Assembly (NCBI RefSeq): GCF_048403405.1
Contig: NZ_CP183131.1
Length of the DNA stretch: 64,000 nt
Strand: one strand, 5' to 3'
Source of the DNA: Escherichia coli
Lineage (GTDB): Bacteria > Pseudomonadota > Gammaproteobacteria > Enterobacterales > Enterobacteriaceae
Shown here: positions 1-64,000 of the stretch, in pieces
How the letters are laid out: each line of letters starts with the position of its first letter
How positions within the stretch are numbered: the first letter of the stretch is position 1
Program-made: the position numbers and the translations under genes
The notes under the pieces: generated by a model
What the model was told of the DNA's origin: nothing
Database searches by the model: none
What the model saw: only the letters and a program-made list of their open reading frames with translations

Positions 1-1655
1 TCGCTTCGTTCACAGAGGTCAATCACTGAGCGACATGCCGGGGCGCTTTGAGGCTGCCCGTCAGTCACTACGATCAACATTTTTCGCTCTTCACGGGTCT
101 TGGTGAGTTCAAAAGCTGCATACCACATAGCTTCCGCCATAGGCGTACCGCCAGTTGCTTTGAACCCAAACCGACCGGCCCGATTCTGAACCGTATCTCC
201 ATGCTTCACGACACTGAACACTGGCTGGTTCCGGTTGCCACCAAAAAAGGTGACTGCCGGGTTTACGCCGGGTATTGCTTCCAGAGCCATCGAAATAGCC
301 AAGGACGCTTCCCGCGCAATGTCTTGACGCTCCTTTCCATTGGCGGCCTTGTAGGCCATCGAGGAGCTCATATCAACCAGGATGTGAACCGCCGTATTAG
401 GGCGTTTCTTGGCTTCCGGCTTGAGGAATACGCGGGTATCACCCGTCACTACACGATGTAGTTTCCGAGCATCCACACGCTTCCCTGATCGTTGGTTACG
501 GTGAGCAACTCGCTGGCTGGCCTGGACCAATCCGTAGAGCTGCGTTCTTATCTTTGAAGTGGTGCTCTTCACATCCCCTACCAGGCTTTTGCCAACAGCA
601 GGGTTGTCCTGGGTGTTCACAGCAGAGCGAACAGTCATATAGCTACTGTCCCCCTTATCTTGAGCCACCCGGTTGAGCTCGGCTTTAAGTGCATCATGCG
701 CGTCACCACGCAAATCACCGGCACCGGCATTCAGAACCTGCTGGAGCATTTTGGCCGCGTCTTGTTTCGCCGCGTCAGAATTGCCACCAGCCTGGCTTTG
801 TCCTGCCTTGCTGCCACCATCAGTATCCGACTTGCCTTGGTCGCCCTGTCCTTTCGGATCAGATTTCCCGTTAGCATCGTCTTGCTTCTGGTCTTTACCT
901 TGCTGATCACCACCATTGGCATCAGGCCCTTGGTTTTGATCGTTACCACTTCCGCCCTGACTGTTCTGAGGTTGGTTGCCACCAGCATTCTGCTGGTTGT
1001 TACCATCCTGACCATTCAGGGGCTTTTGCTCTTCTTTCTCCTTTTCCTCCTCGATCATCTTGATGATTTGGTCGGCCAAGGATGTCACCTCTGCGGTTGA
1101 CTTAGTGTTCACAGCCTTACGCAGTAAAGCGTTCAGCCGAACAACAACACCCTGAGGGAACACGCGCTCGAATACGGGGGTAGCCGAATCGAGATAGGGT
1201 TGAAGGACGGATTGCCCTACAGCCTTGGTTTGCAACCAGTACAAACAAAACCCTGTCAGAATGGAGGCAGGGGCCTCTTTGTCTGTGACGTGCTCGTAAT
1301 GACCAGCTTGAGCCATATAGCGAGCAACCTCATTCAGGGTCTGCGACGTACCGGGGAAGAGTTCCATCATGGCCCGTTCTATGCGGCAGTCCTCCAAAAC
1401 GTTGGACAACTCAGCATGAAGACCTCTGCGGCGCTCAACACCAAAGTCCGTAAACCGGACATGGGCTGCTTCATGGGCCAAATACCCCCAGACAGCATCC
1501 ATGTGAGGATAGTCGTCGGGGATATTCGGAACCACGATGGTCTTACCATCGGTGTATGCGTCATCGTTACCGATGGCGACTTTGACACCGAGTTTTTCAC
1601 CATAGGCTGCGGCCACGATTGGTAGAGCGCTGTAAATGGTGCGTTTTTTGGACAT
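1..1655 (-). CDS. vWA-domain protein (CobT-like partner of the CobS-like ATPase); 3' end runs off the window start
   Basis: Open minus-strand frame from ATG ~1655 (AGGAG 7 nt upstream) to position 1; absent from ORF track because no stop lies in the window. Hand translation of several stretches gives a Q/G/N/D-rich linker, then MIDAS-like VHILVDMSSS and VVTDGQPD. Confidence 0.7.
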   Translation of the reverse strand, partial: MSKKRTIYSALPIVAAAYGEKLGVKVAIGNDDAYTDGKTIVVPNIPDDYPHMDAVWGYLAHEAAHVRFTDFGVERRRGLHAELSNVLEDCRIERAMMELFPGTSQTLNEVARYMAQAGHYEHVTDKEAPASILTGFCLYWLQTKAVGQSVLQPYLDSATPVFERVFPQGVVVRLNALLRKAVNTKSTAEVTSLADQIIKMIEEEKEKEEQKPLNGQDGNNQQNAGGNQPQNSQGGSGNDQNQGPDANGGDQQGKDQKQDDANGKSDPKGQGDQGKSDTDGGSKAGQSQAGGNSDAAKQDAAKMLQQVLNAGAGDLRGDAHDALKAELNRVAQDKGDSSYMTVRSAVNTQDNPAVGKSLVGDVKSTTSKIRTQLYGLVQASQRVAHRNQRSGKRVDARKLHRVVTGDTRVFLKPEAKKRPNTAVHILVDMSSSMAYKAANGKERQDIAREASLAISMALEAIPGVNPAVTFFGGNRNQPVFSVVKHGDTVQNRAGRFGFKATGGTPMAEAMWYAAFELTKTREERKMLIVVTDGQPQSAPACRSVIDLCERS

Positions 1656-1739
1656 ATCTTTTCTCCTGGTAGGGAAGGAGATAGTCCACCCCTGGAGGGA
1701 ATGGCTATCCCCTCCGGGTCGGTTTAGTTGAAGTGACTA

Positions 1740-3017
1740 TTAGAAGAAATAGTCGCCATCGTCGTCAGTTTTAGGCAGCTCCTGGTTGAGAGGCTCCTCT
1801 GTCGGCTCCTCTTGGACAGGCTCTTGCTCTACCGGAGTTTCCTCAGGCAAAACCGGCTCATCCTCAACATCAACGCGCTCTTCTCGAACCACATCACCGG
1901 CATTGGATTCATCTTCCGATTCACCCTCGCCTCGTTCTGCAAAACTCTTGAAGAAGTTGTCGATGTCTTCATCCAGGTCAACAGCGTTACCACCGCTGTT
2001 AGTCTGTTCTGATTGAACAGATTCAGTACCACCTACCTGTTGCTGCTTGGTTTCGCCACCCTCTGTTGCAGGGATAAGCTCACCGGCTTTATCGCTTTTC
2101 TGTTCGGCCTTTTCATCTTTAGAACGGTCCCCCATCTGGGCTCCCGAACCGCCAATGTCATTAGCCATGCCCTCTACAGTAATCGAGCCATTGGCATACT
2201 GCTCGATGCGGTCCCTCTCGCTCATGATCAGCACTGCGGCCACGACCTGATAAAAGAAAGGCGCAACGATGTTTCGGCCATCGGCATGTTGCTCGTATCC
2301 CCGGAGGGTTTGGTCGAGCAGCTTGACCAGAGGGTTAAAAGCGCTGTTCAGGAAGCTAAGCCCATCCACCTTGTCGCGGATGTTACGGAGTGTCTGCCGA
2401 GTAGTGACCGCACATTGGTCTCGACCGGCCAAACGTTCCATATAGAACTTATTCGCTTCCTGAACCACTTCGGAGATGAGATCGTCACCCAAGCGCTCAA
2501 CCTTGCGGTTAAGGCGTTTGGCGTTGGCCTCATCTTCGTTCACAGGCTGGATCATGAACACCTGGTACTCAAAGCCAATCCGCTCCTCGACCGTTTCCTT
2601 TGGAAGGGCTCCGGCACGGATAGCTCGTTCATACTCAGGGTTCTCCTGACACCATTCATCCACGGCTTTGTTGTAACCTTTGATGAAATCCTGTTTCAGT
2701 TGGTTAAACTGAAAGTTTATGTCATTCAGCTTGTTACAGATTTCATCGGTCTTGCTGACGGGTACGGCAAATCCGTTCATGAACGGCATACCGAATTTCA
2801 GCAGGAGGCGACGAGTTTCTGTTTTCAGGCGATGAAAGCCTTTCAGCTTAGCCGGATCACAGATCTTCTTACTTCCCAGTTGAGCTACTTTCTCAGGTGG
2901 AATTTCACCACCCTCGCCCAGCTTGAGATCAGATGCAGACAAACGGGTTTGTCCACTCCAGATGTCAAAGTCTACGTGGATAACACAGAGGCTTTGTAGA
3001 TGGTTCACTTTAGTCAT
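1740..3017 (-). CDS. hypothetical protein with acidic C-terminal region ending DDDGDYFF
   Basis: ORF-track frame 1740..3029 uses a TTG; first ATG at ~3017 has GGAG 7-8 nt upstream. No recognisable catalytic motif. Confidence 0.6.
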   Translation of the reverse strand: MTKVNHLQSLCVIHVDFDIWSGQTRLSASDLKLGEGGEIPPEKVAQLGSKKICDPAKLKGFHRLKTETRRLLLKFGMPFMNGFAVPVSKTDEICNKLNDINFQFNQLKQDFIKGYNKAVDEWCQENPEYERAIRAGALPKETVEERIGFEYQVFMIQPVNEDEANAKRLNRKVERLGDDLISEVVQEANKFYMERLAGRDQCAVTTRQTLRNIRDKVDGLSFLNSAFNPLVKLLDQTLRGYEQHADGRNIVAPFFYQVVAAVLIMSERDRIEQYANGSITVEGMANDIGGSGAQMGDRSKDEKAEQKSDKAGELIPATEGGETKQQQVGGTESVQSEQTNSGGNAVDLDEDIDNFFKSFAERGEGESEDESNAGDVVREERVDVEDEPVLPEETPVEQEPVQEEPTEEPLNQELPKTDDDGDYFF

Positions 3018-3039
3018 GATGCACTCCAAAAAGTTGGGG

Positions 3040-3159
3040 GCGCACCACGTCCCGAACCGGGCGGATGCGCCCGGTTGGGCTAGTAAATTAACGTTAATTT
3101 GCTGTTTGTTTTTGGCGACCAGCTATCGCACTTTTCGCTCTCCGAAGAGAACAAAATCT
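3040..3159. repeat. 120-bp direct repeat copy A (hairpin AACCGGGCG-N4-CGCCCGGTT plus palindrome AATTAACGTTAATT), ~25-35 nt upstream of the 1740..3017 gene start
   Basis: Matches 7875..7994 over the full 120 bp by eye. Confidence 0.85.
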
Positions 3160-3216
3160 TGCTTTCCGTTGGAGACTCCCAGAATCCCCAAGGGAAAGCG
3201 GGGGAAAATCCCCCAC

Positions 3217-4227
3217 TCACCAGTAGAACGTCTCTACTTCTTCCGGCAAATCATCAAGAGGAGCAAGCACGTCCTCATCAACAATGTACCGTGGCTTCAC
3301 AGAGCCAGTAACCGTTACACGGCACCGCTCTGATGACTTCTCTCTGTACTGGTCAACATCCTCAGGCTTCACGCCTGACGCCTTATCAGCCAACAGCTTT
3401 TTGTAGTCTACCCGGCCAGCCGCTTTGTATCTCGTTACCATCACACCGCAGTAGTCGGCATGGAAGTATTCCCCCATGAGGGACTTCATGGTGTCGAGAT
3501 GAGGCTTTTGCCTTTCTTGAAGCTCAGACAGTCGCTGTTTCAGCTCCTGAATCTCAGCATCATAGAGGCGGTATTCCTCAGCAGCAGCAATCCAACGGTT
3601 GACCTCTTCACCTTGCGGTATGTACAGGTCTCTCTCTGGATCTTTGTCGGGCTCCTTCTTGTCTACTACCTGTTGCCAGAACTTTTTAGCCTCGGCCAAG
3701 ATTTCTTGAATCATGGCTTCGTCTCGGAGTATTGGAAACTCCTGAATCTGACCTTCAAAGTAGAAGACTAACCAGCCTTGCTTGGCCCCCGTTACCAGGA
3801 GCTGGTGTTGCACCTGCGGGTAATAAAGCTGGTATGCCTTGCTGTTTGCTTTCTCAGCACAAACATCTTCCCAGACAGTCGCACTCGGGCTTTTCAGCTC
3901 GACGGGCTCCCCGTTATCTCTCAGGCCATCCAGGGAGGCCCTCATGAGCGGGTATTGAACCGATTCGACACAGGCGGGGAGCAGCATGTCATCATACTTC
4001 TCCTCGAAAGCGCGTCTTGCAGCATCTTCGTTTTCTATCCCCCGGCGAACCAGCGGATTAAGACTCAGATCGACTTCACGCGCATACCCAGTCTTCTCGG
4101 CCCACAGTCTCCATCGTGTTTTGTACGGAGACCGATTGAGCAGGATAGCGGCGTCAGTGGCTGTTACACCTTGACGCCGCCAATCAAGCCAATCTTCCTC
4201 TCGTTGCGATAGGTTGACTATTTTCAT
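3217..4227 (-). CDS. exo: lambda Exo / YqaJ-like 5'-3' exonuclease
   Basis: 336-aa product resembles lambda exonuclease family; GGAGAGAGG before ATG; sits directly downstream of bet. Confidence 0.8.
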   Translation of the reverse strand: MKIVNLSQREEDWLDWRRQGVTATDAAILLNRSPYKTRWRLWAEKTGYAREVDLSLNPLVRRGIENEDAARRAFEEKYDDMLLPACVESVQYPLMRASLDGLRDNGEPVELKSPSATVWEDVCAEKANSKAYQLYYPQVQHQLLVTGAKQGWLVFYFEGQIQEFPILRDEAMIQEILAEAKKFWQQVVDKKEPDKDPERDLYIPQGEEVNRWIAAAEEYRLYDAEIQELKQRLSELQERQKPHLDTMKSLMGEYFHADYCGVMVTRYKAAGRVDYKKLLADKASGVKPEDVDQYREKSSERCRVTVTGSVKPRYIVDEDVLAPLDDLPEEVETFYW

Positions 4228-4289
4228 GGACCTCTCTCCAATGGTTAGGAGGGAGATCTCCCCCAGCGGGGGAGTCCCCCCCGTTGGGG

Positions 4290-5279
4290 TTAGTAGTAAC
4301 TGCCTTCCGCGCCCTCCTCTTCTGTAACAGGGATCATGTCCTCGTCACTCAAAGGCGGCATTTCTTCGGCACCAGGTTCAGCATTTGCAGAACCACCAGC
4401 GGCGGACTCTTGCTCGTGCGCTTCCTGGTAGTCAGGTTTCGGAGGCTCCATTTGATCCATCTCCTTGTCACGAAGGAATTGAGTCGCATATTGCAGTTCC
4501 GAACCTTCATACCGTCCCTTCACATACTCATGCGCCGCAGACCATGCGTTTTCAGCAATGGCGCGATTTGCGAGTTTGGTTAGGATCGGGTCAAGCTCTT
4601 TGTGCTCAATAGCCAAAGGCTCTTGGCTTTGAACTTGAGATGGTGAAGGGAGATTGGCAATAGCCGGGTTAATGGCCGATGCCTGCTCCATTTCACGGAT
4701 GCGTTCAGCTTCATCCTGGTCATAAATACCAGAGAAACCAAATGCGACACGAGAACACTGGATCAGCGACTTGTGCCGGAGTTGACGCTTGGTGTGCGTT
4801 TGCCAGGGGCCATCAACAGTGTAAGCACCATTGCGACCTTGACCCTGAAACGGTTCACGGTACACCTCATCAATGAACTCCTTGATGCGGATAGGGCGAG
4901 ATCTGTCCTTACGGTAAATCACGCATTCAATCCACTCAGGGCAGTCAACTTTCGCCCCCTGCATTCTGACCATCTTGTCCGAATACACGAACTCGACGCC
5001 ATCATACTGGGGATGCTCGTTGATGATGCGGCTCCAACCATCAACACCTACTACCGGAATGATCCCATTTTGCTTGTCAGGAAACGCATAGATTTCCCGA
5101 GTGAAAGGGTTCAAACCGTACTGTTCAGCCACGATCAGGAGCGTCATCATCTGCTCATCGGTCGGGGCACTTCCATCTCGCTGCTTGAATGCGGTCGCCT
5201 TCAAAGTTTCATAGAACTTTCGGGTGTCCACGCCAAACCGGCTTGCGATACGGGTTACAAGAGATTTGTTATCAGACAT
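4290..5279 (-). CDS. bet: Bet / RecT-family single-strand annealing protein
   Basis: Strong similarity to lambda Bet (LIVAEQYGLNP, EIYAFPDKQNGIIPVVGVDGWSRIINE, RQLRHKSLIQCSRVAFGF). Start moved to internal ATG with GGAG RBS. Confidence 0.9.
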   Translation of the reverse strand: MSDNKSLVTRIASRFGVDTRKFYETLKATAFKQRDGSAPTDEQMMTLLIVAEQYGLNPFTREIYAFPDKQNGIIPVVGVDGWSRIINEHPQYDGVEFVYSDKMVRMQGAKVDCPEWIECVIYRKDRSRPIRIKEFIDEVYREPFQGQGRNGAYTVDGPWQTHTKRQLRHKSLIQCSRVAFGFSGIYDQDEAERIREMEQASAINPAIANLPSPSQVQSQEPLAIEHKELDPILTKLANRAIAENAWSAAHEYVKGRYEGSELQYATQFLRDKEMDQMEPPKPDYQEAHEQESAAGGSANAEPGAEEMPPLSDEDMIPVTEEEGAEGSYY

Positions 5280-5373
5280 GGTGTTTCTCCAATTCACGAA
5301 TGAACGGTTTGAGGACACCATGACCCCCTCGGGGCATGAGTGCCCCCGTGGGGTTTAGTAAGAGTTGGCGGTG

Positions 5374-5901
5374 TTACCCGCCAGCCAAGTGGTGCAGCCG
5401 CATGAACGGGATGTCATCATCCCAGCCATCAGGAGCGGGACCATAGCCTCCGCCCATACCACCTTGCGGTGCTGATTGCTGCACAGGAGCAGATTGCGTA
5501 CCGGCTCCTGTACGTTGCCCTTTTTGGGGCGCTGCACGTTGAGAGTTGTCCTGAGGTGCATTTCCACGACCACCAAGCATCTGCATTTCAACGCAGTGTA
5601 CTTCGGTGGTGTAGCGCTCGATTTGTTGGCTGTCAGTCCACTTCCGGGTGCGGTTGCTCCCTTCGAGATAGACTTGGGAGCCCTTTTTCAGGTACTCACC
5701 AGCGACTTCTGCCAAACGACCTTTAAGCACAATACGGTGCCACTCAGTATGCTCTCTTTGCTCGCCAGACTGCTTATCGCGCCACGTATCCGTTGTTGCA
5801 ACGTTGAAGTTGGCAACGGCAGTTCCGCTTGGCATGTAGCGAATTTCCGGGTCAGAACCGAGATTACCGACCAGAATTACTTTGTTGACGCCTTTAGACA
5901 T
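5374..5901 (-). CDS. ssb: single-stranded DNA-binding protein
   Basis: OB-fold N-terminus ([22 protein letters not shown]), glycine-rich linker, canonical C-terminal tip DDDIPF. Confidence 0.9.
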
Positions 5902-5964
5902 CATGACCTCCAAGTTATTTGGAGAGGGCCAACGCCCCTTTCGGGGAGCAAGCCCCCGTAAGGG

Positions 5965-6873
5965 TTAAAAAAAGTGATCCTCTTGTTCGGCGTCGATCTC
6001 TGCCAGGCGAATCAGCTCAGATACAAGGCCAAGCCTTTCTGCATCTGCTCTTACTTCGTCGTAGCTGAAACCAAACCGTTCAATGAGGGGTTTTAGTGAA
6101 TCAAAACGCTCGTAGTCGAAGGTATCACCCTGTTCATCACAGAATGCCACCAGCGGCTTCTCTACGTTTGAAAAGTCATCCGCGAAACGCTGTTGCAGGT
6201 AAACCAACATCAGCAGGGGTTTGTGACCATGTTCCGGGCGGAGTTCACCAGCGCCTTCCAGCGTAGCTGGATGGATAGTGTTTTCGCCTAGTCCAGTGCT
6301 AACCCCAAGCTCATAACCGCTGTCAGTACGCATCAGCACACTGGGTAGCAAGTCATTTGAGCCTTCGCTCCGAGCAACCTCAAAGCCGATTAAACCGGCT
6401 CCTTTGGCAAAAACCCCAGCAACAAAACCTTTGAAGAGGTTTATGTCACCTGGAGGTAACTCAGAGGGCGGAGATAACAGCCAGTTGAGAGATCCCAAGC
6501 TGGCTGTTTGTCCGGCTGAAACATTCCCCCCTTCCAGCACCGTCTGTGTCTCTGCGTTTACCAGCACCTCATCCAGAAAGGTGTACCCCTGGCTGAGAAA
6601 CTGTGACACATACTGGCTTTCTTTGTCCTTGTAGGACATTGGGATCGTGTCTGGGCCGTTAGCTTCAAAAGGTCCTTCGAGCTTTGTCTCAGACCAATTT
6701 TCAGCTTTCCCATCAGTGACGGTTCGGCGTAGCTCGACCATCGTGAATTGGCCTGGCTCCGAGGAGCTGGGCTCCCGGAGCAACTTGTAGCCAATGAAGA
6801 CTTCTATTGTGGTTTCGTCATTGCCCCACTCTTTAGCAGTGTAACGACGGCACAAACAGTCATTTTTCTTCAT
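5965..6873 (-). CDS. hypothetical protein, C-terminus EQEDHFF
   Basis: 302-aa ORF packed between cobS-like gene and ssb on the same strand. Confidence 0.55.
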   Translation of the reverse strand: MKKNDCLCRRYTAKEWGNDETTIEVFIGYKLLREPSSSEPGQFTMVELRRTVTDGKAENWSETKLEGPFEANGPDTIPMSYKDKESQYVSQFLSQGYTFLDEVLVNAETQTVLEGGNVSAGQTASLGSLNWLLSPPSELPPGDINLFKGFVAGVFAKGAGLIGFEVARSEGSNDLLPSVLMRTDSGYELGVSTGLGENTIHPATLEGAGELRPEHGHKPLLMLVYLQQRFADDFSNVEKPLVAFCDEQGDTFDYERFDSLKPLIERFGFSYDEVRADAERLGLVSELIRLAEIDAEQEDHFF

Positions 6874-6883
6874 GCGTCACCCC

Positions 6884-7852
6884 TTAGCGCCATTGGTCCC
6901 CGAACACATCCTTCGCAACACGCAGGATGGCTTCACGCTCCTCTTTGGCCGCACGGATAAGCAGAGCTTGATCCAGGGCGTATTCAAGAGCATTTGGGGC
7001 ACCACGGAACGCTAGAGACAGTTTCGCCCAACGCACCAACGTCCGAGTGGACATGGTGACGCTGATCTGACCATCTTCACCGTTTTCGCCAAGAAACAGT
7101 TTGCGGACCTGATTAGCAATCCGAACCATTCCCTTCCGCACATTTTCCGGAAGTTTCGGAGTAACACGGCCAAGAATGCTGAGTTCAGCTTCCTCATCCG
7201 CATACCCTACTTTGGTGAAACGATAGCGATCCATAGCTGCGAGGTTCTGCATCATCACCCCCTGGTACAAACCAGAAGCATCACCGGACCCCGTAGAGTT
7301 ACCAGTAACGACCACACGAAACATCGGGTGCGGCTTGATGATTTCCCCGCCATTCTGAGCGATCACAAGGGGACGCCCTTCAAGGACATCGTTGAGACCA
7401 GCCAGCTCGGCAGGGTCGGCCAAATCCACCTCGTTGATGAGGAGCAGATGACCTTCACGCATAGCGACTGCCAGAGGTCCATACATGAACTTCATGACAG
7501 GTGGTTGACCAGGCTTTTCCGCGACCAGAGCGTGATGTCCAATCAGATCTGTCAGCTCCATCCGCCCGTGGGCAGTGATTTGCTGAACAGGCCAGTTGAG
7601 ACGACCAGCGATCTCGGTGATACCTGAGGTTTTGCCAGACCCGGTAGGGCCGGTTACGAACAATGCGTCACCGCCAGGCTCTTTGAGATAGGCCAAGACC
7701 TCTCGCAGAAACTCTTTGCGGAAAACGTAGTTGGTATCAGTGGCAGGGATGAAAGGGTTTGAACCGTCAGCGTAGCCGATGGCCGTTACCTTCTCCGGAA
7801 TGCTGGGCATACCGAAAACCTTGCTTACTGAGAATTGAGAGTATTGAGACAT
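6884..7852 (-). CDS. CobS-like / MoxR-type AAA+ ATPase
   Basis: Walker A GPTGSGKTS; Walker B-like LLLINEVD; AGGAG 7 nt before ATG. Confidence 0.8.
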   Translation of the reverse strand: MSQYSQFSVSKVFGMPSIPEKVTAIGYADGSNPFIPATDTNYVFRKEFLREVLAYLKEPGGDALFVTGPTGSGKTSGITEIAGRLNWPVQQITAHGRMELTDLIGHHALVAEKPGQPPVMKFMYGPLAVAMREGHLLLINEVDLADPAELAGLNDVLEGRPLVIAQNGGEIIKPHPMFRVVVTGNSTGSGDASGLYQGVMMQNLAAMDRYRFTKVGYADEEAELSILGRVTPKLPENVRKGMVRIANQVRKLFLGENGEDGQISVTMSTRTLVRWAKLSLAFRGAPNALEYALDQALLIRAAKEEREAILRVAKDVFGDQWR

Positions 7853-7874
7853 AGGTGCGCTCCTATTGTGACAG

Positions 7875-7994
7875 GCGCACCACGTCCCGAACCGGGCGGA
7901 TGCGCCCGGTTGGGCTAGTAAATTAACGTTAATTTGCTGTTTGTTTTTGGCGACCAGCTATCGCACTTTTCGCTCTCCGAAGAGAACAAAATCT
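7875..7994. repeat. 120-bp direct repeat copy B, immediately upstream of the cobS-like gene start
   Basis: Identical by eye to 3040..3159. Confidence 0.85.
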
Positions 7995-8071
7995 GCTTAC
8001 TGATGGTATTCACCATGAGTAAGAAGACTTTTAAGGAGCGAGGAGAGTAGCCTCTCCTGGAGGCCACTCCC

Positions 8072-8323
8072 TCAATGGACGAACATCACCACATCGTCGT
8101 TTTGACCAATGACCCCGGTTTCTTTGGCCCACTTCACTGCTTCACTGTGCGCCTGGTAGGAGCTGGAATACAGTTTCGGATCAAATTTCACCTCGCGTCC
8201 ATCAGCCAGATAGATGATGCCTGCGTGATCGTCGTAAACATGAAGATTCTGTTGCATTCGACATTCCCCCTGTAGCTTGTCGTCAAAGCCAACTGACACC
8301 AGAAGACTTTGAGGACAAGCCAC
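8072..8323 (-). CDS. hypothetical small protein (83 aa)
   Basis: ORF only; position between repeat copy B and upstream small genes. Confidence 0.4.
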   Translation of the reverse strand: MACPQSLLVSVGFDDKLQGECRMQQNLHVYDDHAGIIYLADGREVKFDPKLYSSSYQAHSEAVKWAKETGVIGQNDDVVMFVH

Positions 8324-8370
8324 AGAGGCTTGACCAGAAAGAGAGGGGTTGCCCCCTCCCTTTGCGTTGA

Positions 8371-8466
8371 CTATCAGCAGTAACCGAACGATTCAGCGAT
8401 TCTCACGAAAGGACGAGAGATTGCCCAACCAGTAGGGATACACAAAGCGATGATAGCGATTTCCAT
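8371..8466 (-). CDS. possible small hydrophobic peptide (31 aa, MEIAIIALCIPTGW...)
   Basis: ATG preceded by AGGAGCAACATC, nearly identical to the initiation region of the 8561..8881 gene, and placed right after a terminator hairpin; below ORF-track size cutoff. Confidence 0.3.
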
Positions 8467-8487
8467 GATGTTGCTCCTAAGCAAAAA

Positions 8488-8520
8488 GGGGCAACATCCC
8501 CGTCGGGGTATGGTTGCCCC
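8488..8520 (-). terminator. rho-independent terminator-like hairpin (GGGGCAAC...GTTGCCCC + U-run on minus strand)
   Basis: Inverted repeat followed by T-run on the coding (minus) strand, just downstream of the 8561 stop. Confidence 0.5.
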
Positions 8521-8560
8521 GATGGGTTTGAAAGTGTCGAAGATTACTCAGCGACAGTTA

Positions 8561-8881
8561 TTACCAAACAAGTTCCTTGCCCTTACGAAGGTAAGTCGGG
8601 ATTTCGAGATAATCCCAGTCAGGTTCTTGTTTAGCGACTTCTTGAACTTGAGTTACCTCAGGTTCAACGACTGCTTTGGCTTGTTCAGCCTTGGCAGCAC
8701 GTTCTTTGATGACGGCCTGTACAGACCGCATTGCAGGAACTGCGAATTTGTTCCAAAGGAACAAACCGATACGCTGGAACACTTTAGCGAGAACGATGAA
8801 GGAAAAAGCAAATGCCTTCGCGCCTACGTACAGTGCGCCCAGAGATGCAAGCAGAACTACAATGAAAGTGATGATGTGCAT
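8561..8881 (-). CDS. small membrane protein whose C-terminus (EPDWDYLEIPTYLRKGKELVW) mimics the conserved FtsZ C-terminal peptide
   Basis: N-terminal hydrophobic segment IITFIVVLLASLGALYVGAKAFAFSFIVLA; AGGAG 7 nt before ATG; tail matches E. coli FtsZ ...EPDYLDIPAFLRKQAD. Confidence 0.65.
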   Translation of the reverse strand: MHIITFIVVLLASLGALYVGAKAFAFSFIVLAKVFQRIGLFLWNKFAVPAMRSVQAVIKERAAKAEQAKAVVEPEVTQVQEVAKQEPDWDYLEIPTYLRKGKELVW

Positions 8882-9078
8882 GGTGTTGCTCCTATGTAAA
8901 AAAACAGGGGCAACACCCGAAAACCGGGAGAAGCCCCCGGCTTGGGGTTAAGTAATGCCATACGGCATAAGACTAGATGCTGTTTGTTTTCGGAGACCAG
9001 CTATCTCACCTATAGCCGCAGAGCGACTAAGATGATTCAAATATAGCTCACCTTTGCTAAACAGAAAACGCTGTAACT

Positions 9079-9093
9079 GTCCATTTTGGGCAC
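9079..9093. promoter_or_regulatory. GCCCAWTTTGGRCA-type box (candidate AcaCD/SetCD-like activator site)
   Basis: GTCCATTTTGGGCAC preceded by CTGT; one of five similar boxes. Confidence 0.45.
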
Positions 9094-9174
9094 TTCGAGA
9101 GGTCAGGTTACAGATTGACCGCATTTATCCTTTCCAGTGCGTTTATCTGTACCTCAAATTTAGGAGTATCTCTA

Positions 9175-9816
9175 ATGGCAGAAGCACAAGTAGCACTGGA
9201 CACAAACAACGACCGCAGCAACCACTACTCTCGCCCTGTTTTCAAGCAAGTTCTGAAAGTAAACAGCCTCCAAGCTCAGCGCGTCATGGAACGCAGCTTT
9301 GAGCGAGTTTCCAACTCCCTGTTCTCCATCGACGTGATCCTTCGCATCATCGGTGAGCAGGACGAAATCGACCAGGTTGAAACCGTCATCCTGGAACACA
9401 TTTCCAAGGTCTCCGAAGACCTGGACAAAGCTACCGCCCAGCTCAACAAGCTGATGGAAGACAACGGCATCGACATGATGCCCGGCTACACCAACCCGAA
9501 TGAATACACCATCGAGATCAACTCTCCTCAGGTTGCTCAGTTTGCACACCTGATCCGCAAACTGGATACCCTGATGGGGATCGTTGACACTCTCTGGCTG
9601 AACACCGTACTGACCAGCAAGCAGCGCACCGACGCCACTTACCAATGGCAGCAACGCCTCATCAAGCTGGCCGGTCGAATCATCGGCATCGAGAAACGGG
9701 CTCGCATTTCCGCCCACAGCAAAGGCAAAGAAGGTGAAGTGGCCGAAGCCGCTCCGGAATCTGCAACCGGCGACAAGGAAATCGCAGACGAAGCCGAGAA
9801 AACAAAAGCAGCATAA
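9175..9816 (+). CDS. hypothetical protein (213 aa)
   Basis: AGGAG 8 nt before ATG at 9175 (ORF-track frame 9115..9816); followed by a terminator. Confidence 0.6.
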   Translation: MAEAQVALDTNNDRSNHYSRPVFKQVLKVNSLQAQRVMERSFERVSNSLFSIDVILRIIGEQDEIDQVETVILEHISKVSEDLDKATAQLNKLMEDNGIDMMPGYTNPNEYTIEINSPQVAQFAHLIRKLDTLMGIVDTLWLNTVLTSKQRTDATYQWQQRLIKLAGRIIGIEKRARISAHSKGKEGEVAEAAPESATGDKEIADEAEKTKAA

Positions 9817-9832
9817 CCCAGCCCAAACCTTT

Positions 9833-9858
9833 GCCCCTCGCCCGAGGGGCTTTTTTTT
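9833..9858 (+). terminator. rho-independent terminator (GCCCCTCG/CGAGGGGC + T8)
   Basis: GC hairpin followed by TTTTTTTT. Confidence 0.75.
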
Positions 9859-9938
9859 GTCTTTTATGGTTGCATTTTTTGATGCTGTGATATTATCGAA
9901 GTAAATCAGATTCAACTCAGGTAAGAACGGAGAACAAC

Positions 9939-10799
9939 ATGAAAAAGGCTTTAATCACCACCGTGGCTCTGGCTGTAGCAGCTCTATCTGGCTGTGCATC
10001 CACCAGCAGTTACGAACCCACAGCGTACAAAACCAATCACAGTCGCGCTTACAACATCGCGGAGGCCGGTGGCCTGGTAACAGGCATCCAAGACGCTTCT
10101 GTTCCGCGTGACAAGCTGGAGCGTCTGACCGACACCAAAACGTTTGGGGCAGCCTACGTGCTGTCTGGCTACATGTCCCCTCAGCTCGGAATGACCGACT
10201 GGCAAGGTGGCTTGGTCAACCTTGCGAACTGGGCTATCGGCCCCAAACAGCATGGCGCTCGCAATAGCTTGATCGCTTGGATGCCTGCTAACGAAGCAGT
10301 TTCACCGGCAGACGCTCAGGCCAAATTTCTTTCACATGTGAAAGTTTCCATTGAGTCAGCGCTGACTGATTTGGGTGCCAATTTCACGCTTCTGTATGAC
10401 AAAGATGGTCGCCTAACCTATCAGTTCTACAAGAATGAATGGGGTTGCCCGACGTGGGTGAACGGACAAAGTAAGGTAGCTGACATGTGTTCCGTTAAGG
10501 TGAAAATCGTGGAGCCTCGCCTAGGGTCAGCTCCTAATTTTGTCTCTGGCGTTCAAGGTACAGCGTATGCCTTCACATCAGGCCATGAGACCGCATACAA
10601 CTTTGTGAATGTCGGTAATGGGGCAGCAAGCCATGCTCCTCAGCAAGCGATCTACGCAGCTATTAGCAAACAGCTACCAGCTTGGGCCTACCTCTACCTT
10701 GCTCCAAAATCGGTTGAGCTGGATAATGGCGAAAAAGTTGCTTTCCCTTACCTTCTTGATCAGGGAAAAGCAGAGTTATTTGTTTACCCAGAAGCGTAA
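9939..10799 (+). CDS. lipoprotein (lipobox LSGC), function unknown
   Basis: MKKALITTVALAVAALSGCAS signal peptide. Confidence 0.65.
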   Translation: MKKALITTVALAVAALSGCASTSSYEPTAYKTNHSRAYNIAEAGGLVTGIQDASVPRDKLERLTDTKTFGAAYVLSGYMSPQLGMTDWQGGLVNLANWAIGPKQHGARNSLIAWMPANEAVSPADAQAKFLSHVKVSIESALTDLGANFTLLYDKDGRLTYQFYKNEWGCPTWVNGQSKVADMCSVKVKIVEPRLGSAPNFVSGVQGTAYAFTSGHETAYNFVNVGNGAASHAPQQAIYAAISKQLPAWAYLYLAPKSVELDNGEKVAFPYLLDQGKAELFVYPEA

Positions 10800-10811
10800 T
10801 CAATCTACATG

Positions 10812-10838
10812 AGAAAGGGGCCGAAAGGCCCCTTTTTT
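10812..10838. terminator. bidirectional terminator hairpin (GGGGCCGAAAGGCCCC) between lipoprotein gene and traN
   Basis: A-run / hairpin / T-run shared by convergent genes. Confidence 0.7.
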
Positions 10839-13648
10839 TATCCACCACCACCAGTTGGCGCGCCTGTTTGAGGGTCTATGCTGTTTGTCGCCTCTTTTCG
10901 CTTCGCGTCAATATCAATCCCTTCCAACCGCTCCAACGCCCTTTCCTGAGCATTCTTCCGCGTCCCGTCAATATTGAAGTCATTCCCTGCTCCAGTCAGC
11001 GAGTCGAGATTTATTGAGGCCGGATCAGGGAATTTACCGTTCTGCTGTAATATCCCAAGCCACTCATCCAAATTAATTTTGCTCCAATCAATTTCGGCAA
11101 TTTTATCTAGTGGAATCCCTTCACACTGAGGATTTTTGGGGTCTCCAAAGTTCTGCCCCAATTGAGGGCGAACCTGTTCTTGTATAATACGAGAGAGCGG
11201 AGAATTGAAGCAGCAATACGCTTCTCTTTTTTCAATACAAGCGCCCAACACCTTAGATTTACAATAAGAGCCTACATAGGTGCAATTCTTGAGCGCTCTT
11301 TTGGCGTTCATAGTGAACTCTTCTTCCTCGCACTTATAAATCATCTGGATCATCACCATCGCAACGACATAGACGGTATATATCGTCATGGCAGTGCTAA
11401 GCCATGTTGTCGCAGTCTCCATCATTGCTTCGGCAGCTTGTTCAGATGCTGCGGCAGCCGCCTGCTCTGTTGCTGCATCTTGGCCTGCTGATTTCATGAC
11501 ATCCATCATCACTTCTTTGACTTGCTCTTTGAGCTGGTCAATGAGTTGATCAACAAACTGCTCTACAGGCTGGAAGAACGAATCAACAGCACCTGAAACG
11601 TTCTCTATATAACTTGTGAACGGTTTTGTGACTTCTGTCCACCCTTGAAGGGCAGGTTCCCTAAGTACCTGATAAGCACCTTTAAGCGCATTACCATCAG
11701 TCAGCCCCATCACTGCGCCATCGAGCTTTGGAACGGCCATTATTAGGTTCAGATAATCGGCAAGAGATATATTGGTTGGCTTTTCACAGCAATCAGAAAC
11801 TCCCCCAACAGCTATCTTGCATTCGCCAGCTTCCCCTGCAAAAGCAGAGCAAATAACGTTTTCATCCCCGGTAGGATTGTCATCCCCATCTTGGCCTGTG
11901 CAGCTCATATCCTGCGTCATGAATTGGGCTGCATTGAGCAACGCAGTAGCGCGAGCAAAATCAGTGCTTTGTGTTTTGGTCAAATCAAGGCAGTCATCTC
12001 CCATGCAGCGTATAGGCCCACCGCACTGGTACTCAGTTTCCTTTTCCAAGGTCGGAACAGAAACATCTGTACCACAGTCATAAGTATCCTCGTGGACGTA
12101 GCACGTACCAGAACTTCCCTGAGCACCATCAACACATTTGGAACTGATGAAGCCGCACTGAGGGTTTTCTTCATATTTCTGACAGCTATCGAGATTCCCG
12201 CCCGTGTTTACCGGACAGTGCGTTTCACCTTGAGGGTCTGTCCAGCAGTCCATTTGCCCCTTATAAAAGTCATAGTCAGCTTTAACTCGAACCTTTTTGC
12301 ATAGTTTTGGAATACCAGGCAAAGGTGACGGCTTGAGTTGAGATTCGCAAACTTTGATCCCATTGATGACTGTGCAGCCCGTAGCATCAGTCGGGTCATC
12401 TATACATGTGATCTCGCCTTCCGCAAAACCATCTACAACCCCTTTGGCTGAATCCATGCAGCTCTGTGGAGCCCACTCATCCTTGGTAATGGCTTTTGAT
12501 GGGTCATAGCGTAGCTTTATGCGGCCAAAACCCTCACCTGCGCCAGTTACTGAAACGCGGATCTTAAACGTAACAACATCACCATCTTTCACATTCTTGA
12601 AATAGGGAGTGACATCAATATTAGGGTTTCGCTCCCAACTTGTTGACAATTCACATCGGCCAGCCGTTTCTGGAGGGAAATTGCCGTCAGGGCCGGACCA
12701 TACTTTAGTTTCCTGACCTGATTTACCAACCCAAACTTGCATGTAGTCATCCCACTTGGCGTACTCAAGAGTTGCAGACACTATGGCGTCTGGATTACTG
12801 ACTTGGACCCGCGTGTATTCCTCATAAATCGAACAGTTGCCACTCCAGTAGTCGTTACCAACTCGGCCAATCCACAACTCAGTACAGCCTTCTCCACAAG
12901 ATTTGAGGTTATATGGACCATCATAGTGCTTCACCACAGAGGCATCGTAGTCATGGACAACCTCACAGTCCGCGCTTTGATCTACAACACGCTGACACCG
13001 TTCATACTCTGGAATGTGGGCGTTGATAGTATTCTGATTGATGGTTGTTTCGGCAGAACAATCCCCAAAGCCACCTGCGATGAGGTCCATATCCTCATAG
13101 GTCTTTTTGCTTAGATTTAGTACAGGGTCATTACTGAAATCAGGGCGTGATCGATTAGAGGCATCGAGAAGAACCTTGTATGCCGCACCAGAGATTGATG
13201 GATTAGCACTATTGGCATCACTCCACAGCGACCCTTTTGCATTATTCCCCACGCTGTCCATGTCATCGCCAGAGTCGTAAATGCCTTGCAGACCGCCCAC
13301 ATCAGGTTTATTGGCATCAGGGAAGTAATAACTATCAGGTTTATTGTTGGTCCCGCTCGTTCCGGGGAATAGATCATTGACATTAATCTGACTCCCCCCG
13401 TTCATTTGGAATTGACCGTCTTTCAACGTCGGCATAGAGATTGTGCCATCTTGCACAGTCCCCGAGCTCGACTTGAATGAGTTTGAGAGGTTTTGTCCGA
13501 AAGCCTGGGCCTCTTTACCCACCGCTGTGATGTCCTGGTCTTGGCTACCGTTAGCGTAGGAATGTATCGGCAGCGCAGACATGGTTACTGTCAACAGCGA
13601 GGCCACAGCTTTCATAAAGTAATTATGACTTCGCATTGTGTTCTCCAT
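10838..13648 (-). CDS. traN: TraN-like mating-pair stabilisation outer-membrane protein
   Basis: 936 aa, signal peptide, very cysteine-rich C-terminal half; order traW-traU-traN. Confidence 0.8.
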   Translation of the reverse strand: MENTMRSHNYFMKAVASLLTVTMSALPIHSYANGSQDQDITAVGKEAQAFGQNLSNSFKSSSGTVQDGTISMPTLKDGQFQMNGGSQINVNDLFPGTSGTNNKPDSYYFPDANKPDVGGLQGIYDSGDDMDSVGNNAKGSLWSDANSANPSISGAAYKVLLDASNRSRPDFSNDPVLNLSKKTYEDMDLIAGGFGDCSAETTINQNTINAHIPEYERCQRVVDQSADCEVVHDYDASVVKHYDGPYNLKSCGEGCTELWIGRVGNDYWSGNCSIYEEYTRVQVSNPDAIVSATLEYAKWDDYMQVWVGKSGQETKVWSGPDGNFPPETAGRCELSTSWERNPNIDVTPYFKNVKDGDVVTFKIRVSVTGAGEGFGRIKLRYDPSKAITKDEWAPQSCMDSAKGVVDGFAEGEITCIDDPTDATGCTVINGIKVCESQLKPSPLPGIPKLCKKVRVKADYDFYKGQMDCWTDPQGETHCPVNTGGNLDSCQKYEENPQCGFISSKCVDGAQGSSGTCYVHEDTYDCGTDVSVPTLEKETEYQCGGPIRCMGDDCLDLTKTQSTDFARATALLNAAQFMTQDMSCTGQDGDDNPTGDENVICSAFAGEAGECKIAVGGVSDCCEKPTNISLADYLNLIMAVPKLDGAVMGLTDGNALKGAYQVLREPALQGWTEVTKPFTSYIENVSGAVDSFFQPVEQFVDQLIDQLKEQVKEVMMDVMKSAGQDAATEQAAAAASEQAAEAMMETATTWLSTAMTIYTVYVVAMVMIQMIYKCEEEEFTMNAKRALKNCTYVGSYCKSKVLGACIEKREAYCCFNSPLSRIIQEQVRPQLGQNFGDPKNPQCEGIPLDKIAEIDWSKINLDEWLGILQQNGKFPDPASINLDSLTGAGNDFNIDGTRKNAQERALERLEGIDIDAKRKEATNSIDPQTGAPTGGGG

Positions 13649-13751
13649 TTCAACCTTCCCATGCTATCTGAGAAGACAAGGGCCACCTGTACGTGTAGTG
13701 GCCCTTTTGGGGCATAATCTAAAATGCCCGTGCAAATTCGTTAGGGTCTGC

Positions 13752-14759
13752 TCAATTGTTACAGCAATCATTCCATCGCCAGATGGTGTAAATAGGGTCT
13801 TGCCCAATTGCCGGTATAGTTCGCGCCAGACCCCACGTAAGAGTGGATTCGCCAATTACGTGAGATGAGTTTGTCTCTGGAACCGGATGCAATAGCGTGA
13901 ATTTGTACTGCGTTTTGGGTAGTGTTGGGCTAATAACACCTCTACACATAGCCTCAGAACCCATTGTCTTCCACGCTAACCCCCGGCGATGCAAAGCAGC
14001 CAGAACCCTTGTGCTAAGAAGACTGCTATCGCGGATAACACCTTTTCCACCATTCTGGTTGCCACTAAATGGATACAGGGTGCCCCATGAACCAGCACAC
14101 CAGAAAAGCTGTTTTAAAGGTTTTCCAGCGGTTGATGAGACAGCATCAGCAGTACACGCAGCCGCCGCAATTGGGTTTGCTACTGCCGCCGCCTCTGGAT
14201 TGGTAAAAAAAGCGAGCTCATCATTGTTCCAGGTCGGGTCGAGCTCCGACATGTACATGATGTCGAGATCCATATACCCATCAGCATTACAGGTCTGCTT
14301 AATAAATAAATCGAGCATCACCAACAGAGGAAACGCATAGTAGTGATAGTGCATAAAAGAACCATCACCACCATCCATGTCTCCCATGCCATGATGCCCT
14401 TGGTTAGTCCTATCAAACGGGAACCTGACACCATTCAAGACAGATGAGCAGCCAGGCACTCTCTGAAATTCAACAAGCCGTGCTGGCTCCCACATAGAAG
14501 TGGTGACTCCAGGCCGAGGGACCCCTAGATTATCCTCGCACATACACAGAGGGTTGCTTACGGCTTCACTCGGGAATGATCCGCCTCCACCACTTATAGG
14601 AACCCCTGCTACTTTGATGGGAAAAATACAGCTCCAGCAGATGTCAGTAATCAGTTTTCCGCCGATTACTTCCGCATTCTGGCACCCAGGGTCAGCCGAT
14701 ACCGAACGAACCCAAAAGACCGCGCTAACGGCAATGACCCGTAGAATTTTTTGCATCAT
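13752..14759 (-). CDS. traU: TraU-like T4SS pilus assembly protein
   Basis: Start set at ATG overlapping the upstream TGA (ATGA); signal peptide MMQKILRVIAVSAVFWVRSVSA; order in tra operon. Confidence 0.8.
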   Translation of the reverse strand: MMQKILRVIAVSAVFWVRSVSADPGCQNAEVIGGKLITDICWSCIFPIKVAGVPISGGGGSFPSEAVSNPLCMCEDNLGVPRPGVTTSMWEPARLVEFQRVPGCSSVLNGVRFPFDRTNQGHHGMGDMDGGDGSFMHYHYYAFPLLVMLDLFIKQTCNADGYMDLDIMYMSELDPTWNNDELAFFTNPEAAAVANPIAAAACTADAVSSTAGKPLKQLFWCAGSWGTLYPFSGNQNGGKGVIRDSSLLSTRVLAALHRRGLAWKTMGSEAMCRGVISPTLPKTQYKFTLLHPVPETNSSHVIGESTLTWGLARTIPAIGQDPIYTIWRWNDCCNN

Positions 14760-15427
14760 GGTAAGGCCTTTACGTAATTCAAGTGTTTCTCCATGACAGC
14801 AGGCTTCCCGTGATAGAAACCTTGTTGCCATGACAGTCCAAGTAATTTGGCGCTCTCCCCCAATGGGAAGCTCTCCACCTGCTCAGCAATGAGCTGTATG
14901 CCTTTTCGGCGGCAGTGGAGGATGGCCGAGTAGTCTTCAAGCGACCGCAGTCTTCTCGCGTCAAACTTGCAATAGTGCCAGTCATAACGACTCAGGCGCT
15001 CCAGCGAAGAGTTTTTGTCTCCATAGTCATCCAGCGCCAGCTCAACCCCTATTTCGGTAAGAGCCTCCCATCTCAATGCGAGAGAGGCATCCTGAATGCC
15101 CTCGGTAATCTCGATGACAAGCCGTGATGAGTGATTCTTAGCAATGTCGCGGACAACCCTCCACCACGCTTTGAAAATGACGTCTGATTGCAAAGTATGT
15201 TCAGAGACATTCAGAAAAAGAGCTGGGTACAGATCCAAGCAATAATGAAGGTTGTCCTGAATGAACCGTGCCATCTCCATATCCACCAGCCCCCAATAAG
15301 GAGGTGATGACAGAGAGGATGGTGTAAGAACCCGGCCTTCGTCGTACCAACGAGCCAGTACCTCAGCAGCGACAAACGAACCTGTGCCGACGTCTTTAAT
15401 TGGTTGGAAAGCCGGGGCAAAAATCAT
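14756..15427 (-). CDS. stand-alone EAL-domain protein (putative c-di-GMP phosphodiesterase or binder)
   Basis: EAL-type motifs AAEVLARW, LVIEITE, LALDDYG, HYCKFD, QQGFYHGKP; start overlaps traW stop and stop overlaps traU start. Confidence 0.75.
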   Translation of the reverse strand: MIFAPAFQPIKDVGTGSFVAAEVLARWYDEGRVLTPSSLSSPPYWGLVDMEMARFIQDNLHYCLDLYPALFLNVSEHTLQSDVIFKAWWRVVRDIAKNHSSRLVIEITEGIQDASLALRWEALTEIGVELALDDYGDKNSSLERLSRYDWHYCKFDARRLRSLEDYSAILHCRRKGIQLIAEQVESFPLGESAKLLGLSWQQGFYHGKPAVMEKHLNYVKALP

Positions 15428-16689
15428 TCACCGCCCTCCTCAGCAAGTTCGCGGACAACAAACTTCTTGCCTCTGGCAGTAATGACGCTCGGTGTGTGCT
15501 CCAGCTCGAACCGGGTAATCAGATCTGGCGTCAGCAGATATACCGGCGCGTCAAAGTTGTCGGTGACACTCTTGTAGGAATCCCAGCCTTTGTCTTTGTC
15601 GAACTCTGTGGCGATATAGGTAATCCGTTGTACGCCAGGTTCCTGCTTAATTTCAGGCAGCTTCTTGGCGAGCAGCTCCATTTGCTTTTTGTCCAGCGGG
15701 TCGAAAACTACGACCGCTTGGGTAAATGGCCGCGTTCCAGGCTTGCAAACTTCCTTCGGATCGCACAATGGGTTGATCACGTCACCCGCGTGAGCGAACA
15801 CAGTGCCATCCGGAGTGCTGATGTCACTGGTGATCATGACGCTAGGGTCAATTTCTCGTGTTCGAGATTTTGGCGCTCTGGGCAGCTCATTGAAATTCTG
15901 CTTGGTCCAGAAGCGCTCTATAGCCTGTTTCTTCTTCTCTTCCCAGTCGATATTGGCAAGGCGTTTCTTGGCAACATCAATAAGGTCTGGCTCACTGATT
16001 TTCTCCACCGGCCCCTTAACGCCGAGATCGCCTTTTTCTCCGTTATCCACTTCCCGAGCCAACCATACCGGGTCGGACAACCCGGAGACCTGGGCGACGA
16101 CGTTTGGTTGTTCGCCAGGCAGCGGCTCATCCTCCAGCATCACAATCGTGGGAACGGCTGTGATGTTGTACGTTTTGAACAACGTAGGGTTGATGATGAT
16201 GTTCGGCACTGGGTCTTTTTTGGCCGCGAGCGCCTGAATAGCTTTAACTCCCTGCCCCAAGTTCATTCCTTCCGGGATGCCACGGAACACAATTACAGAA
16301 TCAGGCTGGCCTGACACCGCCGTTAGGACGTCATCTAACCCCTGTTCGCCAAGAGACAACGAGGCGAAAACCAGTATCCGATGGTCAGAGTAGATACCCT
16401 TTTCAGCCTGTTTCCGGTGCATCTCCTTGAGCGTTGGGTTAGTAGTTTGGAGCTGCTTGAAAAATGCCTTGGCTTCGGCCTGAGCCTCGTCCATGTGTTG
16501 GTTTTGCAACAGAGATGGCATTTCCATCTTCTGGGCCTTTTGGGCAATTTGCTTTCCTTTCTCAATAAGCGCCTTATCCTGCTCTGTGAGCGGAGACTCT
16601 TGAGCGTATGCCCCGCCAGCCACAGAGAATATCAACGCCACCAGAACGCTCTTAGAACAGGGGATATGCGCGGCCAATGATCTGATCAT
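15424..16689 (-). CDS. traW: TraW-like T4SS protein (421 aa, signal peptide)
   Basis: Position between trhF and traU; N-terminal signal peptide; assignment by synteny. Confidence 0.65.
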   Translation of the reverse strand: MIRSLAAHIPCSKSVLVALIFSVAGGAYAQESPLTEQDKALIEKGKQIAQKAQKMEMPSLLQNQHMDEAQAEAKAFFKQLQTTNPTLKEMHRKQAEKGIYSDHRILVFASLSLGEQGLDDVLTAVSGQPDSVIVFRGIPEGMNLGQGVKAIQALAAKKDPVPNIIINPTLFKTYNITAVPTIVMLEDEPLPGEQPNVVAQVSGLSDPVWLAREVDNGEKGDLGVKGPVEKISEPDLIDVAKKRLANIDWEEKKKQAIERFWTKQNFNELPRAPKSRTREIDPSVMITSDISTPDGTVFAHAGDVINPLCDPKEVCKPGTRPFTQAVVVFDPLDKKQMELLAKKLPEIKQEPGVQRITYIATEFDKDKGWDSYKSVTDNFDAPVYLLTPDLITRFELEHTPSVITARGKKFVVRELAEEGGE

Positions 16690-17182
16690 TTTTCACAGTC
16701 CCCCAGTAACGTGAGTCGAAGCTGAATGGGCTTTTGCCCATAAACCAGTAGTTATTCTCTTTCAGCGTGGTCTTGCCGTAAAAGTGGCTCTCTGGCAGAT
16801 GTAGTTTCCCTGCGAGCTGGAGCCCCTCTCCGACGACATCACCATTGACGGTGATCTTCCACTTATCGTTGATCTCGACTTTATCCCCCGGCATACCGGT
16901 GAGGATTTTGACCATGCGAGTCCCGTCCTTGTAGAAAGGCTGCATGTTCTTGGCTTGGAAGGCGTAAACAGCTCCCCTCTCCAGAGTTTGGTCGTTCAGA
17001 TCAATGAGGAAGAAGGTGTAACCCGGCAGGCACTTCTCCTGTTGTGGATCAATGCCAATACGGTAGCGGCTGGCAAAGGCCGCACCAGCAGCCCAAAGAA
17101 CCAGTAGTGTCACACCGGCCTTAACCCCGAAGCGCTTCCAGGATTCCTTTTTGACGAAATACTTCTTGAGTGGAAAATTCAT
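16652..17182 (-). CDS. trhF: TraF/TrhF signal-peptidase-like (S26 family) T4SS protein
   Basis: 176 aa with N-terminal membrane anchor; synteny downstream of traC. Confidence 0.65.
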   Translation of the reverse strand: MNFPLKKYFVKKESWKRFGVKAGVTLLVLWAAGAAFASRYRIGIDPQQEKCLPGYTFFLIDLNDQTLERGAVYAFQAKNMQPFYKDGTRMVKILTGMPGDKVEINDKWKITVNGDVVGEGLQLAGKLHLPESHFYGKTTLKENNYWFMGKSPFSFDSRYWGTVKNDQIIGRAYPLF

Positions 17183-17496
17183 TTCAGCACCTCATCAGGG
17201 AGGTACACGTCACTTGGAGCACCGACGACAGCACTTGCGTCAAGGACCAAATAACCTGCGTCTTTCAACTTCAAAATTGCGTCATTGGTCTTGACCATCA
17301 GTCTTTCAACTTCCTCCTGAGAGGCACCAGCGGGATACGCCGACGCCACTTTAGCGAAGTCAACCACGACCACTGGCGGGGTTTGATTCAAACGCTGATG
17401 GATGCTTGCCGTTTGTTCGCTCATCACGTAGTAGCTACCGCCGAAGCCACCAGCGGCACCGAGAATGGCGGCGATTGCGATTGATTTAATGTCCAT
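17179..17496 (-). CDS. hypothetical exported protein (105 aa)
   Basis: AGGGAG RBS; hydrophobic N-terminus; ATGA overlap with trhF start. Confidence 0.55.
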   Translation of the reverse strand: MDIKSIAIAAILGAAGGFGGSYYVMSEQTASIHQRLNQTPPVVVVDFAKVASAYPAGASQEEVERLMVKTNDAILKLKDAGYLVLDASAVVGAPSDVYLPDEVLK

Positions 17497-17510
17497 TACT
17501 GTCTCCCTGG

Positions 17511-19958
17511 TTATGCAGCCTGCTGACGGCTTCGCATCACGGCCTTGATTGCCTCAGGAATGCTCATGCCTTGTTTCACAAACTGGTCGATGGCGTTAAC
17601 GTCCACCGGATCGGTCGAATAAAGCAGCTTCTGGAAGTCGCCCACTATCAAGCGTCCGACGCCCATGCCGCTCTTCGATTTGATAAAGATTTCTGAGTAC
17701 ACGCCCTGGATGGTGTGTACCGTCTTGAGGGTGTGGAACCCGCCCTCTGAAAGGGTCAGACGACCGCTACGTTTAACAGATTCCACGGTTTCTTCGGTTT
17801 GGCCGAGCAAGTACATGCTGGCCGAGTTCTCCGCGATGGCGCGGCCCACTGCGTTCTCATAGAGGTCGTTGATGGACTGCGTTGCAATGACAACGGAGCC
17901 ACCGTACTTACGGAATTTGCGGTAGGCATGTTCCATGAAGACCGAGACCTCGCCCTCTTTGAGCAGGTCCCAGGCCTCATCCACGATGACGACTTTCTTG
18001 CGGTTACGTTCACCCAGGAATACTTCTTGCTGGATCTGGTAAATAAGCTGGAGCAGTACAACCTGACGCAAGTGCTTACGCCCTTGCAGTTCATCGAGCT
18101 CCAGTACAGTGAACTGGTTCTGGAAGCTGACGTTGTTCTTGCGAGAGAAGTATTTCCCGTAGCTACCTTTCGACGTAAAGGCGTAGAGCTGCTGACCAAT
18201 ATCCTTGAGGCGCTGGTCGTTTTCTTCTTCCAGACAGCGCTCAGCGATGTCGTCAACCTTCATCTCTTTACCTTTCTCTTCCCACAGGCGAGAAAGGACC
18301 TGTTTCAGCGCAGAGATTTGCCATTCATCCAGCAAGCCTTTGGCCGACGCCATTGCACAAACGAGGCTGACAATCGCGTCTTCTTCGTCCTCGTAGTTCT
18401 GTATGAGCTCGAACGGGTTGAGGCAGACGTGCGTTCCTTCTTCAAAGTGAACGAAGTCGCCATTGAGCATTTCCGACAGCTTCTGGTAGGACTTACCGGC
18501 ATCAATAACCCAGACCTGAGCACCCTCGGACAAGTAGGAAAAAATCAGTTCGTTGGTAAGGAACGATTTACCCGAGCCGGATTCGGCTGCGATCACCAGG
18601 TTTTTGTTGGTATTACTGTCGTGAAGAGACAGACTCATGAGCTGGCCGTTGCGGGAAATCAGCGCTGCATGATAGGTCCCGGTCCCCTTCCATTCCCCAA
18701 ACACCGGCAGGACCACAGCCGCCTGCTCGGTTGTCATGGTCTTGTAGCGGAATAGGTCTCGCACTGCATCCCGGTCTGTACAGAATGGCAGGCAGTTGAG
18801 GAACATCGGCAGAGCAACGAACTTATCCTCCATCAGCTCGAACCGAGATTCACGCCAGATGTTTCGTGCGGCCATCGCCGCCGCTTCAACACGTTCTTTG
18901 GTTGGAGCAAATAAAACCACCGAGTAGGTGATCTTGACTGGCTTAGCCCCCTCTTTCATGGACTCATAGAGAGTGTCGAAGCTCTCCTTTTTGTCCGCCA
19001 GCACCGGCACGAATTTGAGCATCGGCCCGTAGGCTTGGTTTACAGTGAACTGGCGTTTGCGCTCCAGAGTGTTTTTCGTGCTTTCTGCCTCAGGGAAAAA
19101 CACATTGGTCACAACCATGTAGTTTTCTTTGATGCTGGAGTTGCCGCCGCTGAGATCCCCGGCATAGGTCAACGCATCACCAAAGTAGAAAACGTCAGGC
19201 AGCTTTTTCGCTGACATGACTTTCGCGTGGTAGTCCCCCAGCCTGATGCCGTTCTTGCTGACTTCCACATCAGTGCCGTAATCGAAGATTTGCTCGCAGA
19301 TGGGCTTATCCATCTCCCAATCCACAGAGTCATGTCGCCATGAAGCATCCGGCCCCCAATTCAGGATGGTGCTCATGATCCGGATGTAGTTCACCGCCGT
19401 CATTGTGCGGGGACGCAGACCAACGGTTTGAAGCGATGATTCGACCTTCGTGCGAAGCTGTGCGAGCTGCTGGAGTTCGCTTTCAGTCGGGTTATTGTTC
19501 TTGATGGGGACTTTGCACGTAACGAACAGCTTGAGGTCTTGGATCAAGCCATTGTCGTAGATACCTTTGTTGGTCTTGGCAAATATGCGTTCTGTCGTGT
19601 GGTGCTGGAGGAAGTTAATCCGTTCCTTGATGACAGATGTCAGCAGCTCGTGACGGAAGCCATCACGCAACCCCATCATCCGGTACATCTCCTGATTGAT
19701 GTCCGGGGAGCGGAACAGAACAAACTGGAGCGTAGTCTTCGACGGGAACTCCTGATTCAGGAAACCGTTCATTCGCTCCTGAACTTTTTCATCGGCACCA
19801 CACAGGGGCTCACACATGAAACCAAAGCCTGCACTGTGGTCATCCATAAGGAAGACATGATCGTCTTCGTCATAGGCCAGGACAGGAATAATCCCGGCAG
19901 CTCGCAAGTGCTCCGGGATCAACGTTTCTTCGAGTTTCTTTTTGATGGTTACGATCAT
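17511..19958 (-). CDS. traC: TraC/VirB4-family T4SS ATPase
   Basis: 815 aa, Walker A AAESGSGKSF, Walker B-like VVIVDEAWD. Confidence 0.9.
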   Translation of the reverse strand: MIVTIKKKLEETLIPEHLRAAGIIPVLAYDEDDHVFLMDDHSAGFGFMCEPLCGADEKVQERMNGFLNQEFPSKTTLQFVLFRSPDINQEMYRMMGLRDGFRHELLTSVIKERINFLQHHTTERIFAKTNKGIYDNGLIQDLKLFVTCKVPIKNNNPTESELQQLAQLRTKVESSLQTVGLRPRTMTAVNYIRIMSTILNWGPDASWRHDSVDWEMDKPICEQIFDYGTDVEVSKNGIRLGDYHAKVMSAKKLPDVFYFGDALTYAGDLSGGNSSIKENYMVVTNVFFPEAESTKNTLERKRQFTVNQAYGPMLKFVPVLADKKESFDTLYESMKEGAKPVKITYSVVLFAPTKERVEAAAMAARNIWRESRFELMEDKFVALPMFLNCLPFCTDRDAVRDLFRYKTMTTEQAAVVLPVFGEWKGTGTYHAALISRNGQLMSLSLHDSNTNKNLVIAAESGSGKSFLTNELIFSYLSEGAQVWVIDAGKSYQKLSEMLNGDFVHFEEGTHVCLNPFELIQNYEDEEDAIVSLVCAMASAKGLLDEWQISALKQVLSRLWEEKGKEMKVDDIAERCLEEENDQRLKDIGQQLYAFTSKGSYGKYFSRKNNVSFQNQFTVLELDELQGRKHLRQVVLLQLIYQIQQEVFLGERNRKKVVIVDEAWDLLKEGEVSVFMEHAYRKFRKYGGSVVIATQSINDLYENAVGRAIAENSASMYLLGQTEETVESVKRSGRLTLSEGGFHTLKTVHTIQGVYSEIFIKSKSGMGVGRLIVGDFQKLLYSTDPVDVNAIDQFVKQGMSIPEAIKAVMRSRQQAA

Positions 19959-20662
19959 TCAACACTCTCCAACCATGATTTCAGGTTCTTCGGACGTCCT
20001 TTGCTGACACGACCATCCGGAGCAACCACGAACGGAACGCCCTCAATCCCAATGAAATGAGCTGTCAGCAGCGTTTGATCGTATTGGCCGGGGTCGCAGG
20101 TTTCTTTTGAAGGAAGGGAACCCAAGGTGTTGTTCATCAGCGCATCGAGCGCGTGGGTTTTGTCTTTCGCGCAGTACAAGTTCTTTGCCAAGCGGTTGGA
20201 CTCAGCACCCAGAGCAGGAATCACGATAAATTTAAAGGTGTAATCATCCACCAGCGATTTGGCATCACCCATGAGCTGATGGCAAACCGCGCATCTAGGA
20301 TCGACAAAGACCACCACCTCTTTGTCACCACGCCCCATCGAAACGGTGTTCAGCGTGTCCACATCCATGCCCATGCTCTTGAAGTGGATACGCTCCGCTA
20401 CATCCCTCATTTGGGACATCGTGTTGAGGGGCTTCTTGCTCCACAGGTCGTAGATTTGTCCTGAAATAACAAATCGCCCGTTTTCAGAGAGGAACATGAT
20501 CTGCCCATCACTTTGGACGGCTCGAACCCCTTTGATGGGTAGCTCTACGATGTCCTCTATCTTCGCCGCTCTGGGATCGGTGATTTCCAATTTCGATGAC
20601 GCATGAGCCGTGCCGGTAATAATCCCGAACACCATCAGCGCCCCGAGTAATTTTGTCCGCAT
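19955..20662 (-). CDS. dsbC: DsbC-like thiol:disulfide interchange protein
   Basis: Signal peptide; thioredoxin CxxC (DPRCAVCHQL); stop overlaps traC start. Confidence 0.8.
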   Translation of the reverse strand: MRTKLLGALMVFGIITGTAHASSKLEITDPRAAKIEDIVELPIKGVRAVQSDGQIMFLSENGRFVISGQIYDLWSKKPLNTMSQMRDVAERIHFKSMGMDVDTLNTVSMGRGDKEVVVFVDPRCAVCHQLMGDAKSLVDDYTFKFIVIPALGAESNRLAKNLYCAKDKTHALDALMNNTLGSLPSKETCDPGQYDQTLLTAHFIGIEGVPFVVAPDGRVSKGRPKNLKSWLESVE

Positions 20663-20738
20663 GTCTATCCCCTAAGATTGGATTACTGGATGCTGGGCAG
20701 TGTATCCGGGGGAGGGAAATAGACTCGCCTCTGTAATA

Positions 20739-20754
20739 GCCCAATTTGGACAAT
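20739..20754. promoter_or_regulatory. GCCCAWTTTGGRCA-type box ~77 bp upstream of dsbC start
   Basis: GCCCAATTTGGACAA preceded by CTGT. Confidence 0.45.
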
Positions 20755-20766
20755 TCCAGCGCGATA

Positions 20767-20796
20767 CAAAAAAAAGCCCGGTCTGAACCGGGCTTT
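20767..20796 (-). terminator. rho-independent terminator after the giant gene
   Basis: AAAGCCCGG...CCGGGCTTTTTTTT on minus strand. Confidence 0.7.
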
Positions 20797-20810
20797 GAGA
20801 GGAATGAACC

Positions 20811-23800
20811 TTAGTTCATGGTAACAGCTTCGGATTTGCCACCAGAGTCATCGACCCCAACCAGAGAGATGGTCGGCATCGTTTCATAGGTGCCCTTGCT
20901 GATAGTCACTCGATCAGAGCTGATGCTCTGCAACTCACCGGCAATGGTCCATTCGTAGGACTTCATGCGGCCATCGGTATCTTCGCAGTTCGCATAAACG
21001 ATCCACGACCCAACGGTCTCTCGTGAGCTCAGGCTACATGCAGGCAACTTGTTCTCTGCCACATTGATGTTCACCTCGCCCTCAGCTTCATGCCCCATTT
21101 CTGAGGTTATTTTCAGCTTGATGCTGTGCTCACCAGCGCCCAGAGTTGCTCTGCCGTAGTAACCGCTGCTTTCCAACGGCGTACCATCTACCGAGTAGAC
21201 GCGAGTCGAAATACGGTCGCGTGGGTGGCCGCCAGAAATGTACGGTCGCAACAGCACATCCAGAGGCTCACGCTCGTATTTGTTCGAGCCAGAGTATTGC
21301 AGGTCGATAGCATAGGGCTCTGCCTGGCCGATCTTGAGCGGTTGCTCGATCACGGTTTCATGGCCGCGAGCATCACGGACAGTCACCTTGATGTTGTAAT
21401 CGCCCGGCTCATTGATCACAAAGGACCGGACAATATCCTGCCGCTGATCCTGAATCACTGCGTCTTCCGGCAACTCCCACTCGTAGGTCGGTTCTTCCAG
21501 CTTGCCGTTGAAGGCAATTGGCCGCACTGACGCGGTGATCGTCGCAGGAGCCACGTCAGCGTTCTTCCTGACCTGCATTCCGAAGCTCGGCCATACATAC
21601 TGCCACACGCGGGAGCGTAGGCTATGCGAGGCTTCTGCACCCTGATCTCGGTATCCTTCGATCCAGGTGGTGTACTTCGTTTCTACAGTAGCCTGGTTGA
21701 GGTCAGTGTCCGAAGGCACGTACTCAGCAGTATCACCCTGCACAATTGAGCCATCAGGCAGCGTGAAGAACCCGTTCAGCTTCACGTCCATCCCACGGTA
21801 AGGCAGGCTGGTTTCGGCTTTGAACACATACTTCTTACCGGTCTCAATGACTCGCGGCCCTGTCACGTAAGGACGGGGGGCCTTCACTGCTCGGAAGTCA
21901 ACTGCCGTTTTCGCAACTTCATAGGCATAGCCGTCATCAGCCGGTGCAGTGGCAGAGCGCACACGAGCCCACAGGCGGTATCGGGTTTCTTCATCGCTCG
22001 AAAGCGTGATGCTATCCCCTGTCTGCGCGTAGGTTTTGCCACCGTCAGTAGACCACTCAACAATGGCATTGCCACCGGAGATTGGCTCATCGTTCAACGT
22101 CAGGTTCGCTGTGTACTTGCCTTCACTTCCGACAAACAACGTGGTCGGGCCGATAACAGCAATATCAGGTTTGTCGTAAGCGACAACACTGACCGCTTCG
22201 GTGTACTTTTCCGCACCTGAGTTGACGTTCACCACCTTGGCCCGAACCTGGTACTCCCCCTTGTCGAAGGTCTTCACAAGCTGATACTTGTATCGATCTT
22301 CTGGGATGAACTGCTCCCAGGTTTTACCGTCGTCCTTACTGGTTTCCCACACAACCTGGCCGGTAGCCCGGAGATCCTGACGGTCGTCCAAAGATAGCTT
22401 GAACACAGCAGTGAACGGAGCTTCACCAGACAACTTGCGAGCCTCCACGCCAGCACCGATGGCACCACCACGAAGCACTGTCAAGAAGGCAGGTCTGATA
22501 GACAACTCTGTGCGGTTGTAACCCTCAACAGGGCTTTCCAGAACAGCCTCAGCAGCGATACGGACGGAGGAAGTATCCACACCAGACAGGTCTACTGAGA
22601 ACTGAGCTTCACCGTTCGATGCTTCCGCATAATCAGTGAGCGCAACCGTCTCGTTGTAGGCCTTTTGCTGGATCAGGCGTACTTTCCACACCCCCATCGT
22701 GTTAGCGTCATAGTCACCATCAGGTTTGTACTGATCACGGATGAGAACCCTAACCGGCAATGCCTGGGTGTCAATCGCGGTATCACCTTTAACTTCAACG
22801 ATAGGACGGATACTGTCAGAAGGTGCAGAGATAGCCCGGTAGACAACCTCAGTCTTCACATCAGGCACCTTGTTGTAGGCCGCGTTCACCTTGTAGGTGG
22901 TCTCCTCCCACAACGCTCGCTCATCGGTATTGATGCGGCGATACACCTTATTGGTGGCACCCCATCCCGGAGTGAAGGTCTCAGACTCAAGAACATCAGA
23001 GTTGCGCGATATGGCAATATCCAGATCAGCTCGTTCAGAGTTGATAATGGCATCACCCAGGTAGTTACCTGTCATCGGCACCAAGTAGATGTTGTCTTTG
23101 AAGTTGTAGTCGGAGGCTAGTTCAACGGTCGGAGCTGGTGGGTCAACCGCTTCGACATTGAAAGTCTCGTCGTTCAACGTCACCCGAGTGCCGTTACGGG
23201 TGAAAATACTTACCCGCCACCCCAGAGGGTGATCACCGTTCTCGGCCAGGGAACCTGACAACGAAGGAGATTCCGATAACGGGTCTTGGACCAGTCCATC
23301 GGGGATCTGCTGCCACTCGAACAGACAGGTGCGGCTTGCACTGCCAACAGCTTTGTTCGCGGCCTCGTTTTTCGCACGGTCAGCACTGAGAGTGATTGAA
23401 CAATCAGGACCTTTGCTCTGCTTGAAGTTCACATCAAAGTCTTCAATGACGCGATTCACCTGAGCAATGTCATCAATCGGGGTGTAACCAACAGAGCCAT
23501 AGGCAGTAGTTACCGTCAGGTTCTGAGAGCCAGACCCAACTTTTACCTTGGAACCGTCACCACTGAACAGGTACAGGCTGTATTCGACAGGTTGTTCACC
23601 AATGCTCACAGCCTGCCCCACCAGCCCGGCAACTTTCATCCCGTTGTTGTCCTGCGTAGTTTGTTCAGCCTCATCCGGAGTTCTGTCCCATTGGAGCAAA
23701 CACACCGGGTCACGAATTGGGTCTGCGGCCATAGCCACATCCTCTTTCGTGGTGAACCGGCAAGGCACACCCGACTCTGGCAGGGCATAGATTTTCACCG

Positions 23801-26342
23801 GGTCAATAACCTGGCGAATTGTCCATGATTCAGCCGAGAGCTTGGCCGTCCCTTTCCAGGTATTGATGTCCACAACCAAGATGGGTGAGTTCGGCGCGGA
23901 GGTCATGACAAGAAGACTGGAAGAGCCGACCACATCAGGAACAGCCGGTTTAACCGGAATGCTCAAACGACCACCTGACGCACCGAAATCATGTTGGCTC
24001 ATGATCCCCATTGTCTGGCCCGGCTCGATACGCACCCCATTCACCACCAGCGGCACTTTCGCATCAGAACGGAGGGTCGCAAACACGTCGTATGAACCTG
24101 TCACGACAGCACCATCACTGAGCGTCAGCGGCTTGGTCTCGATGATCCGCTTGCCATCTGCATGAACAAATTCATGAGTGACAGCGGGGACCATAACCTT
24201 GCCATCCATCCCATCCGCCAGCATCACCTGACGCGGTTTGTACTCGAAGCCAACCGCCTTTTGAACCGCGTTGCCTTGTGCGTCCTCACCGGAAACAGTC
24301 AGCGTGTAAGATTCCCCTTCCTTCAAAGACGGGAACATTACCGGGTACTCAAGGCGGAATCGACCTTTCGACTCCTCACGCCAAGACAACTGCACCTTGT
24401 CATCGGCTGGGCCTCCGACGAGGGCAATAGAGGTCAGCTTAGGACTCGGGTCGGCAGTATCAGTCAAGGTGATTACAACATCATCCAAAGACTGGATTGG
24501 TGCTCCATCACTGATCGATACGGTTAGTGTCGGCGCTGAATTATCTATGCTCATAGCATATTGGGAGCCAGTGAATACCTGCTTAACCTCATTACCGAAA
24601 GCATCTTTAGCTACGAGAGATATGCCGGTATATGTGCCCTCTGACAGATTCTCAGCAGAAAATGTGAAAAACCAATCATTTGTGCTACTACGAAGAACTT
24701 CAGTACGAGACAACGGACGTTCTTCGCCAGTCGAGGTTATCGCAGACGCACTTGAGTTGTTAGAAATAACCCACTGGTTAACACCCCAACCGTCAAATGA
24801 ATCAGGCTCACGGAAATGAGCTTTAAAAATCCGCCCATTTCGTTCTAACCCAGCAATTTCAGGAGGGTTAAGGTCATAGCAGAACGTTGCCCCAATCCGA
24901 TCAGACGGAAGTTCAGGCTTCCCTTCCGGTCGAGACCAATATCCAGGCCATGAACATGAGCGCCCACTGAACGATATATCCGTATCCACTTCTGCATAAG
25001 AAGCATTTGCCGGAATTTTAGTAGTAGGCAACCAAGATCCCCATAACTCCTGAGCGTAAGGTCTCGGCTCAACATGAAATCTCAGTTTTTTATAATGGTT
25101 AACTGAGCTCATATTAATGGTTTCACCGCGGACCCACTGACCATCATCCCTAAGATATTCAACATACTTACCGATGGGAGCCAAGCTAACCGATGGATCA
25201 GCTTTCACACTGACGGATGTATTACCAAGAGAGTTCATAACCCAGTCGTAAATAATAAACGACTTAGTTTTTGTCCCATGTTGCTGGAATACATCAGCTT
25301 GCGTCTGCCGATAATCATATGTACCGTCTTCGGCAATGATATTGCCTTCAATACAGTTTTTATAATCACACCAGTTACCGCTTTGAGCACCGTAAGGTGA
25401 AGAAGGATAGGAGTTTGTTTTGGGTATCCGGTAGAGCACCCTGTAGGTATCGGAATAAATGGTCATTCCGTTCTGATAAGGCGCAAAACCTGATAGGGCC
25501 TGACCATTAACCTTAAAAGTTGAGGCCTGCGGGTTCTTAGGGTCATACACTGCTACTGGCTCAGGATTCTCTCCAGACTTTGCACCTACTGAATCCCAAG
25601 CAATAGGATAGGCTATTGACCCTTTGTTCCCTGCTTTATCCAGGGCCTCGAAATGAAGCGTATATAGATCCTCCCCATTAGGGAACACAGTGCTCCAGTT
25701 CAACAACTGGCCTTGGCCGTTGGCGTAATTAACCGAGACAACAGGACTCCTCTTGCCTTTGCTATCTACAGCATACGCCTGTATAGAGGAAACCGAAGAA
25801 CCGGCATCAGATGCAGACACATCTATACCTGAAAATCGGTTAGGACCTCGCAGTAGCGTTCCATCAGAAAGCGCCCGGTTCCATTCCCCTTTTACTGTCA
25901 CGTTTGCCAAACTTGGCGCTGTCGTATCGACTTGAAGCGGGTATTCATCAGTCTGAACGGAACTTCCGTCTGACGCCAGTATTTCGGCCCTTAGTTTGTA
26001 GACTCCCTCGGAAGGAGCCGGTAGTTGAAGTTCCGCACCATAGTAGGATTTTCCACCCACTGTGATGCGATCAGTAGCCCCAAGAAGGTGGCTGGTCGCT
26101 GTCGAAACCACTGTTCCATCCGACCGAATCACCGAAATCTTTACCTTTCGGTCGATACCGGCACTCAAGGCAAACGAGATATTGCCCGTTGGGTTGGCAT
26201 AGTTGGCATTCGGAGTCAGAGACCGTTGCGTACCATCTGGAGCCTTAAAGGTGTATTCCAGCAGCTCTGCATGAGCAGCACCAGCGGTAAGAACCGCCAG
26301 AGCCCCAAGCATCGCCGGAATTTTAGGCTTGAAATTGATCAT
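20811..26342 (-). CDS. giant secreted protein (~1,840 aa), probably built of repeated beta-rich / Ig-like modules; putative surface adhesin
   Basis: Single uninterrupted ORF; start set at ATG with GGAGA RBS giving signal peptide MINFKPKIPAMLGALAVLTAGAAHA; T/S/G/V/D-rich repetitive composition; own terminators on both sides. Confidence 0.7.
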   Translation of the reverse strand: MINFKPKIPAMLGALAVLTAGAAHAELLEYTFKAPDGTQRSLTPNANYANPTGNISFALSAGIDRKVKISVIRSDGTVVSTATSHLLGATDRITVGGKSYYGAELQLPAPSEGVYKLRAEILASDGSSVQTDEYPLQVDTTAPSLANVTVKGEWNRALSDGTLLRGPNRFSGIDVSASDAGSSVSSIQAYAVDSKGKRSPVVSVNYANGQGQLLNWSTVFPNGEDLYTLHFEALDKAGNKGSIAYPIAWDSVGAKSGENPEPVAVYDPKNPQASTFKVNGQALSGFAPYQNGMTIYSDTYRVLYRIPKTNSYPSSPYGAQSGNWCDYKNCIEGNIIAEDGTYDYRQTQADVFQQHGTKTKSFIIYDWVMNSLGNTSVSVKADPSVSLAPIGKYVEYLRDDGQWVRGETINMSSVNHYKKLRFHVEPRPYAQELWGSWLPTTKIPANASYAEVDTDISFSGRSCSWPGYWSRPEGKPELPSDRIGATFCYDLNPPEIAGLERNGRIFKAHFREPDSFDGWGVNQWVISNNSSASAITSTGEERPLSRTEVLRSSTNDWFFTFSAENLSEGTYTGISLVAKDAFGNEVKQVFTGSQYAMSIDNSAPTLTVSISDGAPIQSLDDVVITLTDTADPSPKLTSIALVGGPADDKVQLSWREESKGRFRLEYPVMFPSLKEGESYTLTVSGEDAQGNAVQKAVGFEYKPRQVMLADGMDGKVMVPAVTHEFVHADGKRIIETKPLTLSDGAVVTGSYDVFATLRSDAKVPLVVNGVRIEPGQTMGIMSQHDFGASGGRLSIPVKPAVPDVVGSSSLLVMTSAPNSPILVVDINTWKGTAKLSAESWTIRQVIDPVKIYALPESGVPCRFTTKEDVAMAADPIRDPVCLLQWDRTPDEAEQTTQDNNGMKVAGLVGQAVSIGEQPVEYSLYLFSGDGSKVKVGSGSQNLTVTTAYGSVGYTPIDDIAQVNRVIEDFDVNFKQSKGPDCSITLSADRAKNEAANKAVGSASRTCLFEWQQIPDGLVQDPLSESPSLSGSLAENGDHPLGWRVSIFTRNGTRVTLNDETFNVEAVDPPAPTVELASDYNFKDNIYLVPMTGNYLGDAIINSERADLDIAISRNSDVLESETFTPGWGATNKVYRRINTDERALWEETTYKVNAAYNKVPDVKTEVVYRAISAPSDSIRPIVEVKGDTAIDTQALPVRVLIRDQYKPDGDYDANTMGVWKVRLIQQKAYNETVALTDYAEASNGEAQFSVDLSGVDTSSVRIAAEAVLESPVEGYNRTELSIRPAFLTVLRGGAIGAGVEARKLSGEAPFTAVFKLSLDDRQDLRATGQVVWETSKDDGKTWEQFIPEDRYKYQLVKTFDKGEYQVRAKVVNVNSGAEKYTEAVSVVAYDKPDIAVIGPTTLFVGSEGKYTANLTLNDEPISGGNAIVEWSTDGGKTYAQTGDSITLSSDEETRYRLWARVRSATAPADDGYAYEVAKTAVDFRAVKAPRPYVTGPRVIETGKKYVFKAETSLPYRGMDVKLNGFFTLPDGSIVQGDTAEYVPSDTDLNQATVETKYTTWIEGYRDQGAEASHSLRSRVWQYVWPSFGMQVRKNADVAPATITASVRPIAFNGKLEEPTYEWELPEDAVIQDQRQDIVRSFVINEPGDYNIKVTVRDARGHETVIEQPLKIGQAEPYAIDLQYSGSNKYEREPLDVLLRPYISGGHPRDRISTRVYSVDGTPLESSGYYGRATLGAGEHSIKLKITSEMGHEAEGEVNINVAENKLPACSLSSRETVGSWIVYANCEDTDGRMKSYEWTIAGELQSISSDRVTISKGTYETMPTISLVGVDDSGGKSEAVTMN

Positions 26343-26481
26343 CGCATTCTCCATTCGTTTTGAGTTACAAGAACCCAATGCTGGAGGTTACGGGAGGGAG
26401 TGCATAAACATGGGCTGTGGAAGTGCCCTTTTTGAGCAAATAAGGAAATAGTTGGAATTTGTTATGACTGGACTTTTTGCC

Positions 26482-26510
26482 AAAAAATAAGGGCAGCTTT
26501 TAGGCTGCCC
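26482..26510 (-). terminator. rho-independent terminator after traA
   Basis: GGGCAGCC...GGCTGCCC hairpin + T-run on minus strand. Confidence 0.7.
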
Positions 26511-26542
26511 CTATCACCCGTTGATTAACGGCAAGGTGTCTT

Positions 26543-26926
26543 TTACACCCCCAGGCCATTGCTGAGTTGCACAACAGCCGGGATGACCTTCTCTGCATGT
26601 TCCAGAGTAGCAGACATGATGGATTCCACTACGGTCGGGGAGTTGTACAGGCCCATACCGCCACCGATACCCATAGCGAAAGCCATGAGGCTCTGGCGAG
26701 CGATACCACCAACAACACCGACCAGGATCATCGCACCCGCAACGATTCGACCCAAAGTACCTTGGGTCCAATCCTTGAGAGTTACCCATACGTCGTCAAA
26801 CGCTGTACCACCAGTACCAGCGTGGGCCTGATCCGGCACGAGCAGGAAGGCTACCACCATCAACCCCAGGAAGAGGAAGAGTGCGTTGTTTTTACTTGAG
26901 GCATTCGCCAACTGATTTGCGTTCAT
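26543..26926 (-). CDS. traA: TraA-like pilin precursor
   Basis: Small, very hydrophobic, glycine-rich; last gene of traLEKBVA block; start set at ATG with AGGAG 9 nt upstream. Confidence 0.7.
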   Translation of the reverse strand: MNANQLANASSKNNALFLFLGLMVVAFLLVPDQAHAGTGGTAFDDVWVTLKDWTQGTLGRIVAGAMILVGVVGGIARQSLMAFAMGIGGGMGLYNSPTVVESIMSATLEHAEKVIPAVVQLSNGLGV

Positions 26927-26938
26927 CAAGAACATCTC

Positions 26939-27517
26939 CTATTTGGTTGTTTCAGACTTCGGTTCGTGTTGTACCGTTTGCAGCGGTCTCAAAACTGGCT
27001 CACTTTGCGGTGTGCCATCCCCAATCACCCACCTGCGCGGTTCGATTTCGGTATAGACATACCCTGTCACGATGAGATCACCATTGGTGTCCTCCCAGGG
27101 AGCTACCCAAATCCGCATAACCTGTGCTGGTGTACGAATTGGAATCGGGCGATCCGGAAGACGCGGTGCGACATAGTTGTCAATCACCGGGTCTCCGGAG
27201 CTAGATGAGTTCGCTGAAACGTTTGAGGAACCTTCGCCATCCGCTTCCGCTTTGGCCTCGACTTCCTCTGGTTTCATTGGGCGCGGGACATTTCCGTCAT
27301 TGGTTGCGGCGTAAACGTCTCGCGCTGACATACACTGAACACCATTCGGCATTCCCGGACAGCTATACTCATCCTTGCCGATGTTGAACGTCGAACAGCC
27401 CGACAAAATAAGTAGCGCTGCACCCACCCCCAACATCTTTGCGGATCTTACTGCCTGTTCCTTTTGAGCCTCGCCTCTGGAACTGCCCTTTCTGGTCAAA
27501 ATGTTCAAATTTTTCAT
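26939..27517 (-). CDS. traV: TraV-like T4SS lipoprotein
   Basis: Lipobox LILSGCS; conserved cysteines; true start may be an internal ATG. Confidence 0.7.
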   Translation of the reverse strand: MKNLNILTRKGSSRGEAQKEQAVRSAKMLGVGAALLILSGCSTFNIGKDEYSCPGMPNGVQCMSARDVYAATNDGNVPRPMKPEEVEAKAEADGEGSSNVSANSSSSGDPVIDNYVAPRLPDRPIPIRTPAQVMRIWVAPWEDTNGDLIVTGYVYTEIEPRRWVIGDGTPQSEPVLRPLQTVQHEPKSETTK

Positions 27518-28830
27518 TTCTTGGTTCCCCCGGTGGAACGAATTTGTAGCTTGGTTCCTTTGGTCACGATGATGTCTACCTGACGGCCAGCATCGACCTC
27601 GATAACGGGGAAGATGCCTTCGGCCATGTCGATATAGAACTGAGCGATGCGATCTAGCGCCTTACTGGCCCCCTTCACTGCTGCTCCCTGCAACATCTGG
27701 TCGGAGAACACAGACTGGTACTGGGTATTTGAGCCAGGGTTAGTGCTGACGACCGGCACAGGATTGACGTCAAAGGCTTCGGAAACGCCACCAAGGAAGC
27801 CTGCCATCAAGCTCTTGGCGATGATTTGCCCCTGCTTCGATACGACGCGACCACGGACACCGGCCTTACCGTCTTCACCCACTGCATAGGAATCCAGCTT
27901 CGCTTCTATGACCCCCCCATCATCCCGAACGCACGAGAAGGTCTCGCCACGCAGGTACGCTCGCTCTGAACTGAGATCTCCATAGCCTGAAACAATCAGG
28001 AAGCACTCACGAACATCCGCACGGAAGCGGTTAGGCAAAATAGCCTCTTTCTGAATCCTGAGGGTCGAAGGGAACGGATCTCGACGAGCACCTTGAGATG
28101 TTGGTGCGTCCATACCGTTGATGAGCACCCCTGTCAGGATGGAGCCAGAAGGTAGGTAGATAGACTCATCATCCTTGTTGTCCTTCTCTTCAACTTCTGG
28201 CGCTTTCTGCGAGTAGCTCACTATTTGGATGCCTGGTTTAGTTGCATCACGACCGTCTCCCTTGCCAGTTGCAGGAGCCCCACCCTTCGAGTCAGGAAGC
28301 GGTGCGTCCCGAAAAAAGGATGCTGGATCTTTGTAGTCGAGCTTTTTCTCCATGAACTGACCATCACCACCAGATGCACCATTAACATCGGCTCTGGCAT
28401 CCTCTGATGAAGAGGATGTTTTTCCACCAGCAGCGCCGGTTTCGACTTTCTTAGCCAATTCCATGTTCTTCTGGGTCAGGCGGTCCAAATCTTGACGAAG
28501 GCGGGTCATCTCACGGCCAACATCACTGGATTTCCCGGCAGTGGTTTTGGTTTCCTCCAGCTCTTTCTTGACTCGTTCCAGCTCCTTTTTCAGGTCGGAG
28601 TTTTCACGAGACACCATCTTCACATCGGCAGACAACGAATCTATCCCGATCTCACGGGTGTTTTTGTCTGTGAGAACGTGCTTGATGGTTTCTTGGCGAC
28701 CGCGCTTCTCTTCTTTCTTGGGTTCACCAGAGAACATTGTCACGACCGCAAAAAGAACGAAGACGCCGCCAGCGATAGACACCCAACGCTTCTTGTTGGG
28801 GTCTAACTGTGTCCAAAATCGCTTAATCAT
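27514..28830 (-). CDS. traB: TraB-like T4SS inner-membrane protein
   Basis: 438 aa, N-terminal TM helix, coiled-coil, synteny. Confidence 0.7.
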   Translation of the reverse strand: MIKRFWTQLDPNKKRWVSIAGGVFVLFAVVTMFSGEPKKEEKRGRQETIKHVLTDKNTREIGIDSLSADVKMVSRENSDLKKELERVKKELEETKTTAGKSSDVGREMTRLRQDLDRLTQKNMELAKKVETGAAGGKTSSSSEDARADVNGASGGDGQFMEKKLDYKDPASFFRDAPLPDSKGGAPATGKGDGRDATKPGIQIVSYSQKAPEVEEKDNKDDESIYLPSGSILTGVLINGMDAPTSQGARRDPFPSTLRIQKEAILPNRFRADVRECFLIVSGYGDLSSERAYLRGETFSCVRDDGGVIEAKLDSYAVGEDGKAGVRGRVVSKQGQIIAKSLMAGFLGGVSEAFDVNPVPVVSTNPGSNTQYQSVFSDQMLQGAAVKGASKALDRIAQFYIDMAEGIFPVIEVDAGRQVDIIVTKGTKLQIRSTGGTKK

Positions 28831-29744
28831 TGGGCACCTCCCAGCAGCGATGGACGCTTAGACGTTGGTGCGAGACCACGCTTCTGCTTCTTCGCCACAT
28901 AGATCTCCGTCTTCTGGCCGGGCTCAAGCACGTTAAGCGGCCACGTAGTCACCGCAGCCACATCCCAGCTCCCACACAACGCCTCTTTGAACTCAATAGG
29001 CTGATCAGAGACGTTCAGGGCGACACCGATGAACACGTTAAGGTGGTGGCCCATCATGTATTGCCCCTTGCTAAAATCCACCTTTACCCCAGGATGAGCG
29101 CAGCTCGGCACCGCAGCACCAGCAGGGATGCGGTTCAACGTGTAACCTTGAGGGACTTCACCAAGAGCAATCTTTCGGAATACTGACCGGATGGTTTCGA
29201 CATAAGGCTGGCTCTGTTCCCAGGTCTCAGCCTTGGTATTGGCAAAAGCACCAGTGATACCTACACCACCATCGAGCTTGAGAAAGACTTCTCTGGGCGG
29301 AATACGACGGGGAACCATCGTCAGGCTGAGAGCTTGGGCTTCCGAGCCTTTTTCAGTAATGAACATAGTCACCGGATACTGCTTATCCGTGGCGACATAG
29401 ACCACATTCTCTTTGATGCAGACCTCACCACACTGGCCGTTATCCGTCGCCCCGGTCAGAGATGTTGAAACGATCTCAGGATTGCTGAAAGGCGTGACGA
29501 TTCGGTTCGGATGACCAACGGCTATCGGGATGATCTGGTTAACCCCCGGCTTCATCGTCAGTAAGGGGTTTTCATTCATGCTGCCCACAACCTCATGGGA
29601 GCTTTGTCCTGACGTCACAGGGGCAGGAACATCCTTTTTCATAACACTGGCCGGGACAACAGGAATGTCATCCGAGGCATAGGCCATTGAAGTTCCAAGC
29701 GCCAAGGACAGCGCCAGGAGCGAAAGTTTAGCGTTGTTCTTCAT
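28827..29744 (-). CDS. traK: TraK-like T4SS secretin-like protein
   Basis: Signal peptide; synteny traE-traK-traB; overlapping stops and starts. Confidence 0.65.
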   Translation of the reverse strand: MKNNAKLSLLALSLALGTSMAYASDDIPVVPASVMKKDVPAPVTSGQSSHEVVGSMNENPLLTMKPGVNQIIPIAVGHPNRIVTPFSNPEIVSTSLTGATDNGQCGEVCIKENVVYVATDKQYPVTMFITEKGSEAQALSLTMVPRRIPPREVFLKLDGGVGITGAFANTKAETWEQSQPYVETIRSVFRKIALGEVPQGYTLNRIPAGAAVPSCAHPGVKVDFSKGQYMMGHHLNVFIGVALNVSDQPIEFKEALCGSWDVAAVTTWPLNVLEPGQKTEIYVAKKQKRGLAPTSKRPSLLGGAQ

Positions 29745-30354
29745 GCTTTCTCCGGTTTTCTTCTTTGCGCTGGAGTTGCTCCAAAACAGTTTTGGTGCGT
29801 GGCTTTCCTACATAGGTGTCGATGTAGTCCAGCACGGGCGCGTAGTTTGAAATCTTGATGGCGAACTCGTAGGAGCGTTCGCTACGCTCTTCGTTAGAAG
29901 AAGCCCCTTTGACGTAGGAATATCCGTAGACAAACACCTTGTCGCTCTTGGGCTCGTACTCAACAAAACGCGGCTCAAACCGCATGGTTACGCGGTCGTT
30001 CTTGATCTGTTGAGCTTGAATTTCGATGGCATCAATCACGTCCTGATAGATGCTCGGGGAGAGAAGCGGGGTGATCCGTTCTTTCACAAAGTCAACGGTT
30101 CCTGGCGTCACATTGCCAAGGAGCTGAGCAAAAGCGAAACCCCAAGCCTCTTTATAGGACTGAGAGGCGTTATTTTTCGTCACCCAGGCTTCTTCCGTGA
30201 GCGTGAAAGGCTGGATAGTGACGATGGTTTCCTTGCTGAATACTTGGACCACCAGCAGGAAAACGATAGCAATAAGACCACCCTGGAAGATTCGTCCCCA
30301 CTTATTTTCTGTTTGGGTCCCTTCCCAGGTCTTGAGATACTTTTTCAGGTTCAA
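29728..30354 (-). CDS. traE: TraE-like T4SS protein
   Basis: N-terminal TM helix; synteny. Confidence 0.65.
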   Translation of the reverse strand: MNLKKYLKTWEGTQTENKWGRIFQGGLIAIVFLLVVQVFSKETIVTIQPFTLTEEAWVTKNNASQSYKEAWGFAFAQLLGNVTPGTVDFVKERITPLLSPSIYQDVIDAIEIQAQQIKNDRVTMRFEPRFVEYEPKSDKVFVYGYSYVKGASSNEERSERSYEFAIKISNYAPVLDYIDTYVGKPRTKTVLEQLQRKEENRRKHEEQR

Positions 30355-30632
30355 GGCAAATACCTCCGGACAAACGGATTCTTGAGAGATTTGGCCTTGG
30401 TCATGATGAACCCGGCCCAGTAGATCATGTGGAGCAGGTATCCATCCGGATGGTTATCCCTGAATCGGCGATAAAGGTTGGTTACAAGTAACCCCCCCAG
30501 AAAGCAGATCAGGGCCTTACCGATGATGACCCCTATCGTTAGCCCCAAAAGCATCGGGGCCAACTCATCTGCGCTCCACAACAGCAGATGCGGGGGCTCA
30601 TCGACCCGGCGCGGTATCTTTACAGGCTTCAT
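30351..30632 (-). CDS. traL: TraL-like T4SS protein
   Basis: 93-aa membrane protein at head of traLEKBVA block. Confidence 0.65.
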   Translation of the reverse strand: MKPVKIPRRVDEPPHLLLWSADELAPMLLGLTIGVIIGKALICFLGGLLVTNLYRRFRDNHPDGYLLHMIYWAGFIMTKAKSLKNPFVRRYLP

Positions 30633-30776
30633 AGCAACCCTCTTCTTTTCCTAGTGGCCTGTATTCTCATTCAGGGTCACTGATTTTCTGCCACGGCTTC
30701 GCGCCCTTTTCGGGCACTTCCAGCGACAAATAAAAAAAGGCGGCCTAAGCCGCCTTTTTTGCGTTTACTGGATCGG

Positions 30777-31142
30777 TTATTGATTTTGAGGAACCGCTTC
30801 CGAATGTTTTTCCGAAGCCGCAACGCTAACTTCATTGGCTGGTCGGGCCACCCCCAGAGTTTTCACTTCCTTGTTAGCATTGGCTTTAAACTTGAACATC
30901 AGACTGTACGCCGCCAGCAGGAAGAAGCTGAGAATGCCCCAGTAGGTCTGAACCGTGCCCAGAGCCTTGGCCGGGTCACTTGCAGCTCTGTTGGCCGTAT
31001 CAGCAGCCAACTTAACCCACTGACTCCAGTCAAAACCTGCCGCAAAAGCAGACAGCCAAAACGCGACGGCCACTGGAACGATGAAGATGCACATCAGCAC
31101 CGCGTTCATCAAAAACCAGAAAAATTGTTTATTAAGGTTCAC
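30777..31142 (-). CDS. hypothetical membrane protein
   Basis: Two predicted TM helices; probable GTG start after GGAGGA; first sizeable gene downstream of the 31371 box. Confidence 0.5.
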   Translation of the reverse strand: MNLNKQFFWFLMNAVLMCIFIVPVAVAFWLSAFAAGFDWSQWVKLAADTANRAASDPAKALGTVQTYWGILSFFLLAAYSLMFKFKANANKEVKTLGVARPANEVSVAASEKHSEAVPQNQ

Positions 31143-31150
31143 ACTTCCTC

Positions 31151-31297
31151 CCATTAACCTAGAAAATTGAATGCGTGTTCCAGGTTCATCCCTGCAACAA
31201 CACCTATAACGAACATCACCTGCCAGACAAGGAACTGCCAGGAGATGAATGAACCAGATGAGCTTTCGCTTTCTCTGACGTGAGCTTGTGCGGACAT
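31151..31297 (-). CDS. possible small membrane protein (48 aa)
   Basis: ATG preceded by GGAGGG; hydrophobic segment FLVWQVMFVIGVVAG; below ORF-track cutoff. Confidence 0.3.
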
Positions 31298-31370
31298 AGA
31301 CCCTCCAAATAACTTGTCGTCATCACGGAGTAATCGTCTCTTAATTGATCAATCTAGGAACAGTGCTGTT

Positions 31371-31385
31371 ACGGCCCATTTTGGG
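31371..31385. promoter_or_regulatory. GCCCAWTTTGGRCA-type box ~74 bp upstream of the small-ORF/traL operon start
   Basis: GCCCATTTTGGGCAC preceded by CTGT. Confidence 0.5.
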
Positions 31386-31433
31386 CACTTTATGGAGGTT
31401 TATTCGAGGAGATGATAAGAGCGGGAGGCGAAA

Positions 31434-31453
31434 AACTTTCACATGTGAAAGTT
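31434..31453. promoter_or_regulatory. perfect 20-bp palindrome AACTTTCACATGTGAAAGTT (parS-like)
   Basis: Same 16-bp core as at ~49316 and ~52721. Confidence 0.6.
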
Positions 31454-31477
31454 CAAAGCGGCCAATGGCCGCTTGTT

Positions 31478-32140
31478 TCACACTGTTCTATTGTAACGGA
31501 GTTCTCGATAAGCATCCCATGCTTGCTCTGATGAGACACCTCGACAACCAACATCTGTGGCGCACTCAAGGTCCATCTTGTACTGCTTAACCTTCTGGTC
31601 TGCTGTATCGCCCCAGCTCATGGCTGATGGGTACTTGGAAACACTAAACACATTTTCAAGTTCAGCCTGATAGTCGTCGTTTTGTAACAGAGGTTCGGTT
31701 TCACCATCATCCCAGCGAATGTAAGCCTTACCCTGGAGAGCCTTCAAATGCAAAGGCACCAGTAAGGTGGAAATCACTTCGTCAGCCCTGATGTCTTTGT
31801 AAGCACACCAGTGAGGTTTAACGGTGATCACACCATTTACCAAAACGATGTCACACGCCAGTGTCGCTTCAACATTATCGTTAACATCCTGCCGAGCGTA
31901 GATCTCCACGAAACCAACCTGCTCTGGAACAACCTTGTCGATGAAGCTCCAAAAGCTGGGGTACGACGTTCCATCGCTGAGCGTCAACTGACCGTCATGC
32001 TCTTTCAGCATACGGTTCAGTTGTGCAGTGAAGAACTCTGCCGACACTTTTCTTGCCAATGGTTCCATATCACTCAGTCGTAGAGTGGCTCCTGCACCCC
32101 CCTCATACACCTCTCCAAAAAAGAAATCTCTCTTACGCAT
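31478..32140 (-). CDS. hypothetical protein (220 aa)
   Basis: ORF in the traD-to-traL interval; terminator-like hairpin downstream. Confidence 0.55.
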   Translation of the reverse strand: MRKRDFFFGEVYEGGAGATLRLSDMEPLARKVSAEFFTAQLNRMLKEHDGQLTLSDGTSYPSFWSFIDKVVPEQVGFVEIYARQDVNDNVEATLACDIVLVNGVITVKPHWCAYKDIRADEVISTLLVPLHLKALQGKAYIRWDDGETEPLLQNDDYQAELENVFSVSKYPSAMSWGDTADQKVKQYKMDLECATDVGCRGVSSEQAWDAYRELRYNRTV

Positions 32141-32517
32141 TAGACTTTGCCTCCTTTAATCGCTTGCTGGGTCAGCTTGATCCAGTTCAACGGGTTTTCA
32201 CAGTCAACATGGTTGCCAGCGGCACCAACTACCGTTTTGTATGCCTCCGAGCCTGCCGCTGTGTGTACTGCCAGCATAAACGAAAACATAGGGTCATTTT
32301 GCATGGTGCCAATCATCATTGCACTGGAAGTGTCTTTGAGCTGGCAGTTTTCAACCCGCAGATTGAGTACATCTTTTGCCACCATCTTACAGTCGGGACA
32401 CACCTTCTCAAGGTTCTTGAGCTTTGCGTCGTCATTGAGCACATCAGGAGCCGCGATGGCAGTACCGGCCATACACAGCCCCAGTGCCAGCAGTTTGAGT
32501 TTATTGGTTACTTTCAT
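32140..32517 (-). CDS. exported protein with CPDC motif (possible thiol-disulfide oxidoreductase-like)
   Basis: Signal peptide MKVTNKLKLLALGLCMAGTAIA; CxxC motif. Confidence 0.5.
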   Translation of the reverse strand: MKVTNKLKLLALGLCMAGTAIAAPDVLNDDAKLKNLEKVCPDCKMVAKDVLNLRVENCQLKDTSSAMMIGTMQNDPMFSFMLAVHTAAGSEAYKTVVGAAGNHVDCENPLNWIKLTQQAIKGGKV

Positions 32518-32526
32518 GGTTCCTCT

Positions 32527-32973
32527 CTATATCGTTCCAATTTCGTTTCGGTAAAAGAACAGTGGCCCAGTGACTGTTCTGAGTTCCGGCGTTACTTGCT
32601 TTACTCTTGAGCAAATATGCTGCTTGAAAAAGTTGTGGTATCCGTACAAAGCTGGGCGTGTAAAAACGGAATAGATAATGAGGGTGATGGCCGCACCAGC
32701 GGCCCACCCGATCACGTCCGGAGAGATAAGTCCTGGCACGTCTGAGATACGTTCTGGTTCAACCAAGCGGCACACCACCAGCACCCAGAACCACATTACC
32801 GGCATCACAAAGATCATCTTTCCGACGCAAGCAATGAGCACCTTCACCAAATTCAAGCTCTGCGCCCAGTAAAGCCACAACGCAGACAAGGATTGGCGAC
32901 GTATCACCTGGTAGACGTTCAATGGGATGTCGCACAGATGCACCCCATCTTGATTTATAACGGAGTAGCTCAT
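32527..32973 (-). CDS. hypothetical inner-membrane protein
   Basis: Multiple hydrophobic segments. Confidence 0.5.
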   Translation of the reverse strand: MSYSVINQDGVHLCDIPLNVYQVIRRQSLSALWLYWAQSLNLVKVLIACVGKMIFVMPVMWFWVLVVCRLVEPERISDVPGLISPDVIGWAAGAAITLIIYSVFTRPALYGYHNFFKQHICSRVKQVTPELRTVTGPLFFYRNEIGTI

Positions 32974-32982
32974 CCTCCCTCC

Positions 32983-33612
32983 CTATACCCGTTTCTGGAG
33001 GTTGCCGAACGTCAGGCCAACCAGGACACAGCACGTCATCATTGTCATCGGGATGACAACCGGATCGAGCGCTATGGGGATGAAGAACGCGATGAACAAT
33101 CCGGCCATCAGGTACATCGTTCCGCGAACGCTATAACGATGGAGAACCGGACTCGCATAATCGAAGTTGGTCCGCTTAATTCGCCATGTCATCATCCCGT
33201 CATATACCGCAGGTACGAACAGGATCAGCATATAGGGAGCCCACGCGGCTAACAGCGCCAACCGTGTGTAGAACTGGTAAATGACGTTGACAAAGGCTTC
33301 CATGCGGCCTTTGACCCACACAAACCAGCCCTTGCCCATATCCTGCATCCCCTTGGACTTCTGGCGCTCCTCTTCTGATGGGATCAGCGTTTGGTACATC
33401 CCCTCATAGAAGCCTGAATCAATAACGCTCGACCTGAACCAGGTAGATGCTTTGTTCTGTATCCAGTCTCTTGCTTCGACACCAAGACTCTGTTCCACCA
33501 GCACGGATTCCCTTTTGATGGCTCTGTCTGTCCAGTCGCCAGGGATCAGCAGCAATATTGCCAGCAACTCAATAACCAGCAGCCATGCGACCAGCAACCA
33601 CGGCTTCTTCAT
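32983..33612 (-). CDS. hypothetical inner-membrane protein
   Basis: N- and C-terminal TM helices; located downstream of traD. Confidence 0.5.
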   Translation of the reverse strand: MKKPWLLVAWLLVIELLAILLLIPGDWTDRAIKRESVLVEQSLGVEARDWIQNKASTWFRSSVIDSGFYEGMYQTLIPSEEERQKSKGMQDMGKGWFVWVKGRMEAFVNVIYQFYTRLALLAAWAPYMLILFVPAVYDGMMTWRIKRTNFDYASPVLHRYSVRGTMYLMAGLFIAFFIPIALDPVVIPMTMMTCCVLVGLTFGNLQKRV

Positions 33613-34153
33613 AGTCGGTTCTCCTTAAAACAGTTTTCACGCTCTCACAGGTGATGAGCTCATACAGCAAGCCACGCAAAGAGGTCTCATCCTCATGGGG
33701 CTGCGGGTTAATGGATAGTTCTCCTGGATGGGAAGAAAGCCACAGTGAGAACGACTCTCCTGAATCGACAGACCATGAATCACCGCCACTATCGACAATT
33801 TGCACTTCCAACGCCCGGCAGGTTTCGGTGATCAGGGTTTCCAGAAATGCCCCAATTCTGGCCGGGTCTTCATATTTCTCTCTCTGCTCATGAAACACGA
33901 GCTGGCTGTAGCGATGCAGAGCTTCTTCAATGATCGGGTAAATCACAGGCTCCTGATTAGCCTTAATCCCGTCTGTGATGTAGCAGCTCAGCTTCTCGAT
34001 GATGGCCTCCGATGCAGGCCAGTCGAATTGGAGGATGCTCAGGATGTGAGCGTTCTTGCGGCCACGACTTTTCAATTCATTCATAACCCTGTCGAAAGGG
34101 TTCACATCGACCATGATGGCTACCTCGTAATCTCTATACTTCTTGTCACACAT
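33569..34153 (-). CDS. hypothetical protein (194 aa)
   Basis: ORF immediately downstream of traD; start uncertain. Confidence 0.5.
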   Translation of the reverse strand: MCDKKYRDYEVAIMVDVNPFDRVMNELKSRGRKNAHILSILQFDWPASEAIIEKLSCYITDGIKANQEPVIYPIIEEALHRYSQLVFHEQREKYEDPARIGAFLETLITETCRALEVQIVDSGGDSWSVDSGESFSLWLSSHPGELSINPQPHEDETSLRGLLYELITCESVKTVLRRTDYEEAVVAGRMAAGY

Positions 34154-34163
34154 AGCTCTGCTC

Positions 34164-36029
34164 TTACTGGGTCAATATGGGCAGACGGCCTTTTACGATT
34201 GTTCCGCCTGAAATTTTGGCTATGTATTCCAGGTTCGGAAGCATTCCCAATAACTGGGCTGGGAACAGATCAGCTTCCTCCTCCATCAAACGCTCGCCTT
34301 GGTTGCCTCCGTGCATAATGGGCTCCTTGCCATCCGAGTTCTGGCCTTGAGTCCGCATGACGTACTTGAGCCGGGTCTTCGGCAGGTTATCCGCGATATA
34401 CTCCTGGGTTTCACCATCGACGATACGCAGAGCAAACGTGTTGTTGATGTTCCCCAACACCTGGAGCGCTTTGTCTTTGCTACCCAGTCGAGCTGCGAAG
34501 TCAGCAAAAGTCTGAGTTGCAACGAAAAGACGAAGTTTCGCACCGCGACCTTTGTTCAGGAGCTGGATGAACGGGTCGTTGATCACCTCGGCAGCCTCAT
34601 CAACAAAGATATTTACGGGTCTGTTGTTGACGCCGTAGTTGTATCTGTCACCGGCAACCGCTGTCAGGTCTGACAGGAAGATGGACCCCATAGCACTACC
34701 AACCATGTTGTCGGTCAGGGAGTCGAGCCCCAGATAAGCAACTTGAGCGTTGTTGATGATTTTTGCGGAATCGGTGATCTGGCGTTCGTCGCTCAGATCA
34801 GATGAGTCTGGAGACAGCAGAGGGCCTAGCTCCCCGGACGTCAGCATATTCATGATCGGCAGGAGGTTCGCCACCATCTTGGAGAAGTGGGTTTGGTCGT
34901 GCTGGAACATCGACAGCAAGCCTTCCAGGTCAGAGTTCGGGTGCTCAGGTTGGATGATGTCGTAGTAGAACTTCATCAACGCGAAAGCGATCTTCTCACG
35001 CGAACCGTTTTTGGCTTTTTCCAAGTAAGCCGCTGCTTCTGCCTCCCAGTCGGGCATAACTCGCTCTGAGTAAGCCTGAACGGCCTTGATGACCAAGCCA
35101 GCAGCGCCACCTTCAAGGAATCGGCGGAGCTTTGTCAGGTTGGGACGATCATGAGTGATGACCAAGCCCTGAGCGATGTTGTTCAGTGCCTGCCATCCAA
35201 ATGATTTGAACGGGTCGGCCCCTGCTTCGGACGGGATCAACGCTGCCAAACGACTTGCGATTTCAGTCACGCGGGTGAAGTTACGCAGAGGGTCGATACG
35301 CACCGACTCTTCCGGGAATGCTGGATGAAATGAGACGAATCTTTCCGGCTGCCCCATAGCTTCACAGGCACGTCGGGCATTGTCCCGCATCTCCTTATCC
35401 CCTTTCGGGTCTATGATGATCACGGCTTCCCCACGCAGAATGGCCTGTGAAATCAGGATGTCGAACATACGGGTCTTGCCCGAGCCGGTGGTCCCAACGA
35501 TCAGCGAATGCCCCTCAGTGTGCTTGAGTGGCTGCATCAGCTTCTCTTCTTTGGGCTCTACCCCGTGAATCCAGGGCTGGCCGATTGGCAGCTCCTTTTT
35601 CTTACCCTGTATCTTCCGGACAACCTTTTTGACCGTGGACTCTCTCCCTACGATGGAAGTCCAGTCGCGTTTCAGGATCTCAAACACGCGCTGGGCATGG
35701 CGGTTTTCCCACAGGAACCCACTACCAAGCCACATATCGTCCGGCGTGTCCTTGATGTACTTTTGGAGCTCCGCAATGGAAATAAACTCCAGATCACGCC
35801 CCTTCAAATGCTTTTGGAGCAGGTGAAGTTTGATAGCCTTGGGCAAACGAGCCATCGCCATCACGCCACAGATCCCCGTCATCCAATAGAATGGCTCCGG
35901 CGGCATCGTGCTGACTTGCTCTACGGCCAAAGCCGCGCCGGAGGCGGCAAGCCAGCCTGCTACAGCATTTTTTTCATAGTTGGGCCGCCACGGCATCTCG
36001 TAGGCGAGCGGGTCATAACTCATTGTCAT
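34164..36029 (-). CDS. traD: TraD/VirD4-family type IV coupling protein
   Basis: Walker A VGTTGSGKT; N-terminal TM helices; overlaps traI stop. Confidence 0.9.
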   Translation of the reverse strand: MTMSYDPLAYEMPWRPNYEKNAVAGWLAASGAALAVEQVSTMPPEPFYWMTGICGVMAMARLPKAIKLHLLQKHLKGRDLEFISIAELQKYIKDTPDDMWLGSGFLWENRHAQRVFEILKRDWTSIVGRESTVKKVVRKIQGKKKELPIGQPWIHGVEPKEEKLMQPLKHTEGHSLIVGTTGSGKTRMFDILISQAILRGEAVIIIDPKGDKEMRDNARRACEAMGQPERFVSFHPAFPEESVRIDPLRNFTRVTEIASRLAALIPSEAGADPFKSFGWQALNNIAQGLVITHDRPNLTKLRRFLEGGAAGLVIKAVQAYSERVMPDWEAEAAAYLEKAKNGSREKIAFALMKFYYDIIQPEHPNSDLEGLLSMFQHDQTHFSKMVANLLPIMNMLTSGELGPLLSPDSSDLSDERQITDSAKIINNAQVAYLGLDSLTDNMVGSAMGSIFLSDLTAVAGDRYNYGVNNRPVNIFVDEAAEVINDPFIQLLNKGRGAKLRLFVATQTFADFAARLGSKDKALQVLGNINNTFALRIVDGETQEYIADNLPKTRLKYVMRTQGQNSDGKEPIMHGGNQGERLMEEEADLFPAQLLGMLPNLEYIAKISGGTIVKGRLPILTQ

Positions 36030-39004
36030 GTTTCATTTACCTCTAAATACAATTTTCCCTGACGTTTCTTGAGCAAAGGGCGTCTCTGTGCCCGGCTCAG
36101 CATCCCGCAGAGGATGTGTTTGCTGATGCCGATGTTTTCACCGGCAATCATGTCGAAGGCTTTGTCACTGGTTACTAAGCAGCCATCCTCTTCCAGGACA
36201 GGTGTCACGAGCCATCGGCCCGAGCGTTTTTGGATCATGTCCTTGAGCATCTGGAGTGCTTTCTGAGGCGTAACACCAGACGGCAAGAAATCTTCCGCGT
36301 TGATGTCTTTCGGGTTTGTTTTCGCCTTAGGCGGCTCAAACTCCCTAACCTCTGGATCTTCCCTTTCTCGCACCTCGACGTGTCCCAATTCCTTCTCACG
36401 CTCAACTTTGGGCTCAGGAGCCACCGGTTGAGCCTCCCGCTTAGGAAGGCGAGCCACGTTCTGTTTTTCTTGGACCGGCTTGCGCTGTTGCTCTTCAACC
36501 GGAGAAGTAACATCGACCTTCTTCTCCTTCGGCTGTGGCTGGGAGTCCTTACCTTTCGCCTTTTGTTCAGGCGAGGCTTTACCGGCATTAACCTCAGGCT
36601 TCTGCTGCTGCGCCTTTTTTCGGCTTTGTTGTTTCGGTGCAGACTTATTTTTGCTTGCATCCAAGCCAGGGGGAGAGACGAGCTCAAAGGCATCCTGGTA
36701 TCCACCCATTGACGCCTCGGCATCCTTAATGGCCGCCACGACTGCATCTGAAAGCTGCTCCGCCAGTACAATTGCCTTCACTCCGCTGAAATCACGAACT
36801 TTGCGACCTGGCATAATCGGGTCCGGAACAATCGCGTTGGCGTGGGACAGCTTCGAGAGAACCTCTGACGGCGCACCCAGCGACCGAGCGCCATCCGGGT
36901 ACAAAATGACGGCTTGCCCCTTCATCAGGCATAGGACTTCGCCCAGCGTCGTTTTACCTTCCAAAACAGGCATGATCGCTTGTTCAAGCAACGCCGATGC
37001 TTCCCCGTATCCAGACAACATCTCAACGAGCAAGGTCTTTGCGTCCTTCTCATGCTGATTAACGTTGTCCGTATGCGGCATTTCTGGCGTGTGCGTTGGT
37101 TGTTCTGGTGCGTCAGTCAGCATAGGGAGCGGCTCAATCGCCCATGATGGCGGTTCATCAGAACCACCGAACATTGGAAAGTCATCGCCCTGCAGGGAGT
37201 TTTGTTCTTGTGGAACGAAGTCCTGTTTTGGCTGCTCCTCTTGCTTTCCGGGCATTGCCACATCTGGGATTTCTGAGTTTGTTGCGTCAGTGCTGGTTGT
37301 CTCTGCCGATGCGTTGAATGCGTCAAACGGGAAGTCGATGTCCCCCAGTCCACCCCCAACATCCTTGAGTGCTTGTAACGGATTGTCGTTTGCCAAAGGT
37401 GGTGCGTTTTTGGCAATGTCCTGAGGGGACAGATCCTCTTTTGCCTCTGGTTTATGGGGTTGTTTCTCCGTATCACTCTTCGGTTTTGCTTTGCCCGGTT
37501 TGCTCTGCGGCTTACCCTTCTTGCCAGCGTCAGGCTTAGATGATTCCGTTGGTCCCGCATCTTTTTGCTCTGGCTTCTCCTCGACAGCATCGGAGGTGCT
37601 TTTCAGCATCTCCATCGCATCACCAAAGCCAAGGCCAGCTAGAGCTTTCTCTGCTTCCTGCTCTGCGGCCAACATGTCATCGTTCAGAGCTGCTTCACCT
37701 TCCTCTTGGTCGTCACCGTCATCGGCTTCCTCAGGATCAACGAACTCAATCTCAGCGTCCTCAACATCACCAACAACTTCCGCAGCAACAGCCGCAGGAG
37801 GCTCAGTCGTAAACACCAGGTCGTTTGATTCGAGTCGGAGCATCAAGATCTTCACCGAACCCGCCGCCTCCTGGAGCATCTCAGGCAAAACTTCCCAGTA
37901 GCGGTAGTACGCACGTTCACCCTTCTCCTGCACCGTGTTTGGTACAGCAAAACCACGTTCGATGAGAATGTCGGCCAGTGTGTCAGGGTCTCGTGGGATA
38001 CCGGGGATCTTGTCGTGGCTGATCAAGTCATAAAGGTCCCCAAGCTGTTTCCAGGCAATGAATACACCTTGGTTGAGGTGCCAGACTTTCGCGCCTGGCT
38101 CATTGACCTTCCATTTTCCGGTTTTAACCAGGCGGCGGATGGCATCGAACACGTAACGCTCGACGGGCACACCATAGGAGAACTCGTCCACATCGAGACG
38201 ACTCTGGCGAAGGTCCCGTGAGACGCTCTCTTGGTCAGCGCGAAGCATCAGCTTGGTCACAGGCTGATTGACGCTGGTTCCTGAGATAGCTTCCAGCATC
38301 GCTTCCATGATGGACGGGCCAGACTTGGACAGAAACTCCCGAGTCTCAGCCGGAATAATTCGATCCACCGCCAGCAGCGAGAATTGCTCATGTCTTTTGT
38401 GTCGCTTGTCGCGCCACCGGATAAAGTAACGGTCGATTTCGTGACGGTGTGCCCAGTCATGAAGTGACTCCGAATACGGGTTCCATGTGATTGACCCGTC
38501 TTTGTCCGTAATGGACACATCCGAGAGCGGTTTACCCACATCATGCAGCAGCCCAGAGAAACAGCTCGCCAGTCTCCAACGCGGCTCATTGTCACGGCGT
38601 TCCCGAGGCGTCCCCTCGATGGAAAAGATAACTGACTCAGATGCCTGAGCTGCCCAGAAGGCCACTTCAAGCCCATGTCGGAACAGACCACCAGCGCCAC
38701 GGTGGTGGTGTGATTCGGAAGCTGGCAACAGGTGAACAAACGCGGCATACCGCTGGATCACCGGCAAAACAAGCCGGTTGAAGTCGTCCACAGTGAAACC
38801 GAGAGAGTTCCGCACTTTCTCAATCAGTTCAGCTTGGGTTGCCAGTATCTTGTCTAGTGGGGCCACTGGCAGGCCCTTGGCAAAAGGTGGGTATCGAGGG
38901 ATTTCTTCATCTTCCACGTCTTTAAGCGGCAACACTCTGGCGCTCGGCGCGGTCTCGATCACTCCACTTCGCCCACCAAATAACTTGTTAAGGGCTTTCA
39001 GCAT
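36026..39004 (-). CDS. traI: MOBH-family relaxase TraI (HD-domain)
   Basis: 992 aa; HD motifs HHHRGAGGLFRHGLEV and GLLHDVGKP; low-complexity K/P/E/Q-rich C-terminal region; followed by traD. Confidence 0.85.
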   Translation of the reverse strand: MLKALNKLFGGRSGVIETAPSARVLPLKDVEDEEIPRYPPFAKGLPVAPLDKILATQAELIEKVRNSLGFTVDDFNRLVLPVIQRYAAFVHLLPASESHHHRGAGGLFRHGLEVAFWAAQASESVIFSIEGTPRERRDNEPRWRLASCFSGLLHDVGKPLSDVSITDKDGSITWNPYSESLHDWAHRHEIDRYFIRWRDKRHKRHEQFSLLAVDRIIPAETREFLSKSGPSIMEAMLEAISGTSVNQPVTKLMLRADQESVSRDLRQSRLDVDEFSYGVPVERYVFDAIRRLVKTGKWKVNEPGAKVWHLNQGVFIAWKQLGDLYDLISHDKIPGIPRDPDTLADILIERGFAVPNTVQEKGERAYYRYWEVLPEMLQEAAGSVKILMLRLESNDLVFTTEPPAAVAAEVVGDVEDAEIEFVDPEEADDGDDQEEGEAALNDDMLAAEQEAEKALAGLGFGDAMEMLKSTSDAVEEKPEQKDAGPTESSKPDAGKKGKPQSKPGKAKPKSDTEKQPHKPEAKEDLSPQDIAKNAPPLANDNPLQALKDVGGGLGDIDFPFDAFNASAETTSTDATNSEIPDVAMPGKQEEQPKQDFVPQEQNSLQGDDFPMFGGSDEPPSWAIEPLPMLTDAPEQPTHTPEMPHTDNVNQHEKDAKTLLVEMLSGYGEASALLEQAIMPVLEGKTTLGEVLCLMKGQAVILYPDGARSLGAPSEVLSKLSHANAIVPDPIMPGRKVRDFSGVKAIVLAEQLSDAVVAAIKDAEASMGGYQDAFELVSPPGLDASKNKSAPKQQSRKKAQQQKPEVNAGKASPEQKAKGKDSQPQPKEKKVDVTSPVEEQQRKPVQEKQNVARLPKREAQPVAPEPKVEREKELGHVEVREREDPEVREFEPPKAKTNPKDINAEDFLPSGVTPQKALQMLKDMIQKRSGRWLVTPVLEEDGCLVTSDKAFDMIAGENIGISKHILCGMLSRAQRRPLLKKRQGKLYLEVNET

Positions 39005-39084
39005 GTAGGTTGACCATATTCCTATCGTATTTCTCGTCGCTACATGCTCTCAAAACACCTTTAGATCGCACACACGCCTATCTG

Positions 39085-39099
39085 TCCAATTTGGGCAGT
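39085..39099. promoter_or_regulatory. GCCCAWTTTGGRCA-type box ~81 bp upstream of traI, in divergent intergenic region
   Basis: GTCCAATTTGGGCAG preceded by CTGT. Confidence 0.5.
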
Positions 39100-39171
39100 T
39101 TGAGAAACCAGCTTTCCATCCCCCCCCTTTTAGAATGGGCTCATCGACAATTTTTGATGAGGAACGACACG

Positions 39172-39789
39172 ATGAGACAACTGATAGCAATTCTGGGAGT
39201 GGCAATTCTGGCCGGGTGTGCCTCTAACGCCCCCGAGCAAAAGCCTCAGCCCCAGACTGCCCCTGCCGAAAATGACAAACCTGCCCGAGTTAGCCGGGAA
39301 CTGTCGATGGCATGGGACAACATGGGGCGCGGTGGTGCTGCATTACGTCAACCTGGTTATATCCATGTGCTGGGCGACGGTAATGTCAGCGCAACGATGA
39401 ACAAGGTCAAAGATGACTCCGCTGGTTCAGATAAAACTCCAGCAGGGATCAAGCAGCACGGGGATGTGAACGAAGCCATCAATACCTTCAAGTCCATGAA
39501 TAAAGGCAAAGGCTACTCGCTGTACGAGTTGTCACGCTGGGAACGCTATTGCGATGGCGGCAAAGGTATGGACGAGCACGATTGGCGCTTTGTGGAAGCC
39601 GAGGGGACTACAAACATCCCCAAGGATGTTGTAACCGGCTGCATACCACCTACCCACACCTATCAAGATTATCTGAATGCCTGGACGCACTTTTGCACCA
39701 GCCAGGCTGTAACTGACGCAGATCGCCGCATTGTGCGCGAGTCCGTGCGTCCCTATTCAGTGGTGAACCCATGCAAAGCTCTGAAATAA
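39172..39789 (+). CDS. lipoprotein (lipobox LAGCAS), function unknown
   Basis: ATG at ~39172 gives MRQLIAILGVAILAGCASN; ORF-track frame extends upstream. Confidence 0.65.
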   Translation: MRQLIAILGVAILAGCASNAPEQKPQPQTAPAENDKPARVSRELSMAWDNMGRGGAALRQPGYIHVLGDGNVSATMNKVKDDSAGSDKTPAGIKQHGDVNEAINTFKSMNKGKGYSLYELSRWERYCDGGKGMDEHDWRFVEAEGTTNIPKDVVTGCIPPTHTYQDYLNAWTHFCTSQAVTDADRRIVRESVRPYSVVNPCKALK

Positions 39790-40004
39790 GAAACCAGACA
39801 GAGCCAAGCCGTAAGGCTGAGCTCTTCGACGCTTTATCAATCATGCTCCAGGAGGCCGGTTCGAGGGGTAATTCCCGCGAAGCGGCCTATGTCATTTCTG
39901 GAGTCCTCGAAAACCTCTCCAGAGACTACCCCGAAGTCAAAGGTCTGGCCCAAAGCTGGGCTGAGCTGGCGAATCTGGAATCAAAGATGAGAGGAGCTGC
40001 TTAA
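39771..40004 (+). CDS. hypothetical small protein (77 aa), stop overlaps topB start
   Basis: TAATG junction with topB. Confidence 0.45.
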   Translation: MQSSEIRNQTEPSRKAELFDALSIMLQEAGSRGNSREAAYVISGVLENLSRDYPEVKGLAQSWAELANLESKMRGAA

Positions 40005-42196
40005 TGGACCTTTATATCTGCGAGAAGCCTTCTCAGGCCAAAGATTTGGCTGGCGTAATGAAGGCCTCCCAACGAGGTGATGGATTTCTCCATGATGGAG
40101 GAAACCGCGTTATTACGTGGGCGTTCGGCCACCTGCTGGAATTGTATATGCCAGACGATTATGACGAACGCTACAAGTCATGGTCACTGGAGACCCTCCC
40201 TATTGCACCAGAGTCATGGCGGTACAACGTTCGCAAGAGTGCGTTCAAACAGTACAAAATTGTTGAGGGACTGGTCAAAAAGGCGAGCACCATCTACATC
40301 TCAACGGACTACGACCGAGAAGGTGAGGCTATCGCCCGTTCGCTTCTGGATCGATTCCGCTACTCTGGCCCTATTCGCCGGGTTTGTTTGACGGCTCTCG
40401 ATGAGTCAAGCATCAAGAAAGCGCTGAACAACGTAAAGGATGGCAAGGATACGGTCTCACTCTACTACGCCGCATTGGCACGGCAACGCGCTGACTGGTT
40501 GGTAGGCATGAACGTGAGCCGCCTCTACACAGTGCTGGCCCGAGATGTCGGCTTCAACCACACTCTTCACGTTGGCAGGGTTATCACCCCAACCGTCGCT
40601 CTTGTTTGTCAACGGGACCGAGAGATCGCCGGTTTCACCCCCTCACCATACTGGACTCTGGGTGTGAACGTGTCCGTACAGAATGGACAGTTTGCCGCCC
40701 AATGGATACCACCAGAAGAGTGCAGTGACGAGCAAGGCCGGTGCGTCAATAAGGCCTATGCCGAGCAGGTAGCCTCCCAGGTCAATGGTGCCAATGCTGT
40801 TATCAGCAAAGCAGAAACCAAACCAGGTAAAGAGTCAGCCCCCCTCCCCTTCGATCTAACGTCGCTGCAACAATACGCAAGCAAACGATGGGGATACACC
40901 GCTCAGCAGGTACTGGATGCAGCTCAAGCTCTGTACGAGACGCACAAAGCGACCACCTACCCTCGTACTGATAGTCGTTATCTACCCGAGAGCCAAAAGG
41001 AAGACATTCCGGACATTCTCCAGGCGCTCATTTTGTCCGATCAGAACGTCTCTGGGCTGGTGGCTGGCGCAGATCCTCATCGCAAGGCCAGGGTATTCAA
41101 TGACGCCAAAGTGACCGCGCACCACGCGATCATTCCAACACCGGCCAGAACAGACATCAGTGCCATGTCTGAGATCGAGTTCAATCTTTACGACGCCATC
41201 CGTCGTTTCTACATCGCGCAGTTCTACAGCGAGTTCGAGTTCACCAAAACCTCCATCGAGGTGCAGTGTGGGCGTCACCTCTTTGCGGCCTCTGGTAAGA
41301 CACCTGCCAAACAAGGCTGGAAGGTTTTGTTTGCTTCTGATAGTGAAAGCAGTCCCAAGGACGAGGGGGAAGACACCGACGCGCCGGTTGAACAAGAGAA
41401 GCTCCCCAGGGTTAGCCAGGGCGAACCCGCTTTGCTTAATGGTGCCGAGCTGGCAAACAAAATGACGCGGCCAGCACCGCACTTCACCGAAGCCACATTG
41501 CTTGCCGCGATGGAGAACATTGCCCGGTTCGTGACTGAGGAGAAGTTCAAGCAAATTCTCAAAGACACAGCCGGTTTAGGCACTCCAGCAACACGCGCAA
41601 GCATCATCCAGGGCGCTGTTGATAAAGGCTACTTCAAACGTCAGAAAAAGGTACTGCTTGCAACTGATAAGGCTCATGCGCTTATCGCAGTGCTTCCACC
41701 AGCCATCAAATCACCCGGCATGACTGCGGCTTGGGAGCAGGAGCTTGAGAAAGTCGCCTCCGGCTCCGGGAATATGTCTGTCTTCATGAAGCAGATTTCC
41801 ACCTGGATCTGCCAAATGGTTGAGCAGCTCAAAGTGCCCGCACCGGTTCTGACCAAAGAAGGTGGCGCGATGGCTAAAGCCTTCGAGGGCGCTAAGCCGC
41901 CTTCACACGAATGCTTCAACTGCGGTGGAGAGATGCACCGGATCAAAGGGAAGAACGGATTTTTCTGGGGCTGCCAGAACGAGGCTTGCAAGAAGACGTT
42001 CCCAGACAACCGAGGGAAACCCGAGAAGCGTATCGCGGCTGAGGATTGTCCAGACTGCCCAGATTGCGGTAGCCCGATGCGTCTCAGGAAAGGAAAAGCG
42101 CCCGGCAAGAAGCGAGCTTCTAAGTTCTGGGGCTGCACCGCCTATCCCGATTGCAAAGGCACTATGCCCTTCAAAAAGTCGGACTTTATGGATTGA
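40004..42196 (+). CDS. topB: DNA topoisomerase III (type IA) with C-terminal zinc ribbons
   Basis: TOPRIM N-terminus MDLYICEKPSQAKDLAGV; C-terminal CxxC...CxxC ribbons. Confidence 0.9.
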   Translation: MDLYICEKPSQAKDLAGVMKASQRGDGFLHDGGNRVITWAFGHLLELYMPDDYDERYKSWSLETLPIAPESWRYNVRKSAFKQYKIVEGLVKKASTIYISTDYDREGEAIARSLLDRFRYSGPIRRVCLTALDESSIKKALNNVKDGKDTVSLYYAALARQRADWLVGMNVSRLYTVLARDVGFNHTLHVGRVITPTVALVCQRDREIAGFTPSPYWTLGVNVSVQNGQFAAQWIPPEECSDEQGRCVNKAYAEQVASQVNGANAVISKAETKPGKESAPLPFDLTSLQQYASKRWGYTAQQVLDAAQALYETHKATTYPRTDSRYLPESQKEDIPDILQALILSDQNVSGLVAGADPHRKARVFNDAKVTAHHAIIPTPARTDISAMSEIEFNLYDAIRRFYIAQFYSEFEFTKTSIEVQCGRHLFAASGKTPAKQGWKVLFASDSESSPKDEGEDTDAPVEQEKLPRVSQGEPALLNGAELANKMTRPAPHFTEATLLAAMENIARFVTEEKFKQILKDTAGLGTPATRASIIQGAVDKGYFKRQKKVLLATDKAHALIAVLPPAIKSPGMTAAWEQELEKVASGSGNMSVFMKQISTWICQMVEQLKVPAPVLTKEGGAMAKAFEGAKPPSHECFNCGGEMHRIKGKNGFFWGCQNEACKKTFPDNRGKPEKRIAAEDCPDCPDCGSPMRLRKGKAPGKKRASKFWGCTAYPDCKGTMPFKKSDFMD

Positions 42197-42210
42197 TAGA
42201 GGAATTAAGT

Positions 42211-42699
42211 ATGTTTGGAACAATCATTTTAACTGCGATGCTCACCACCAGCTCAGCCACTGCCGAAGATGCAGGGAAGAACATCGCCTCAGGCTTGGCG
42301 GCGGCATCCGCCAGCCAAATGGGGCAGGCCGTAATGCCAACTTTAGCTACCAGCTCGGCCATTGCAAAAAGCGCAGGTAAAGGCATGGTGTCAGGTTTGG
42401 CTGCGGCGACTGCCAGCTACATTCCCCAAGACGAGCTGAGCTTTACTCGAAGCTATAAGAACTCTGAGGCTGTGGATATGGCAAAGGGCCTGGGGACATT
42501 GAAAGAAGCGCCTGAGTTTCTCTACGTTGTTACAGACGTAAATGCCAACATGGCGGTCAAATGCAAGCGCGTCTGGGAGCCTCAATCTCTGGCTTTAAGT
42601 CCAGTGATTGTTGAGCTGGTGGAACTACGTAAGACGAACAACAAAGACAGCTACGAACAAGCACTATCCCACCTCGATTGTTCAATGTTCACAGACTAA
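42211..42699 (+). CDS. hypothetical secreted protein with Ala/Ser-rich repeats
   Basis: GAGGAA RBS; signal peptide MFGTIILTAMLTTSSATA. Confidence 0.55.
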   Translation: MFGTIILTAMLTTSSATAEDAGKNIASGLAAASASQMGQAVMPTLATSSAIAKSAGKGMVSGLAAATASYIPQDELSFTRSYKNSEAVDMAKGLGTLKEAPEFLYVVTDVNANMAVKCKRVWEPQSLALSPVIVELVELRKTNNKDSYEQALSHLDCSMFTD

Positions 42700-42708
42700 A
42701 ACAATTAA

Positions 42709-42730
42709 GGGGCCGATGGCCCCTAATTTT
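42709..42730. terminator. terminator hairpin (GGGGCCGATGGCCCC + T-run) between convergent operons
   Basis: GC hairpin followed by TAATTTTT. Confidence 0.7.
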
Positions 42731-42790
42731 TAATAACCCAATTTCTTTTGATACCTGATTTTCCTACCAAGCACAGTTGTCATACACCAT

Positions 42791-43069
42791 TCAATTCACA
42801 TGGATAGCGAATACTTCAACCGGACAATCTCCAAAGTGCGGGTGCGTTATAACACTCCTTGAGAAGCCACGCCAAGGGCGAATCTCTATCCTGGACATAT
42901 CTCCAGCCTTTGGGTAGCCACACTTAACATGGACTTCATCATACTCGCGCCCCTCTAGTCTTTTTATCCAGTAGTCTGTAACGAGGCGATATTCATCTGG
43001 TTTTTCTCCAGATTTGATCTGATCGAAGTAAATCTTTTTTACGGGCAGATGAAGTATTCTCTTTTTCAT
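42791..43069 (-). CDS. ASCH-like (PUA-fold) domain protein
   Basis: GxKxxExR-type motif IKSGEKPDEYR; ~92 aa. Confidence 0.5.
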   Translation of the reverse strand: MKKRILHLPVKKIYFDQIKSGEKPDEYRLVTDYWIKRLEGREYDEVHVKCGYPKAGDMSRIEIRPWRGFSRSVITHPHFGDCPVEVFAIHVN

Positions 43070-43094
43070 AATCACCACCTGATAGCCCATCAGA

Positions 43095-43301
43095 CTATCT
43101 AACTATTCGACAAAACATCCCTTTTTCAATTTCTGTCTCTCTCGCCTCATGGGCCAATACAATATCCGCGATAACACGAATATTCCCTTCATAGTTGCGA
43201 ATGGCCGCATCCCTCATCGTGTCTAAAGTGTCCTGACACTTCGCTCGCCTGAATTTAACGAGCCAACTTTGCCGATCTATCTTGTCCACACCAAATCCCA
43301 T
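43095..43301 (-). CDS. hypothetical small protein (68 aa)
   Basis: ORF contiguous with neighbours. Confidence 0.45.
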   Translation of the reverse strand: MGFGVDKIDRQSWLVKFRRAKCQDTLDTMRDAAIRNYEGNIRVIADIVLAHEARETEIEKGMFCRIVR

Positions 43302-43919
43302 TTAGCGAACCATGTATCCAGCTTTTTTGGCCGCAGCATCAAGCTCGGAGGAGAAGTTAACGTCGGACTTTTCTGCCGCGTTATAGAGGGCTCCACACTT
43401 GGGCCATGAGCGTCCTACCAGTTTCATCGCCAACGCATCCGCCAGCATTTCTCGGATCTGTGTTTCAGCCTCACCAAAATCGGCCAGAGTTTCGTCTATG
43501 CCCGACTCTTCCATCAGCTCGATGAGCTGTGGTTGTTTGAGCCAGACGCCTGTTTGCATTTCCAACTGATCTCTTGCATCGGCCACCAATTGGCGTTCAA
43601 GGGTTACGCCATTCACGGTCTTAACAAATTGCTTTGGCTGACGCTTTACCTTTTTTGGCCTGGACACATCAGAGATAACCGTCACCGGCTTCCCACGCAG
43701 TTCACGCGGCAACGGTCCACTTAGCCCCAGAACTAAGCGACGAGCGTACTCATGCTCGTATGGTTTCAACCCTCGACCTTCACGGTACATTTCAGTATCC
43801 ACCAGCAGATCACCGCGCAGCCTCGCATTTTTCCGCACTTGTTCGGACAAGACCGATTTACCCTTCCCGCTGGCTCCCATTACGAGCGAGTGAGATTCTA
43901 CTTTGTTATCAAAAAACAT
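43302..43919 (-). CDS. P-loop NTPase, dNMP-kinase-like
   Basis: Walker A LVMGASGKGKSV near N-terminus; 205 aa. Confidence 0.55.
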   Translation of the reverse strand: MFFDNKVESHSLVMGASGKGKSVLSEQVRKNARLRGDLLVDTEMYREGRGLKPYEHEYARRLVLGLSGPLPRELRGKPVTVISDVSRPKKVKRQPKQFVKTVNGVTLERQLVADARDQLEMQTGVWLKQPQLIELMEESGIDETLADFGEAETQIREMLADALAMKLVGRSWPKCGALYNAAEKSDVNFSSELDAAAKKAGYMVR

Positions 43920-44012
43920 AATTCCGCCCCCAAGGAGGTGTTGCTATAAAACATGGTTTGAACATCCGTATTTTCACGGCAATAACCGCCGGATAATGCA
44001 AGACTCCCAAAC

Positions 44013-44231
44013 CTAAATAGGTCTCCAGGTGATGACATCGAAGTCATAGCTGACTTCCGAGTTGTCGTCCGCCGTTCGCCACGAACAATCATCTTCCTGA
44101 ACATGGATCAAGTCGTACTCAACAATTTTGCCCGACCAACATCCTTTAAGCTGGCAATGAACAGGCACACCGACGACCGGCATCTTGTCGTTGACGCTGA
44201 TCCACGGTTCTTGCTTTTGATCCAGATCCAC
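44013..44231 (-). CDS. DUF551-like small protein
   Basis: WISVNDKMP motif typical of phage DUF551 proteins (recalled). Confidence 0.45.
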   Translation of the reverse strand: MDLDQKQEPWISVNDKMPVVGVPVHCQLKGCWSGKIVEYDLIHVQEDDCSWRTADDNSEVSYDFDVITWRPI

Positions 44232-44234
44232 CGG

Positions 44235-44516
44235 TTAGTCCTCTATGAACGATTTAATGGATCGCCCATCAAAAAACAGTTTCCCAGTTCCTGATACCGA
44301 ATGTACTTCTGGAGCTGCCTTCCCTTTCAGGAGTTTCTGATAGCGCACCGCGTCTTTGAGCTCAGAGATCCTGACGCCAATGAGTGTGGCCGTCTCCTCA
44401 ACTGTTAAAATACGGTCCCAAAAGCTGGTGGCGCTGTTATTGCGCCCACCGATACTCTGGGCAACGCACTCTGTTCTGGCCGCTTTTCCCTTTGCCATTG
44501 GCAATGTCCTCTTCAT
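44235..44516 (-). CDS. hypothetical protein, possible HTH
   Basis: ORF; start uncertain because of overlap with upstream gene. Confidence 0.4.
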   Translation of the reverse strand: MKRTLPMAKGKAARTECVAQSIGGRNNSATSFWDRILTVEETATLIGVRISELKDAVRYQKLLKGKAAPEVHSVSGTGKLFFDGRSIKSFIED

Positions 44517-45093
44517 TCTTCTCAGCCCCCAGCTTACTCAGTATTTCAGCTTTTGTAGCGCGATGGCCGCGCATTAAAAGAGCATTCAGCAGGTATCCAG
44601 TGAACACCTCTGTACTCGGCATACGGTCAAGCAACTCAACATACTGCTCATCCGTCAAATCATGGATCTCACAATATTTTTCCACCGCCTTTTCGTAGGC
44701 TTCTGCGTAGCCATGAGTGGAAATCCTGAAAGCAATATCCCCATTGCCGTAGCCTGGCTTTGTGACGAGAAAACAAGGCGCGAAGTAGGTTCTCTTCACC
44801 CCCATCCGGCTCCGGTTCTCAATGCTGATATAAGCCCTCAGCCCCTCAGCAATGATGTTTGGCCCGGAGTTGCGTCGCCGCTTACAAGTCTTATTCTGAC
44901 GCTTCACCTCTTCTGCCTCAGCTTCCCACTTTCGGTCCAAGCTGTAGGCCAGCCGGTGAGCTGTTGCGTAGGAATACTCTCTCAAGGAGAAGTATTCCTG
45001 CCGGTAATCATCCGCCACCCCAACTGTTCGTGCGACACGGAACCCGACGAAACCGGCGTCATGGGTTCCCTCGCCGTAGTAAATGACTGCCAT
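44437..45093 (-). CDS. hypothetical protein (218 aa)
   Basis: ORF directly downstream of Dcm-like gene; stop-start junction. Confidence 0.5.
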   Translation of the reverse strand: MAVIYYGEGTHDAGFVGFRVARTVGVADDYRQEYFSLREYSYATAHRLAYSLDRKWEAEAEEVKRQNKTCKRRRNSGPNIIAEGLRAYISIENRSRMGVKRTYFAPCFLVTKPGYGNGDIAFRISTHGYAEAYEKAVEKYCEIHDLTDEQYVELLDRMPSTEVFTGYLLNALLMRGHRATKAEILSKLGAEKNEEDIANGKGKSGQNRVRCPEYRWAQ

Positions 45094-46520
45094 TATCTAC
45101 CTTCCTTACTTCTGATACCGTGCTGCACCACGGTATGGCGACCGCAATTCACATTCAGGTGATCCCGAACTGCGGCCATGACCGCTGAATGCAATCTGTA
45201 ATCCACACTCTGCCCAAGCGTTTCTGTCGCTTGTTCTTTTGCCATCCACGAAACATCAAAGCTATCAGGTATCGACATCAACTCCTGAACCAGATCGACC
45301 GATGGCTTGTAAATGCGGCCACCGTCTTGGATGTACACTGCATCCTTTACCCCACGATCCTGAGACTTGAGGATGGTCGGGCAACTGGTGCTTTCTCTCG
45401 TCAAGAACGCAGGCATCCTGCGAGAAGTTGACTCTCTGGCCTGAATTGACTTCAACACTGTGACGTCAGCACAATCCCCGAGGTGCTTCTCGATCACCGG
45501 CCACAATCGTCCACCAGCTCTCTGCTCAGGTTTCGGTGGAACGAACCCAGGGAAGACCGACGCCACCATGTAATAGCGTTCTCGCCCCTGGTAAGCGCCG
45601 AAATCCAGACCGTTCAAGACCATCTCAGTGAGGAAGTACCCCATCCGCCGCAGTGTCGTTCCCATCATCGCCCCGGCTCCGGATGCTTTGAAGTTCGGGA
45701 CGTTTTCCACCAGCACGACGGCAGGGTTCACGACCTCGATCTGTTTTAGTGCCGGGTAAACCATGTCGAGCATGGTGGAGAGATCCTCAAGAGAACGCTC
45801 TTTGTCCCTTGGACTTTTGGCGTTTGAGTGGTCATCACACCCCAACGAGTAATGGGCCAAACCAATTGGTGGGCACTCCGCCAGCAAGGCTCCAAGGCGA
45901 TCCAGCTCCAGGTGATGAATGTCTTCATTCAGCAGGATACGCGGGGAGCTGTTCACCAGCGTATTGAGCGCATGTACTTCACTCAGGTTCCGCCCGGATG
46001 CTCTGTCTCTGGCTTCAACTGGACGATGCTCCAAAACAATCTCAGCCTTCCAGCCAAGCGCTTCCATAACATGAATGTCTACCCCGCCAGTCAATGCCAC
46101 AAAGGCACGGAAAGGGCTGGTTTTTCTGAACCGATCCGCAATGGCAAAGGCTCTGTTTGCGACAGGAGTGAAGACTACTCGGCCTTTTCGCATTTCGACG
46201 TGGAAACGCTCTGTATAGCGAGGGAAGCACTTATCTATGAGCCCTTGTCCAGAAAACTCAATAACGGTTTCCAGCGGGTTGTTGGAGCGACTCTTTGGTT
46301 GATACCGGCGCTGATAAACCTGGTGTGTCTGTAGTTCATCGGTCGCTGGGATCACCGAAAAACCGCCCATCCCCTCCCCTGGCTCAACGGCGATGCCCAT
46401 ACCTGGCTTGAACCCCATAACATCCAAAAAGTTGGACGAAACCCTAACCTTGCGTTTATCGCCTACTCGATTGAACGCAAGTTGTTTGGTTACTACGGAG
46501 GGGGAGACGATCGGTAACAT
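45093..46520 (-). CDS. C5-cytosine DNA methyltransferase (Dcm-like), no adjacent endonuclease recognised
   Basis: ENVPNF motif and QGRERYYMVA (QxRxR) motif; 475 aa. Confidence 0.7.
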   Translation of the reverse strand: MLPIVSPSVVTKQLAFNRVGDKRKVRVSSNFLDVMGFKPGMGIAVEPGEGMGGFSVIPATDELQTHQVYQRRYQPKSRSNNPLETVIEFSGQGLIDKCFPRYTERFHVEMRKGRVVFTPVANRAFAIADRFRKTSPFRAFVALTGGVDIHVMEALGWKAEIVLEHRPVEARDRASGRNLSEVHALNTLVNSSPRILLNEDIHHLELDRLGALLAECPPIGLAHYSLGCDDHSNAKSPRDKERSLEDLSTMLDMVYPALKQIEVVNPAVVLVENVPNFKASGAGAMMGTTLRRMGYFLTEMVLNGLDFGAYQGRERYYMVASVFPGFVPPKPEQRAGGRLWPVIEKHLGDCADVTVLKSIQARESTSRRMPAFLTRESTSCPTILKSQDRGVKDAVYIQDGGRIYKPSVDLVQELMSIPDSFDVSWMAKEQATETLGQSVDYRLHSAVMAAVRDHLNVNCGRHTVVQHGIRSKEGR

Positions 46521-46523
46521 TGG

Positions 46524-47024
46524 TCAACCTCTTTTCTTCTTGTTTTGCTCGCGCTTCACCATTGCTCCAGCAGCTTTCAGAAGTCTCTGGTTCTCCGCCA
46601 GCTCCTCTTGGAGTTCCTGAGTATCCTCTTCTGTCTGAGGCTTTTTCAGCTCGGCCTCGCAATATTGGACCTCTTCCTGCAAGCTGACTTTCGCAAACTT
46701 GAGAGCGGCCAGTCGCGTCGTATAAACGCCAAAAGGCAATTCGCCACCTTCCCGGAACTGCTTCAAACACCAGCTCGGTATAGATGGCAACCAACCAAAG
46801 TCCCCATTCTTCCGTGACCTTTTCCCCCACGTAATCCCATCTAACTTTTGGGCAAGATTGACATAGCGTTGATCGCTGGTTGAGTTGCGTCGTTTCTGAA
46901 TAGAGCGAACTATCCACTCTGTAACCTCGACCTTTGCTTTATCATCATCAGAGATGTAATAAAGGGCTGCGTACAACACAGCGCCTTTACGAATGACTGA
47001 TGGTGGGTATGCCTGGGCTTTCAT
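46524..47024 (-). CDS. hypothetical protein (166 aa)
   Basis: ORF in operon. Confidence 0.5.
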   Translation of the reverse strand: MKAQAYPPSVIRKGAVLYAALYYISDDDKAKVEVTEWIVRSIQKRRNSTSDQRYVNLAQKLDGITWGKRSRKNGDFGWLPSIPSWCLKQFREGGELPFGVYTTRLAALKFAKVSLQEEVQYCEAELKKPQTEEDTQELQEELAENQRLLKAAGAMVKREQNKKKRG

Positions 47025-47032
47025 CTATCCCC

Positions 47033-47365
47033 CTATCGCTTTTTCTGTCCGACAAGACGGAGATGATCGGCGGCCAAGTCATACTGCTCGTTTTTGTCGC
47101 GGCGGCGGAATCTGTCAAAAAACTTCCCTCGTGGCAGGGTTTCTTCCATAGCGATCAGGCGGTTCAGCCACACTTCTTGAGGTAGCATCCCTGCTGGAGT
47201 CGGCCCGAGCTTACGTCCTTCCTTGACGTGCTCCATTGTTTGCGTGGCAGTAAAAATCGCACCACCAAACTTTCTCCACTTGAATTGCAGGGGCATATCT
47301 GGAGACTCATCCAGCATCAATTTCTTATTGGTTTGTTCTGTCACGACAATTACTCCACCATCCAT
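47033..47365 (-). CDS. hypothetical protein (110 aa)
   Basis: ORF in operon. Confidence 0.45.
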   Translation of the reverse strand: MDGGVIVVTEQTNKKLMLDESPDMPLQFKWRKFGGAIFTATQTMEHVKEGRKLGPTPAGMLPQEVWLNRLIAMEETLPRGKFFDRFRRRDKNEQYDLAADHLRLVGQKKR

Positions 47366-47874
47366 TCTTCACTAAGCAGGAACGCCCAGCGCTCTTCTGC
47401 TTTTTCTGGGTTGTCTTTGGCCTGTTTGATCATGATCTCGGCGGCGTTAAAGCCTACCTCTCCACTGAACCGGCCCCATGAATGGCTATGCCACTCGCGC
47501 ATCACACTTCGGCCAAGCGATGCAAGTTCTGGACTTACACCCTCATGGAGGGCATAGAGCTCCCAAGCATCCCACCCGTATCGTAATAGGTTGTGCCCTG
47601 GGGCGTTAAAGGCCTGAGCAGCCTTGAACCGCTCTCCAGGCTCCTTCCCTCTAACATCCACACCCTGGAGCACCAACCCCATTACCACTTCAATGACCGG
47701 CTCGCGTTGCTTCTTTGCCAGCTCGATGGCAGCCACCAGCATTGCTTTGGCGTCAGCAAATTTCCCATGCCCTTGGCACATACCGCAGGTTTCTTTGGAA
47801 GGGGAAAAGTCATAAACACCGGAACCAGCACAGAGGCGGCATGTCATGTCAATCATGGGCTCTTCTCTCCTCAT
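47350..47874 (-). CDS. protein with DnaJ-type zinc-finger repeats (CRLCAGSG, CGMCQGHG)
   Basis: Two CxxCxGxG motifs near N-terminus. Confidence 0.55.
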   Translation of the reverse strand: MRREEPMIDMTCRLCAGSGVYDFSPSKETCGMCQGHGKFADAKAMLVAAIELAKKQREPVIEVVMGLVLQGVDVRGKEPGERFKAAQAFNAPGHNLLRYGWDAWELYALHEGVSPELASLGRSVMREWHSHSWGRFSGEVGFNAAEIMIKQAKDNPEKAEERWAFLLSEEWMVE

Positions 47875-48556
47875 ACTCTTCGATGCGCTCTTTCAGACGC
47901 TGAACCACTGGTGCGAGCTCAGGGATAGCTTCCGCTTCCTCAAGCGTGTATCGCTTGTCTTCCTGGTAATCGACTATTTGAGGAGGCCTTGGCTGTTTAG
48001 GGAACTCAGCAAAGTCATTCAGCGACATCGAGGTAGGAAGTCCTCCTTCAATCTCACCTTTTTCGTTGAGTGACTGGGTGACGATAAGCTGTGTTCCGCC
48101 CACCTCGGTATCAAAGCGGTCATCAAAGCGCTCACCGATAGTCCAGCCGCCACGGCCAAGAACACAGGTCGTACTCATACGTAGGCGATTGAATGCTTTA
48201 GCGTCATCCCAGTTCAAAGGATTTTCATCCATGAGGAAAAAAGGCGCTTCGTCCCGAACGAACACCTTGGACTTGGCGTTATCGAAGATCGGCCCAAACA
48301 CCCCCTGCTGGAGGTATGGTTCGACCTTCTCTGCAAGATCCTGGTGCCCTTGAGAACGCAGCGCCTCATAGAGCTGGGTGATTGTTTGTTTGCCGGTGCC
48401 CGGAAGGCAGGACAATACTGTCTGCTTTTCCTCGTCACTCAGGCTTACCATTCTGGACAAAAAGCTGACTACCAGCTCGTTGTGCCCATCGACCGTTTCA
48501 ATGTTGAGCTTGTTCTCGTCCATCTTCTTCCTCAGTAATCGGTTCGATAAATTCAA
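47849..48556 (-). CDS. hypothetical protein (235 aa)
   Basis: ORF in operon. Confidence 0.5.
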   Translation of the reverse strand: MNLSNRLLRKKMDENKLNIETVDGHNELVVSFLSRMVSLSDEEKQTVLSCLPGTGKQTITQLYEALRSQGHQDLAEKVEPYLQQGVFGPIFDNAKSKVFVRDEAPFFLMDENPLNWDDAKAFNRLRMSTTCVLGRGGWTIGERFDDRFDTEVGGTQLIVTQSLNEKGEIEGGLPTSMSLNDFAEFPKQPRPPQIVDYQEDKRYTLEEAEAIPELAPVVQRLKERIEEYEERRAHD

Positions 48557-48866
48557 TGGAGTCCATGCTTACATGACTGATAATGGCTTTCAGGCCGCAG
48601 CAGTCGCATGGTTCAAAGGTCAGTTCTGATCCCTTGGGAGACTGATGCGTGACCGTTGCCACAGCCCCTAGAGGGATCACCCCCCAGCCGTTTTTTAGTA
48701 CCCGAGTAGTTCTGACCAGCCGACCTTTGTACTCTCGTTTCAGTTTCGGATGCGGCACTACCGCATATCGCTTACTCATTTCGGTCCCCTTGTACCAAAG
48801 GCTCGACAACCAGCTCTTGAGCTTCGTCCCAGTCGGACACCTTTGCATCACCAAACGCAAAGGCAA
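48498..48866 (-). CDS. hypothetical protein (start probably internal ATG ~48779)
   Basis: ORF; overlap with upstream gene suggests later start. Confidence 0.4.
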   Translation of the reverse strand: MPLRLVMQRCPTGTKLKSWLSSLWYKGTEMSKRYAVVPHPKLKREYKGRLVRTTRVLKNGWGVIPLGAVATVTHQSPKGSELTFEPCDCCGLKAIISHVSMDSIEFIEPITEEEDGREQAQH

Positions 48867-49158
48867 TTCGCATAGCCACTGTCGGCCTGCCTATTTTCAT
48901 CAAGTAAGCCGCAGCACCGGCACACATCGACTCTTGTCCCGAAGGTGCATAGTTACCCTCTTCATCCCATTCACCACCTGACTTTGAATGCACGGTCTTG
49001 TGGCAATGAAACGTCGTCATGTCGTTTTCAACGATGTCGTTGATGATGCCTTCTAATCGCCCAGGGACCAGCTCGATAGCGCCCTCCTTCCGGAATGGAC
49101 AGTTGGCGCAAGGTTTCTTCAAACGGAGATGATTTGCTTGCTTTGGCATACATATCAC
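48772..49158 (-). CDS. cysteine-rich small protein (CANCPFR...HCHKTV), first gene of the operon
   Basis: ORF ~89 bp downstream of a box. Confidence 0.5.
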   Translation of the reverse strand: MICMPKQANHLRLKKPCANCPFRKEGAIELVPGRLEGIINDIVENDMTTFHCHKTVHSKSGGEWDEEGNYAPSGQESMCAGAAAYLMKIGRPTVAMRIAFAFGDAKVSDWDEAQELVVEPLVQGDRNE

Positions 49159-49246
49159 TTTTACAGTATCATTTTATGATTCTATGATATAGCCATATTC
49201 CGTGTAGTCAATATCTCACTAACAATTACTTTCTATCGGACGCTTA

Positions 49247-49261
49247 CGCGCCCATTTTGGG
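49247..49261. promoter_or_regulatory. GCCCAWTTTGGRCA-type box ~89 bp upstream of the 49158 operon start
   Basis: GCCCATTTTGGGCAG. Confidence 0.5.
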
Positions 49262-49314
49262 CAGATAGACAAGTTATTTGGGCGTTTGGAGTGTGCGAGG
49301 TGGACAGCGGGGAG

Positions 49315-49332
49315 ACTTTCACATGTGAAAGT
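49315..49332. promoter_or_regulatory. perfect palindrome ACTTTCACATGTGAAAGT (parS-like)
   Basis: Same core as 31436 and 52721. Confidence 0.6.
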
Positions 49333-49467
49333 TTTGTTTCTTGGTATCGTTTTATTGTCCCTTGATATTATTTTATGATGCTGTAATAATCATAAATAAG
49401 GGCCGCATCGCTCTTCGACCTTCGTTGCAGCCCTTACAACACAATCAAGCAATTAAGGAGCTTTGTT

Positions 49468-49611
49468 ATGCTGCAAGGCAATACTAACACGAATAAGCGC
49501 ATCCCGCTCGCGGCGTTCATGAAATGGCCGCTGGCGAAACGTCAGGACTTCATCGACCGGGAAATGTCCGGTTGCCCCGACTTTATCAAGACGTCTTTGC
49601 TTCGGCATTAA
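49468..49611 (+). CDS. possible small protein (47 aa)
   Basis: AAGGAG 8 nt before ATG; followed by hairpin; below ORF-track cutoff. Confidence 0.35.
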   Translation: MLQGNTNTNKRIPLAAFMKWPLAKRQDFIDREMSGCPDFIKTSLLRH

Positions 49612-49702
49612 GGCGATCAGGCAGGAAAGCAAAGAACCTCGCTTCGGCGGGGTTCTTCGTTTCTACCTCTTGAATGTTTCGTCAGAACAAACTGGAGCGC
49701 TT

Positions 49703-50338
49703 ATGTCACCAGAAACACAGCAACTTACATCCAAGGCTTTATCTCTCATCGAGCAGTCCCGATACAGAATGGGCACATCTCGGTTTGTTGAGGCCTTTAT
49801 TGACCAGTGGGCATACTTGCAGACTGGCCTATACCCAGCCAAGGAGGAGATCCCGGAAGAACTTCAGCCGGTCGCCTTCGAGCTCTCTCACGTCCTGTCT
49901 GCCGCCATTAAGCGCGACCCCACCAGCGATGTTTTGGGTTACGTCCTAAGCATGTCTGGCTTCCACAAGAAGGGCACCAATTACTTCCCCACTCCTCCAG
50001 AGATTGGCCGCTTGATGTCACTCATTGTTGGCTCACAGTCTTCGGCAGACTTTTATGAGCCCTGCTGTGGTTCTGGCATCAACGCCATTCACTGGATGGA
50101 AAACCTGATCGAGAACCACGGTCCCGAAGCATTGAGAGAAGCCTCAATCTACCTGGAAGACATCGATCCGTTGATGGTGAAGTGCTGCATGATCCAGCTA
50201 TTCCATTATTTCGAGTCCCGCAATACCACTCCCAAAACGCTGAGTATCGTCGGCATAGACACCCTTAGCAGACGAACCAAGAACATCGCCTACTACGCCG
50301 AAAAACCTCCAGCAACCGCCGCTACCGTGGCAGCATAA
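49703..50338 (+). CDS. N6-adenine methyltransferase-like SAM-binding domain protein, apparently lacking catalytic (D/N)PP(Y/F) motif
   Basis: FPTPPEIGRLM and FYEPCCGSG motifs; GGAG RBS; only 211 aa. Confidence 0.5.
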   Translation: MSPETQQLTSKALSLIEQSRYRMGTSRFVEAFIDQWAYLQTGLYPAKEEIPEELQPVAFELSHVLSAAIKRDPTSDVLGYVLSMSGFHKKGTNYFPTPPEIGRLMSLIVGSQSSADFYEPCCGSGINAIHWMENLIENHGPEALREASIYLEDIDPLMVKCCMIQLFHYFESRNTTPKTLSIVGIDTLSRRTKNIAYYAEKPPATAATVAA

Positions 50339-50364
50339 AAAAACCCGCCGATTGGCGGGTTTTG
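50337..50364. terminator. bidirectional terminator (CCCGCCGATTGGCGGG hairpin)
   Basis: A-run / hairpin / T-run. Confidence 0.7.
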
Positions 50365-50390
50365 CATTCAATGCGCTGCTCTATGGCACC

Positions 50391-50669
50391 TTACAGTTTT
50401 CCGTACCGGTTCAAGAACGAAGACCTGTCTAAGATCCCCCAGTCTGTCAGCATGTAGTAGCCGGTGGCACCTCGTTCGCCGGTAGACTCCCTGACGAACA
50501 AGATATTCATTCCGAACTCATCACGCAGGGCAGACAACTGTCTCTTGATCGTTGATTCAGGAATATTTGTTGCCTTGTGAAGGTCTTGGAGACTTGGCTT
50601 CTCCGTTTTAGACAGGGCATTCACCAAAGCAAATTTTCTTTTCATGTCCTGTGAGATCTTCATATTCAC
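50391..50669 (-). CDS. small HTH-type protein downstream of parB
   Basis: 92 aa; helix-turn-helix-like segment ESTIKRQLSALRDEFG. Confidence 0.5.
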   Translation of the reverse strand: MNMKISQDMKRKFALVNALSKTEKPSLQDLHKATNIPESTIKRQLSALRDEFGMNILFVRESTGERGATGYYMLTDWGILDRSSFLNRYGKL

Positions 50670-50711
50670 CTGTTCTTGACAGGCCCAACCTCTCTGGCTG
50701 GGCCTCCTTTA

Positions 50712-51893
50712 TTAGCCTTCGACACTCAGGAGTTCAATGTCTGACACAGGCACATGAACATGCTTTTCCTTGCCTTCGCCATCGAGCGTTTTAACCCAGA
50801 CAGTAGACGGAACCAGAGCAACACGGTCGGTCATGATGACTCCACGTTTGGTCTCGCCATCCAGGTTAACGTTGACAGCAAAAATCAAACTGTCAGCCCG
50901 GACGTTCTTCCATTCCTTGTCCTTCGGCAGAGGAGGAAGAGCATCACCGCCTTCTTCATCTTTGTCCTTGCCGCTGTTATCTGGCTGCTTGACAGGATCT
51001 TTGTGCTCACCCTCTTCATCACGCAAAGGGTCTTCGTCATCATCGTCCTGACCATTGGAATTTTTACCCCCTTCCAGTTCCTCCTGGGCAAGGTTCAGGT
51101 CGTCATTCCCGGTTTGTTCCGACGTACCATCCCCACCCGAGTTGAGGGATTGCTCGTCGGTGTTGCCAGCGCCAAGCTCATCATTCTGGTGGGAGCCAGT
51201 CAGTGGGCCTTTTTCCATTTCGTCTTTGATACGTTTGGCATCATTCAGCAGCTCACGGCTTTGTTTACGAGTAATCCCGTCAGACATAGCCACCGCGCAG
51301 ACGGCGCGACATCTTTCTTCATTCAGATCGAACAAGAGACGAAGGTTATTCAAGGTCTCTGTATCAGAACATACTTCATTATCGTATAACTCACGCACAC
51401 AGTCAGGTAGCTTGAGCAACGACAGATGCGTAGATACGAAAGTGATATTCTTACCGAGCCGATCAGCAATATCCTTTTGCTTCCAACCTTCTTCAATAAA
51501 CAGGTTTAACGCCTCGGCAATCTCTACCGGAGTCAAGTCATCCCGCTGGATGTTTTCGATCAGCTCACCAGCAGTCTCGTCCAAGTTGTTCTGGACCTTA
51601 TCATTCACCACCAAGTCAATGGTCTCGATACCAGCGTGTTTACACGCTCTCCAACGCCGCTCCCCTTTTTGGATGACGAACTTGCCTTCTTCGTTCTTCG
51701 GGAACACGATGATCGGAGACTGCTGCCCTTCGGTCAGCAAGGTTGCCGCCAGCTCTTCAATGTTACGGAAGCGCTTACGAACCTGGACCTTGGATACAAC
51801 GTCGTCAACAGGTACGGTAAGAACCTCTTTGCCTTTCTTGCCTTTGGCGGCTTTAGCAAGTTCGGACAGGCCTTTTAAATTGTTCAATGCCAT
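50712..51893 (-). CDS. parB: ParB-family partition / DNA-binding protein with acidic low-complexity linker
   Basis: ParB box GERRWRA; 393 aa; downstream of parA. Confidence 0.85.
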   Translation of the reverse strand: MALNNLKGLSELAKAAKGKKGKEVLTVPVDDVVSKVQVRKRFRNIEELAATLLTEGQQSPIIVFPKNEEGKFVIQKGERRWRACKHAGIETIDLVVNDKVQNNLDETAGELIENIQRDDLTPVEIAEALNLFIEEGWKQKDIADRLGKNITFVSTHLSLLKLPDCVRELYDNEVCSDTETLNNLRLLFDLNEERCRAVCAVAMSDGITRKQSRELLNDAKRIKDEMEKGPLTGSHQNDELGAGNTDEQSLNSGGDGTSEQTGNDDLNLAQEELEGGKNSNGQDDDDEDPLRDEEGEHKDPVKQPDNSGKDKDEEGGDALPPLPKDKEWKNVRADSLIFAVNVNLDGETKRGVIMTDRVALVPSTVWVKTLDGEGKEKHVHVPVSDIELLSVEG

Positions 51894-51896
51894 CGC

Positions 51897-52688
51897 TTAG
51901 CCCACCTTCTCTAATAGTTCTTCCAACACCGCCTCAACTTCTTTGGCCGCGACATGTCCATAGCGAAGCTCCCAGACAGGGATGCCATCAGTCGTCGCCG
52001 TATCGAGCGGAGGCCGGTGCATAATTTTGTTCTCAAACAACAGATCCGGAACTGTGTTCTCCAGCGACTTGAGGGCTTTGTCGTGATTGACAGAGCGGTC
52101 CATGTCGTTGATCACGATGCCCAGGATCTCCAAATCTTGGTTGTACGCCTCGCGCACACCAATAATCGTGTTCAGGAGACCTTCTACGCCGTCCACAGCG
52201 AAGCCAGAGAGCTTTACTGGACATGCCACATGGGTAGACATCACCAACGCTGCCACCAGCTTTCTGCCGAGGCTAGGCGGACAATCAATCAGCACGTAGT
52301 CGTAGTTCTCAAACAGCTCAGCCAAATGGCGAGCCGGATTCATGGCCTGGTCAAGAGGCACAGCCTCCATCTCAAACAGATCCGGGTCGTTTTTCGGCGT
52401 ATGAATGAGGTCTGCACCGCAAGGGCAGTGCATGACCTCAATGCCGTCCAGCTCGTAAGCGAACAGCTCTGCGGTTTTGGTTCCTGTGAGGATGGGCTCG
52501 TAGTCACCATCCTCAAGCTCTCGTCTGGGGGCCAGTCGAGAGGACGTGTTCCCCTGACCATCCATATCCAAGACCAGCACTTTCTTTTTCTTCTGTAACG
52601 CCAGATAAAAGGCCTGCTGGATACAGAGGGTACTCTTACCCACTCCGCCTTTCTGGTTGGCGAAGCTGATTACTTTTGCCATACCCAC
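51897..52688 (-). CDS. parA: ParA-family partition ATPase
   Basis: Deviant Walker A KGGVGKST. Confidence 0.9.
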   Translation of the reverse strand: MGMAKVISFANQKGGVGKSTLCIQQAFYLALQKKKKVLVLDMDGQGNTSSRLAPRRELEDGDYEPILTGTKTAELFAYELDGIEVMHCPCGADLIHTPKNDPDLFEMEAVPLDQAMNPARHLAELFENYDYVLIDCPPSLGRKLVAALVMSTHVACPVKLSGFAVDGVEGLLNTIIGVREAYNQDLEILGIVINDMDRSVNHDKALKSLENTVPDLLFENKIMHRPPLDTATTDGIPVWELRYGHVAAKEVEAVLEELLEKVG

Positions 52689-52718
52689 CTCTATTTTGGT
52701 TTCTCGCAGGTGATCAAG

Positions 52719-52736
52719 ACCACCCCCAAACTTTCA
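52719..52736. promoter_or_regulatory. parS-like palindrome CTTTCACATGTGAAAG ~33 bp upstream of parA start (candidate centromere/operator)
   Basis: Third copy of the palindrome; ATCATAAAATGAT motif 12 bp away. Confidence 0.6.
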
Positions 52737-52855
52737 CATGTGAAAGATTGTAGCGATCATAAAATGATACTGCAATATCTAATTATGGTTCTGTTAAAAC
52801 AAACTTTAAACAAAAAAACGGCCATGAAGGCCGCTTATTGACAAGGTTTGTGCTG

Positions 52856-53167
52856 TCAGCGCAATTGATTTGCTGCTCCAAGCCCATTCGCCAATAACTG
52901 CATCGCATCGTTGAACAGCGCGGAGCCCCGTTCCGGTGTGAGCAATTCCGGCATATCTTCTCGCGGCCAAGTACCGGCTACTTGAATGAGCAAACTGGCA
53001 GCCCAGTGGATCTGCTTTTCTTCACTTTCATCGGCCAGAGTGCATACGACGGGGAAACCGTACTTACGCCCCCAGCGACTCACCTCTTTGAACGATACCA
53101 GCTCAGGCTTTTGCAAATCCCGGCTGTAGGCCTCAGCTATCATGTGGTTCAGTTCTTTAGCGTCCAT
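52856..53167 (-). CDS. hypothetical protein (103 aa)
   Basis: ORF with downstream terminator hairpin; last backbone gene before resistance island. Confidence 0.5.
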   Translation of the reverse strand: MDAKELNHMIAEAYSRDLQKPELVSFKEVSRWGRKYGFPVVCTLADESEEKQIHWAASLLIQVAGTWPREDMPELLTPERGSALFNDAMQLLANGLGAANQLR

Positions 53168-53473
53168 TTATCCCACTCTATTGTAAACAAGACATTTTTA
53201 TCTTTTATATTCAATGGCTTATTTTCCTGCTAATTGGTAATACCATGAAAAATACCATGCTCAGAAAAGGCTTAACAATATTTTGAAAAATTGCCTACTG
53301 AGCGCTGCCGCACAGCTCCATAGGCCGCTTTCCTGGCTTTGCTTCCAGATGTATGCTATTCTGCTCCTGCAGCTAATGGATCACCGCAAACAGGTTACTC
53401 GCCTGGGGATTCCCTTTCGACCCGAGCATCCGTATGAGACTCATGCTCGATTATTATTATTATAGAAGCCCCC

Positions 53474-54289
53474 ATGAATAAATCGCTCATCATTTTCGGC
53501 ATCGTCAACATAACCTCGGACAGTTTCTCCGATGGAGGCCGGTATCTGGCGCCAGACGCAGCCATTGCGCAGGCGCGTAAGCTGATGGCCGAGGGGGCAG
53601 ATGTGATCGACCTCGGTCCGGCATCCAGCAATCCCGACGCCGCGCCTGTTTCGTCCGACACAGAAATCGCGCGTATCGCGCCGGTGCTGGACGCGCTCAA
53701 GGCAGATGGCATTCCCGTCTCGCTCGACAGTTATCAACCCGCGACGCAAGCCTATGCCTTGTCGCGTGGTGTGGCCTATCTCAATGATATTCGCGGTTTT
53801 CCAGACGCTGCGTTCTATCCGCAATTGGCGAAATCATCTGCCAAACTCGTCGTTATGCATTCGGTGCAAGACGGGCAGGCAGATCGGCGCGAGGCACCCG
53901 CTGGCGACATCATGGATCACATTGCGGCGTTCTTTGACGCGCGCATCGCGGCGCTGACGGGTGCCGGTATCAAACGCAACCGCCTTGTCCTTGATCCCGG
54001 CATGGGGTTTTTTCTGGGGGCTGCTCCCGAAACCTCGCTCTCGGTGCTGGCGCGGTTCGATGAATTGCGGCTGCGCTTCGATTTGCCGGTGCTTCTGTCT
54101 GTTTCGCGCAAATCCTTTCTGCGCGCGCTCACAGGCCGTGGTCCGGGGGATGTCGGGGCCGCGACACTCGCTGCAGAGCTTGCCGCCGCCGCAGGTGGAG
54201 CTGACTTCATCCGCACACACGAGCCGCGCCCCTTGCGCGACGGGCTGGCGGTATTGGCGGCGCTGAAAGAAACCGCAAGAATTCGTTAA
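53474..54289 (+). CDS. sul2: sulfonamide-resistant dihydropteroate synthase Sul2
   Basis: Protein matches Sul2 along its length (MNKSLIIFGIVNITSDSFSDGGRYLAPDAAIAQARKLMAEGADVIDLGPASSNPDAAPV...). Confidence 0.95.
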   Translation: MNKSLIIFGIVNITSDSFSDGGRYLAPDAAIAQARKLMAEGADVIDLGPASSNPDAAPVSSDTEIARIAPVLDALKADGIPVSLDSYQPATQAYALSRGVAYLNDIRGFPDAAFYPQLAKSSAKLVVMHSVQDGQADRREAPAGDIMDHIAAFFDARIAALTGAGIKRNRLVLDPGMGFFLGAAPETSLSVLARFDELRLRFDLPVLLSVSRKSFLRALTGRGPGDVGAATLAAELAAAAGGADFIRTHEPRPLRDGLAVLAALKETARIR

Positions 54290-54349
54290 CTGCACATTCG
54301 GGATATTTCTCTATATTCGCGCTTCATCAGAAAACTGAAGGAACCTCCA

Positions 54350-55153
54350 TTGAATCGAACTAATATTTTTTTTGGTGAATCGCATTCTGACTGGTTGCCT
54401 GTCAGAGGCGGAGAATCTGGTGATTTTGTTTTTCGACGTGGTGACGGGCATGCCTTCGCGAAAATCGCACCTGCTTCCCGCCGCGGTGAGCTCGCTGGAG
54501 AGCGTGACCGCCTCATTTGGCTCAAAGGTCGAGGTGTGGCTTGCCCCGAGGTCATCAACTGGCAGGAGGAACAGGAGGGTGCATGCTTGGTGATAACGGC
54601 AATTCCGGGAGTACCGGCGGCTGATCTGTCTGGAGCGGATTTGCTCAAAGCGTGGCCGTCAATGGGGCAGCAACTTGGCGCTGTTCACAGCCTATCGGTT
54701 GATCAATGTCCGTTTGAGCGCAGGCTGTCGCGAATGTTCGGACGCGCCGTTGATGTGGTGTCCCGCAATGCCGTCAATCCCGACTTCTTACCGGACGAGG
54801 ACAAGAGTACGCCGCAGCTCGATCTTTTGGCTCGTGTCGAACGAGAGCTACCGGTGCGGCTCGACCAAGAGCGCACCGATATGGTTGTTTGCCATGGTGA
54901 TCCCTGCATGCCGAACTTCATGGTGGACCCTAAAACTCTTCAATGCACGGGTCTGATCGACCTTGGGCGGCTCGGAACAGCAGATCGCTATGCCGATTTG
55001 GCACTCATGATTGCTAACGCCGAAGAGAACTGGGCAGCGCCAGATGAAGCAGAGCGCGCCTTCGCTGTCCTATTCAATGTATTGGGGATCGAAGCCCCCG
55101 ACCGCGAACGCCTTGCCTTCTATCTGCGATTGGACCCTCTGACTTGGGGTTGA
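54350..55153 (+). CDS. aph(3'')-Ib: aminoglycoside 3''-phosphotransferase APH(3'')-Ib (StrA)
   Basis: Protein recognised as StrA (MNRTNIFFGESHSDWLPVRGGESGDFVFRRGDGHAFAKIAP...). Confidence 0.95.
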   Translation: MNRTNIFFGESHSDWLPVRGGESGDFVFRRGDGHAFAKIAPASRRGELAGERDRLIWLKGRGVACPEVINWQEEQEGACLVITAIPGVPAADLSGADLLKAWPSMGQQLGAVHSLSVDQCPFERRLSRMFGRAVDVVSRNAVNPDFLPDEDKSTPQLDLLARVERELPVRLDQERTDMVVCHGDPCMPNFMVDPKTLQCTGLIDLGRLGTADRYADLALMIANAEENWAAPDEAERAFAVLFNVLGIEAPDRERLAFYLRLDPLTWG

Positions 55154-55989
55154 TGTTCATGCCGCCTGTTTTTCCTGCTCATTGGCACGTTTCGCAACCT
55201 GTTCTCATTGCGGACACCTTTTCCAGCCTCGTTTGGAAAGTTTCATTGCCAGACGGGACTCCTGCAATCGTCAAGGGATTGAAACCTATAGAAGACATTG
55301 CTGATGAACTGCGCGGGGCCGACTATCTGGTATGGCGCAATGGGAGGGGAGCAGTCCGGTTGCTCGGTCGTGAGAACAATCTGATGTTGCTCGAATATGC
55401 CGGGGAGCGAATGCTCTCTCACATCGTTGCCGAGCACGGCGACTACCAGGCGACCGAAATTGCAGCGGAACTAATGGCGAAGCTGTATGCCGCATCTGAG
55501 GAACCCCTGCCTTCTGCCCTTCTCCCGATCCGGGATCGCTTTGCAGCTTTGTTTCAGCGGGCGCGCGATGATCAAAACGCAGGTTGTCAAACTGACTACG
55601 TCCACGCGGCGATTATAGCCGATCAAATGATGAGCAATGCCTCGGAACTGCGTGGGCTACATGGCGATCTGCATCATGAAAACATCATGTTCTCCAGTCG
55701 CGGCTGGCTGGTGATAGATCCCGTCGGTCTGGTCGGTGAAGTGGGCTTTGGCGCCGCCAATATGTTCTACGATCCGGCTGACAGAGACGACCTTTGTCTC
55801 GATCCTAGACGCATTGCACAGATGGCGGACGCATTCTCTCGTGCGCTGGACGTCGATCCGCGTCGCCTGCTCGACCAGGCGTACGCTTATGGGTGCCTTT
55901 CCGCAGCTTGGAACGCGGATGGAGAAGAGGAGCAACGCGATCTAGCTATCGCGGCCGCGATCAAGCAGGTGCGACAGACGTCATACTAG
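55153..55989 (+). CDS. aph(6)-Id: aminoglycoside 6-phosphotransferase APH(6)-Id (StrB)
   Basis: Protein recognised as StrB starting MFMPPVFPAHWHVSQ; start overlaps strA stop. Confidence 0.95.
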   Translation: MFMPPVFPAHWHVSQPVLIADTFSSLVWKVSLPDGTPAIVKGLKPIEDIADELRGADYLVWRNGRGAVRLLGRENNLMLLEYAGERMLSHIVAEHGDYQATEIAAELMAKLYAASEEPLPSALLPIRDRFAALFQRARDDQNAGCQTDYVHAAIIADQMMSNASELRGLHGDLHHENIMFSSRGWLVIDPVGLVGEVGFGAANMFYDPADRDDLCLDPRRIAQMADAFSRALDVDPRRLLDQAYAYGCLSAAWNADGEEEQRDLAIAAAIKQVRQTSY

Positions 55990-56255
55990 ATATCAAGCGA
56001 CTTCTCCTATCCCCTGGGAACACATCAATCTCACCGGAGAATATCGCTGGCCAAAGCCTTAGCGTAGGATTCCGCCCCTTCCCGCAAACGACCCCAAACA
56101 GGAAACGCAGCTGAAACGGGAAGCTCAACACCCACTGACGCATGGGTTGTTCAGGCAGTACTTCATCAACCAGCAAGGCGGCACTTTCGGCCATCCGCCG
56201 CGCCCCACAGCTCGGGCAGAAACCGCGACGCTTACAGCTGAAAGCGACCAGGTGC

Positions 56256-57453
<1,198 letters not shown>

Positions 57454-57919
57454 GCCTGTGGGAGGAAAATAAAGTGTCATCCTAACTACAGGACCCTGCA
57501 ACGTAGCAATTCCTGCAAAAATCCATTTAAAACAATGACTTATTTCAATTCTGCCATCTGCAAGCGTTTTGTGGGGATGGAGGCCGGAATCATTAAAGTA
57601 TCATCCTAATTTTCGCTCAACCTTGGAAAATGCTGAGAATCGTAAAAATAAAGTTTCATCCTTTCCGCTACTAGTTCAAGGCTTTCTTCCGGCCGCCGGC
57701 AACAACGCTGCTTGGCTGAGGCGATCCACTTGCGCTACCGCTCACTGATCAGATCGAACTTGAACTCGACGAGCAGCCAACCATCAGGCCGAGCGTGATC
57801 GCCAAAAAAAACGGATCATGCGAAATCCTTCGTTGAGTTTGGCGCGGGTTTTAGCAAATCAGCTGGCCCGCGATCCGGTTGAGAGTGATCCGAAGCGGTC
57901 CTTGACGACCGGCACAAAT

Positions 57920-59536
57920 CGGCCGATTCTGTTGAAAAAGTAGCTTTAGCGGCAGCCTGCCGATCAGGTGTGCCTGCTGTCGAAGTGGCTGCAAGCCACT
58001 TCAAGTTGCCTTCCGGCGTTTCACTGAGCGTCCTTGCTCAGGTTTAAGGGTTAATTTGAGGGTTTCTGCTCGTAGCAGGCATACCTATCCCGTCAGCGGT
58101 GGCCCTTGAGGCAAAAGCTTGGCCATGCGGCGCAGGTTCTGCACCATCGCAGCCAAGGTGAATTCGTCAGTGGCACCCGTTAGGCCACGCAGTCGTAAAC
58201 GGTCGAGTTTCATGATCCGTTTGAGGTGGGCGAAAAGCATCTCCACCTTCTTTCGTTCGCAGCGAGAGACGAGGTACTCCGGTGTCTTGGCGATGCGTCG
58301 AGCCACGTCGCGGGCAGCCTCATGGATGCTGCGGACGATCTTCCGATTCGGCGTGTTGGGGCAGCATTTCGCTTTCAACGGGCAGGTGGCGCAGTCGGTT
58401 TGGCTGGAGCGGTAAATGACGGTTTTGGCCTTAGTTACCCGCGACCTTTGCTGGGTGAAGGCGCGCCATTCACTGCGTAGCGGTTTGCCGGCTGGGCAGC
58501 GATATTCATTGGCGTCCTGACTCCAGTGAAAGTCGTTACTGGAGAGGCTGTCGTCCTTGCGCTCGGTCTTGTCCCACACCGGCACATGCGGTTCGATGTC
58601 CTTTTCTTCGACCATCCAGGCCAGCATCGGGGCGGTGCCATAAGCGGTATCGCCGATAAGGCGTTCCGGTGTGAGATCGAACTGCGCCTCGACACGCTCG
58701 ACCATCGTCCTAGTCGAATCGACTTCGGCGGTACGGTGCGCCGGGGTAGCTTCCACGTCCATGATCACACCGTGCTCAGTGTCGATCAGGTAATTCGTGG
58801 AGTAGGCAAAAAAGGCCGGGCCACCTGGCGCTGCTGTCCAACGGGACTGAGGATCAGTGAGCGAAATTTTCTTGGGAAGAGCCTCAGCCAGCGCCTCTTC
58901 ATCAAGGGCTTCGAGGTACTCGCGCACTGCGCGGCTGCTGAGCTTTGGATCGTTCCAATCGACCTCATCTCCCGCCACCCCACGTTGCCGGCTGGCATCC
59001 GCCTTAATGATGCTGGCGTCGACGGCGAAACCTTCACCCTTGACTAGGCCGGCTGCCATGCAGCGCCGCAGCACCTCATTGAATAACCAGCGGAATAGAT
59101 CGCTGTCACGAAAACGCCCATGGCGATTCTTCGAGAAGGTCGAGTGATTGGGGACTTCGTCTTCCAGACCCAACCGGCAGAACCAGCGATAGGCCAGGTT
59201 CAGGTGCACCTCTTCGCACAATCGCCGCTCGGAACGAATGCCATAGCAGTAGCCGACGACCAGCATGCGCACCATCAACTCCGGGTCAATCGAGGGACGC
59301 CCGATGGGGCTATAGAAATCTGCCAGGTAGGCACGTAGATCACTGAGATCCAAGCACTGGTCGATGCTGCGCAGGAGATGTTGGGCCGGGACGTGATCTT
59401 CCAGATTGAACGAGTAGAACAGGCGCTGCTGTCCTCCCGGTAACTGTCCCATCATGCTGTTCGCCCCCACGCTCGCTGACAAAGCAATTTTGCCAACGGC
59501 ATGGGGAGGCCGCTACTTTTTCAACAGAATCGGCCG
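57920..59536 (-). mobile_element. insertion sequence with 25-bp perfect terminal inverted repeats (IS1182/IS5-superfamily-like; possibly ISCfr1-related, name from memory)
   Basis: CGGCCGATTCTGTTGAAAAAGTAGC at ~57920 and its reverse complement at ~59512; single transposase ORF. Confidence 0.7.
58085..59482 (-). CDS. tnpA: IS transposase (DDE type)
   Basis: 465-aa ORF filling the TIR-bounded element. Confidence 0.7.
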   Translation of the reverse strand: MSASVGANSMMGQLPGGQQRLFYSFNLEDHVPAQHLLRSIDQCLDLSDLRAYLADFYSPIGRPSIDPELMVRMLVVGYCYGIRSERRLCEEVHLNLAYRWFCRLGLEDEVPNHSTFSKNRHGRFRDSDLFRWLFNEVLRRCMAAGLVKGEGFAVDASIIKADASRQRGVAGDEVDWNDPKLSSRAVREYLEALDEEALAEALPKKISLTDPQSRWTAAPGGPAFFAYSTNYLIDTEHGVIMDVEATPAHRTAEVDSTRTMVERVEAQFDLTPERLIGDTAYGTAPMLAWMVEEKDIEPHVPVWDKTERKDDSLSSNDFHWSQDANEYRCPAGKPLRSEWRAFTQQRSRVTKAKTVIYRSSQTDCATCPLKAKCCPNTPNRKIVRSIHEAARDVARRIAKTPEYLVSRCERKKVEMLFAHLKRIMKLDRLRLRGLTGATDEFTLAAMVQNLRRMAKLLPQGPPLTG

Positions 59537-59569
59537 CACACAGCCATTCGGCTCAACAGAACCCTGCCT

Positions 59570-60727
59570 TTACCCCACCAAACTCCGGAAACTCGCCCGG
59601 TAGTCCGTCGGCTTGAGATGCACATGTTGGCTGAGGTCGCCGGGTAGCGTGAACAGGCGCGGACCGTCCCGAAACTGGAACACGCGATACAGATGGAATT
59701 GATCGCCCGCCTCCTTGGAGAATTCGAGTTCGTTGTGGCTGACCAAGAAAGACGAGCCTACCCCGCCATTGGTGGTTTTCACCTCGATGAAGCGCTCATG
59801 GGCGTCCTCTTCGAACGACAGGATGTCGAACCCCGCACCGTCTCCCTGGGTGTCGGACACCCAATCCAGCCGCTGAAAAAGCTCTGGGTGGCCGAGCTCG
59901 GTCAGGCGTTGCTGTTCGTAGCCAATCACCCACTGCTCCCCTGCCCGGCCCAGCTTGCGGTTGGCTTCATCGCGAGCGGCATAATCGAACTTTCGCGGTA
60001 GGCGTTGCCGTAGAGATGCCGGGGTACGCACAAGCACTTCACGGGCGGGTGGTTCTACCAAAGCCGCTCGGTAGGTTTTGTCACCCGGAAGTTTTACCTC
60101 CTCCAGGGCATCGACAAGAGCGCCGACCGTCTGCTGATGTTCCAGAACGTAGGCGTGTACGGATTTACGCAGCAGCAGTTGGCTGTTGCCGCGTGGCTTG
60201 TAGCCGTTGATATAGGGCAGGCCCAGGGCATCGAGTACGGCGCTAATGTTCTGGTGCTTGAGCTCGACTGAAGACTTGCTGCGACCGTTCAGCAGTTGGC
60301 GCAGTGCCTGGTTGTGCTCGGACTTGTGGTACGGCTCCCCAGCCGCCTCGGCACGCAGCATGTCGAAATAGTCTTCGACCGTGGCCAGGACCTCTTCTTC
60401 GGACCAGTCTTCGCCGATGCGAATGATGCGAAACCCGAGCCGCGTCAGCGCCGGAACGACGGTCGTCTCGCCACCGGAGAAGCTGTCAGCAGTGAGCGGG
60501 CCCTGCTCGGGAAATTGCTTGCCGAAGGCCACACCGGCGATGGCCTTGGAATCGCAATCGGTGCCGGTCTTCGGATCACGTACCAGGAAGTCGCGGGACT
60601 TGCCGTAGCCGTGGCGCGCCAGGAATTTCGTGCGGCCCAGTTGCACGAACTCATCGATGGCAGCCTGCACGGCGGCGGGGCTTCGAAGCTGGGAGAGTTG
60701 AGACACAGGGTCCTTCCTTACTGTCAT
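59570..60727 (-). CDS. DUF3883-like (NOV C-terminal, restriction-endonuclease-fold) domain protein
   Basis: C-terminal region WVIGYEQQRL...GFDILSFEEDAHERFIEVKTT...FHLYRVFQF resembles DUF3883 (recalled); start set at ATG giving MTVRKDP; GC-rich. Confidence 0.5.
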   Translation of the reverse strand: MTVRKDPVSQLSQLRSPAAVQAAIDEFVQLGRTKFLARHGYGKSRDFLVRDPKTGTDCDSKAIAGVAFGKQFPEQGPLTADSFSGGETTVVPALTRLGFRIIRIGEDWSEEEVLATVEDYFDMLRAEAAGEPYHKSEHNQALRQLLNGRSKSSVELKHQNISAVLDALGLPYINGYKPRGNSQLLLRKSVHAYVLEHQQTVGALVDALEEVKLPGDKTYRAALVEPPAREVLVRTPASLRQRLPRKFDYAARDEANRKLGRAGEQWVIGYEQQRLTELGHPELFQRLDWVSDTQGDGAGFDILSFEEDAHERFIEVKTTNGGVGSSFLVSHNELEFSKEAGDQFHLYRVFQFRDGPRLFTLPGDLSQHVHLKPTDYRASFRSLVG

Positions 60728-61288
60728 GGTGTGCCGGGAACCGCCGAGCCACGAGATTATGAGTAGCCCCTGAACAGAAACGTCACGATAAAAGCCGTGA
60801 ACGCCACCAGGCCCATTAAATCCCTTGCGTATTTGCAGCCCGTGCTGTCCAAACCTGTACCAGGTCCGATCAACACGCTCCAACCATTGAGGTACGAAAA
60901 CACCGCCTGACCGAACAAAAAATGCGTGATAGCCGCCGCAGCCATGACGCCGGAATCGTCAGACAGGCTGTAGCTGTTGACCATTGCCCTGTACGCCTGC
61001 ATCTGAAATGGCTATTGCCCTGATGGGAGCCGGCTTTTCAGCCACCGACACCAGCGATGCCGTCAATATTCTTTACCCGATAACCATGACCGTACAAGCT
61101 AACAAGGCCTGGCAAGCCAGCGGACTTAAAAAGTCTTTTTTTCTACCATCCCACAAAAAAGTTCGTGGTGGAGAAAAGATAAGCTATGCAAGGCTTTAGG
61201 AGACGTGGTTTTTCAGGATGACGAAGAACGATTCGGCGCTAGGTGCAACATAGGTGCATCGCACGAGCGCTAGGAACGGCGAAAAAAG

Positions 61289-61587
61289 GCGGACGTGGCG
61301 AAATCGGTAGACGCAGCAGACTTTAAAATTGGAGTGCCCGCGGGGAAATCCGCGGAGTAGAACCGCTCAAAGTCGGGGAACGCTAACGGGCAATACCCTA
61401 AGCCAATCCCGAGCCAAGCCCCTTCGGGGGAAGGTGTAGAGACTGGACGGGCGGCGCCTAAAGCCTTCGGGCAATGGCGAAGGGACAGTCCAGACCACGA
61501 ACGTCATCAGACGGCGGCGAAAGTCGAGGTGGTACGAAAATCTGCTTCTCTGTGAGAGTACGGGTTCGAGTCCCGTCGTCCGCACCA
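61289..61587 (+). tRNA. tRNA-Leu(UAA) gene interrupted in the anticodon loop by a ~213-nt group I intron
   Basis: 5' exon GCGGACGTGGCGAAATCGGTAGACGCAGCAGACTT; 3' exon AAAATCTGC + long variable arm + T-arm ACGGGTTCGAGTCCCGT + CGTCCGCACCA; intron ends in G and carries group I core-like GTGTAGAGACTGGACGG / ACAGTCCAGACC. Confidence 0.7.
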
Positions 61588-61680
61588 CAAAGCCAAACAT
61601 CCCTGCGATGATCGACCTCTGGGCGTTTGGTCGTGAGCCCGCCACCCTCGCGCTACGCTTTGCGCAGGCGTCGAAGGCGA

Positions 61681-62223
61681 TCAGGTGCGCCCATCGATTC
61701 CGTCGAGCACCATCGCTGCGAGTTCATCGCTGGTGTGTGCACCACTATCGAGAACACGGGTTGTGCATGGAAGCCGTTCCCTTGCGGCCAAGCATCGGGC
61801 GACATTCGCTAATCGCCACTCTCGAATCTCCGCATTTCGATTCGGGTCAGGATGCATGGTCTGGTTCGCGATCCGGTGACGCAATAGGTCCTCGTTGAGC
61901 GTCAGAAAGATGTGCAGCAGCTGATCGTCGATCCGCCTTACCCCGTCGAGTATCTCAGTCAGATAGTCCGGGTGCACGAGCGTCATTGGGATGATGATGT
62001 CCTGCGAGTAATTCCTTCGAATCTCCCTGACCGCCGCGATCGTAAGTCCCCTCCACAAGGGGAGATCCTGATAGTCTCCGCTCGCTGGCATGGGGACCGT
62101 TTCTTTCACCACGAACCCGATTTCCTCGGGGTCAAAGATCAGCGATTTGGAACGCCGATCGCGCAGCCGCTTAGCGAGCGTCGTCTTTCCGGCGCCGAAA
62201 GGTCCGTTGATCCAGATTATCAT
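61681..62223 (-). CDS. tmrB: TmrB-like P-loop ATPase (tunicamycin resistance protein family)
   Basis: N-terminus MIIWINGPFGAGKTTLAKRL; adjacent to aac(3)-II. Confidence 0.8.
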   Translation of the reverse strand: MIIWINGPFGAGKTTLAKRLRDRRSKSLIFDPEEIGFVVKETVPMPASGDYQDLPLWRGLTIAAVREIRRNYSQDIIIPMTLVHPDYLTEILDGVRRIDDQLLHIFLTLNEDLLRHRIANQTMHPDPNRNAEIREWRLANVARCLAARERLPCTTRVLDSGAHTSDELAAMVLDGIDGRT

Positions 62224-62235
62224 TGTCGACGGCCT

Positions 62236-63096
62236 CTAACCTGAAGGCTCGCAAGAGCGCTCGACGGCCTCGTGCGGAGGCACGATCGGAGTGGTTCCGA
62301 AATGCTTCTCAAGATAGGTGACGCCGAACGTCACGATGTCCTGCGCGTCGAACAGGTAGCACTGAGCAAAGCCCACGACACCTTCTCGATGGCGACCGAG
62401 CTTCACGTAAGCATTTGCTATAGTTTCAACCGCATCCGGCTTTCCTTCGATAGCAAAGCAATCGAGAATGCCGTTTGAATCGTAATCCGATGCCGTTTTC
62501 CAGGCGACTTCACCGTCTCTTCCAAGCATCGGCATCTCATACGTCACCCACCGTTTGTTGGGGATATCGGCAACCGCCTCGGCGTAGTGCAATGCGGTAA
62601 CGGAGTTTAGCGGCGCACCCAACAGCAGGGCCTTCCCGCCAAGGCGAACGAACCGCTCGACGGGCGATCCTTCCCCCAAGGCGTGACCGAGTTCGTGAGG
62701 CTCCGTCAGCGTTTCAGCCAGCGGACCAACCGCGACCATCGATGCATCGGGGTGCGCGCTGCGCCGCGCGCCGGGGGCTTGAACCAGAAATTGATTCAGC
62801 AGGCCGAACCCACGGTAAGTCCCGGCTGTTGCGGGATCGAACGGCAGCCAGGTACGGCGGGCTTCGTCATCCAGCCGAGCGCCATTCAGAGTCTCCTCGT
62901 AGGGTGATCGGTCCCACGACGCGTATCCCATCACAGTGCCAGTCGGCCCAACCGCGGAGCGTAACGCGGCAACGACCGTCTCCGCTCCTCCTTCGACCGG
63001 ACCAATCGCTTTAAGTGAGGCATGCACCATCAAGAGGTCACCGGTTTGGACTCCGAGTTTTTGAAGCGCCTCCGTTATTGCCTTCCGCGTATGCAT
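62236..63096 (-). CDS. aac(3)-IId: aminoglycoside 3-N-acetyltransferase AAC(3)-II (IIa/IId/IIe group)
   Basis: Protein recognised from MHTRKAITEALQKLGVQTGDLLMVHASLKAIGPVEGGAETVV...; start set at MHTRK. Confidence 0.9.
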   Translation of the reverse strand: MHTRKAITEALQKLGVQTGDLLMVHASLKAIGPVEGGAETVVAALRSAVGPTGTVMGYASWDRSPYEETLNGARLDDEARRTWLPFDPATAGTYRGFGLLNQFLVQAPGARRSAHPDASMVAVGPLAETLTEPHELGHALGEGSPVERFVRLGGKALLLGAPLNSVTALHYAEAVADIPNKRWVTYEMPMLGRDGEVAWKTASDYDSNGILDCFAIEGKPDAVETIANAYVKLGRHREGVVGFAQCYLFDAQDIVTFGVTYLEKHFGTTPIVPPHEAVERSCEPSG

Positions 63097-63120
63097 CGCG
63101 ATATCTCCTCTAAACTGCAA

Positions 63121-63262
63121 AACACTATACGGGGTCTGACGCTCAGTGGAACGAAAACTCACGTTAAGGGATTTTGGTCATGAGATTATCAAAAAGGATC
63201 TTCACCTAGATCCTTTTAAATTAAAAATGAAGTTTTAAATCAATCTAAAGTATATATGAGTA
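63121..63262 (-). mobile_element. second Tn2/Tn3 end fragment (IRR + ~100 bp), direct repeat of 56256..56396, cut by IS26
   Basis: Same IR and adjacent sequence as downstream of blaTEM; diverges into IS26 IRL. Confidence 0.8.
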
Positions 63263-63265
63263 AAC

Positions 63266-64000
63266 GGCACTGTTGCAAATAGTCGGTGGTGATAAACTTA
63301 TCATCCCCTTTTGCTGATGGAGCTGCACATGAACCCATTCAAAGGCCGGCATTTTCAGCGTGACATCATTCTGTGGGCCGTACGCTGGTACTGCAAATAC
63401 GGCATCAGTTACCGTGAGCTGCAGGAGATGCTGGCTGAACGCGGAGTGAATGTCGATCACTCCACGATTTACCGCTGGGTTCAGCGTTATGCGCCTGAAA
63501 TGGAAAAACGGCTGCGCTGGTACTGGCGTAACCCTTCCGATCTTTGCCCGTGGCACATGGATGAAACCTACGTGAAGGTCAATGGCCGCTGGGCGTATCT
63601 GTACCGGGCCGTCGACAGCCGGGGCCGCACTGTCGATTTTTATCTCTCCTCCCGTCGTAACAGCAAAGCTGCATACCGGTTTCTGGGTAAAATCCTCAAC
63701 AACGTGAAGAAGTGGCAGATCCCGCGATTCATCAACACGGATAAAGCGCCCGCCTATGGTCGCGCGCTTGCTCTGCTCAAACGCGAAGGCCGGTGCCCGT
63801 CTGACGTTGAACACCGACAGATTAAGTACCGGAACAACGTGATTGAATGCGATCATGGCAAACTGAAACGGATAATCGGCGCCACGCTGGGATTTAAATC
63901 CATGAAGACGGCTTACGCCACCATCAAAGGTATTGAGGTGATGCGTGCACTACGCAAAGGCCAGGCCTCAGCATTTTATTATGGTGATCCCCTGGGCGAA
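63266..64000 (+). mobile_element. IS26 (left end, continues beyond window)
   Basis: GGCACTGTTGCAAA terminal repeat followed by tnp26 ORF. Confidence 0.9.
63319..64000 (+). CDS. tnpA: IS26 transposase Tnp26 (3' end beyond window)
   Basis: Translation MNPFKGRHFQRDIILWAVRWYCKYGISYRELQEM... matches Tnp26; no stop within window. Confidence 0.9.

What the first reader, a model, noticed from the sequence alone, without database searches (positions are those of the whole stretch)
49168..52760. Second operator-like motif ATCATAAAATGAT at parA promoter and at head of the 49158 operon
The imperfect palindrome ATCAT-AAA-ATGAT occurs 12 bp from the parS-like site at the parA promoter (~52748) and, as its complement, ~10 bp upstream of the 49158 start (~49168). 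A related inverted repeat TTTATGAT-N9-ATCATAAA lies at ~49372. This suggests a second DNA-binding regulator, perhaps the small HTH protein downstream of parB, co-regulating partition and the 13-gene operon.
Basis: seen in the sequence. Interest (0 to 1): 0.33.

Follow-up and report, generated by a model that had tools for sequence, protein, structure and literature searches.

The report
Conserved second operator in IncC plasmids
The short palindrome is a real, deeply conserved repressor-binding site sitting inside the partition-gene promoter and several other promoters of IncC multidrug-resistance plasmids. Its most likely binder is the small, essential, so far unexplained protein 053 encoded right after parB.

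Summary
The window is IncC plasmid backbone. ATCATAAAATGAT is exact at 49168-49180 and 52756-52768, with a 1-mismatch copy at 49367-49379. That is 3 hits against 0.05 expected.

It is the core of a longer palindrome, TTTACAGTATCAT-TTT-ATGATACTGTAAA. On a whole IncC plasmid, 5 sites match within 1 mismatch (0.3 expected). All are intergenic and overlap promoter-like elements, and three lie 10-36 bp from a ParB site (parS).

In the parA promoter the motif fills the -35/-10 spacer. Across 13 diverged relatives its GTATCAT core holds the only invariant promoter columns, even where parS is lost.

The motif travels with homologues of 053, a winged-helix protein with a near-invariant recognition helix. 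One element carries both without parAB.

Published data fit. The vcrx035/036 promoters are constitutive off the plasmid but silent on it, and an unidentified co-repressor of PparA has been postulated.

Best reading: a global repressor operator, probably bound by 053, working beside the KorB-like ParB. Binding is not shown. One published result points to a factor encoded outside parAB053. At 49168 the motif lies in the 5' UTR of the AcaCD-dependent transcript, not in that promoter.

The parts
52748..52776 (-). Operator O1 in the parA promoter. On the parA sense strand it reads ATTGCAGTATCAT-TTT-ATGATCGCTACAA (core 13-mer 52756-52768). It has a strong left arm and a weak right arm.
   Evidence: The left arm and the TG of the right half hold the only invariant columns in 13 diverged PparA promoters.
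52747..52775 (-). PparA core promoter: -35 TTGCAG (52775-52770), 17-bp spacer (52769-52753) filled by the motif, -10 TACAAT (52752-52747).
   Evidence: Read. This agrees with the BProm promoter reported 64 bp upstream of the parA start, with parS overlapping the -10 (PMC10954446). PparA was shown to be strong and repressed 8-11 fold by IncC plasmids.
52728..52749 (.). parS (ParB site) at PparA: AAACTTTCACATGTGAAAGATT, core 52732-52745.
   Evidence: ParB binding to this site was shown by EMSA in PMC10954446.
49160..49188 (+). Operator O2: TTTACAGTATCAT-TTT-ATGATTCTATGAT (core 49168-49180). A third ATGAT pentamer lies at 49184-49188.
   Evidence: O2 shares 17 identical bases (CAGTATCATTTTATGAT) with O1.
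49359..49396 (-). Operator O3: ATTACAGCATCAT-AAA-ATAATATCAAGGG on the - strand (49387-49359, core 49367-49379), plus an extra half-site ATCATAAA at 49389-49396. It overlaps the predicted vcrx035/methylase promoter.
   Evidence: O3 is conserved as ATTACAGYATCAT-WWW-.TAATATCAA in IncA and in L008, L021, L025-L027 and L011.
49160..49390 (+). Two predicted sigma-70 promoters facing vcrx035/vcrx034: TTTACA-17-TATGAT (49160-49188) and TTGATA-17-AATAAT (49362-49390).
   Evidence: 10 of 12 matches each. The vcrx035 promoter is constitutive as a chromosomal lacZ fusion (PMC8373056) but gives 0 reads on the plasmid (PMC4207636 Dataset S1).
49184..49211 (-). Predicted sigma-70 promoter facing vcrx036: TTGACT-16-TATCAT. 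O2 begins at its -10.
   Evidence: The vcrx036 promoter is constitutive off the plasmid and gives 0 reads on the acaCD deletion plasmid.
49240..49273 (-). AcaCD activator box (ctgcccaaaatgggcg) with its dependent transcription start at 49203-49205. O2 therefore lies at +18 to +46 of that transcript.
   Evidence: pVCR94deltaX coordinates from Table S3 and Dataset S1 of PMC4207636, mapped as window = 69650 - p. Sequence checked.
49313..49334 (.). Second parS in this intergenic region (core 49317-49330), 36 bp from the O3 core.
   Evidence: PMC10954446 lists a parS near R55_55/vcrx036.
50391..50663 (-). ORF 053 (vcrx033), 90 aa, winged helix-turn-helix. Proposed operator-binding repressor.
   Evidence: Pfam HTH_43, E 7.3e-10. 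AF2 model pLDDT 86.5 with H-H-H-wing-H topology. Foldseek matches DUF2131 3ke2, then MarR/ArsR/SmtB repressors. Recognition helix IPESTIKRQ is near-invariant in 17 homologues.
50712..52682 (-). parA (51897-52682, 261 aa) and parB (50712-51893, 393 aa, KorB-domain ParB), transcribed from PparA together with 053.
   Evidence: Annotation. Pfam KorB E 1.7e-38, ParB_N and HTH_ParB.
42791..49149 (-). The vcrx036-044 operon and following genes: 125-aa protein, 93-aa protein, thymidylate kinase, cytosine methyltransferase and others.
   Evidence: Annotation. Operon prediction and AcaCD dependence from PMC4207636.
49468..50338 (+). vcrx035 (47 aa, 49468-49611) and vcrx034 (N6 DNA methylase, 49703-50338), downstream of O2 and O3.
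   Evidence: Annotation. Pfam N6_Mtase. Silent on the plasmid.

Best explanation
The motif is the core of a palindromic operator, consensus TTTACAGTATCAT-TTT-ATGATACTGTAAA, for a plasmid-encoded sequence-specific repressor. The most likely repressor is the 90-aa winged-helix protein 053, the third gene of the parA-parB-053 operon.

Each arm contains a -35-like hexamer (TTTACA, TTGCAG or TTGACA). A bound dimer would therefore cover the -35 and spacer, or the -10 and +1, and exclude RNA polymerase.

Proposed targets:
- PparA, where the operator acts beside ParB bound at the adjacent parS. This would autoregulate the partition operon.
- Both directions of the vcrx035/vcrx036 intergenic region: the methylase operon, and a constitutive promoter or the leader of the AcaCD-activated operon.
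- Outside the window, the vcrx007/vcrx008 divergent region, an operon next to the ParB-like regulator R55_24, and probably the acr1-acaDC master promoter.

Shown here or in the literature: the sites, their enrichment, their overlap with promoters, their deep conservation, their co-occurrence with 053, and trans-repression of these promoters by the plasmid.

Inferred: that 053 is the binder, and that it cooperates with ParB.
For: 1. Enrichment. Three sites in the window against 0.05 expected. Five sites within 1 mismatch on a whole IncC plasmid against 0.3 expected, all intergenic. All 6 copies of TTTATGAT on the plasmid fall in these sites.

2. Extended symmetry. Aligning the five sites gives 13-3-13 arms, and two sites match 27 of 29 consensus positions.

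3. Position. The motif fills the 17-bp spacer of PparA. It overlaps predicted sigma-70 promoters at 49160, 49211 and 49362.

4. Footprint. In 13 PparA promoters whose 053 homologue is 57-98% identical to the window's (ParB down to 56% where measured), the only invariant columns are G..TCA of AGTATCAT and the G of the right-half TG. parS is absent in 4 of them. Seven further loci keep the same arm.

5. Co-occurrence with 053.
- The recognition helix IPESTIKRQ is near-invariant.
- L018 carries a 053 homologue without parAB, and the exact 13-mer sits 42 bp upstream of its operon in otherwise unrelated sequence. The chance of an exact copy anywhere in that contig is about 2e-4.
- L012 and L013 keep exact copies although parS is lost or changed.
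- A Comamonas plasmid (053 54% identical) has GCAGTACCATAAA in the operon promoter next to its own parS variant.

6. 053 has a repressor-like fold: a winged helix closest to the MarR/ArsR/SmtB class.

7. Published experiments.
- PparA is repressed 8-11 fold by IncC plasmids, and a co-repressor is postulated (PMC10954446).
- 053 is essential for maintenance, yet dispensable for stabilising a parS replicon when parAB053 is driven from ParaBAD. That fits a regulatory role.
- The vcrx035 and vcrx036 promoters are constitutive as chromosomal fusions (PMC8373056) but silent on the plasmid (PMC4207636). vcrx007, downstream of site 5, is also nearly silent.
Against: - No binding experiment exists.
- In Muranyi et al., parAB053 from a minimal replicon or from ParaBAD repressed PparA less than a whole plasmid. 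The authors place the missing factor outside parAB053. If that factor binds this operator, 053 is not the binder.
- L014 has a 053 homologue (64% identical, helix LPESTLKRH) with no motif in the 10 kb held.
- The loci were collected through 053 or ParB, so co-occurrence is partly built in. The reverse test (motif without 053) was not run.
- The inner pentamers are only 8 bp apart centre to centre, which is closer than usual for a winged-helix dimer.
- At PparA only one arm is strong.
- At 49168 the mapped AcaCD-dependent start lies upstream of the motif, so repression there would need a roadblock or a second promoter.
Confidence: 0.6

Rival explanations
1. The operator is real but is bound by a different plasmid-encoded protein made outside parAB053. 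This would be the unidentified co-repressor postulated by Muranyi et al. One candidate class is the ParB-like HTH regulators such as R55_24, a 182-aa protein with a ParB HTH and a ParB_C dimerisation domain but no N-terminal domain. Another is an unrecognised small protein.
For: A whole plasmid represses PparA more than parAB053 alone, and SGI1 Sci relieves only the whole-plasmid repression. The best palindrome, site 4, lies 57 bp downstream of the R55_24 gene and 33 bp from a parS. ParB-HTH accessory genes recur near these modules in L008, L009, L010, L011, L017 and L025.
Against: - R55_24 appears in 994 plasmids against 1149 for 053.
- It is missing from the syntenic IncA locus, from pVCR94deltaX and from most distant relatives that keep the operator.
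- The ParB-like accessory proteins are too divergent between elements to explain an invariant GTATCAT.
- vcrx035 is unexpressed and is absent from L012.
- vcrx041, which accompanies 053 in L018, is absent from IncA.
- Acr2 (H-NS-like) could be the extra factor without needing this motif; this is inference.
Confidence: 0.2
2. The conserved block is a host-factor site (for example IHF, consensus WATCAANNNNTTR) or an intrinsic promoter element. Repression then comes from ParB, Acr2 or the host rather than from a dedicated plasmid repressor.
For: TATCATTTTATGA matches 7 of the 9 specified IHF positions, and L017 reads TATCAAAATATGC (my comparison with the textbook consensus). The arm includes the -35 hexamer, which is expected to be conserved anyway.
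Against: - Sites 4, 5 and L023 are near-perfect 29-bp palindromes, which an asymmetric IHF site does not require.
- The invariant bases lie in the spacer, not in the -35.
- The motif recurs at non-homologous promoters and follows 053 into an unrelated element.
- The same promoters are active in E. coli without the plasmid, so the silencing factor is plasmid-borne.
Confidence: 0.08
3. The site is a second recognition element for the partition proteins themselves, meaning ParB or ParA autoregulation.
For: Par operons are usually autoregulated by ParA and/or ParB. The motif abuts parS at three sites.
Against: - ParB binds the unrelated 22-bp parS, and 4-bp insertions in parS abolish binding.
- ParA is 261 aa with no DNA-binding N-terminal domain.
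- The motif persists where parS is gone (L012, L013) and where parAB are absent (L018).
Confidence: 0.05
4. The motif is chance similarity or recent promoter duplication in AT-rich intergenic DNA, with no function.
For: O1 and O2 share 17 identical bases, as a duplication would. The motif contains a -10-like TATGAT.
Against: Expected counts are 0.05-0.3 against 3-5 observed. The core is invariant across relatives whose flanks have diverged. It occurs in an unrelated sequence context in L018.
Confidence: 0.03

Closest known systems
KorA-KorB central control of IncP-1 (RK2) and IncU (RA3) plasmids
   Same: The ParB carries the KorB domain, with 13-14 binding sites scattered near promoters. A second small repressor would have a palindromic operator overlapping the promoter core and lying next to the ParB/KorB site at a subset of promoters. 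The partition operon is autoregulated, and maintenance and establishment genes are co-regulated. KorA-KorB cooperation is described in PMC11790492.
   Different: 053 is a winged-helix protein of Pfam HTH_43/DUF2131 with no hit to a KorA family. Its gene follows parB instead of lying within or ahead of incC. The operator is a 13-3-13 sequence unrelated to the 12-bp KorA operator (OA). Cooperation with ParB is untested.
ArsR/SmtB- and MarR-type winged-helix dimeric repressors
   Same: The predicted fold matches. The operator is an imperfect inverted repeat of about 29 bp over a promoter, comparable to the 12-2-12 sites of SmtB/CzrA (from my own knowledge).
   Different: No ligand- or metal-binding region is evident. 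At 90 aa, 053 is shorter than MarR proteins. Sequence similarity is only at the level of generic HTH profiles (E 4e-4 or weaker, below the Pfam cut-offs).
AspA-ParB-ParA three-component partition system of the archaeal plasmid pNOB8
   Same: A small winged-helix protein is encoded in the same operon as ParA and ParB and binds a palindrome at the operon promoter. Foldseek gives a weak structural match (5k5q, E 0.03).
   Different: AspA is the centromere-binding adaptor needed for segregation. 053 was dispensable for ParAB-dependent stabilisation of a parS replicon, and ParB itself binds parS.
Global establishment-gene repressors of IncW/IncN plasmids (ArdK, KorA, StbA networks)
   Same: One plasmid repressor with several operators keeps anti-restriction, methylase-type and maintenance genes silent at steady state. 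This allows a burst of expression on entry into a new host (from my own knowledge).
   Different: The proteins and operators are unrelated. Transient induction of the IncC targets after transfer has not been examined.

Membership tests
KorA-KorB type central control module | Partition protein ParB of the KorB type | tested here: met
   Pfam KorB domain E 1.7e-38, plus ParB_N and HTH_ParB.
KorA-KorB type central control module | Many ParB/KorB sites dispersed over the plasmid, mostly near promoters | tested here: met
   4 parS cores in the window and 13 on pAMSC1. 14 are reported on R55 (PMC10954446).
KorA-KorB type central control module | The second repressor is a KorA homologue | tested here: not met
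   053 hits only HTH_43 and generic HTH profiles in Pfam at E up to 0.1. The PDB profile search finds only 3ke2 (DUF2131).
KorA-KorB type central control module | Second operator adjacent to the ParB/KorB site at a subset of promoters | tested here: met
   The gap to the parS core is 10 bp at PparA, 36 bp at O3 and 32 bp at site 4. Other sites have no nearby parS.
KorA-KorB type central control module | Cooperative repression and direct contact between the two proteins | not testable with these tools
   This needs in vitro binding or two-hybrid assays.
Winged-helix dimeric repressor with inverted-repeat operator | Winged helix-turn-helix fold | tested here: met
   The AF2 model has H5-19, H25-32, H36-50, strands 53-58 and 68-74, and H80-87, with pLDDT 86.5. 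Foldseek places it with MarR/ArsR/Rrf2 repressors at probability 1.0.
Winged-helix dimeric repressor with inverted-repeat operator | Inverted-repeat operator overlapping the promoter core | tested here: met
   A 13-3-13 palindrome that overlaps the -35 and spacer, or the -10, at all sites.
Winged-helix dimeric repressor with inverted-repeat operator | Sequence-specific binding of the protein to that operator | not testable with these tools
   Only co-occurrence and co-conservation are available.
IncC parS (ParB site) | 14-bp core TTTCACATGTGAAA with AAAC/GTTT flanks | tested here: not met
   The motif sequence is unrelated, and the two elements are separate at every locus.
AcaCD (FlhDC-like activator) box | Lies within the ChIP-exo-defined AcaCD motif, about 35 bp upstream of an AcaCD-dependent start | tested here: not met
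   The box maps to 49240-49273 and the start to 49203-49205. The motif is downstream at 49168-49180. PparA is not in the AcaCD list.
IHF binding site | Asymmetric consensus WATCAANNNNTTR | tested here: inconclusive
   7 of the 9 specified positions match. However, the sites are palindromic and the conserved bases extend beyond the IHF core.
LexA SOS box | CTGT-N8-ACAG | tested here: not met
   Here the order is reversed and the spacing differs: ACAG-N15-CTGT.
Restriction-modification controller (C protein and C-box) ahead of the methylase | A small HTH protein encoded upstream of the methylase, autoregulating through the repeat | tested here: not met
   vcrx035 (47 aa) has no family hit in Pfam, PHROGs or NCBIfam. 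It gives 0 reads in RNA-seq. It is absent from L012, which keeps the operator.
AspA-type third partition component | Required as the DNA adaptor for ParAB-mediated segregation | tested here: not met
   In the literature, a parS replicon was stabilised by ParA plus ParB without 053 (PMC10954446).

The most novel reading that the evidence does not exclude
053 is the functional counterpart of KorA for the KorB-like ParB of IncC plasmids. Bound at its operator next to parS, it would capture ParB and together they would silence a plasmid-wide set of promoters. That set would include the acr1-acaDC master promoter, which carries a conserved operator arm in its spacer. Partition, establishment genes and the decision to conjugate would then share one switch. 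The SGI1 protein Sci would destabilise its helper plasmid by disabling this switch.
Probability: 0.15. Interest if true: 0.8.

Novelty: new variant of a known kind. Interest (0 to 1): 0.55.

Why it matters
IncC plasmids are major carriers of multidrug resistance. Their partition operon is essential and is the target through which SGI1 islands expel them.

Three published puzzles would get one testable answer:
- what the essential ORF 053 does;
- what the missing co-repressor of PparA binds;
- why the vcrx035/036 promoters are constitutive in isolation but silent on the plasmid.

A defined 29-bp operator with invariant bases gives direct reagents: point mutants, EMSA probes and ChIP targets. 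It would also assign a first function to the uncharacterised HTH_43/DUF2131 family. If the acr1-acaDC promoter is a genuine target, maintenance and conjugation control are linked.

Tried and rejected
- **AcaCD box.** Mapped from published coordinates to 49240-49273, which is distinct from the motif.
- **R55_24, the 182-aa ParB-like regulator, as binder.** Its distribution is too narrow.
- **vcrx035 as a C-protein-like autoregulator.** It has no domain, is not expressed, and is absent in L012.
- **vcrx041.** It accompanies 053 in L018 (52% identical) but is absent from IncA, so it is more likely cargo than the regulator.
- **Other small proteins downstream of the sites** (83, 64, 123, 156, 144, 125, 93 and 103 aa). 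None has a DNA-binding family hit in Pfam, PHROGs or NCBIfam.
- **RNA element.** At PparA the motif lies upstream of the transcription start, so it acts as DNA.
- **LexA, Fur, FNR and ArgR boxes.** Compared by eye with textbook consensus sequences; the arrangement does not fit.
- **Literature.** A full-text search for the motif string found nothing relevant. Searches for PF09904/DUF2131 found nothing. Hancock 2017 and pVCR94/R55 records could not be retrieved.
- **The search for related loci.** The 5-sequence alignment gave 7 loci.
- **Not run.** The reverse test, searching public contigs for the operator and asking whether 053 is nearby. Sites can lie more than 20 kb from 053, so a negative result would be uninformative.

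Full report
**What the window is.** The region 48000-54000 is 100% identical to more than a thousand IncC (A/C2) plasmids. All coordinates below are window coordinates unless stated. The annotation reads:
- parA 51897-52682 (-)
- a KorB-domain parB 50712-51893 (-)
- a 90-aa helix-turn-helix gene, 50391-50663 (-), known in the literature as ORF 053 or vcrx033
- a convergent pair, vcrx035 (47 aa, 49468-49611, +) and an N6 methylase vcrx034 (49703-50338, +)
- a leftward operon starting at 49149 (vcrx036 onwards)

ParB binds it in EMSA, and 14 copies are scattered over R55 (PMC10954446). The window holds 4 cores.

**Checking the observation.**
- ATCATAAAATGAT is exact at 52756-52768 and, as its complement, at 49168-49180. 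A 1-mismatch copy lies at 49367-49379. That is 3 hits against 0.05 expected.
- TTTATGAT-N9-ATCATAAA is at 49372-49396.
- TTATGAT occurs only four times on both strands of the window, all within these sites.
- I fetched a complete IncC plasmid (pAMSC1, 131,411 bp). The 13-mer with up to 1 mismatch occurs five times, all intergenic. A second-order Markov model predicts 0.3, and 0.12 per 20 kb of the most A+T-rich DNA.

**Anatomy: a longer palindrome.** Aligning the five sites shows that the 13-mer is the centre of TTTACAGTATCAT-TTT-ATGATACTGTAAA.
- Two sites outside the window match 27 of 29 consensus positions. One is pAMSC1 93551-93579, which lies 32 bp from a parS and downstream of the ParB-like regulator R55_24. 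The other is 104834-104862, between the divergent vcrx007 and vcrx008.
- Each arm begins with a -35-like hexamer.
- In PparA the sense strand reads TTGCAG-[TATCATTTTATGATCGC]-TACAAT, followed by parS. The motif therefore fills the 17-bp spacer of the promoter that Muranyi et al. predicted and showed to be strong.
- In the 49150-49467 intergenic region the consensus scan finds three good sigma-70 promoters, each overlapping an operator: TTTACA-17-TATGAT (+, 49160-49188), TTGATA-17-AATAAT (+, 49362-49390) and TTGACT-16-TATCAT (-, 49211-49184).

**Correction at 49168.** I mapped the published pVCR94deltaX coordinates onto the window as window = 69650 - p. The mapping is anchored on the vcrx036 ATG (20501 = 49149) and the vcrx035 start (20182 = 49468).
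- The AcaCD activator box lies at 49240-49273.
- The AcaCD-dependent transcription start of vcrx036 lies at 49203-49205.
- The motif is therefore at +26 to +38 of that leader, not in that promoter.
- It can still act there as a roadblock, and as an operator for the overlapping sigma-70 promoters on both strands.

**Conservation.** I collected parA-parB-053 loci from IncA, an Aeromonas plasmid, pAQU1, Marinobacterium, a Shewanella MAG, Edwardsiella, Photorhabdus, Alcanivorax, Paraglaciecola and several metagenome contigs. Across these loci ParB is 47-91% and 053 57-99% identical to the window's.
- In a 13-sequence alignment of PparA, the only invariant columns are G, T, C and A of aGtATCAt and the G of the right-half TG.
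- The -10 TA is nearly invariant. parS is missing from four of the promoters.
- L012 and L013 carry exact 13-mers although parS is absent or changed.
- The seven loci from the genome scan keep ATTG(C/T)AGTATCAT-WWW-.TG.. or a close variant. Edwardsiella also has the near-perfect palindrome TTTATAGCATCATTTTATGATGCTGTAAA.
- The O3 site ahead of the methylase is conserved as ATTACAGYATCAT-WWW-.TAATATCAA.

Spacer bases are not normally conserved. This is the footprint of a bound factor.

**Who binds it.** 053 is the best candidate.
- 053 is a winged-helix protein: Pfam HTH_43 E 7e-10; AF2 pLDDT 86.5 with H-H-H-wing-H topology; Foldseek matches DUF2131 3ke2 first, then MarR/ArsR/SmtB/Rrf2 repressors.
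- Its recognition helix IPESTIKRQ is nearly invariant in 17 homologues. This matches the invariance of the operator core.
- In contig L018 a 053 homologue (62% identical) sits in an integrase-bearing element without parAB. The exact 13-mer, within a palindromic frame, lies 42 bp upstream of its three-gene operon, in sequence otherwise unrelated to IncC.
- A Comamonas plasmid (053 54%, ParB 35% identical) has GCAGTACCATAAA in the operon promoter beside its own parS variant.

The other candidates fit worse.
- R55_24 is missing from IncA at the syntenic position, from pVCR94deltaX and from distant relatives.
- vcrx035 is unexpressed and is absent in L012.
- vcrx041 is absent in IncA.
- ParA has no DNA-binding domain.
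- ParB binds the unrelated parS.
- No other small protein downstream of the sites has a DNA-binding signature.

**Agreement with published experiments.**
- PparA is strong in E. coli and is repressed 8-11 fold by whole IncC plasmids.
- 053 is essential in a transposon screen. Yet it is not needed for ParAB to stabilise a parS replicon when the operon is driven from ParaBAD. That is the behaviour expected of a regulator of the native promoter.
- Durand et al. found the vcrx035 and vcrx036 promoters constitutively active as single-copy chromosomal fusions and could not explain it.
- On the plasmid, vcrx035 and vcrx034 give zero reads in all conditions. vcrx036 gives zero without AcaCD, and vcrx007 is nearly silent.
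- The plasmid therefore silences exactly the promoters that carry this operator, and parS in one case.

**The main caveat.** Muranyi et al. saw weaker repression from parAB053 alone than from a whole plasmid. Sci had no effect in the minimal system. They concluded that a co-repressor is encoded elsewhere.
- This does not exclude 053 as the operator binder. The extra factor could be, for example, the H-NS-like Acr2; that is my inference.
- It does keep alive the rival in which the unknown factor binds this operator.
- L014, a 053 homologue with an altered helix, has no motif in the 10 kb held.
- My loci were chosen through 053 or ParB, so co-occurrence is partly by construction.

**A wider regulon.** An arm scan finds TTGACAGCATCAT-TAT-TTGGG in the acr1-acaDC promoter region (pAMSC1 113770-113798). 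The architecture there is TTGACA-17-TGTAAA.
- The arm is kept in IncA and in an Edwardsiella plasmid whose Acr1 is only 61% identical. In both of those the -10 reads TATAAA.
- It is only partly kept in a pAQU1-type plasmid.
- If real, the same repressor touches the master switch of conjugation.

**Comparison with known systems.** Functionally the system resembles the KorA-KorB central control of IncP-1 and IncU plasmids. It has a KorB-type ParB with many sites, and a second small repressor whose operator abuts the ParB site at some promoters.
- 053 is not a KorA homologue, and the gene order and operator differ, so it is an analogue and not a member.
- It also resembles ArsR/MarR-type repressors in fold and operator size.
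- It resembles the archaeal AspA-ParB-ParA operon superficially, but 053 is not required for segregation itself.
- The full-text search found no description of the motif or of the HTH_43 family.

**Verdict.**
- It is a genuine, conserved cis-regulatory operator: about 0.9.
- 053 is its binder: about 0.6 overall.
- This is a new variant of a known kind of plasmid control circuit. It is of solid interest to plasmid biologists because it makes three open questions directly testable.

Noticed in passing
window 9863-9891; also pAMSC1 91834-91862 and 114322-114350 (outside the window): There is a second family of three near-identical promoter-like palindromes, TT(T/C)A(T/C)(G/A)GTTGCATTTTTT(G/A)ATGC(T/C)GTG(A/G)T. 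Each lies about 45-50 bp upstream of a gene for a small membrane protein (two are paralogues) or a lipoprotein-like protein. The outer frame CACAG...CTGTG resembles the operator described here, but the inner bases differ at an invariant position. It may be the operator of another regulator.
   Followed up: partly
pAMSC1 113770-113798 (L004 13770-13798), outside the window: The acr1-acaDC master promoter region carries a perfect operator arm in its spacer (TTGACAGCATCAT-TAT-TTGGG, then TGTAAA). The arm is conserved in IncA and in an Edwardsiella plasmid with 61% Acr1 identity. A separate palindrome, TGTCA-N5-TGACA, follows the -10 and may be the Acr1 site.
   Followed up: partly
pAMSC1 93628-94176 (L003 43628-44176, - strand), outside the window: The 182-aa 'transcriptional regulator' (R55_24) has a ParB HTH and a ParB_C dimerisation domain but lacks the N-terminal CTPase domain. 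A parS and the best operator palindrome lie just downstream of its stop codon. Similar truncated ParB-like genes recur near par modules in several relatives.
   Followed up: partly
L003 43287-43538 (- strand): An 83-aa ORF, unannotated in the RefSeq table, has its stop overlapping the next gene's ATG (TGATG). It starts about 20 bp from the site-4 operator.
   Followed up: no
L018 4366-5740: In an integrase-bearing metagenomic element, a 053 homologue is followed in the same operon by a homologue (52% identical) of vcrx041 (window 46524-47024), a gene of the IncC vcrx036 operon. The two genes therefore travel together outside IncC plasmids.
   Followed up: partly
L009 1785-1802; L013 about 2895-2912: Relatives use parS variants with the same symmetry but different inner bases: TTTTCGCATGCGAAAA in Comamonas and TGTTCGCATGCGAACA in a Shewanella MAG, against TTTCACATGTGAAA in IncC. 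This could serve as a natural specificity series for KorB-like ParB proteins.
   Followed up: no
L010 about 3569-3598: Yersinia pseudotuberculosis pVM82 encodes a distant 053-like protein (34% identical) directly after a ParB-HTH protein. About 180 bp upstream of that pair is a perfect 30-bp palindrome, CCTGTTTTCAATTTATAAATTGAAAACAGG, with further GTTTTCAA repeats nearby.
   Followed up: no
window 52816-52836 (- strand): An intrinsic-terminator-like hairpin (AAGCGGCCTTCATGGCCGTTT followed by a T run) ends the 103-aa gene vcrx030 just upstream of PparA. It is conserved in the relatives, so PparA is insulated from upstream transcription.
   Followed up: no
pAMSC1 90737-90765 (outside the window): A further operator-like site, ATCATAGTATCAT-TAT-GTGATGCTGTAAA (23 of 29 consensus positions), lies about 140 bp from an IS26 end at the edge of the resistance island. 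Its original neighbour may have been lost through the insertion.
   Followed up: no

Follow-up and report, generated by a model that had tools for sequence, protein, structure and literature searches.

Organization of the locus

The window, by which we mean the whole 64-kb stretch of DNA analysed here, closes with a resistance module in which a blaTEM-1-bearing remnant of Tn2, a short segment holding three repeats, the insertion sequence ISCfr1 and an aac(3)-IId block follow one another and are cut off by IS26. The features considered are as follows.

56257-57456, minus strand: Tn2 remnant with the blaTEM-1 promoter region and the final 10 bp of tnpR, abutting the Tn7-like terminus exactly
56257-56294: 38-bp IRR of Tn2
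56404-57264, minus strand: blaTEM-1, annotated as TEM-1 in pCTX-M3
57457-57919, plus strand: 463-bp segment of the first-pass annotation, assigned here to the left-end module of the Tn6411 lineage
57457-57464, plus strand: terminal 8 bp of the Tn6411 left end, TGTGGGAG; matches in other plasmids begin exactly here, with unrelated flanks
57465-57486, plus strand: predicted TnsB-binding site L1, GAAAATAAAGTGTCATCCTAAC, holding the first AAAGTGTCATCCT (PMC11232968 S2 Table; block conserved with respect to the Klebsiella element)
57589-57610, plus strand: predicted TnsB-binding site L2, ATCATTAAAGTATCATCCTAAT (PMC11232968 S2 Table; conserved with respect to the Klebsiella element)
57644-57665, plus strand: predicted TnsB-binding site L3, AAAAATAAAGTTTCATCCTTTC (PMC11232968 S2 Table; conserved with respect to the Klebsiella element)
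57920-59536, minus strand: ISCfr1 (IS1182 family), bounded by perfect 25-nt inverted repeats and encoding its transposase on the minus strand
59537-63130, minus strand: rest of the Tn6411 left arm, comprising a DUF3883 gene, two small ORFs, a tmrB-like AAA ATPase and aac(3)-IId, and stopping at TATAC
63131-63265, plus strand: second Tn2 IRR with 97 further bp, a perfect copy of 56257-56391 truncated by IS26
63266-64000, plus strand: IS26, running past the window end (100% match to the IS26 copies of Acinetobacter pittii plasmid pAB17H194-1, locus L015; also annotated in pCTX-M3)

The first-pass annotation had described an orphan segment of 467 bp at 57454-57919, situated between a Tn2 fragment and an insertion sequence. 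This placement was correct, the insertion sequence being ISCfr1, as was the right border, whilst the start moves to 57457 and the length to 463 bp. Tn2 sequence had been said to stop about 190 bp upstream of blaTEM, and the distance proved to be 192 bp, with Tn2 ending at 57456. The three repeats reported at approximately 57471, 57595 and 57650 are exact: AAAGTNTCATCCT has precisely three matches in the 64-kb window, at 57471-57483, 57595-57607 and 57650-57662, all on the plus strand, against a chance expectation of 0.01 matches (mean of dinucleotide-preserving shuffles), and three matches occurred in 0 of 100 shuffles. The repeat unit around AAAGTNTCATCCT really extends over approximately 18-22 nt (repeat families D1 and D2). 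All three copies are direct, lack dyad symmetry, sit within an AT-rich stretch and are irregularly spaced (124 and 55 bp); counted from the tip at 57457, their offsets are 15, 139 and 194, with AAAGTNTCATCC as the centre of each.

Relationship of the segment to Tn6411

When the segment was compared with plasmids, as the first-pass annotation had advised, it matched Tn6411, a Tn7-like transposon of Pseudomonas aeruginosa and Acinetobacter described as carrying a 'truncated aacC2-tmrB region' (PMC7096625, PMC11232968), with the repeats falling on its predicted TnsB sites. Positions 57456-63130 of the window aligned with Tn6411 in p201330-IMP (NZ_MN961671.1) at 99.95% identity over 5676 bp, from the outermost base of the element (locus L011, position 605/606). 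The first 240 bp are identical, the match begins at 57457 with TGTGGGAGGAAAATAAAGTGTCATCC, and ISCfr1 occupies the same position in both. A more sensitive search with a slightly wider query recovered several plasmids of Acinetobacter, Pseudomonas and E. coli in which the match likewise starts exactly at 57457 (TGTGGG...). As the flanks in these plasmids are unrelated and not Tn2, 57457 is a true boundary of the element.

The S2 Table of PMC11232968 (2024) lists TGTGGGAGGAAAATAAAGTGTCATCC as the terminal repeat of Tn6411 and gives, as sequence annotations, TnsB-binding sites at positions 2-21, 126-145 and 181-200, all of which overlap the window's three repeats. Tn6411 is a known element, and the identity of the repeats is already in print as sequence annotation alone. 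We are highly confident that 57457-57919 is the left terminus (the equivalent of Tn7-L) of Tn6411, a close Tn7 relative with TnsA, TnsB, TnsC, TnsD and TnsE, standing in the window as a relic. This assignment draws on the observed identity with Tn6411, on the architecture of the ends, on the duplications that flank complete copies and on sites that are conserved throughout the family; the repeats are predicted TnsB-binding sites of Tn6411, with binding by TnsB suggested by homology to Tn7 and by that conservation. Among the origins first proposed for the segment, 'transposon end' was the one borne out, in the form of the terminal TGT of a Tn7-family transposon at 57457 followed by an array of predicted TnsB sites. 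Neither is the origin unknown, as had been stated, since this Tn6411 left terminus is 100% identical in at least 641 PLSDB plasmids, pCTX-M3 included, spanning many genera and Inc groups. The term orphan is wrong for the sequence yet fair for its state in the window, where both borders are breakpoints and the partner end and transposition genes are gone.

In p201330-IMP, the complete element opens directly after CCTAC with TGTGGGAGGAAAATAAAGTGTCATCCTAAC and closes with GCATCCCACA directly before a second CCTAC. Reading inward, it carries ISCfr1, the DUF3883 gene, tmrB, aac(3)-IId, about 20 more cargo genes, In992 and tnsE-tnsD-tnsC-tnsB-tnsA. Its right end, adjoining tnsA, is TGTGGGATGCAAATAAAGTTTCATCC and holds the same motif three times in inverted orientation with a 20-bp period (motif starts at offsets 15, 35 and 55; 20-bp sites tile 10-69). 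Pfam searches of the five Tns proteins returned both TnsA domains, Mu-transpos_C, AAA_22/TniB, TniQ with TnsD, and TnsE_C, whilst an NCBIfam search of these proteins gave no useful names. TnsB matched the Tn7 TnsB structure 7PIK over its full length (E=2.7e-184) and TnsA matched 1F1Z (E=3.7e-63). A 5-bp target duplication surrounds elements bearing precisely this left end at each of four independent insertion sites: CCTAC in p201330-IMP, CCACA in pXM8-2, GTTGC in an E. coli IncC plasmid and TTGAT, the last inferred from two related Acinetobacter plasmids by joining the left flank in pAP43, which carries a left-arm fragment and no complete element, to the right flank in pWM98B. The record of pMKPA34-2, considered as a Tn6411 relative with another left arm, has no left end of any kind. 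Tn6411 also has a second, inverted copy of ISCfr1 that is 94.6% identical (p201330-IMP, L011 21700-23324).

Positions 57457-63130 of the window thus resemble the left arm of Tn6411 in the 26-bp terminal repeat, the three annotated TnsB sites, ISCfr1, the DUF3883 gene, tmrB and aac(3)-IId, but they keep 5.7 kb of an element of approximately 37.5 kb, with the other cargo, tnsABCDE and the right end missing. Whereas Tn6411 carries In992/blaIMP-1, the arm in the window is bounded by Tn2 on both sides and by IS26.

Comparison with Tn7 and survey of the family

The Tn7 reference was a 14,067-bp copy at glmS recovered from the E. coli chromosome NZ_CP033762.1, and the rules for Tn7 ends (a terminal TGT/8-bp end, with spaced left sites and overlapping right sites) are given in PMC9308760. 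The window end and Tn6411 share with prototypic Tn7 the terminal TGTGGGNG, a first site approximately 9-10 bp from the tip and three spaced direct sites at the left, and complete copies of Tn6411 further share a 5-bp target duplication and closely packed sites by tnsA at the right; 22 of the 30 terminal bases of Tn7-R are the same as in the window end. The two differ in detail. Tn7 ends start with TGTGGGCG and have the site core ACAAAATAGTTGGGAAC, whereas the window end starts with TGTGGGAG and has the core TAAAGTNTCATCC. The left-end spacings of 64 and 54 bp in Tn7 compare with 124 and 55 bp in Tn6411 and the window, and the right end of Tn7 has four overlapping 22-bp sites where that of Tn6411 has three abutting 20-bp sites.

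To survey the family, TGTGGGNNGNAAATAAAGNNTCATCC was scanned in one genome per species, yielding 63 loci from environmental Gammaproteobacteria and 60 usable ends. Half of these (30/60) were right-type, with offsets of 14, 34 and 54, and a further 20 were left-type with spaced sites, so that the dichotomy was found in 50 of the 60 ends. The 55-bp spacing between L2 and L3 recurred in 12 of the 20 left-type ends, two of which had the exact offsets of the window.

The sensitive search further detected approximately 70 plasmids with an 80-90% identical copy of the part of the segment that holds the second and third repeats, the diverged copies being located on one border of the heat-resistance island (tLST/LHR). 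In Klebsiella pneumoniae OW848965.1 the edge of the island is TGTGGGATGCAAATAAAGTTTCATCCTAA, followed by two further copies of the motif. About 28 kb away, annotated tnsE, tnsC, tnsB and tnsA genes precede an inverted end, TGTGGGATGCAAATAAAGGTTCATCC, in which three copies of the motif recur with a 20-bp period. GGAAT borders the transposon on either side, and the surrounding oxidoreductase gene is split. The two ends, the tns genes and the GGAAT duplication together constitute the anatomy of a Tn7-like transposon. This IncFIB transposon is like Tn6411 in its nearly identical right end, tnsABC-D-E layout and 5-bp duplication, and its homologous left end has the three sites in the same order with the same 55-bp distance from L2 to L3; it differs in its cargo (clpK, shsP, htpX and degP, not aac(3)-IId), in the distance from L1 to L2 (145 bp versus 124 bp in the window) and in that homology to the window ends after approximately 215 bp. 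When its left end was aligned with that of Tn6411, the three sites emerged as conserved blocks amid diverged sequence. As a separate observation, the heat-resistance island itself (clpK, shsP, htpX, degP and others) is the cargo of this complete 28-kb sister of Tn6411, inserted in an rclA-like oxidoreductase gene (L006 11843 to L007 17717, about 178752-206716 of the record).

The 463-bp module and its border with ISCfr1

The same 463-bp module was found in Pseudomonas mendocina EF27 and in a marine Halioglobus MAG (96-99.6% identity, same site offsets) with other cargo, and its first approximately 215 bp are common to the Klebsiella sister element. The 463 bp is a discrete unit, the conserved left-end module of this Tn7-like lineage. 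Past the equivalent of 57919, EF27 and the Halioglobus MAG share 18 bases (CGGCCAAAAGCGG...) that are displaced by ISCfr1 in the window, and then continue into unrelated cargo; in neither continuation was there a match to the right flank of the window's ISCfr1. No target duplication of ISCfr1 was present at 57919/57920 and 59536/59537, a joined-flank query found no PLSDB record in which the two flanks are contiguous, as in an allele free of the insertion sequence, and no convincing ORF disrupted by ISCfr1 was detected. Because the flanks are non-contiguous in relatives free of ISCfr1 and a target duplication is lacking, ISCfr1 is no simple insertion but marks a breakpoint, a joint produced by deletion or recombination, and the left-end module and the block from DUF3883 to aac(3)-IId were therefore joined secondarily at ISCfr1. 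Given this secondary join, present-day Tn6411 need not be the original donor.

The left-end module of P. mendocina EF27 also contains an insertion of approximately 1.3 kb (L060, about 1739-3036) between the equivalents of window positions 57802 and 57819, with an 18-bp overlap duplicated at its borders.

Junctions with Tn2 and direction of transfer

The segment is carried by 649 PLSDB plasmids and by 183 of 5426 complete E. coli genomes (3.4%), chromosomes included, and is left unannotated in the plasmids and genomes that carry it. It belongs to one of the most widespread aminoglycoside/beta-lactam resistance modules, known as the 'aacC2-tmrB region' of pEl1573 and pCTX-M3; the window carries this module, with the segment 100% identical to that of pCTX-M3. 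In pCTX-M3 the Tn2/Tn6411 module lies near repA in an IncL/M backbone and here it lies near strB, indicating that it has moved between backbones as a unit. At 56256/56257, the outer Tn2 IRR is inserted approximately 270 bp downstream of strB in a sul2-strA-strB cluster.

Two junctions delimit the Tn6411 arm. At 57456/57457, the extreme base of the Tn7-like end abuts DNA from within Tn2; across 1200 bp this Tn2 remnant shows 99.3% identity to a complete Tn3-family element of pAB17H194-1, and it stops 10 bp inside tnpR. At 63130/63131, the arm breaks off within Tn6411, at TATAC, and is followed directly by the outer extremity of a Tn2 IRR. Both junctions were presumably made by transposases. The TATAC site upstream of aac(3)-II (window 63126-63130) is occupied in the window and empty in Tn6411; in A. 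pittii pAB17H194-1 (L015 11092-16068) a complete Tn3-family element carrying blaTEM-2 sits at TATAC with a target duplication. In that plasmid the context is aac(3)-IIe bounded by ISKpn12, and at the empty site of Tn6411 (L011 6276-6330) a 25-bp unit, TATACCTATCGAGATATCACTCTAC, is tandemly duplicated. In the window, a 135-bp identical direct repeat (56257-56391 and 63131-63265) brackets blaTEM-1, the tnpR remnant and the Tn6411 arm, an arrangement suggestive either of homologous recombination that integrated a circular intermediate or of a Tn2 located inside the Tn7-like element.

The simplest history behind these junctions has three steps. Tn2 would have inserted upstream of aac(3)-IId within a Tn6411-like element; the Tn6411-like element would then have transposed into tnpR of another Tn2, or have undergone an intramolecular event; and IS26 would finally have deleted everything beyond 135 bp of the inner Tn2. 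We infer this order of events, rather than observe it, because the reciprocal junction was not found. The predicted joint of the right end, AGGCC and Tn2 (GCATCCCACA+AGGCC+CTTTCGTC) had 0 occurrences in 100,044 representative genomes, and none was convincing among the PLSDB matches listed, the strongest of which stop at the transposon tip; one PLSDB record covering at least 80% of the query is not among the matches listed.

On this evidence, the common aac(3)-IId-tmrB module of Enterobacterales probably descends from a Tn6411-like element that transposed into Tn2, the reverse of the published account. According to PMC7096625 and PMC11232968, Tn2 gave rise to the aacC2-tmrB region, which Tn6411 acquired afterwards. 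On that view the aacC2-tmrB-ISCfr1 block, the 463 bp included, would be a replacement inside Tn2, and the segment would be DNA of the Tn2 module turned into a transposon end secondarily. The literature treats the region as a Tn2 derivative, whereas its ISCfr1-proximal 463 bp is here a Tn7-family terminus. The published direction has in its favour, beyond being stated in both papers, that the Tn2-linked form is far commoner, with the segment in 649 plasmids versus approximately 20 exact Tn6411 right ends among the matches listed, which also include the diverged right end of the Klebsiella sister element. Nevertheless, we consider it very unlikely. The 463 bp occurs, with the same terminus, in P. 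mendocina and the marine MAG in the absence of Tn2, ISCfr1 and aac(3)-IId, and over its first 215 bp it shares homology with the corresponding left end in the sister Tn7-like element. The border with Tn2 falls on the exact terminal base of the Tn7-like end. Furthermore, TATAC is empty in Tn6411 and occupied in both the window and the aac(3)-IIe relative, and an empty site is not derivable from an occupied one by simple steps.

Descent from a Tn6411-like element bears on annotation and history, and leaves known mechanisms unchanged. What is modestly new is that the terminus is embedded in the common enterobacterial aac(3)-IId module, an embedding that implies a Tn7-family origin of the module. 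The junction earlier called a 'replacement' within Tn2 is accounted for once the segment is recognised as a Tn7-family terminus, which also indicates Tn7-like elements of the Pseudomonas/Acinetobacter type as the route taken by aac(3)-IId into enterobacterial plasmids.

Relic state of the end and proposed mechanism

Beyond the three repeats, the 64-kb window yielded neither another copy of the motif nor an inverted end, and no tns genes accompany the window fragment, which ends at 63130; TnsA, TnsB, TnsC and a target selector are all present in complete Tn6411 and absent from the fragment. Without an inverted partner end and tns genes, the end in the window is a relic and not a functional member of the family, and two Tn7 left ends together likewise do not support transposition (PMC9308760). 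As the window copy has no right end, the target duplication is known for complete copies only.

By homology to Tn7, TnsB bound to the three spaced left sites of the complete element would pair with TnsB bound to the three contiguous right sites, and TnsA/TnsB would cut and join at the TGT...ACA tips of the element, on the left at the terminal 8 bp, TGTGGGAG, in cut-and-paste transposition that generates a 5-bp target duplication. The target would be chosen by TnsC with either TnsD (at glmS; PMC11232968) or TnsE. In this way, the transposase of a Tn6411-like element may have joined that element, or its left arm, to Tn2 at the 3' end of tnpR. The right end and every tns gene would afterwards have been lost through IS26 and other events, and the remainder, blaTEM-1 - left end - ISCfr1 - aac(3)-IId, would travel as a passenger module of plasmids.

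It is conceivable, although we think it improbable, that the stranded left end still acts in trans, either recruiting TnsB and so conferring target immunity or pairing with a right end to form hybrid transposons. If the former were true, hundreds of multiresistance plasmids would be immune to incoming Tn6411 or to the heat-resistance Tn7-like element; if the latter, the stranded end and a nearby right end would make new hybrid transposons moving blaTEM-1 or aac(3)-IId.

Iteron and resolution-site readings of the repeats

Two other functions had been raised for the repeats in the first-pass annotation, and both were rejected on context and architecture. That the segment is the remnant of a plasmid replication origin, with the repeats as its iterons, has a negligible probability. 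The repeats, three in number, direct, 13-20 bp long and set in AT-rich DNA, do have the look of iterons, and in pCTX-M3 the module lies approximately 2 kb from the IncL/M repA, but the window copy adjoins strAB instead, so that the proximity to repA is incidental. The spacing of 124 and 55 bp is irregular, no rep gene moves with the segment, which resides in chromosomes and in plasmids of many Inc types, and each homologue found forms one extremity of a Tn7-like element that has inverted copies at its other extremity and is flanked by 5-bp duplications. We attach equally little weight to a resolution (res) or other site-specific recombination site: the segment does replace the part of Tn2 that held res, and repeated protein-binding sites are typical of res, yet there is no adjacent resolvase gene (the sole recombinase gene of Tn6411 is approximately 26 kb off), the repeats are direct only and have no dyad symmetry, and the same motif recurs inverted at the far end of elements of 14-37 kb bounded by target duplications.

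Putative miniature elements in Pseudomonas

Gene-less elements of approximately 327 bp belonging to the Tn6411 family were also observed, composed solely of two ends, a left-type one with three sites and a right-type one with two. They look like miniature, non-autonomous Tn7-like elements, of which a quick literature search found no description. Copies were located in Pseudomonas oleovorans DSM 1045 (L075 662-988, L076 4188-4515 and L077 8834-9160) and in P. alcaligenes NBRC 14159 (L036 6614-6941 and L037 3549-3876), with several per genome, each having its own 5-bp duplication (ACCGC, CCCGC). In the MAG Pseudomonas sp. Ga0074129, more than 10 contigs break at ends of the kind found in these elements.

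Follow-up and report, generated by a model that had tools for sequence, protein, structure and literature searches.

The minus-strand gene beside ISCfr1 in this Escherichia coli DNA is best read as encoding a restriction-like innate-immunity DNA endonuclease built from three modules, with the plasmid copy a passenger, a reading to which we assign slightly better than even odds (about 0.55). The gene lies within the whole stretch of 64,000 nucleotides that was analysed, hereafter the window. In this reading the two modules at the N-terminus would pick out the DNA to be cut, which may be modified or foreign in some other way; in paralogues an EVE modified-base reader stands at the same position. 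The PD-(D/E)xK domain would then cut the selected DNA. The nuclease may act alone, as its contexts in Pseudomonas aeruginosa, P. nitroreducens and Pseudomonas sp. gcc21 suggest, or together with a helicase/NTPase encoded next to it, which is the arrangement in the closest Stutzerimonas contexts. The family itself is known, and databases already label the protein DUF3883.

The gene product and its domains

The original prediction described a 385-aa protein. The minus-strand ORF is real and an ATG at 60727 does yield 385 aa, but the true product is most likely 378 aa, translated from the GTG at 60706 (Table 1). RefSeq calls a 378-aa product (WP_000080861.1), all of the 100+ full-length homologues have 376-381 aa, the DNA match to chromosomal orthologues ends at 60705-60725, and the Shine-Dalgarno-like sequence AAGGAAGGA precedes this GTG. 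The homology to three orthologue loci (L005-L007) runs across the Shine-Dalgarno-like site as far as 60725. The homologue lengths, the homology limits and the Shine-Dalgarno position speak against both longer candidates, the ATG at 60727 and a TTG at 60883 (437 aa). The gene, named orf1182 in the AMR literature, is GC-rich as predicted (60.9% GC and 72.3% GC3, against 52.3% GC in the window). Purifying selection among the chromosomal orthologues is strong, with dN/dS of 0.066-0.089 for the gene against these orthologues.

Table 1. Features of the gene, its flanks and the resistance module (positions in the window)
Feature	Position	Strand	Basis or detail
ISCfr1 (IS1182 family)	57920..59536	minus	pCTX-M3 annotation, inverted-repeat self-hits
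ISCfr1 transposase	58085-59482		
Coding sequence, 378-aa ScoMcrA_N / three-helix / NOV_C (DUF3883) protein, most likely extent	59570..60706, stop codon included	minus	ORF list, RefSeq, homologue length
NOV_C/DUF3883 PD-(D/E)xK nuclease domain, residues 256-353	59648..59941	minus	Putative catalytic E257, D294, E308, K310
Three-helix homeodomain/Myb-like bundle, residues ~100-160	60227..60409	minus	Invariant W101, Y113, K150, N153
ScoMcrA-like N-terminal head domain (PF26345), residues 1-97	60416..60706	minus	Conserved DSKAIAGVA motif
Shine-Dalgarno-like AAGGAAGGA	60711..60719	minus	4 nt 5' of GTG 60706; read from sequence
Orphan spacer, ~51% GC, two small ORFs	60726..61118 (~390 bp)		Composition profile
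Small spacer ORF	60757-61002	minus	
Terminator-like hairpin, just upstream of the gene	60800-60783	minus	Promoter/terminator scan
Small spacer ORF	60984-61199	plus	
tRNA-Leu(UAA) 5' exon, ends at U34	61289..61323	plus	ARAGORN
Group I intron, 213 nt, IC3-type Leu.3Ug class	61324..61536	plus	Rfam Intron_gpI, homology
tRNA-Leu(UAA) 3' exon with encoded CCA	61537..61587	plus	ARAGORN on joined exons
tmrB-like AAA ATPase	61681-62223	minus	pCTX-M3 annotation
aac(3)-IId	62236-63162	minus	pCTX-M3 annotation

The resemblance of the C-terminal region to DUF3883/NOV, noted in the original prediction, is far above chance. A Pfam search assigns the nuclease domain PF13020 (NOV_C/DUF3883) with 77 bits, where the cut-off is 22.1 (E=1.2e-21), and the match takes in profile positions 1-90 of 91. 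The nuclease fold is borne out by sequence, by conserved catalytic residues and by the predicted structure, in which a restriction-endonuclease-like alpha/beta core is present. The catalytic motif pattern E257...D294...E308-x-K310 is intact, and these four residues are invariant across 51 aligned sequences and all kept in the plasmid copy. The N-terminal half had been described as holding no assignable motif, but it contains a ScoMcrA_N head domain and a three-helix DNA-binding-like domain; the PDC-S36 core described below begins with the latter, which we infer to bind DNA. The proposal of a nuclease or defence gene keeps its nuclease fold and its defence context, and loses the unassignable N-terminal half and the joint island origin with a tRNA.

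How the substrate would be selected is less clearly indicated. By Pfam, the protein contains no SRA, EVE/PUA, SBD, DUF3427 or other characterised modified-DNA reader and no HNH, so that it lacks the fusion of such a reader to a nuclease that defines type IV (modification-dependent) enzymes, and no methyltransferase gene adjoins the nuclease gene in the window. Substrate selection by the head domain is conjecture, because its fold matches the ScoMcrA head only and no characterised reader fold, and because even in ScoMcrA the head is small, flexibly attached and given as of unknown function (PMC6224610). An architecture search with the ScoMcrA_N profile returned mostly short fragments or stand-alone proteins of ~100 aa, and says little on fusion partners. 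A bolder version, in which the plasmid copy works on its own as an immunity nuclease and the ScoMcrA-type head is a new sensor of DNA modification or structure, strikes us as quite improbable.

Relatives and chromosomal neighbourhoods

The closest model in PADLOC is PDC-S36, matched at 353.5 bits over positions 4-279 of 280 by residues 98 to 373-375 of the 378-aa protein (105-380 of the 385-aa form). The plasmid protein shares this whole profile, which many representatives carry as a stand-alone protein of ~280 aa, and differs in the additional ~97-aa ScoMcrA_N head domain. PADLOC-DB v2 models PDC-S36 as a single-gene candidate; PDC systems are non-validated defence candidates proposed by guilt-by-embedding (PMC10855318), and our literature search found no publication that mentions PDC-S36. 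The family comprises 8053 representative clusters at E<1e-3, in which the core occurs alone or behind many different N-terminal extensions. In two paralogues (P0166 and P0222) the position of the N-terminal modules is occupied by an EVE modified-base reader over the Pfam cut-off, and in a third (P0213) EVE scores just under it.

Several known systems share parts of this architecture. Only the head domain is held in common with ScoMcrA, the type IV phosphorothioate/5mC-dependent enzyme of Streptomyces coelicolor (PDB 5ZMM); the plasmid protein does not have the arrangement of ScoMcrA-type head, SBD, SRA and HNH, and its nuclease is PD-(D/E)xK (NOV_C), not HNH. DUF3883 supplies the catalytic domain in YenY4I and McaZI, both modification-dependent enzymes, and DUF3427-DUF3883 enzymes occur in defence islands, at times beside DUF2075/helicase NTPases (PMC6765204). 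As in the group of YenY4I and McaZI (PUA-DUF3427-DUF3883 and DUF3427-DUF3883), a C-terminal DUF3883 PD-(D/E)xK domain follows separate DNA-recognition domains, although in the plasmid protein these modules are the head and the three-helix bundle, with neither DUF3427 nor PUA. PD-T4-1, an experimentally validated anti-phage system of E. coli (Vassallo et al. 2022, PMC9519451) and of the same PD-(D/E)xK class, matches through residues 240-380 (PADLOC model positions 231-377 of 383, E=1.8e-18); this homology is not full-length, since the nuclease domain alone is shared and the N-terminal 230 residues are unrelated. Similarly, Tiamat (TmtA) has a C-terminal NOV_C domain (E down to 2e-14 with the PADLOC TmtA models), but those models span 1300-1655 residues and the match is limited to their last ~110 positions.

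Matches to Hjc/RecU/VRR-NUC-like proteins could also be taken to mean that this is a housekeeping or structure-specific DNA repair or recombination nuclease and not an immunity protein. These matches reflect the common PD-(D/E)xK core, however, and restriction enzymes score alike. The gene moreover occurs sporadically and like a cassette, with integrases, toxin-antitoxin genes and defence genes around it and never in conserved housekeeping synteny, and its variable N-terminal domains, EVE among them, are typical of conflict systems. We consider a repair role very improbable.

The closest relatives of the immunity nuclease proposed here are chromosomal genes in Stutzerimonas and Pseudomonas (up to 89% amino acid identity). 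The expected association with defence is supported by the PDC-S36 match, to an unvalidated candidate, and by orthologues in defence islands, where the recurrent embedding beside known defence systems on which PDC-S36 was founded is seen again. Our context survey comprised 8 proteins in ~6 context types and is not a statistical test. A fused SF2+UvrD helicase lies directly upstream of the closest orthologues, with Gabija and an integrase nearby. Elsewhere the neighbours are a divergent pair of MazG-like and SLFN-g3/DUF2075 helicase genes with toxin-antitoxin genes and recombinases; YjiT/YjiV-like, HNH and UvrD genes; or, close by, Mrr. DNA homology among all of these contexts is limited to the CDS, as expected for a mobile defence cassette.

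These neighbourhoods raise the possibility that the helicase/NTPase is an obligate partner, in which case the plasmid copy would be the orphaned, inactive subunit of a nuclease-NTPase defence system. The closest orthologues (88-89%) form an apparent operon with the ~1700-aa helicase, a 1714-1729-aa fusion of DpdF/PsyrT-like SF2 and UvrD/GajB-like parts, and start either 1 bp past the helicase stop codon or beyond a gap of 93 bp; the 1729-aa helicase of L002 is encoded at 2810-7999 of that locus. Elsewhere, a YjiV-like DEAD helicase is encoded upstream or a DUF2075/SLFN-g3 helicase adjoins the gene, DUF3427-DUF3883 enzymes also stand beside DUF2075 NTPases (PMC6765204), and the pairing of PD-(D/E)xK nucleases with NTPases is common (10.1101/2025.07.10.664194). 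The plasmid lacks the helicase, and the two-gene operon of the Stutzerimonas loci (L002-L005) gives way to orphan DNA upstream of the gene. However, the type of helicase varies by context and in some it is on the opposite strand, none adjoins the gene in Pseudomonas sp. gcc21 (86% identity) or Pseudomonas sp. TE3786 (76% identity), the core is a single-gene candidate in PADLOC, and no two loci share homology past the CDS. An obligate partner is, in our judgement, unlikely.

The resistance module and the plasmid copy

The IS flank was correctly predicted: ISCfr1 lies 34 bp downstream of the stop codon of the gene and is bounded by 25-bp terminal inverted repeats (57920-57944 and 59512-59536). 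In Stutzerimonas kunmingensis (L002), too, an ISCfr1-like copy lies directly downstream of the gene, with 94.9% identity over the IS versus 83.5% over the gene. The module has been reported as aacC2-tmrB-orf192-orf228-orf1182-ISCfr1 (PMC7096625); aac(3)-IId and tmrB are its selected cargo, and the nuclease gene now moves with the IS26/Tn2-bounded aac(3)-II module. The region is present at >=99% identity in 1348 plasmids, and the gene in 599 of 5426 complete E. coli genomes (about 11%). Between the gene and the tRNA lies the orphan spacer, in which we looked for homology to the orthologue and the alphaproteobacterial loci and found none. The 81-aa upstream ORF has homologues in the same module alone; its apparent relatives at 45-76% are in fact error-rich assemblies of the same plasmid region.

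The gene looks like a passenger on the plasmid. It is 3'-truncated in about a third of carrier plasmids, and such frequent truncation argues against selection for the gene there. The plasmid copy may even be an inert hitch-hiker, an intact ORF that is unexpressed or targetless on plasmids and kept by its place between ISCfr1 and aac(3)-II/tmrB, a view limited to this copy that leaves room for a defence role of the chromosomal orthologues. From 59400 to 61700 the scan found no sigma-70-like promoter, a terminator-like hairpin precedes the gene, and orphan DNA replaces the native upstream sequence right at the start codon. The intact 3' end is found in 735 plasmid records (PLSDB), compared with 1174 that have the 5' end and 2340 that have aac(3)-II; of the E. 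coli records sampled, about half are missing the final 35 nt. The copies are >=99% identical and so carry no within-plasmid selection signal. On the other hand, the ORF is full-length, keeps every catalytic residue and is preceded by a good ribosome-binding site; the genes from aac(3)-IId through blaTEM-1 all lie on the same strand, so that read-through transcription is possible; and the orthologues appear to stand alone in several genomes. We hold inertness to be a possible but tentative account.

Should the copy be active, a defence nuclease would be genetically tied to a very common aminoglycoside-resistance module, and antibiotic selection would co-select phage or plasmid restriction. By hitch-hiking with aac(3)-II, a working anti-phage/anti-plasmid factor would then be carried by ~11% of complete E. 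coli genomes and >1000 sequenced plasmids, which would matter for phage therapy and for competition among plasmids. An active copy would, in addition, offer a first way into the function of the ScoMcrA head domain and of the PADLOC candidate PDC-S36. If inactive, the gene simply helps to trace how the aacC2-tmrB-ISCfr1 module became a mosaic in which Pseudomonas-type and alphaproteobacterial-type DNA are combined.

A split tRNA-Leu gene and the mosaic origin of the module

A tRNA had been placed at the other flank. With its default settings ARAGORN reports no tRNA anywhere in the window; once introns are allowed, it finds a split tRNA at 61289-61587 (+). The tRNA-Leu(UAA) is real and lies ~580 bp upstream of the nuclease gene, and it is split by a 213-nt group I intron. 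When the exons are joined at U34|A35, ARAGORN calls an 86-nt tRNA-Leu(taa). In P1 of the intron, U-1 pairs with G, and the intron ends in omega-G (CUU/u...g/AAAA); the position U34/A35, the U-1:G pair, the omega-G and the canonical joining of the exons are those of the Leu.3Ug class (Williams 2020, 10.1101/2020.01.27.920355). Rfam Intron_gpI scores the intron at 36.8 bits (E=1e-6), under the GA of 50; three chromosomal relatives (L060, L130 and L069) fall under it as well, indicating that this GA is insensitive for the clade of the intron. The copy in the window keeps 87 of 87 consensus pairs, and compensatory changes occur at 12 pairs across the family. The split tRNA-Leu carries no RefSeq annotation.

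Genome contigs were searched for a donor with a 20-mer from the much-conserved intron core, which matched at least 120 stretches and yielded at least 24 full-length relatives of the split tRNA. Among the matches listed, alphaproteobacterial chromosomes come closest to the tRNA-Leu, its intron and the ~170 bp upstream of them; their copies are 94% identical over the whole 299-nt tRNA gene, and this homology ends exactly at the tRNA 3' end. No donor at >=99% was among the matches listed in this 20-mer scan, and the split tRNA may have come from a gammaproteobacterial donor.

The proximity of the intron invites the idea that the nuclease is a homing or mobility endonuclease for the group I intron or the IS, which is effectively refuted. 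The gene is not part of the intron and is encoded on the opposite strand, and the intron, only 213 nt long, has no ORF. The gene is near 0 of 24 chromosomal relatives of the split tRNA among the matches listed, the intron is at none of the orthologue loci, and the two differ in taxonomic affinity.

The original prediction also had the gene co-mobilised from a chromosomal island. A foreign chromosomal origin holds, given the relatives in Stutzerimonas/Pseudomonas, one with an ISCfr1-like element; a joint origin with the tRNA does not. The gene and ISCfr1 have gammaproteobacterial affinity, and the split tRNA, among the matches listed, alphaproteobacterial affinity. Judged by these differing affinities and by the orphan ~390 bp in between, the module is a mosaic and not one island. 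A Pseudomonas/Stutzerimonas-type cassette with its adjoining ISCfr1 would have been joined to a fragment comprising the alphaproteobacterial tRNA-Leu, tmrB and aac(3)-IId. The plasmid sRNA NDM-sR6 (PMC5880898), considered as a transcript of the tRNA or its intron, maps instead to the 3' end of aacC2 and the start of tmrB.

Extent and domains of the orf1182 product

The gene itself was correctly observed in the original prediction; its start codon, its N-terminal domains and the nature of the neighbouring tRNA had to be corrected. The minus-strand reading frame ending at 59570 does translate to 385 amino acids from an ATG at 60727, but we moved the start to a GTG at 60706, giving a product of 378 residues. 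Almost all of more than 100 full-length homologues are 378-380 amino acids long, RefSeq annotates the pCTX-M3 copy as a 378-aa 'DUF3883 domain-containing protein' (WP_000080861.1), DNA homology to every chromosomal orthologue reaches its limit at 60705-60725, and a AAGGAAGGA Shine-Dalgarno sequence lies 4 bases upstream of the GTG. The shorter form was therefore taken as the gene, and residues are numbered on it. As predicted, it is GC-rich (60.9%, GC3 72.3%, against 52.3% in the window). The gene is real and evolving under constraint, with purifying selection among orthologues (dN/dS 0.066-0.089 against five chromosomal orthologues).

The proposed C-terminal resemblance to DUF3883/NOV is borne out by Pfam NOV_C (PF13020, formerly DUF3883; 77 bits, E=1.2e-21) and by E257, D294, E308 and K310, which are invariant in a 51-sequence alignment (33-88% identity) and match the E...D...ExK signature of PD-(D/E)xK nucleases. 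The N-terminal half, thought to have no assignable motif, carries a head domain: precomputed Pfam labels place PF26345 'ScoMcrA_N' at the N-terminus of all homologues. The local Pfam copy did not reproduce PF26345 on the protein; in an independent test of this domain, the alignment profile matches residues 8-96 of ScoMcrA (PDB 5ZMM, E=9.5e-16). From its sequence, the product is a three-domain protein with an intact predicted PD-(D/E)xK site.

Features and coordinates (window unless another locus is named)
Feature	Coordinates	Strand	Remark
ISCfr1	57920-59536		ends 34 bp past the stop codon of the gene
Gene (orf1182)	59570-60706	-	378 aa
Segment lacking in truncated variant	59570-59604	-	last 35 nt of gene
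Orphan DNA	60726-61118		~390 bp, GC ~51%
81-aa ORF	60757-61002	-	membrane-like
Terminator-like hairpin	60800-60783	-	
tRNA-Leu(UAA) with group I intron	61289-61587	+	Leu.3Ug site
Group I intron (Rfam)	61314-61506		36.8 bits, E=1e-6
NDM-sR6	62140-62460	-	321 nt
ISCfr1-like element	L002 9152-10768		15 bp past orthologue
Fused helicase	L002 2810-7999; L005 2763-7907		1714-1729 aa
MazG-like and SLFN-g3/DUF2075 pair	L008-L010 and L014, ~4430-6830		divergent from orthologue

A large nuclease family associated with defence islands

Residues 98-373 match the entire 280-position profile of PDC-S36 (353 bits), an unvalidated PADLOC candidate. Searched exhaustively with HMMER, 1.84 billion representatives contained 8053 clusters with E<1e-3, 776 of them with E<1e-30; the gene product is a member of a very large, defence-island-associated family. 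The core of ~280 amino acids occurs alone or after N-terminal extensions of 85-350 residues, and 46 such extensions comprise at least 27 unrelated types. One is EVE, a PUA-like modified-base reader, which passes the Pfam threshold in two homologous proteins (P0166 and P0222) and narrowly misses it in a third (P0213). Modification-dependent restriction enzymes are built in this way, with a constant nuclease behind N-terminal domains that can be exchanged.

DUF3883 is the catalytic domain of the experimentally studied YenY4I and McaZI, and DUF2075 NTPases have been observed beside DUF3427-DUF3883 enzymes (PMC6765204). The validated anti-phage system PD-T4-1 and Tiamat TmtA also end in a DUF3883 domain, but share only this nuclease domain with the gene product. 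Lacking SBD, SRA and HNH domains, the product is no ScoMcrA orthologue. It also lacks the characterised modification reader expected of a type IV enzyme: the ScoMcrA head domain has no function ascribed to it (PMC6224610). Matches in the phage collection, namely small Vibrio phage-like 'PE' elements (PQ189357.1 and relatives) and Listeria phages (OR848142.1), are confined to residues ~224-376, the C-terminal nuclease domain, at 32-37% identity.

The proposed role as a nuclease or defence gene is thus upheld in part, by the NOV_C fold with its catalytic residues and by the defence-island family, whereas the accompanying claim of co-mobilisation with the tRNA is not. We put at slightly better than even (about 0.55) the chance that the product is a restriction-like immunity nuclease, in which the head and three-helix domains would choose the DNA substrate and the enzyme would work by itself or together with a helicase/NTPase.

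Orthologue loci and the plasmid module

The closest relatives (84-89% amino acid identity) are from Stutzerimonas kunmingensis, S. degradans and Pseudomonas spp. At the loci of homologues P0005 and P0004, the gene directly follows a fused helicase (DpdF/PsyrT-like SF2 plus a UvrD/GajB-like SF1 part); at such Stutzerimonas-type loci the orthologue either starts 1 bp past the helicase stop codon or is separated from it by 93 bp. The fused helicase had no full-length match among PADLOC v2 models, and helicase and nuclease may form an undescribed two-gene system. Gabija and an integrase adjoin one of these chromosomal loci (L005). The orthologues of P. aeruginosa (70%) and P. nitroreducens (84%) stand alone amid toxin-antitoxin genes and recombinases, divergent from a MazG-like pyrophosphatase and SLFN-g3/DUF2075 helicase pair, that of Pseudomonas sp. 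gcc21 (86%) stands alone with Mrr nearby, and that of Variovorax (65%) lies behind YjiT/YjiV-like genes, within a large island of helicase and HNH genes. In none of the orthologue loci compared does nucleotide homology to the window reach beyond the coding sequence, a cassette-like behaviour typical of defence genes.

On plasmids, the gene is the 'orf1182' of the antimicrobial resistance literature, with no function assigned there, in the module aacC2-tmrB-orf192-orf228-orf1182-ISCfr1, which stands in place of Tn2 tnpR-res-tnpA (PMC7096625). The gene region (59400-61300) was found in 1348 PLSDB plasmids, 1297 of them at ≥99% identity, and the gene in 599 of 5426 complete E. coli genomes; aac(3)-II is present in 2340 plasmids, the 5' end of the gene in 1174 and its intact 3' end in 735. 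A variant common in plasmids and E. coli lacks the last 35 nt (alignments begin at query 36 or 69), presumably with another element in place of ISCfr1, and such truncated copies are still named DUF3883 proteins in RefSeq.

The predicted IS flank is present. Of the two IS copies found 15-34 bp past the stop codons of orthologues, the ISCfr1-like element of S. kunmingensis (locus L002) is 94.9% identical to that of the window and the orthologue only 83.5%. This ties gene and IS, as one unit, to the S. kunmingensis lineage. With the IS copies more alike than the orthologues that they follow, the pattern suggests either an ancient insertion common to both or a site preference just past the gene.

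No sigma-70-like promoter was predicted in 59400-61700, and a terminator-like hairpin lies on the gene's strand. Because aac(3)-IId, blaTEM-1 and every gene between them lie on this strand, read-through transcription into the gene is conceivable. The plasmid sRNA NDM-sR6 of pNDM-HK, with three transcription start sites (PMC5880898), comprises the aac(3)-II 3' end and the first tmrB-like codons; transcription of the strand therefore reaches at least this point. On the plasmid, a passenger role is the better supported reading, and an active defence nuclease that is linked to resistance and has a novel sensor domain appears unlikely. RefSeq already annotates the gene as DUF3883, and PADLOC would flag it.

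A split tRNA-Leu and the origin of the module

ARAGORN found no tRNA by default; with introns allowed it returned a split one. The predicted tRNA flank hence exists, but as a tRNA-Leu(UAA) interrupted by a 213-nt group I intron rather than a plain tRNA. The Rfam match (E-value mode) is below the gathering score of 50, as are those of the chromosomal relatives. The junctions CUU/u...g/AAAA correspond to the Leu.3Ug site in its classical form (P1 has a U-1:G pair, and omega-G is present), and this placement gives a spliced 86-nt tRNA-Leu(UAA) that ARAGORN accepts. The window copy keeps 87 of 87 consensus base pairs, with compensatory changes at 12 pairs across the family, and the tRNA gene, interrupted by an intron of self-splicing type, is apparently intact. 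Of 5426 complete E. coli genomes 635 carry it, as do more than 1000 plasmids; 658 E. coli RefSeq records have no annotation at its position, and a literature search turned up no publication that connects group I introns with the aac(3)-II module.

The donor scan yielded at least 24 chromosomal relatives. Among the matches listed, the closest over all 299 nt are alphaproteobacterial: a Roseovarius MAG (94.6%), Paramesorhizobium deserti (94.0%), Mesorhizobium sp. (93.7%) and a Novosphingobium MAG (93.4%). Homology to chromosomal relatives runs ~170 bp upstream, to 61119-61149, and ends exactly at the tRNA 3' end. Between this segment and the gene lies orphan DNA of lower GC, and therefore the module is, judged by sequence, a mosaic. 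Contrary to the idea of co-mobilisation from one chromosomal island, gene and tRNA probably did not lie side by side in a single donor, judging from the matches listed. A membrane-like 81-aa ORF in the orphan DNA, whose homologues occur only in the same module, is followed by the terminator-like hairpin.

Follow-up and report, generated by a model that had tools for sequence, protein, structure and literature searches.

Group I introns in proteobacterial tRNA genes are known from the tRNA-Ile(CAU) gene of Azoarcus, the tRNA-Arg(CCU) gene of Agrobacterium and a gamma-proteobacterial tRNA-Leu(UAA) gene, and a tRNA-Leu intron of a gamma-proteobacterium was reportedly the subject of a paper in 2002. 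These introns are approximately 200-230 nt long and GC-rich, with GAAA tetraloops on P2 and P9 and receptor motifs resembling CCUAA(G)...UAUGG. The anticodon loop of tRNA genes is also a place of integration: tyrosine-recombinase islands and prophages enter tRNA genes by crossover in the 7-nt loop, and the classical elements of this kind restore their target by carrying its 3' part only. The tRNA-Leu(UAA) genes of cyanobacteria and plastids harbour the introns termed Leu.3Ug, and the bacterial tRNA-Leu(UAA) intron family has been assigned to subgroup IC3 (10.1101/2020.01.27.920355).

The window analysed here, a 64-kb stretch of Escherichia coli DNA, contains a member of this known bacterial tRNA-Leu(UAA) group I family (61289-61587, plus strand), located in a resistance module. 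Like the Azoarcus, Agrobacterium and gamma-proteobacterial introns, it has GAAA loops at P2 and P9b and the motif CCUAAAG...CAAUGG in P8, whereas those introns belong to another tRNA or lineage and, unlike the window copy, are chromosomal in their native hosts. With the Leu.3Ug introns it shares the host gene, the insertion point CUU/...G/AAAA, the U-1/terminal-G boundaries, the lack of an ORF, a similar size and the core GAAGGTG(T/C)AGAGACTNGACGG, but it is GC-rich, belongs to the proteobacterial branch and lies on enterobacterial plasmids in a resistance module, unlinked to the host translation apparatus (10.1101/2020.01.27.920355).

Exon 1 of the tRNA-Leu(UAA) gene (61289-61323, plus strand; GCGGACGTGGCGAAATCGGTAGACGCAGCAGACTT) reads GCGGACG-UG-GCG-AAAUCGGUAGA-CGC-A-GCAGA-CUU and comprises the 5' strand of the acceptor stem, the D arm, the 5' strand of the anticodon stem and C32, U33 and U34; it is the same in 12 close relatives. 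Its last base, U34 (61323), is U-1 of the 5' splice site. Exon 2 (61537-61587, plus strand; AAAATCTGC...GGGTTCGAGTCCCGTCGTCCGCACCA) is laid out as AAAA-UCUGC, variable arm, ACGGG-UUCGAGU-CCCGU, CGUCCGC, A and CCA, corresponding to A35, A36, A37 and A38, the 3' strand of the anticodon stem, the variable arm, the T arm, the 3' strand of the acceptor stem, A73 and an encoded CCA. The joined exons are recognised by ARAGORN as an 86-nt tRNA-Leu(taa), a cloverleaf with all four stems, seven base pairs in the acceptor stem (GCGGACG/CGTCCGC), the anticodon UAA, a long variable arm, the T-loop TTCGAGT, A73 and CCA. This upholds the class II tRNA that the initial annotation had read from the letters. 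The same identity, tRNA-Leu(taa), was returned for 61 of 61 joined homologous genes, and in the homologues the stems of the acceptor, D, anticodon and T arms covary, with a pairing of 98.7-100%.

The intron (61324-61536, plus strand) is 213 nt long and ends in G61536, which agrees with the earlier description of an anticodon loop split after U34 by an insert terminating in G. Its helices were drawn by hand. P1 (61320-24/61331-35) carries a U61323·G61332 wobble pair at the splice site, and P2 (61338-44/61349-55) is capped by a GAAA loop. They are followed by P3 (61363-68/61449-54), P4 (61373-78/61407-12), P5 (61382-90/61396-403), P6 (61413-14/61434-35) with P6a (61419-22/61427-30) and a UUCG loop, P7 (61443-48/61488-93), P8 (61455-58/61476-79) with P8a (61463-65/61470-72), and P9 (61494-98/61529-33) with P9a (61502-05/61510-13) and a GAAA-looped P9b (61515-18/61523-26), all on the plus strand. 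The core helices P3-P8, including the P3/P7 pseudoknot, are all present, receptor-like CCUAA.../...AUGG motifs occur in P5 and P8, and each of the 82 proposed pairs, counting those of the tRNA stems, is a standard one in this sequence. No homing endonuclease ORF was found in the intron, P1-P9 filling all 213 nt. Thermodynamic folding recovers most of the hairpins; as stand-alone evidence it was set aside as uninformative, since the intron by itself has a minimum-free-energy z-score of just -1.44 and the method is unable to draw the P3/P7 pseudoknot.

A set of homologues was obtained by scanning one genome per species for the core GAAGGTGTAGAGACTNGACGG, which yielded at least 120 loci. Among the 120 core matches listed, 60 are tRNA-Leu(UAA) genes, so the rarity in bacteria that the initial annotation had assumed was overstated, and such genes are not very rare outside Cyanobacteria. 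The insertion point is common to 59 of the 60 listed tRNA-Leu homologues, and the window copy is split at the same place, between U34 and A35, as is characteristic of Leu.3Ug. In an alignment of 59 of the tRNA-Leu homologues, 92.7% of cells are paired, compared with 34-43% in controls in which the 3' partners were slid by 1-3 columns; changes on both sides occur in 57 of the 82 pairs, and none of 500 shuffles matched the observed covariation values. P3, P4, P6a and P8 combine compensatory changes with 95-100% pairing, P7 is nearly invariant, and the U·G pair of P1 is found in 59 of 59 sequences.

The Rfam Intron_gpI model (RF00028) matches the window over its full length at 61314-61506 with 36.8 bits and an E-value of 8.6e-8, which is below the curated gathering threshold of 50. 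Six chromosomal tRNA introns of named Alpha- and Betaproteobacteria were scored against the same model and gave 32.6-55.6 bits, only one of them reaching the threshold; because these genuine relatives score in such a range, the low value is a property of the model and not of this sequence. The Intron_gpI seed does not include any bacterial intron (10.1101/2020.01.27.920355). An intron-only covariance model (R1), constructed from 31 chromosomal relatives with the window excluded, has a single match in the 64 kb, at 61318-61536, full length, with 204.5 bits and an E-value of 3e-60. The group I core suspected earlier in the insert is thus borne out by two covariance models, by pairing and by covariation, and the RNA gene at 61289-61587 is confirmed beyond chance resemblance. 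Default tRNA and Rfam scans report nothing at this place, as would be expected for a chance resemblance or for a decayed tRNA pseudogene with an unrelated insert, but such an origin is refuted by the R1 match and the covariation, is contradicted by the Rfam E-value, ARAGORN, the pairing and the pattern of substitutions, and has a negligible probability.

The gene has escaped the usual annotation tools. ARAGORN run without introns finds no tRNA in the whole 64-kb window, Rfam at gathering scores gives no match in it, and the RefSeq/PGAP annotation has no feature at the RNA gene in E. coli records. In intron mode, ARAGORN proposes a tRNA-Stop(tta) with a 221-nt intron, a candidate rejected for its misplaced boundaries; the intron is likewise misplaced in four close relatives, which are called tRNA-Stop or tRNA-Phe. 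The boundaries used here were therefore set by the U-1/terminal-G rule and a re-scan of the joined exons. On the minus strand, a 92-codon ORF (61367-61645) extends over exon 2 and the 3' portion of the intron. This ORF exists, is annotated as a 'hypothetical protein' in some plasmid (GenBank) records and has matches among database proteins, and it might accordingly be taken for the real product of the region; however, its 'homologues' are of uneven length (63-157 aa) and all lie over copies of the RNA gene, the substitutions, some of them in compensatory pairs, stay clear of positions that are base-paired in the RNA, and the ORF is absent from the PGAP annotation of E. coli RefSeq records. A real 92-aa protein is thus highly improbable, and the ORF is regarded as spurious.

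For the closer comparison, a clade 94-98% identical to the window, with 12 full-length members at 94-96% identity, was collected by a search with this overlying spurious ORF and by a metagenome scan with the P2-P3 string. Relative to the window, these 12 members show 0-1 differences over the 86 exon positions. Within the intron, the 122 paired positions contribute 1-5 differences, most of them the compensatory change from U-A to C-G in P9a, and the 91 unpaired positions 6-14. The RNA structure has thus been under purifying selection up to the lineage of the window. The sole blemish specific to the window lies in the P5 hairpin, whose terminal pair is opened by a G-to-A change.

Judging from the established mechanism of the family, the RNA would be expected to splice and the product to be charged. 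The precursor would fold into P1-P9, with U34 facing the guide sequence GGAGU in a U·G wobble, and a free guanosine bound in P7 would attack the phosphate 3' of U34. G61536 would then move into the guanosine site, and the 3'-OH of U34 would attack the 3' splice site, ligating the exons into an 86-nt tRNA with an encoded CCA. A scan around the gene found neither a sigma-70 consensus promoter nor an intrinsic terminator.

The segment is widespread. It is at least 99% identical in 1,310 of 1,353 matching PLSDB plasmids (about 1,300), the hosts of which include Escherichia, Klebsiella, Salmonella, Acinetobacter and others, and it is present in 635 of 5,426 complete E. coli genomes (12%), in 588 plasmid and 82 chromosomal places. 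A plasmid search with the Paracoccus version of the gene returned the resistance module only. On the left, the module contains an IS1182-family element with 25-nt inverted repeats (57920-59536, minus strand), named ISCfr1 in the literature (PMC7096625), and a DUF3883 gene (59571-60705, minus strand). To the right of the RNA gene, beyond a 95-nt spacer (61588-61682) that separates the 3' end of the tRNA from the stop codon of tmrB, lie a tmrB-like ATPase gene (61681-62223, minus strand) and aac(3)-II (62236-63096, minus strand), both taken from the annotation of an identical copy. Plasmid papers describe a module aacC2-tmrB-orf192-orf228-orf1182-ISCfr1 (PMC7096625), and the window, having the same gene order and insertion sequences, represents that module; the published description is confined to ORFs and nowhere uses the word tRNA, whereas the module in the window also contains the tRNA-Leu gene. 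Literature searches found no paper that pairs tmrB or the module with a group I intron or with a tRNA or tRNA-Leu gene.

The module is a mosaic of parts with separate origins. The left part (57921-60705/60725) is 84-90% identical at the nucleotide level to a contig of Stutzerimonas kunmingensis, in which a 1,729-aa helicase precedes DUF3883 and the IS recurs at the same place. A search for a donor through DUF3883 accordingly led to Stutzerimonas and Pseudomonas, and no tRNA was found there; being Pseudomonas/Stutzerimonas-like, without a tRNA and not alphaproteobacterial, the left part is of separate origin. The right part (61683-63130), with tmrB and aac(3)-II, is 86% identical at the nucleotide level to Sinorhizobium-like chromosomal contigs, the flanking genes of which are 87% identical to those of Sinorhizobium meliloti; S. 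meliloti itself has tmrB at the corresponding locus, without aac(3). The donor search through TmrB ended at these Sinorhizobium-like loci (86% nucleotide identity), none of which has a tRNA beside tmrB, and literature searches found no report pairing tmrB with Sinorhizobium as the source of the module. Two other mobilised versions (L134, L136) are cut by insertion sequences at or within approximately 10 bp of the tmrB end. No homologues were found for 60726-61117 or for the spacer next to tmrB (61588-61682), of which at least the stretch 61671-61682 also adjoins tmrB in a different version of the module.

The middle part (61118-61587) has alphaproteobacterial relatives of its own. The closest relatives of the RNA gene are 94-98% identical, with identical exons, and include Paracoccus kondratievae, with two genome assemblies holding the gene, and Hyphomicrobiales contigs. 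Thirteen metagenome contigs are 84-98% identical to the locus. Contig L143 encodes a MetRS identical to that of P. kondratievae, proteins of L155 cluster with proteins of Hyphomicrobiales MAGs, and a protein of one further relative contig clusters with that of a Reyranella MAG. None of the 13 metagenome contigs, and none of the 120 intron-core loci listed from the genome scan, contains tmrB, aac(3) or DUF3883. In most relatives the homology upstream of the gene begins 135-170 nt before it, and in every relative it ends at the tRNA 3' end (61587-61590). The RNA gene, whose nearest relatives are alphaproteobacterial, did not arise in enterobacteria; its native home is among soil or water Alphaproteobacteria. 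The suggestion in the initial annotation that the gene marks the chromosomal donor of the resistance segment holds to the extent that both the RNA gene and aac(3)-II/tmrB have alphaproteobacterial relatives. The tRNA does not by itself, however, identify that donor, because the closest available tmrB loci have no adjacent tRNA.

In the module, between ISCfr1 and IS26, the RNA gene is probably a passenger, and in enterobacteria it is most simply viewed as such. Whether it is also silent there, its intactness being due merely to the recent spread of the module, with no transcription, splicing or effect, is evenly balanced. Silence would fit the negative promoter and terminator scans, the approximately 1,300 plasmid copies with at least 99% identity, which are too recent for decay or selection, and the other mobilised aac(3)-II/tmrB versions (L134, L136), which do without the tRNA; E. 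coli, moreover, has a tRNA-Leu(UAA) of its own. On the other hand, a conserved upstream element travels with the gene, read-through transcription from neighbouring elements is possible, and group I splicing in principle needs no host-specific protein.

The DNA in front of the gene preserves a junction also seen in the relatives. At 61110-61131 (plus strand), alignment with the relatives reveals that another tRNA-Leu(UAA) has left a degenerate piece of its 5' half, which ends in the 7-nt anticodon loop CTTAAAA (61125-61131, plus strand). In the relatives, the junction at this point divides a resident orphan 5' half from incoming DNA; the window retains the junction GGACTTAAAA/AGTCTTTTTTT at 61122-61142, the junction as a whole covering 61110-61142. 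The same positions (61122-61142, plus strand) form a hairpin, GGACTT-AAA-AAGTCT, followed by T7 and conserved in the relatives; the conserved cassette opens with the right arm AGTCT of this hairpin and the T-run. The hairpin resembles a weak terminator that shuts off the orphan 5' half; the terminator scan, which required at least three G-C pairs, did not report it. Further downstream lies the upstream element TTCGTG-N16-CTATGC (61162-61189, plus strand), conserved in L140, L141, L143 and L155, which is a possible promoter of the tRNA gene and which fails the sigma-70 consensus scan. The best-conserved part of the spacer consists of two direct copies of TAGGTGCA (61240-47 and 61251-58, plus strand), which could be arm-type sites of a recombinase or a promoter-proximal element; in contig L149 both copies are changed alike (CAGATGCA and TAGATGCA). 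A search with this repeat pattern matched two viral contigs, the first of which gave no match in the BLAST results obtained against the module. A second copy of the tRNA 3' end, which would mark a second junction, was not found in the window.

In the relatives, a further tRNA-Leu(UAA), distinct from the intron-bearing gene, is represented by its 5' half approximately 135 nt upstream of that gene. This orphan 5' half varies between contigs and ends exactly in CTTAAAA, after which the conserved sequence AGTCTTTTTTCTACC begins. The orphan 5' half is complete in L140, L141, L143-L146, L148, L151, L155, L156 and L157, and left junctions were seen in L155, in at least nine further contigs and in the two P. 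kondratievae genomes. Both ends of the insert are visible in one relative only, L155, where the matching 3' half (AAAATCCCTT...CGCCCGCACCA, preceded by CTT) lies approximately 11.5 kb past the intron-bearing gene. The two halves of L155, when joined, give a valid intronless tRNA-Leu(UAA), and CTTAAAA stands at both ends, approximately 11.9 kb apart; the joined halves and the 7-nt repeat thus show an insertion of approximately 11.9 kb in the resident gene, at its anticodon loop. Within the insert the intron-bearing gene comes first, followed by cargo that consists of a regulator, a large autotransporter adhesin and IalB, while the cargo in Paracoccus begins with copper-resistance genes. Because the orphan 5' half and the 3' half of L155 flank the insert, the gene reads as a replacement gene at the end of an inserted element, and most likely it replaces the resident gene broken by the insertion. 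The same layout, with unrelated spacers containing short direct repeats, occurs in two other tRNA-Leu lineages (L002 and L120), and two Betaproteobacteria (L059, L092) have it at tRNA(CAU) genes that also bear an intron.

These insertions resemble those of the tRNA-integrating islands and prophages in that the tRNA-Leu(UAA) of the relatives is split at the anticodon loop, with the 7-nt loop at both ends, and in that short direct repeats lie in the DNA beside the junction. Considering the 7-nt repeat and the known tRNA-targeting elements, they may be the work of a site-specific recombinase with its crossover in the anticodon loop. Unlike in the classical elements, the resident gene of the relatives stays broken, and the insert supplies a whole intron-split gene together with that gene's upstream region. 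The Pfam and NCBIfam matches of the cargo genes examined, those of L155, L145, L146, L156 and L157, include no integrase or other recombinase, in data that for most of these inserts stop short of the far end. The idea in the initial annotation of a former junction of a tRNA-targeted island thus fits the relatives, except that the intron-bearing gene is the copy brought in and not the target gene itself.

In the window, tmrB and aac(3)-II occupy the side of the tRNA on which the relatives carry the cargo of the inserted element, and the 470-bp piece consisting of junction, spacer and gene (61118-61587) would have been carried along next to them. The locus might instead be an ordinary chromosomal neighbourhood, in which the donor's normal intron-bearing tRNA-Leu happened to lie beside tmrB and no integrative element took part. 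The tRNA, tmrB and aac(3)-II all have alphaproteobacterial relatives, the lack of homologues for 60726-61117 and 61588-61682 is what fast-evolving spacers would give, and most intron-bearing tRNA-Leu genes among the matches listed have no orphan half nearby. Against this, the window keeps the junction and the spacer, which in the relatives always follow an orphan 5' half, and an identity of 84-90% extends over the cassette, with the non-coding spacer, between contigs that are assigned to different alphaproteobacterial groups and have unrelated flanks, which argues for horizontal movement. An ordinary neighbourhood is therefore rather unlikely. Taken as a whole, it is very probable that the window holds an intact intron-split tRNA-Leu(UAA) of alphaproteobacterial origin, which comes from the end of an insertion and is now a passenger of the module.

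A further hypothesis, which is tentative and somewhat less likely than not to be correct, concerns the reason for such an arrangement. Integrative elements may hit the anticodon loop of the host tRNA-Leu(UAA) without repairing it and bring a full replacement instead, the intron of which splits the 7-nt target, so that the copy yields a working tRNA after splicing but escapes the recombinase. The protection of the replacement copy by the splitting of its target site is speculative. If this is true, the occurrence of the same layout at tRNA(CAU) genes (L059, L092) would help to explain in general why the tRNA genes of bacteria retain small group I introns that lack an ORF, and aac(3)-II/tmrB would have reached clinical plasmids as cargo beside the end of such an element.

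The RNA thus belongs to a known family, and this member itself was unannotated before; the native context is its more unusual aspect. One of the commonest aminoglycoside-resistance modules contains an unannotated structured RNA gene bearing a ribozyme, which standard pipelines either skip or cover with a false protein, and which can serve as a marker for the history of the module. If integrative elements do carry intron-split replacement tRNAs, this would give the tRNA introns of bacteria a selective role, and one that is directly testable.

The DUF3883 gene of the aac(3)-II/tmrB resistance module (59571-60705), which encodes ScoMcrA_N and NOV_C domains, has Stutzerimonas/Pseudomonas-like relatives (L122-L127), in which it is directly preceded by a gene of a DEAD/UvrD-type helicase of 1,714-1,729 aa. 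This pair of helicase and DUF3883 genes is defence-island-like, and in L125 genes for an integrase and for an ATPase of the OLD family lie close by. The module retains the DUF3883 gene alone, and homology to the relatives ends about 20 nt upstream of the gene start. An IS1182-family element with 25-nt inverted repeats, known in the literature as ISCfr1 (57920-59536), is located directly downstream of the DUF3883 gene in the module, as is its counterpart in the Stutzerimonas kunmingensis contig L122 (9152-10768). The two transposases are 98.5% identical, and the DUF3883 genes only about 84% at the nucleotide level. This comparison suggests that the site is a preferred target or, alternatively, that the two junctions have a common ancestor.

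Intron-bearing tRNA genes were also found in other bacteria. In two betaproteobacterial loci (L059 and L092), a complete intron-bearing tRNA(CAU) gene is preceded, at a distance of 160-200 nt, by an orphan tRNA 5' half that ends in the loop CTCATAA. The spacers of both loci have AAATTGCTTACACACCGCTTACACAC in common and contain a repeated motif, CTTACACAC, which resembles recombinase arm sites. A metagenome-assembled genome labelled Klebsiella pneumoniae (L080) contains the intron core within a tRNA(CAT) gene with a 198-nt intron. This locus bears no relation to the resistance module. Its contig may have been mis-binned, or enterobacterial assemblies may contain a second type of intron-bearing tRNA.

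The intron core is also present in at least 120 viral contigs of IMG/VR (L158-L277). About 50 intron-bearing tRNA-Leu(UAA) genes were identified among the viral matches listed; for others the assignments include Arg(TCT), Thr, Lys and Gln. Some of the loci were placed among other tRNA genes. Among these listed matches, the best loci showed only about 70% identity to the window over most of its length, and none had an orphan half.

In many GenBank plasmid records a "hypothetical protein" is annotated over the intron and exon 2 of the tRNA-Leu(UAA) gene (61367-61645, minus strand), and thus protein databases contain clusters of these false products, which are 63-157 aa long.

The resistance pair itself, aac(3)-II and tmrB (61683-63130; compared loci L128-L130, L137 and L131-L133), has chromosomal homologues with 84-86% nucleotide identity. 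In their flanks, where an ECF sigma factor, EF-hand proteins and BA14K are encoded, identity to Sinorhizobium meliloti is 87%; that species has tmrB at the same locus and lacks aac(3). These findings suggest a Sinorhizobium/Ensifer-like source for the resistance pair. In the literature searched, the only paper to mention both tmrB and Sinorhizobium reviews efflux and secretion systems and, judging by its title, is unrelated. Further mobilised versions (L134/L135 and L136), about 96% identical to the window at the nucleotide level, have different boundaries: in one, the 3' end of tmrB is replaced by an IS91/ISCR-type element, and in the other, an rve-family IS starts about 10 bp past tmrB. The tRNA is missing from both. 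More than one capture of the pair, or repeated trimming of the module, may have taken place.
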